Assembly (NCBI GenBank): GCA_030167865.1
Contig: JALAGF010005790.1
Coordinates: 61,951-81,950 of the forward strand
Reading direction: 5' to 3'
DNA length: 20,000 bases
From: Craspedostauros australis
Taxonomy: Eukaryota
Position numbers and translations under genes: made by a program. Below the pieces are notes generated by a model that did no database searches, was not told where the DNA came from, and saw only the letters and a list, made by a program, of their open reading frames with translations. Below, piece after piece: positions 1 through 20,000 of this stretch (the stretch's first letter is position 1; every line of letters starts with the position of its first letter).

Positions 1-427
1 AAAAGGAATGGGGCATAACTATTATGGAGAGCCTGCATGGCCAAATGACATCTTATATATTTTCCCTTTAACAATGTTAGGAATGTTGGCATGTTGTGTA
101 GGGTTAGCAGTTTTAGCACCGACTCAACTAGGTGAACCTGCAGATCCATTTAATACACCTCTAGAAATTTTACCTGAATGGTATTTCTTTCCGACTTTTA
201 ATTTATTAAGAGTGTTACCTAATAAATTATTAGGAGTTCTTGCAATGGCAGCGGTTCCCGCTGGTTTAATCACTGTTCCATTTATTGAAAATGTTAATAA
301 ATTTCAAAATCCATTCCGTCGCCCAATTGCGAGCGCTTTATTTATTTTTGGGTTCTTTTTTGCTGTTTGGTTTGGTATTGGCGCCTGTTTACCAATTGAT
401 AAAGCTGTTTCTTTAGGATTTTGGTAA
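1..427 (+). CDS. petD: cytochrome b6f subunit IV (5'-truncated by window edge)
   Basis: [21 protein letters not shown] and QNPFRRP motifs. The frame is open to the window edge (AAA GGA ATG), so ATG 8 is internal and the real start lies upstream. Confidence 0.98.
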
Positions 428-584
428 AAAATTTTTTAGCACTTTGAACTTGAATAGTAGCGCGTACTTCTTATATTTTGAAGCTACTAAGGTCACTTTT
501 TACAATTAAATAATGTAAAGCAATATATTATTTGGTACTTGTTATCTATAAAAGTAATTAAAATTTTAAGGTCTTACTCATTTA

Positions 585-645
585 ATTATAATTTAATTCC
601 ACATAAAAACTTTATGAATTTTTTTATGTGGAATTAAATTATAAT
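585..645. terminator. inverted repeat, 25-bp perfect arms, 11-nt loop; probable petD 3' stem-loop
   Basis: attataatttaattccacataaaaa (585-609) is the exact reverse complement of tttttatgtggaattaaattataat (621-645). Function inferred from position ~160 nt after petD. Confidence 0.7.
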
Positions 646-667
646 AACGGCTAGGCTTTAAAATTAG

Positions 668-991
668 TTTTTTTTAATTCTCAAGATCATTAGTTCTATG
701 GATTGTTCAGACAATCTTGTTCGTAACGCCGAGTACAAATTAAAATTTCTTACTGCTATGAGAATTGTTTAAGTTTCTAATCATTTAAATACGGAAATGA
801 ACAAAAATAGAAAATATTATAGCCTTAACACGATTTCGAATAGAATCCATTATTAAAAATCAAGATTAATAGAAAATATGGTATATCTCTTCAAATTGAA
901 AAAAGTTCTTACTTTTAATCTTAGATCTATAAAATGCTCCCTTCCTAGCTATTTTCTAGATAAGTTGAATATGGGAAAATTTCAATTTTAA
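668..991 (+). pseudogene. possible decayed ORF remnant (frame +2)
   Basis: Frame +2 has only three stops (TAA 770, 854, 989) over ~108 codons of AT-rich DNA. No family recognised. Confidence 0.2.
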
Positions 992-1060
992 AAAGAATCG
1001 TTCAGCTGTTTAGATATTCTCAGGCTCCTGAGAATATCTAAACAGCTGAACGATTCTTTT
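991..1060. repeat. 70-bp perfect inverted repeat (34-bp arms, 2-nt loop)
   Basis: aaaagaatcgttcagctgtttagatattctcagg (991-1024), ct, cctgagaatatctaaacagctgaacgattctttt (1027-1060). Checked base by base. Confidence 0.97.
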
Positions 1061-1771
1061 CAAATTAGAAACAGCGTAAATTACTCAGACACAACAATTA
1101 ACATGTACTATATTGATCAGTGCCCAATTGAAAAACTTCAAAAGGTATACTTGATCAAGTTTTTTCAACTTTTAGCGTATCTGAAATCCTTGGATCACTA
1201 TAAAACAGCAAACTTAACGTCTAAGTATAGGCAGTATAAATTTCCGGTAAGAGACTTTTTTAATTATCTAAAGAACAACATAGTATTGGAACTTTTGTCA
1301 GATAAAAGCTATCGAATGTTGGTAACAATTCCTGAGGCTTACGTATGGAAGAGTCAAAATCAATGGATTACCCAAGTTTTGTTAGCGGATGAATTATTCG
1401 ATTATTCAGAACCATTTTTATTCACTGACTATTTCAGAAAAAAAAAAATGACAACAGATGAGTTCTCTGTATTATTTCATATCCTACAGAATTTCAGTGT
1501 TCCTACTCTTACAAAGGAATTCGATGTTCCTGGATTCTTGCGTAATTACCCTTCTAAGCTAAACGGTGCACGAAAGCAAAAAATCAAATGTTTATTTTTA
1601 CGTTATATCAAAATTTTACAGCAGGAAGAAAAAATTCAAGACCTAGTTTTGTTCCCTTCCCTTAGCACGTCTAACCCAAAGCGCCTAATTAAAATTTCTG
1701 ACTTAAACCAAAAACATTTAATGCAGTTGTTTGTTATTTTTGAAGTCCTTGATGTTCAATTTGTGATTTAG
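1058..1771 (+). pseudogene. probable C-terminal half of a diatom plasmid-type ~480-aa Rep-like protein (ORF track: 222 aa from ATG 1103)
   Basis: Frame open from 992 to TAG 1769-1771, reading FQIRNSVNYSDTTIN before ATG 1103. Segments QLLAYLKSL, KFPVRDF, SDKSYRMLVTIPE, LADELFDYSEPFLF and KIKCLFLRYIKILQ resemble, from recall, the C-terminal part of plasmid-related diatom plastid ORFs. Not verified by search. Confidence 0.6.
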
Positions 1772-1989
1772 GTTGAATACTTATTTGTTAAGAGTCTGAT
1801 AAGGAACAAAAAAAAGACTTACCTGTTAAGAACATACGAATAAAACTATGGACTTTTAAATATTTTTAACCAACAAGCCTAACTACAAAGAATAAGGTAA
1901 ACAATAAAATTAAAATACAAACCTTTAAAAGTTCGTATTTTAATTTGAAAAGGTCACTATTTTAATAACACACTGAACAAAGAAAAAAC

Positions 1990-2018
1990 TTGACAAAAAA
2001 AAGTTCAACTAATAAAAT
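1990..2018 (+). promoter_or_regulatory. sigma70-type promoter
   Basis: TTGACA (1990-1995), 17-nt spacer, TAAAAT (2013-2018), A-rich upstream tract; 54 nt before ATG 2073. Confidence 0.75.
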
Positions 2019-2072
2019 TAAATAAGCCAAAATCGTACTTTTGGTGGAAAATTTAACTTTAAAAATAAATTT

Positions 2073-2174
2073 ATGCAGGAACTCTTTTTAACAATATTTA
2101 AAATTTTAGCTACAGGGCTAGTATTTGGCCTTGCTGTTCAACTAGTAAAAATAATTAATCACATTAACATATGA
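2073..2174 (+). CDS. 33-aa hydrophobic small ORF (possible single TM helix)
   Basis: MQELFLTIFKILATGLVFGLAVQLVKIINHINI*. First ATG after the promoter; its TGA overlaps the next ATG (ATGA 2171-2174). Below the ORF track size cut-off. Confidence 0.5.
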   Translation: MQELFLTIFKILATGLVFGLAVQLVKIINHINI

Positions 2175-2203
2175 ACCCGTACGTATTCTACTTTATTTGC
2201 TAA

Positions 2204-2797
2204 ATGCTCGCAGCACAACAGATGGCAGTTATCGCCTTCCAAATACTTCCTGCCGCCATCGAATACGGCAAAAGTGTTGCTATAAATACGGCTGCCCAGG
2301 TAACTGCCTATGCGATAGGCACGGCTGTGAGCACAACTGTATCGCCCAATATGCTACTACCAGTATTAACCAATCCAGAATTTATTAGACAGCAGATCGT
2401 CGCTACTCCGACTGTATCACAAAAACTCGCAATTATTGCTTCGAGCGTTTCACTATTGACGGCGGGAGGCGTACTTAGCCTTACAGCCGACATAGCAACC
2501 AACGGGGGTATCGGTGGTGTTATCGCGGCTTACCTAGCTTACTTAGGCAGCAACGGAAGCCCAATGCCATTCATTATGCCTAAGCATAGAACAGATATGG
2601 TCATTGTCCATGCTTCTGTTGTCACAATTACCATAGGTTTTAATATACTCACAGTTAAGATAATAATTTATTTGGTTCGATCTTACATCAGACTCTGCGC
2701 ACACTGTTATAAAATTGCCAAAGGCCCAGAAGTGCTTTCTCCTGAAGAGTATAAAAAAGGATTAAAAAAAAGTCAAGCCTACGTTTATAGACCCTAG
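2204..2797 (+). CDS. hypothetical Ala/Gly/Val/Thr-rich membrane protein (197 aa; possibly 208 aa originally, from ATG 2171)
   Basis: Hydrophobic segments LAIIASSVSLLTAGGVLSL, GGIGGVIAAYLAYLG and VVTITIGFNILTVKIIIYLV, with a basic C-terminus. In-frame MNPYVFYFIC then TAA (2201-2203) directly precedes ATG 2204. Confidence 0.65.
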   Translation: MLAAQQMAVIAFQILPAAIEYGKSVAINTAAQVTAYAIGTAVSTTVSPNMLLPVLTNPEFIRQQIVATPTVSQKLAIIASSVSLLTAGGVLSLTADIATNGGIGGVIAAYLAYLGSNGSPMPFIMPKHRTDMVIVHASVVTITIGFNILTVKIIIYLVRSYIRLCAHCYKIAKGPEVLSPEEYKKGLKKSQAYVYRP

Positions 2798-2862
2798 TAC
2801 GGTCCCAGTTAGACGAAAAATAATCAAATCTACTCTCTTTAATAAAAACCTAACAAAATCAA

Positions 2863-3548
2863 ATGAAAGATACAATTTATACAGAAGATTTTGATTCATT
2901 AGAAACTGAGTCATTACGTATTGATTATCTACGGTTTAATTTGGAGTCATACTTACCTAACAGTGAAATTACCAATTTAGCAGTTTATTTTAGACGTTTA
3001 GGATTTAGTTCCTATATAAAAGAACGTGACAATATTAAAAAACGCACTTCAATCTTCTATGATAAGTATTTCGAGGTTACTTTTGTATTGCGCACCCCTA
3101 TTATCAAGGAACCCATTTAGAATTCGCAGGAGAATCGGCAAATCATCTGTATTCCTTTATCAAACAAAAAAAATTCAACTGGAACCAACTGAAAAAGTAC
3201 GGGGCTTTTCTAAGACGTACAGATACCTGTTATGATCGTATTCAGAAATCAACTGACAAAAGAAGCAATGATACATTTATTAAAAGTACTTTAGTTCACT
3301 TTAAAAATACTTTACCAAACAACAATATTGAATATCGAAAAAATAGGGAAGTAAAACTAACTGCAGTGGGACACACAACTAGCGATAAATATTACCGTGT
3401 GTACTTGAAAAGTGATTGCTTACGATTTGCATTTGAGCAGAAGCACCGAAAAACGTTAAATTCGTATGACAGTTTATTACAAACAAAACAATTTAAGCAG
3501 TTAGAGCAGTGTATTTCTTATGAGTTTTTAAAGCACACGTATCAGTAA
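2863..3548 (+). pseudogene. frameshifted, truncated N-terminal half of a Rep_trans-like rolling-circle replication initiator
   Basis: Frame +1 2863-3096 joins frame +3 3099-3548 if one base is restored at the CCCC run 3095-3098, giving ~228 aa. Motifs in order: IDYLRFN, GTHLEFAG, RTDTCYD, GHTTSDKYYRVYLK, LRFAFEQK. Confidence 0.8.
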
Positions 3549-3560
3549 TATATTAAGATC

Positions 3561-3594
3561 AATCTTGAAAAACTATTAATAGTTTTTCAAGATT
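3561..3594. terminator. 34-bp perfect palindrome, rbcS 3' stem-loop
   Basis: aatcttgaaaaactattaatagtttttcaagatt is self-complementary and lies 7 nt beyond the rbcS stop. Confidence 0.85.
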
Positions 3595-3601
3595 AATGAA
3601 A

Positions 3602-4021
3602 TTAATAACGAGAACCTTCTGGATTCGCTTGTACACTGTATGATTTAATTGTGTAACGAATAAAACGACCTGCTGCATCAGTTCTATCTAGATAGAAACC
3701 TGGTTCATTGCTAGGACGGTTTACGATAAATGACATAACACAACTTTCTGTACCGTATGATGGATCAAATGCATTAATACGAATATAGCCAGCTGCACAT
3801 GATTTACGTGCTTCTTTTAATTCAAACATTACAGATGCAGGATCTTTAATATCGAATAAAGGTAAACCCCATAATTCCCAATAGTTATTACGAGGATGTG
3901 GATCATCTGTCCACTCAACGTTCATAGCCCAACCTTTATTGATTGCGTATGTAACTTGTTTTTCAATTTGTTGATCAGTTAAATCCGGTAAGAACGAGAA
4001 ACAACCTTGTGTAAGTCTCAC
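3602..4021 (-). CDS. rbcS: RuBisCO small subunit (red-type, form ID)
   Basis: MRLTQGCFSFLPDL...YWELWGLPLF. GTG start with SD AAGGAG (complement of 4032-4037). Confidence 0.99.
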   Translation of the reverse strand: MRLTQGCFSFLPDLTDQQIEKQVTYAINKGWAMNVEWTDDPHPRNNYWELWGLPLFDIKDPASVMFELKEARKSCAAGYIRINAFDPSYGTESCVMSFIVNRPSNEPGFYLDRTDAAGRFIRYTIKSYSVQANPEGSRY

Positions 4022-4057
4022 TATTCAAATACTCCTTAATTTTTTAAAAGTAATTTA

Positions 4058-5575
<1,518 letters not shown>

Positions 5576-5788
5576 CTAATATAAAATTAGTTCTGTCGGT
5601 TAAAATGTTTTCAATAACCTTATATTAATTATATCCTTTTTTTTTATTCTCTAAAAATTGATTATTAATTATTAACATTATAACTTTTAAGAATAATATT
5701 AAATTTTAAATTAAAAATCTATTATCCATATAGTTTTTTTTATAATATCCTTGTATACTTATACATACAATTTAATTCAATATATTAT

Positions 5789-7249
5789 ATGATTAATAAA
5801 TCAAATAAAGTTTTGAACAGGGATCTAACGAAATTAGTAAATAAAAGTTACCAGTATGGCTTTTCAACAAAGATTGAAAAAGATATTATTGACAAAGGAT
5901 TAAATGAGCAAACTATCCATTTGATTTCACAAAAAAAGAATGAATCTCAGTTTTTATTAAATTTTCGTTTAAAAGCCTATAAAAAATGGAAACAAATATC
6001 AGAACCTGAGTGGGCCTATTTAAAATTTCCTCAAATGAATTTTCAGCAGATTATTTACTATTCTGCTCCAAAAGCTCAAAAAAAATTAAAGAGTTTAAAT
6101 GAAGTTGATCCCGATTTATTACAAACTTTTGAAAAATTAGGGATTTCTCTTTTAGAGCAAAAACGCTTGGCAAATGTGGCAATTGATGCTGTTTTTGATA
6201 GTGTTTCTATTGTTACTACATTTAAAGAAGAACTAAATGATTGTGGTGTAATTTTTTCTTCAATATCCGAAGCTATTGAAGAATATCCTGACTTAATCGA
6301 AAAATATTTAGGTTCTGTTGTTCCAATTGGAGACAATTATTTTTCAGCTTTAAATTCTGCAGTTTTTACGGACGGTTCATTTTGCTATATTCCGAAAGAT
6401 ACTGTTTGTCCACTTGATTTATCTACGTACTTTAGGATAAATGATCAATACTCTGGTCAGTTTGAACGAACATTGATTATAGCTGAAAAAAATAGTAAAG
6501 TGAATTATTTAGAAGGTTGTACTGCTCCTCAATATGATACAAATCAATTACATGCGGCAATTGTTGAATTAATTGCTTTAGAAAACGCAAATATTAAATA
6601 CTCTACGGTACAAAATTGGTATTCCGGTGATTCCCAAGGAAAGGGTGGAATCTACAATTTTGTTACAAAACGTGCTTTATGTTCAGGCTTGCAATCACAA
6701 ATCTCTTGGACCCAAGTTGAAACAGGTTCAGCAATTACTTGGAAATATCCTAGCTGTATCTTGATTGGAAAAGAATCACAAGGTGAATTTTCATCAATTG
6801 CTCTAACTAATAATTACCAACAAGCGGATACCGGTACTAAAATGATTCATTTAGGTCAAAAATCAAAAAGTCGTATTATTTCTAAAGGTATATCTGCAGG
6901 AAAATCGAAAAATAGCTATCGTGGACTTGTTACTATTAATACAAAAGCTCTTGGAGCTAGAAATTATTCTCAATGTGATTCATTATTATTGGGAAATTTA
7001 TCAAATGCAAACACTTTTCCATTTATTTGTGTAAAAAACTCGACAGCAAAAATTGAACATGAAGCTTCTACATCAAAAATTGGTGAAGAGCAAATTTTCT
7101 ATTTTCTTCAACGTGGAATAAGTATGGAAAAAGGTATTGAACTAATGGTAAGCGGTTTTTGTCAAGAAATTTTTGTTAAACTACCATTAGAATTTTCTGC
7201 GGAAGCAGATAAATTATTAACATTAAAATTAGAAGGAAGTGTCGGCTAA
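5789..7249 (+). CDS. sufB: Fe-S cluster assembly protein SufB (Ycf24)
   Basis: [37 protein letters not shown]. Stop overlaps the sufC start (TAATG). Confidence 0.98.
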
Positions 7250-7998
7250 TGGACTCAATTATTTTAGATATTAAAGATTTACAGGTTTCAATTAATAAAA
7301 AACTAATCTTAAAAAAGTTAAATTTAACGGTTAAGAGAGGTGAAGTTCACGCTATTATGGGTCCTAATGGTTCAGGTAAAAGTACTTTTTCAAAAGTTTT
7401 GGCAGGTCACCCAGCGTATAATGTAGAGAGCGGTGAAATTCTTTTTAAGGGTGTGTCACTTTTAGATATTGAACCTGAAGACCGCTCACATTTAGGTTTA
7501 TTTTTAGCATTTCAATATCCTATTGAAATCCCTGGCGTTAGTAATGCTGATTTTCTTAGATTGGCGTATAATTCAAAACAAAAATTTTATCATAAGTCGG
7601 AATTAGATCCAATTACATTCTTAACCTTTATTACTGAAAAATTAAGGCTTGTTGGTATGTCAACAACTTTTTTAACTCGAAATATCAATGAAGGATTTTC
7701 AGGAGGTGAGAAAAAACGTAATGAAATTTTACAAATGATTGTTTTGGATTCAGAGCTTGCAATTTTAGATGAAACTGATTCAGGTCTTGATATTGATGCC
7801 CTAAAAACTATTTCAAATGGAATTAACAATTTTATGAAACCCTCAAAAGCTATTATTCTCATTACGCATTATCAACGTCTATTAGATTATATTAAGCCAA
7901 CATATGTACACGTCATGCAGGATGGGGATATCATTAAAACAGGTTCGGCAAAATTAGCGAAAGAGCTTGAAGCAAAAGGATATGAATGGTTAAGTTAA
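7249..7998 (+). CDS. sufC: Fe-S cluster assembly ATPase SufC (Ycf16)
   Basis: Walker [36 protein letters not shown]. Confidence 0.98.
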
Positions 7999-8111
7999 TT
8001 AAGCGAGCTTTTTAAGAAAAGTAAACCTAAAAATATATAAGCTGATTTATAATTATATTTGTTCCTGTATATTTTTTAATATTGGGTAATTTAATAAATT
8101 AATTCGATTTT

Positions 8112-8840
8112 ATGTACCCAGACATCAGTTATTCAAATACATTTACACTTTTAGCGGAAGCAGGAGTTGGGAAACATTTTTACTGGGATATTGCAGGGTT
8201 TTTAGTACACGGACAAGTTCTTGTAGTTATCTGGTTTGTTCTATTAATTTTATTATTTTTTTCATTCCTAGGTACTGCAAATGCAGATCGTATTCCACAT
8301 GCTTGGCAAAATTTCATGGAAATTTCTGTAGATTTTGTAACAGATATTGCAAAAAACCAATTAGGTGAAAGTTTCTATAAAGAATGGATACCATTTATTG
8401 GAACTTTATTCTTCTTTATTTTTGGTTGTAATTGGGCCGGTGCTGTTATTCCATGGAAGTTAATAGAACTCCCAGAAGGAGAATTAGCTGCTCCAACGAA
8501 TGATATTAATACCACCGTTGCTCTAGCTTTATTAACATCATTTGCTTATTTTTATGCAGGTTTAAGTAAAAAAGGTTTCGGGTATTTCAAACGTTATATT
8601 GAACCAATTCCACTTCTTCTTCCAATTAATATTCTAGAAGACTTTACAAAACCATTATCACTAAGCTTCCGATTATTCGGTAATGTCTTAGCAGATGAAT
8701 TAACTATTACCGTATTAACTTCATTAGTCCCCTTAGTCATTCCATTACCAATTATGTTATTGGGACTTTTTGCAGGTTCAGTACAAGCTCTAATTTTCTC
8801 AACTTTAGCTGCGGCTTATATCGCTGAAGCGCTAGAGTAA
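8112..8840 (+). CDS. atpI: ATP synthase CF0 subunit a (IV)
   Basis: [34 protein letters not shown]. Confidence 0.98.
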
Positions 8841-9152
<312 letters not shown>

Positions 9153-9180
9153 TAATTGAACTAAGACTGAATTATTTTAA

Positions 9181-9214
9181 TTAATAGAAACTCATTCTTT
9201 TGAGTTTTTATTAA
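9181..9214 (+). terminator. stem-loop after atpH
   Basis: ttaatagaaactca / tgagtttttattaa, 14-bp stem with one G-U pair and a 6-nt loop. Confidence 0.65.
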
Positions 9215-9245
9215 AAACTATTAATCTACAGTATATAAAATTTAT

Positions 9246-9716
9246 ATGATTAATTTTTCAATATTAATTTCAAATTCAGAAGTTAGTGGTCCAGGTGGAT
9301 TATTTGATTTCAATTCAACTTTACCTTTAGTAGCAATTCAATTTATTCTATTAATGGTTATTTTAAATATTATTTTATATAACCCTTTATTGACTATCAT
9401 TGATGAGCGAAAAGAATATATTTTAACTAATCTTGGTAAAGCCTCAGAACTTTTAGCTGAAGCGAATAAGTTAACACTACAATATGAAAAAGAATTAGAT
9501 AGCGTTCGCAAAGAAGCTCAATTAGAAATTACAAACTCACAAAAAATTAATAAAGAGATTTTAGAAATTGAACTAAGTATTTCCCAAAAATACATTGACA
9601 ATTTATTAGATACTATTACTGCCGACCTTTTAACAAAAAAAGATCTTGCCCTTAATAGTTTAGATGATATTGTTCAATCTTTATGTCTTAATATTGAAAC
9701 ACGCTTATCAATTTAA
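9246..9716 (+). CDS. atpG: ATP synthase CF0 subunit b' (II)
   Basis: [12 protein letters not shown] followed by a TM helix and coiled coil; operon position. Confidence 0.96.
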
Positions 9717-9778
9717 ATTTTTTGTTACTCGTAATTTTCCTTTTTATACGTCAACAGCTTATATAAAAACTCGAAAAC

Positions 9779-10318
9779 ATGGAAAATTTTAATCAAATTT
9801 TTACATTACTTGCTGAACATGAAGGTATTGGTTTAAATACAGATATTTTAGAGACTGGTTTAATTAATATTATTGTAGTCATTGCAATTTTAGTTTCTAC
9901 CGGTCAAGATTTTTTAGGTTCTGTTTTAGAAGAACGAAAAGTAACCATTGTTAATGGTGTTCAGGATGCTGAAGATCGTTTGAATGAGGCAAAAAAACGT
10001 TTAAGTGAAGCTGAAAAGCAATTAAGCCAAGCTAATTTAATTATTAGTGAAATTCGCACTGAAACGACTCTTGCAAAAAAAACTTTATTAGCTTCTGATG
10101 CAATTCAGGCAAGAAAAGATTTGACTACTCGGTTTGATCGTGCACTAGCTAGTTTCCAATCTAAAGAGCGCCAAATATTTTTAGAAATTAAACAACAAAT
10201 TATCTCTTTAGTATTAAATCGAACAGTTGTTCGCACGCGTAAGACATTTGGTCCAAAAGAACGTGCAACAGTCTTAATTAATGAGACGATTAATAAATTA
10301 AAAGGAGATTTATTATGA
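9779..10318 (+). CDS. atpF: ATP synthase CF0 subunit b (I)
   Basis: [14 protein letters not shown]; 4-nt ATGA overlap with atpD. Confidence 0.96.
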
Positions 10319-10878
10319 GTACAAATCCTTTAGCAGCCAAAATTGCTTCTCCTTATGCACGTGCTCTATTTGATTTTTCGATAGAGAAAAATATTATGCA
10401 TCAAATTACAGCAGATTTTCAAAATTTAGATCTTTTCTTAACAGAAAATTCTGAATTTATGGATTATTTAAATACTCCTGTTGTAAGTCAAGTGGTGAAG
10501 AGTGATTTTTTAAATAAGACAATTAGATCACAAATTAATACTGAAACATTTAAATTTTTAATGATTTTAGTAGAACGTGATCGAATTAATGTTTTACAAG
10601 CTGTAATAACTAATTATTTAGAATTAGTTTATCAAACTGCTTCAATTAAAATAATTGAAGTAAAGACTGCTTATAACTTTACAGATGTGCAAAAAACGAC
10701 TTTAATTGAAAAATTAAAAGAATTGATAAAGGCACGTGAAATTCGCTTAATGGTTACCGTAGATTCAACTTTAATTGGTGGTTTTTTAATTAAAACAGAC
10801 TCAAAAGTGCTAGATTTTACGCTTAAAAATCAATTACAGCAATTAGCAAAACATTTAGATACTGTGTTAGAAATATAA
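10315..10878 (+). CDS. atpD: ATP synthase CF1 delta subunit
   Basis: [21 protein letters not shown]. Confidence 0.96.
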
Positions 10879-10908
10879 TTAGAAAAAAAATCTTTTATTA
10901 ACAATACA

Positions 10909-12426
10909 ATGATAAATATTCGTCCAGACGAAATTAGTAGTATTATACGTGAACAGATTGAACAATTTGATCAAAATGTTAAAGTAGATAATATTGGAAC
11001 TGTTTTACAAGTTGGTGATGGTATTGCTCGAGTTTATGGTCTTGATCAAGCAATGAGTGGTGAACTTTTAGAGTTTGAAGACAAAACAATTGGTATTGCT
11101 TTAAATTTGGAAAATGATAATGTTGGTGTTGTATTGATGGGTACTGGCCGTCAAATTTTAGAGGGTGGTACTGTTAAAGCGACTGGGAAAATTGCTCAAA
11201 TTCCTGTAGGTGATAAATATTTAGGTCGAGTAGTTAATCCGTTGGGTATGCCAATTGATGGTAAAGGTGACATTGAAACCTCAGAAAGTCAATTATTAGA
11301 AGCAATGGCACCTGGAATTATTAGTCGTAAATCGGTTTGTGAACCATTACAAACAGGTATTACATCCGTTGATGCAATGATTCCAATTGGCCGAGGCCAA
11401 CGTGAATTAATTATTGGTGATCGTCAAACAGGTAAAACAGCAATTGCTGTAGATACAATTATTAATCAAAAGACAGAAGACGTAGTTTGCGTTTATGTAG
11501 GTGTTGGCCAAAAAGCTTCAACAATTGCACAAGTAGTTAATGTTCTGGAAGAAAAAGATGCTATGCCTTATACGATTGTTGTTTCGGCAAGTGCAAATGA
11601 TCCTGCTACATTACAATATATTGCTCCTTATGCTGGTGCAGCGTTAGCTGAGTATTTCATGTATAAAGGCAAAGCAACATTAGTAATTTATGATGATTTA
11701 ACGAAGCAAGCCATGGCTTATCGTCAAATGTCGTTATTATTACGTCGCCCTCCTGGTCGTGAAGCTTATCCTGGTGATGTATTTTATTTACATTCGCGTT
11801 TATTAGAACGAGCTGCAAAATTAAGTGATACGTTAGGTGGCGGTAGTATGACTGCACTTCCAATTATTGAAACACAAGCAAGTGATGTTTCAGCGTATAT
11901 TCCCACGAATGTAATTTCAATTACTGATGGACAAATTTTCTTATCAAATGATTTATTTAATTCAGGAATTCGTCCAGCGATTAATGTCGGTATTTCAGTT
12001 TCACGAGTAGGTTCTGCAGCTCAAACAAAAGCAATGAAAAAAGTTGCTGGTAAATTAAAATTAGAATTAGCTCAATTCGCTGAATTAGAAGCTTTTTCAC
12101 AATTTGCGTCTGATTTAGATGAAGCTACACAGAAACAATTATCACGAGGTACTCGTTTACGTGAAGTTTTAAAACAACCGCAAAATTCTCCTTTATCAGT
12201 TGCAGAGCAAGTTGCTTTAATTTATACTGGTATTAATGGCTATTTAGATGATTTAGCAGTAATAGATGTTAAAAAATATTGTGCAAATTTAATCACATTT
12301 TTAAACACATCAAATAAACCTTATGTTGAAATTGTTAGTTCAACAAATCAGTTTACGGAAGAAGCTGAAACATCATTGAAAGAAGCAATTTCTGAATCGA
12401 AAGAATTATTTGCAAAAACTACATAA
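10909..12426 (+). CDS. atpA: ATP synthase CF1 alpha subunit
   Basis: [31 protein letters not shown]. Confidence 0.99.
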
Positions 12427-12432
12427 TTTCTT

Positions 12433-12468
12433 TAAATAATTATAATTGAATTCAATTATAATTATTTA
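12433..12468. terminator. 36-bp perfect palindrome between convergent atpA and ycf45
   Basis: taaataattataattgaa|ttcaattataattattta. Confidence 0.85.
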
Positions 12469-12499
12469 CAGAAAATCAATATTTTATCAAAAACTATAT

Positions 12500-13873
12500 T
12501 TAATACTTATTTAGAAAAAAAAAGAATTTCGTAAGTTGATAGGCGTTTAATTTATTTAAGCTATAAATGGGAACATTTTGTTGAGTTGCTAATTTTTTTA
12601 ATTTTAGATTCTGTTTTAAGTGTTTTTTAATTCCGATTATAATAGTTGCATTTTTAATAGTCTTTGTAAAACTAAATTCTAGTCCTAATTTGACTAAAAT
12701 TTCTTTTAATAAATTATTGGATAAAGAATAAGGATAAATAAGTAATTTTTGTTTTATAATTTCAGTTTTTTTAGTTTTAGTATCCTGTTGAGAATTGAGA
12801 ATTAGCCAATTTTTATCATCTATAGTTTCTTGTCCTGACAATTTTTGCGAGCTTTGAAAAAAAAAGTTTGGTGATAAGTAAAAGCGTTTACATTTAATTT
12901 GAATTATTTCATTTAATTTAATATGACGAATTTCTTGAATAGGGATAATATTTAATAATAAAAAATCTACATGATTTTTTATATCTTCATGAATGATCCA
13001 ATTGGTTCGATCACCTAATTCAATCATTGTTTCAAAAGTTGGGTATGATTTTCTTTCCAAAATACTTTTTTGGGTTCCTCGACGTCTTGCTTCCTCATCA
13101 CTTAATGTAACATATTGAATTCCACCAATTAAATTAACAAGTGATGGATTTTTTATTAAATTTTCTAAACAGTTACCATGTGTTGTTCCAATTAACTGTA
13201 TACCTTTTTCTGCAATTGTTTGGGCTGCTAAAACTTCTAATTCTGTTCCCATTTCATCAATAATAATTACTTGAGGCATATGATTTTCAATTGCTTCAAT
13301 CATTATCTGATGTTGTAATTTAGTTTGAGCAACTTGCATTCTACGTGCTCGACCAATACCGAGATGAGGAATATCACTATCACCAGCAATTTCATTAGAT
13401 GTATCAATTACGATAACACGTTTCTGCATTTCATCAGCTAAAACTCTTGCAATTTCTCTGATAATAGTTGTTTTACCAACACCAGGTTGCCCAAGAATTA
13501 AAATAGATTTCTGTTCTTCGAGTATATCCCTAATAATAGATGTGGTTCCAAAGACACTTCGACCTATACGGCAGGTTAAACCACTAATTAAAAATTGCCG
13601 GTTTCTAATACAACTAATGCGATGTAATGTTCTATCAATCCCAGCTCGATTAGCATTAGTAAACTTACTAATTCGACAAGTCAAATATTCAAGATCTTGC
13701 CAAGAGACAATTTTTTGTGCTAAATATTCAGGACCATAGCTAAATCTCGCTTCAGGTTTTTTTCCTAAATCAAGAATAATTTCAAGGAGTTTATCTTGAG
13801 ATGGATGTTGAGATATTTGGTTCTGTATATAAACAGGTAAGTTTAGTATTAATTTAGCTAGATCATTTTTCAT
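12500..13873 (-). CDS. ycf45: Ycf45, SpoIIIAA-like P-loop ATPase
   Basis: [20 protein letters not shown], Walker [32 protein letters not shown]. Confidence 0.95.
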
Positions 13874-13898
13874 AGTTATGATGATTAATTATGATTAT

Positions 13899-13933
13899 AA
13901 AAATCTAATGAAAAAAATTTTCATTAGATTTTT
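13899..13933. terminator. stem-loop after rpl20
   Basis: aaaaatctaatgaaaa / ttttcattagattttt, 16-bp arms and a 3-nt loop, adjacent to the rpl20 stop. Confidence 0.7.
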
Positions 13934-13935
13934 TT

Positions 13936-14280
13936 CTATTTTTGTCTTGCACTTAAAACTTTAAACGTAGGTGCATCTAAAACTACGAGTTGAGACAACA
14001 TTTTTCTATTTAGATCAATTTTTGCAATTTTAAATTGATGAATAAGCTTACTATAAGAAGTTCCATTTAATCTTGCTGCTGCGTTAATACGGCTAATCCA
14101 AAGTCTACGAAATATCCGTTTTTTTTGTTTTCGACCTATATAAGAATAACGCAATGCCTTCATTACTTGTTGATTTGCTACTCTAAATAGGACTGAATGC
14201 GCTCCTTTATATCCACTAGCAAAGGCTAAGATTTTTTTACGACGTTTCCGCGCTACATTTCCACGTTTAACTCTAACCAT
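13936..14280 (-). CDS. rpl20: 50S ribosomal protein L20
   Basis: [30 protein letters not shown]. Confidence 0.98.
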
Positions 14281-14308
14281 AATAATTTATTTCTTTAAAT
14301 TTAGTGTA

Positions 14309-14503
14309 TTAATAAGGTAACATTAATTTTATTGATCTAATATCACTTTTTTTAACACAAATATTTTGTGATAATTTACGTTTTTGTTTATTAGATTTTT
14401 TCATTAAAAGATGACCTTTAAAAGCATGGCGTCGTAAAAATTTACCACTCCCAGTAATTTTATATCTTTTTATTGCTGCTTTTTTAGTTTTTAATTTTGG
14501 CAT
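14309..14503 (-). CDS. rpl35: 50S ribosomal protein L35
   Basis: MPKLKTKKAAIKRYKITGSGK, HLLMKKS. Confidence 0.98.
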   Translation of the reverse strand: MPKLKTKKAAIKRYKITGSGKFLRRHAFKGHLLMKKSNKQKRKLSQNICVKKSDIRSIKLMLPY

Positions 14504-14509
14504 AGTTTC

Positions 14510-15127
14510 TTAATTTTTAGGTTTAAAATGTATATTTTGAAAGTAAACTTTTGTTTTTATTGGATGAGAATAAACAATTGGATTTCCGACTTTCCAATCT
14601 ACGGGACAGCCATGACCTGGATTTTCTTTTACATATTGAATTGATTTCAAAATACGAAGTAATTCATTAATGCTTCTACCGCATAGTAAGTTATTAACGG
14701 TATAATATTGAATTATTCCTTCTTTGTCAATAATGAATAGACCAGGCAAGGGAAATCCTTCCATTGTCAATAATCCATATTTAGTGCTAATTGTTTGATT
14801 TAAATCTGAAATTAGTGGATATTTTAATCCATTTAATTTGTTATCTGTTGATTTTGGATTTGATACTAAAAATTGAAAATGTGAAAATGGACTATCAATC
14901 GAAATAGCTAATATTTGGGTAGATAATTTGCGAAACTCTGATATTCGTTTATTTAATTGATTTAATTCTGTTGTTGCAATCGCTGTAAAATTAGCAGGAT
15001 AAAATAAAAGAATTACATATTTTTTACCTTGGTAATCAGATAAACGAATTTTTCCTAGACGATTCTTATACACACCAAGTGTCAAAAAATTGGGAGCAAG
15101 TTTCCCAATTTGTAATGAAGGTATCAT
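14510..15127 (-). CDS. ycf42: Ycf42/Bas1, AhpC/2-Cys peroxiredoxin-like protein
   Basis: LSDYQGKKYVILLFYPANFT, ISIDSPFSH, GLFIIDKEGIIQY, GRSINELLRIL, CPVDWKVG. Confidence 0.93.
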   Translation of the reverse strand: MIPSLQIGKLAPNFLTLGVYKNRLGKIRLSDYQGKKYVILLFYPANFTAIATTELNQLNKRISEFRKLSTQILAISIDSPFSHFQFLVSNPKSTDNKLNGLKYPLISDLNQTISTKYGLLTMEGFPLPGLFIIDKEGIIQYYTVNNLLCGRSINELLRILKSIQYVKENPGHGCPVDWKVGNPIVYSHPIKTKVYFQNIHFKPKN

Positions 15128-15233
15128 TTGTTTAATTATTTTTTCTTTAATTTTTAATTAAAAAATAGTACTTTAATAAATGTTTAGAGCAATAAAAAGA
15201 AGATTATTACTCTAAAATAATCTAAAAATTATT

Positions 15234-15428
15234 TTATTTTGTTGTTGTAATCTCTAAAAGTTCATCAAGTGCAAAATTATTTGTATTTGTCCCACTATAA
15301 TTAACTTTTTCAAATCTCACCACAACAGGATAACGAATGCCACTTTGATCAACTGTTGCTACTGTTCCTATTTCATTAAACCAATATGACTCTTTTCGAA
15401 AAACTCGGACTTGTGAACCACGTTTCAT
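15234..15428 (-). CDS. psaE: photosystem I subunit IV
   Basis: [28 protein letters not shown] 15428 preferred over TTG 15434. Confidence 0.97.
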
Positions 15429-15589
15429 AACCAATAATCTCTCTCTAAATGATATATATTTTTAGTTTCTAATATGAATTTTAATTTAGTTAACTCTATT
15501 TTAACAATAAAAGTTTTATAGTCGTTGGTTTCAAAATAAATAATATGTTACTATTTATAGTTTAAAAAATATTTTAAATTAAACATAGA

Positions 15590-17461
15590 ATGAATAGTAA
15601 TACAGTTCAAAAAATCCTTATCGGATTATTTATAACCGTTTGTATCTTTATTGGTCTTAAAACATTTAATGTGGCTGGTCTAGTAAGTTCCACAGCGCAA
15701 GCTGACACTCAAAGTACTGTGACAAGTTCAAGAATGACGTATGGTCGTTTCTTAGAATATTTAGATATGGGCTGGGTTAAGCAAGTTGATTTATATGATA
15801 ATAGTCGAAACGCTATTGTTCAAGCATCAAGCCCTGAATTAGGGAATCGTCCTCAATCTATTAGAGTAGAAATTCCAATAGGAACTTCGCAATTAGTTCA
15901 AAAATTAAAAGAGTATAATATTGATTTTGATGCACACCCTTTACCGCAAAAAAGTATATTAATTACTATTGCTAGTAATTTAATTTTACCAGCTATTTTT
16001 ATTGCTGGATTGATTTTCTTCTTTCAAAATTCCGATAATTTTTCTCAAAATTCTGGTTCCTCTCCAATGAGTTTAGGGAAATCACCTGCTCGTTTTGATC
16101 AACGTCCAGATACAGGAATCTCTTTTGATGATATTGCTGGAATTGATGAAGCCAAAGCTGAATTTGAAGAAATTGTTTCTTTTCTAAAAGAACCAGAACG
16201 TTACACACTTGTTGGAGCTAAAATTCCTAAAGGAGTTTTATTAGTAGGCCCTCCTGGTACAGGTAAAACGTTATTAGCAAAAGCAATCGCCAATGAAGCG
16301 AATGTACCATTTTATAGTGTTGCGGGTTCCGAATTTGTGGAAATGTTTATTGGTGTTGGTGCTGCTCGAATTCGTGACTTATTCAAAAAAGCTTCCGAAA
16401 ATACTCCTTGTATTGTATTCATTGATGAAATTGATGCTGTTGGACGTGAGCGTGGAGCTGGTATTGGAGGTGGTAATGACGAGCGTGAACAGACTTTAAA
16501 TCAATTATTAACTGAAATGGATGGTTTTAAAGAAAATAAAGGTGTTATTGTCGTTGGGGCTACTAATCGTGTAGATATCCTAGATTCTGCTTTATTACGT
16601 CCTGGACGTTTTGACCGCCAAATCACTGTTGGGTTACCTGACCGATTAGGTCGAATAGGTATTTTGAAAGTACATGCTAGAAATAAACCGTTTGCTGAAG
16701 ATGTGTCATTAGTTCAATTAGCAAATCGAACGCCTGGCTTTTCAGGAGCTGATTTAGCTAATTTGTTAAATGAATCTGCTATTTTAGCTACGCGTTATAA
16801 AAAAATTAAAATCAGTAAAAATGAGGTAAATGAAGCAGTTGATCGAGTAATTAGTGGTATTGCCGGTTCTGCTATGGAAGATACTAAACATAAAAAATTA
16901 ATTGCTTATCATGAAGTTGGACACGCAATTGTCGGTTCATTATTAGAGAATCATGATGATGTAGAAAAAGTGACTTTAATTCCTCGTGGGGGGGCGAAAG
17001 GATTAACTTGGTTTGCTCCTGAAGAAGATCAAATGTTAGTTTCACGATCTCAACTATTAGCTCGAATCATGACAACCTTAGGTGGTAGGGTTGCTGAAAA
17101 AGTTGTATTTGGTGAACCTGAGATTACTACTGGTGCAAGTAATGACTTACAACAAATAACAAATATTGCTCGACAAATGGTTACACGTTATGGAATGTCG
17201 AATATTGGTCCTATTGCATTAGAAGATAATAATAATCAACAACTTTTTTTTGGAAATGATTCAAAAGAAGCAATTGCTGATCGAATTGATGGTGAAGTTT
17301 GTAAAATTGTTAACCATTGCGAAAAAGTTGCTACAAAAATTATTTTAGATAACCGTGTTGTTATAGATTTAATAGTTGAAAAATTATTGGATGCGGAAAC
17401 TCTAAGTGGTGAGGAATTTCGGAATTTATTACAGAAATATACTCGTCTTACTCACGAATAA
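15590..17461 (+). CDS. ftsH: ATP-dependent zinc metalloprotease FtsH
   Basis: [31 protein letters not shown] zinc motif. Confidence 0.99.
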
Positions 17462-17469
17462 AATACAGA

Positions 17470-17994
17470 TTGAGCAATACTGTTAGTAAAACTTTTCTTG
17501 ATATATTTACTTTTCGTGACCGTCCTTCATAGTTTCACAAATTAGAGAATGACTAAGAATTTATTGAAACGATTTTTGTATATTAATCTTATACAATTGG
17601 TGATCTTTTATATTACTGTGAACAAACGTGGCCTTATAGAAATTTAAAACCCTGGTTTCCTGATCCTTTTTTACCAGAACCTGAACCTAAAACACGGGTC
17701 AGACAAATTTTAAGAACTATAAATAGAGTCCAATTTATTAATAGAATTACAACTTTTGTACGTACTCTTTTTAAACGTAGTCCAAATCCTCTACGAAAAT
17801 ATATTATACAAGGTCGTAGGCGATGGATAAAAATCGAAGAAGAGGGTATTCATCCTAGTGAGGAAATTTTAGATGAAAAATTGGTTAATTGGGAATTGTG
17901 GACAGAACAAGATTGGATTGATTGGTATGGATTAAAGTGGCAAATTTATCATGACAACTATAAGATAAAAATTAAAAATAACAATTCGAATTAA
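17470..17994 (+). pseudogene. orphan reading frame after ftsH (135 stop-free codons, 17587-17991; 5' part interrupted)
   Basis: Frame +1 reads SYTIGDLLYYCEQTWPYRNLKPWFPDPFLPEPEPK...WELWTEQDWIDWYGLKWQIYHDNYKIKIKNNNSN* with no ATG. Upstream TTG 17470 is followed by in-frame stops at 17530, 17554 and 17584. Confidence 0.5.
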
Positions 17995-18068
17995 AACTTG
18001 TGTAATTAATAAAAATTTAGTAAGATAACAAACTAGATAACTTATTAATTACATTAAGTTATATAATT

Positions 18069-18142
18069 CGGGATATAGCTCAGCTTGGTAGAGCACCTGC
18101 TTTGGGAGCAGGGGGTCGTAGGTTCAAATCCTACTATCCCGA
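18069..18142 (+). tRNA. trnP: tRNA-Pro (UGG)
   Basis: Acceptor cgggata/tatcccg, D arm gctc-agcttggta-gagc, anticodon arm cctgc-ttTGGga-gcagg, T arm gtagg-ttcaaat-cctac. Confidence 0.98.
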
Positions 18143-18341
18143 TTTATACTGAAAACTTTTATTAAAATTTCTTAAGAAATAATGTTAACTTCAATAATAA
18201 AGTAATTAAGGTTTTTATCTTTTCTTGTGTTGAGTTAATAGATATAATTTTATCTTATTTCGTTTACATACTATTATCTCACATTATTTTTCTTATTTCA
18301 TTAAATTATAATAGTAACGTAATATTAACTTAAACATTCTA

Positions 18342-19334
18342 ATGAGTTTAGACGAAAAGTTTACTCCATTCCGAACTACCATTTATGATATGGTAGATAA
18401 TTTTTTTAAACTAATCGCAGGATTTTTTGGTTATCCACAAAATCCTGGGATGGCAACTATTTATGATATGCCGAATGAACTTTATGTTCGAGAACAATTT
18501 CGTATTAGTCTTCCAAAGCATGAAACATTTTTTCCTCCACTTCAAGAACCTCAATCATGGTTTGAATTAATATTTGGAGCTGCTCCTAAAATTGATACTG
18601 TTGTAAGATATATATATGAGAGTAAAGAAGAAGGATTTTATAATTTTTACATAGAAAATTATAATAATATTTATTTTCTACCTGATTGGCTTTCAGAATT
18701 TTTGCAAATTCAATTAAATCAATCTTTAGATATAAGTCTTTTAGAAACCATTCGTGAAGTTTTTTTTATAGGCATACTAATTTATTATCAAATTGTAATT
18801 CTTCGAATTAGCCTTTCTTGGCTAATTTATATTAATCCTTATACTGTTCCATGGTGCTATCTTGCAGCTGCAGTAGATTGGACTGAAGAAGTTCTTACAG
18901 GTCTAGTACCATCAATTGTTGGAGTAAATATTACGGGAACAGTCTTTTTAGGTTTCCTTGGTGCAGTAGGTGATGGTTTAAATCATCTTGTTTTTACTAT
19001 GCCCTTCCTTCCACGTGAAGGAGAAACTAGTAAACTCTTAATTGATGGTCAAATGAAAGATGTAATTGTTTTTCATTATTTACCAATGTTATGGTATAAA
19101 TATCAAATTCCAGATGAAATTAGAGAATTCTGGTATAACCAAAGACCAGAAATATTAGAGTATATGCTTAGAGCTTATAAAGATTTGGATATTCAGTTAT
19201 TACCAAATCAAATTATTGAAGAAGTTATTCAACAGAATGACTTAGTTACTCAAAATAGTACAATTAATGATTATTTATCAACAGAAATTCTTGCAAATTT
19301 ATTTGATTCAGATAATTTGATTAATTTCTTATAA
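18342..19334 (+). CDS. ycf89: conserved diatom plastid protein Ycf89
   Basis: GFFGYPQNPGM, YFLPDWLSEFLQI, INPYTVPW, LNHLVFTMPFLP, FHYLPMLWYKY; typical position between trnP and the 16S rRNA. Confidence 0.9.
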   Translation: MSLDEKFTPFRTTIYDMVDNFFKLIAGFFGYPQNPGMATIYDMPNELYVREQFRISLPKHETFFPPLQEPQSWFELIFGAAPKIDTVVRYIYESKEEGFYNFYIENYNNIYFLPDWLSEFLQIQLNQSLDISLLETIREVFFIGILIYYQIVILRISLSWLIYINPYTVPWCYLAAAVDWTEEVLTGLVPSIVGVNITGTVFLGFLGAVGDGLNHLVFTMPFLPREGETSKLLIDGQMKDVIVFHYLPMLWYKYQIPDEIREFWYNQRPEILEYMLRAYKDLDIQLLPNQIIEEVIQQNDLVTQNSTINDYLSTEILANLFDSDNLINFL

Positions 19335-19377
19335 ATAAAAGTACTATTAAATTTAGTAATGAAAAAAGTTTAACTCT

Positions 19378-19407
19378 TTGCAAGATAAGTTTATTCTTAT
19401 CTTGCAA
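19378..19407. terminator. stem-loop after ycf89
   Basis: ttgcaagataag / cttatcttgcaa, 12-bp perfect arms, 6-nt loop. Confidence 0.65.
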
Positions 19408-19601
19408 CAAAATTTTTAATCTTTTTAACTTTCCAAATCCTTAAACTTTTAATTACTGTCAAAATAATCTTAAATATTTTTTTAAGTATAGCAAATTAAT
19501 AATAATATAAAGCATTATTCTACATTTCATTTAGTAATCTATTATTTAACTTTATAAATAAACTTTATTACAAAGTTAATTTCAAAATAAATTTATGGAA
19601 A

Positions 19602-19607
19602 TTTAAA

Positions 19608-19643
<36 letters not shown>

Positions 19644-19905
19644 TATGCTTTACACATGCAAGTCGTACGAGAGTTTTTAACTCAAGTGGCGGACGGGTGA
19701 GTAACACGTAAGAATTTACCTTTAGGAGGGGGACAACAATTGGAAACGGTTGCTAATACCCCATATGCTTTCGAGTGAAATGAAATTTTTCGCCTAAAGA
19801 GAAGCTTGCGGCTGATTAGCTTGTTGGTAAGGTAATGGCTTACCAAGGCGACGATCAGTATCTGGTTTGAGAGGACGATCAGACACACTGGAACTGAGAC
19901 ACGGT

Positions 19906-19937
<32 letters not shown>

Positions 19938-20000
19938 TTTCCGCAATGGGCGAAAGCCTGACGGAGCAATACCGCGTGAGGGATGACGGCCTATGGGTTG
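19602..20000 (+). rRNA. rns: plastid 16S rRNA, 5' part (start approximate)
   Basis: AGAGTTTGATCCTGGCTCAG at 19609, ACACATGCAAGTCG, ACTCCTACGGGAGGCAGCAG. Confidence 0.99.

Follow-up and report, generated by a model that had tools for sequence, protein, structure and literature searches.

The closest described relatives of the gene discussed here are the Rep_trans initiators (PF02486), which include pT181 RepC, pC221 RepD, RepSTK1 of pSTK1 (PDB 4cij, 4cwc and 4cwe) and the initiators of inoviruses. They share with the algal family, as modelled, a TBP-like catalytic domain, together with the motif order D, RxD, G, RxY, RxE (Rep_trans motifs are described in PMC4797284 and PMC5714925), Asp-Asp-Glu metal ligands, a tyrosine carried on a beta-strand and residence on small circular replicons. 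The algal family differs in that it is 13-14% identical to Rep_trans in structural alignments, stays below the Pfam cut-off, has a reduced motif II, runs to ~500 aa with a C-half predicted to form tandem winged helices, and is found in algal plastids and associated circles. A 2026 paper (PMC13107129) confines Rep_trans to bacteria, recognises a distantly related sister family in archaea, and reports that Rep-Arvir (archaeal RepSNJ2, DUF7845) initiates rolling-circle replication. Rep-Arvir likewise has a winged-helix region after a divergent nickase of TBP fold, but that region is one MarR-like wHTH plus a C-terminal domain, and sequence comparison does not detect Rep-Arvir, whereas profiles connect the algal family with bacterial Rep_trans; Pfam scans of the family showed no DUF7845 match. 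The iteron-binding WH1-WH2 initiators (RctB domains 2-3, RepE, pi and RepA) differ in being theta initiators that lack a nickase.

Diatom plasmids, reportedly sequenced in 1992, are a recognised source of foreign plastome DNA, and their largest ORF is still called 'hypothetical', with no replication mechanism given in the literature examined. The plasmid origin and plastid integration of these diatom and raphidophyte ORFs are already known, and the ORFs are listed as hypothetical, in PMC2873285, PMC3971590, PMC8070900 and PMC9235467; the first of these also places palindromes at the borders of plasmid-like regions in Kryptoperidinium, one of them near rbcS. Our full-text search of a largely open-access literature returned no replication function for the family, and PMC11528492 and the Leucomyxa plasmid paper contained nothing relevant to it. 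Heterosigma Heak293_Cp026, Haslea silbo QUS63770.1 and Cylindrotheca closterium ULD16154.1, all labelled hypothetical, fall within our homologue clusters, and pCf1 ORF482 and pCf2 ORF484 presumably belong with them.

A permuted rep gene between petD and rbcS

The window, by which we mean the whole 20,000-nt stretch of Craspedostauros australis DNA that was analysed, is plastid DNA of a diatom-type alga and sits at the end of an 82-kb contig in a 66-Mb assembly. To judge from the translations, it opens with petD (8-427), followed by rbcS/rbcL, sufB/C, the atp operon, ftsH, trnP and 16S rRNA; the core plastid genes are long uninterrupted ORFs in the ORF list. Some 3.1 kb of non-core DNA fills the petD-rbcS interval, and it contains a rep gene whose halves lie in permuted order. 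Used as a query for longer proteins, ORF222 (1103-1771) gave 33 matches of 421-513 aa, and the intact homologue P0024 aligns with its aa 1-79 at 2863-3099, aa 70-228 at 3069-3545 and aa 249-505 at 1058-1765. The stop at 3546, with which the sequence-only reading ended its protein, is the insertion junction; the remaining half lies at 1002-1771.

The 5' part of the gene (2863-3098, forward strand; 82% aa identity to P0024 aa 1-79) carries the motif N' aspartate within IDYLRFN (2920-2940, frame 1); its codon, 2923-2925, corresponds to RepD D46 and aligns with RepSTK1 D9. An apparent frameshift follows at 3095-3098 on the same strand, where the window has four C and the intact homologue five, and frame 1 then reaches a stop at 3118-3120. 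This one-base break had been proposed earlier, and it is indeed the sole gap in a 695-nt alignment to the closest intact homologue, in locus L007 (90% DNA identity); the frame is kept across the site in all 20 metagenomic loci with a readable match there. The catalytic part, aa 80-228, occupies 3099-3545 (forward strand, frame 3), as shown by its motifs and by alignment to intact homologues, and has GTHLEFAG (3108-3131), RTDTCYD (3216-3236, with RxD at 3216-3224), G-x3-S-x4-RVYLK, whose R-x-Y-x-K tyrosine is codon 3402-3404, and RFAFEQK (3423-3443), all in the places first proposed for them. RFAFEQK does not, though, represent an intact RxExExK: RFEFEHK is found in 28 of 28 close homologues, and the motif IV glutamate, a metal ligand, has become alanine at 3429-3431. 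A conserved arginine is also threonine at 3375-3377. Only two of the three ORF fragments formerly joined here belong to the gene, 3026-3235 being an off-frame ORF, and the continuous protein of ~228 aa stands as a read-through with X at the break but makes up half of a protein of ~510 aa. Scored against a profile built from 23 family members, that read-through reaches E 1e-39; a Pfam scan of the two front pieces gave no match.

Both ends of the inserted DNA carry TCAG, and the two copies correspond to a single TCAG in the intact gene. At the right junction (3542-3545, forward) plasmid homology stops, window 3545 matching local position 1358 of the homologue, and at the left junction (1002-1005, forward) window 1002 matches local position 1355; by a rough estimate, the chance of two independent fragments abutting so closely is ~0.6%. 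Over the left junction lies a 45-bp inverted repeat (980-1071, 93%, no strand assigned) made of rep codons ~228-250, which is missing from intact homologues, adds a stop at 1039-1041 with a net loss of 8 nt, and folds at -40 kcal/mol versus -7 to -11 in four intact genes. The rep 3' half (aa ~249-505; 1058-1771, forward; 72% to P0024), a tandem winged-helix region according to structure models, includes ORF222, which starts from an internal Met at 1103. It has a 21-codon in-frame deletion near 1255-1263 and is a mosaic of two subfamilies, with aa 361-400 at 95% to P0023 versus 70% to P0024. Beyond it stands a decayed palindromic block (1906-1966, unstranded; 75% over 61 nt to L015, E 8e-6), which in alignments of intact elements lies between rep and the tyrosine recombinase and is probably a recombination site; no recombinase remnant was found in the window (best E 0.19). 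ORF197 (2204-2797, forward), intact and hydrophobic, has a homologue adjoining rep and recombinase in L019 (E 7.5e-7) and is, to judge from that sequence match, plasmid cargo; it gave no convincing Pfam or ESM Atlas match, with nothing at 0.8 or above in the Atlas. A sigma70-like site matching at 11 of 12 positions lies near it at 1990-2018, promoter-like counts overall being at chance level.

Window 1002-3545 would be a small algal plastid plasmid, integrated by one crossover of the circle at TCAG in the middle of rep. A crossover inside rep would put the back half first and the front half last. The permuted order is observed; the single crossover would explain it. The crossover point is 12 bp past a 40-bp hairpin (3558-3597, unstranded) on the host side of the right junction, immediately beyond the rbcS stop, which is probably the rbcLS terminator. 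We regard it as quite probable, taking both parts jointly, that the interval holds an integrated plasmid remnant and that the intact ~500-aa family protein is the rolling-circle initiator of that plasmid, this being its most likely role. The locus itself is a dead fragment, of value because it preserves so cleanly the trace of a plasmid that integrated through its rep gene. The ~550 bp from petD to the left hairpin (428-980) have a perfect 25-bp inverted repeat at 585-645 and matched none of the fetched loci. In L007, an independent plasmid island (507-976 and downstream) stands directly after rbcS with its rep in the opposite orientation to rbcS, and the 3' end of rbcS is a possible hotspot for insertions.

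The reading that one lost base hides a continuous initiator is not supported, since the window copy is split and decayed and has lost its metal-binding glutamate; by these sequence features it is a dead pseudogene that no longer encodes an initiator. In the front half, derived changes number 28 nonsynonymous to 3 synonymous on the window branch and 6 to 9 on the L007 branch (Fisher p 6e-4), and neutrality fits the first ratio (p 0.25) and not the second (p 7e-4); counts from the back half are unreliable because of the 21-codon deletion and the mosaic. Among the 75 positions at which 28 close homologues all agree, the window alters 7, and, when each intact member is left out in turn, 27 change 0-3 such positions and one changes 6. 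The conserved upstream leader of rep is gone. Gone too is the tyrosine recombinase, which comes after rep at 18 of the 20 ends that could be evaluated (of 24 ends in 26 loci). A mistake in the assembly, behind which the window would still encode a functional nickase of 228 aa, would fit a break that falls in a homopolymer, but it is scarcely credible in the face of the glutamate change, which is independent of the indel, the altered invariant positions, the skewed substitutions relative to the sister branch, the detached C-half, the absent leader and the uninterrupted core plastid genes around it.

Fold and active-site residues of the intact family

In models of intact homologues the N-terminal domain adopts the TBP-like curved-sheet catalytic fold of Rep_trans, with the catalytic tyrosine predicted on a beta-strand at 176-183. 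The D-D-E metal ligands (RepD D46, D142 and E214) are present in 120, 132 and 131 of 132 diverse members and align with RepSTK1 D9, D116 and E196; Y181 is kept in 131 of the 132 and R179, two residues before it, in 130. Motif II has its glycine in 104 of 132 and lacks the T-x-Y of the reference T/SxY/ExG, while the motif III (YxKxxE) lysine is found in 77 of 132 and in 28 of 28 of the closest subfamily. There is no HUH motif, nor any invariant His in the family alignment. For this class of ORFs from algal plastids and plasmids, these models and residues support a Rep_trans fold and active site in the N-terminal domain; the window copy, frameshifted, split and with Glu changed to Ala, has neither an intact frame nor a complete D-D-E set.

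Against PF02486, the family matches listed score 11.7-18.8 bits (best E 3.4e-5), under the gathering cut-off of 29.6 bits, and because of this we file it as a separate family of the Rep_trans superfamily. The profile check once proposed for the repaired protein came out divided: the read-through alone did not rise above 200 shuffles, while intact homologues gave sub-cut-off PF02486 matches. Other searches returned little: the family profile hit no PDB sequence at E<=10, NCBIfam found no initiator model in 28 close homologues, hhalign against RepSTK1 alone was insignificant, though the motifs lined up, and an ESM Atlas search with Rep returned unnamed clusters alone. Beyond the Rep_trans domain the models predict an extra region of ~250 aa with tandem winged helices, which compares with the WH1-WH2 initiators (RctB domains 2-3, RepE, pi and RepA) at 7-10% identity and rmsd 4-7 A, has no Pfam match, and gives a weak winged-helix match in the window's own model.

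Replication of the circles and competing readings

By analogy with RepD and RepSTK1, the N-terminal domain would bind Mg or Mn through Asp-Asp-Glu, and its beta-strand tyrosine would nick one strand, prime leading-strand synthesis and later reseal the circle. The tandem winged helices may bind the origin in place of the helical domain of pT181-type proteins, and the neighbouring recombinase may resolve multimers or integrate the circle. The earlier proposal of a rolling-circle nickase for this class of plastid ORFs thus survives in the fold and active site of the N-terminal domain; the class is not ordinary PF02486, and nickase activity, like rolling-circle replication itself, is what these residues would predict. 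Small circular replicons do encode the family's candidate initiator: two contigs with 127-bp terminal repeats, L053 and L060, represent complete circles (3.4 and 3.7 kb) on which rep is accompanied by a tyrosine recombinase, incomplete in L053, and by a single cargo ORF, and two loci have repeat units of 4,027 bp. The free circles presumably reside in the plastid.

Candidates for the origin have also been considered. No intragenic signal of a double-strand origin or nick hairpin was seen in the homologues compared. A CTCTTTAATA stretch at ~2835 resembles nick sites but was rejected, as the regions upstream of homologues do not keep it in that form, and the 45-bp hairpin is ruled out, being specific to the window. 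Some 40-75 nt upstream of the rep start (L007-L025) lies a non-coding block, TTCTGTAACC...GGTTCGATTCCC, which is conserved and includes a motif like a tRNA T-loop; it occurs in the 11 loci listed and not in the window, and is a candidate leader RNA, attachment site or origin.

Could the intact protein nick for mobilisation or integration, as a MOBT/NicK-like relaxase of an integrative element, instead of for vegetative replication? Rep_trans does include ICE relaxases (PMC5714925), automatic annotation calls one metagenomic member 'DNA relaxase NicK', and a tyrosine recombinase follows most rep ends; but on L053 and L060 rep is the sole possible initiator ORF, and no conjugation genes were recognised among the subset of locus ORFs scanned, so we think this unlikely. 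A theta, iteron-type route through the winged-helix half, with the nickase secondary, is very improbable indeed, given metal ligands and a tyrosine that are near-invariant over diverse members, the weakness of the winged-helix match in the window's own model and aligned flanks in which no iteron array was noticed. It has also to be asked whether the free circles belong to algae-associated bacteria or inoviruses, the plastid copies being dead captures only. The closest prokaryotic relatives observed are cyanobacterial Rep_trans proteins, one of them beside a Zot-like ATPase, and a one-pattern scan of 185,579 prokaryotic genomes found family members in three bacterial MAGs. These are contigs of 3-4 kb and ~30% GC, however, and were probably mis-binned; in two samples of 401 genomes strong matches were confined to the seed MAG in each, 72,556 plasmids gave no match, 50,697 phages gave E=4 noise alone, viral contigs gave none, and the named members are algal, all of which makes a bacterial home for the circles distinctly unlikely.

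We return, then, to an initiator of algal plasmids. We lean slightly towards a broader view, in which the plasmids of algal plastids are a branch of the Rep_trans rolling-circle replicons that lives in eukaryotes and may derive from cyanobacterial Reps of inovirus or plasmid type. Their initiator would fuse a Rep_trans nickase with an iteron-type tandem winged-helix domain, and the elements would pass from alga to alga and enter plastomes time and again, in many cases persisting there only after rep has been broken. The cyanobacterial ancestry is only a lead. If the broader view is right, two initiator classes usually kept apart are joined in one protein, and an intact rep with its origin could serve as a native episomal vector for diatom plastids. 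A Rep_trans-type initiator here would extend the superfamily into eukaryotic organelles and annotate a large family; the intact relatives suggest how algal chloroplast plasmids copy themselves, and a named tyrosine and metal ligands make plasmid replication directly testable, a pointer to a native plastid replicon for algal engineering.

Occurrence of the family and its neighbours

In a search of 1.84 billion representatives, the family profile matched 1,720 clusters at a threshold of E<=0.001, and 962 when the threshold was tightened to E<=1e-10. Between the window and L007, dS is 0.22-0.26 for rep, 0.93 for rbcS and 0.48 for part of rbcL, and the lower rep value suggests movement of the element between hosts. 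The same assembly holds broken rep copies on contig C2472 and at ~48-50 kb of the window's own contig (C5790), and open-ended copies on contigs C17 and C443. On C5790 (~48.3-50.5 kb; L051 6328-8452), two tandem broken copies form a second plasmid-derived island in the same plastid contig, with tyrosine- and serine-recombinase fragments (L052 1752-1880; L051 8474-8569). A serine recombinase partner for the window's rep subfamily is ruled out, all 11 members tested having a tyrosine recombinase, and in this the subfamily differs from the diatom and raphidophyte plasmid ORFs described.

A cyanobacterial Rep_trans in L065 (3-2190), among the closest prokaryotic relatives observed, adjoins the Zot-like ATPase in an inovirus-like element. 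The plastid islands also contain ORFs that have a Walker A motif and look like Rep helicases of the CRESS type (L025 3466-4029 and 10053-10619), and another, unassigned ORF family of ~300 aa (L007 3143-4138 and 7872-8732), which may represent a second plasmid class. In L004 (contig C443), two minus-strand ORFs lie upstream of rep, one of 120 aa (1905-2264) with a weak Colicin_D match (E 0.001) and one of 168 aa (1441-1944) with a weaker colicin-immunity match (E 0.25), possibly a nuclease-immunity (addiction) pair on an algal plasmid; pairs of similar appearance are seen in L014, L025 and L050. In L014 (3415-5901) and L030 (187-1854), the rep frame is prolonged by a C-terminal region of unrelated sequence (829 aa in L014), and a short immunity-like ORF takes the recombinase's place downstream.
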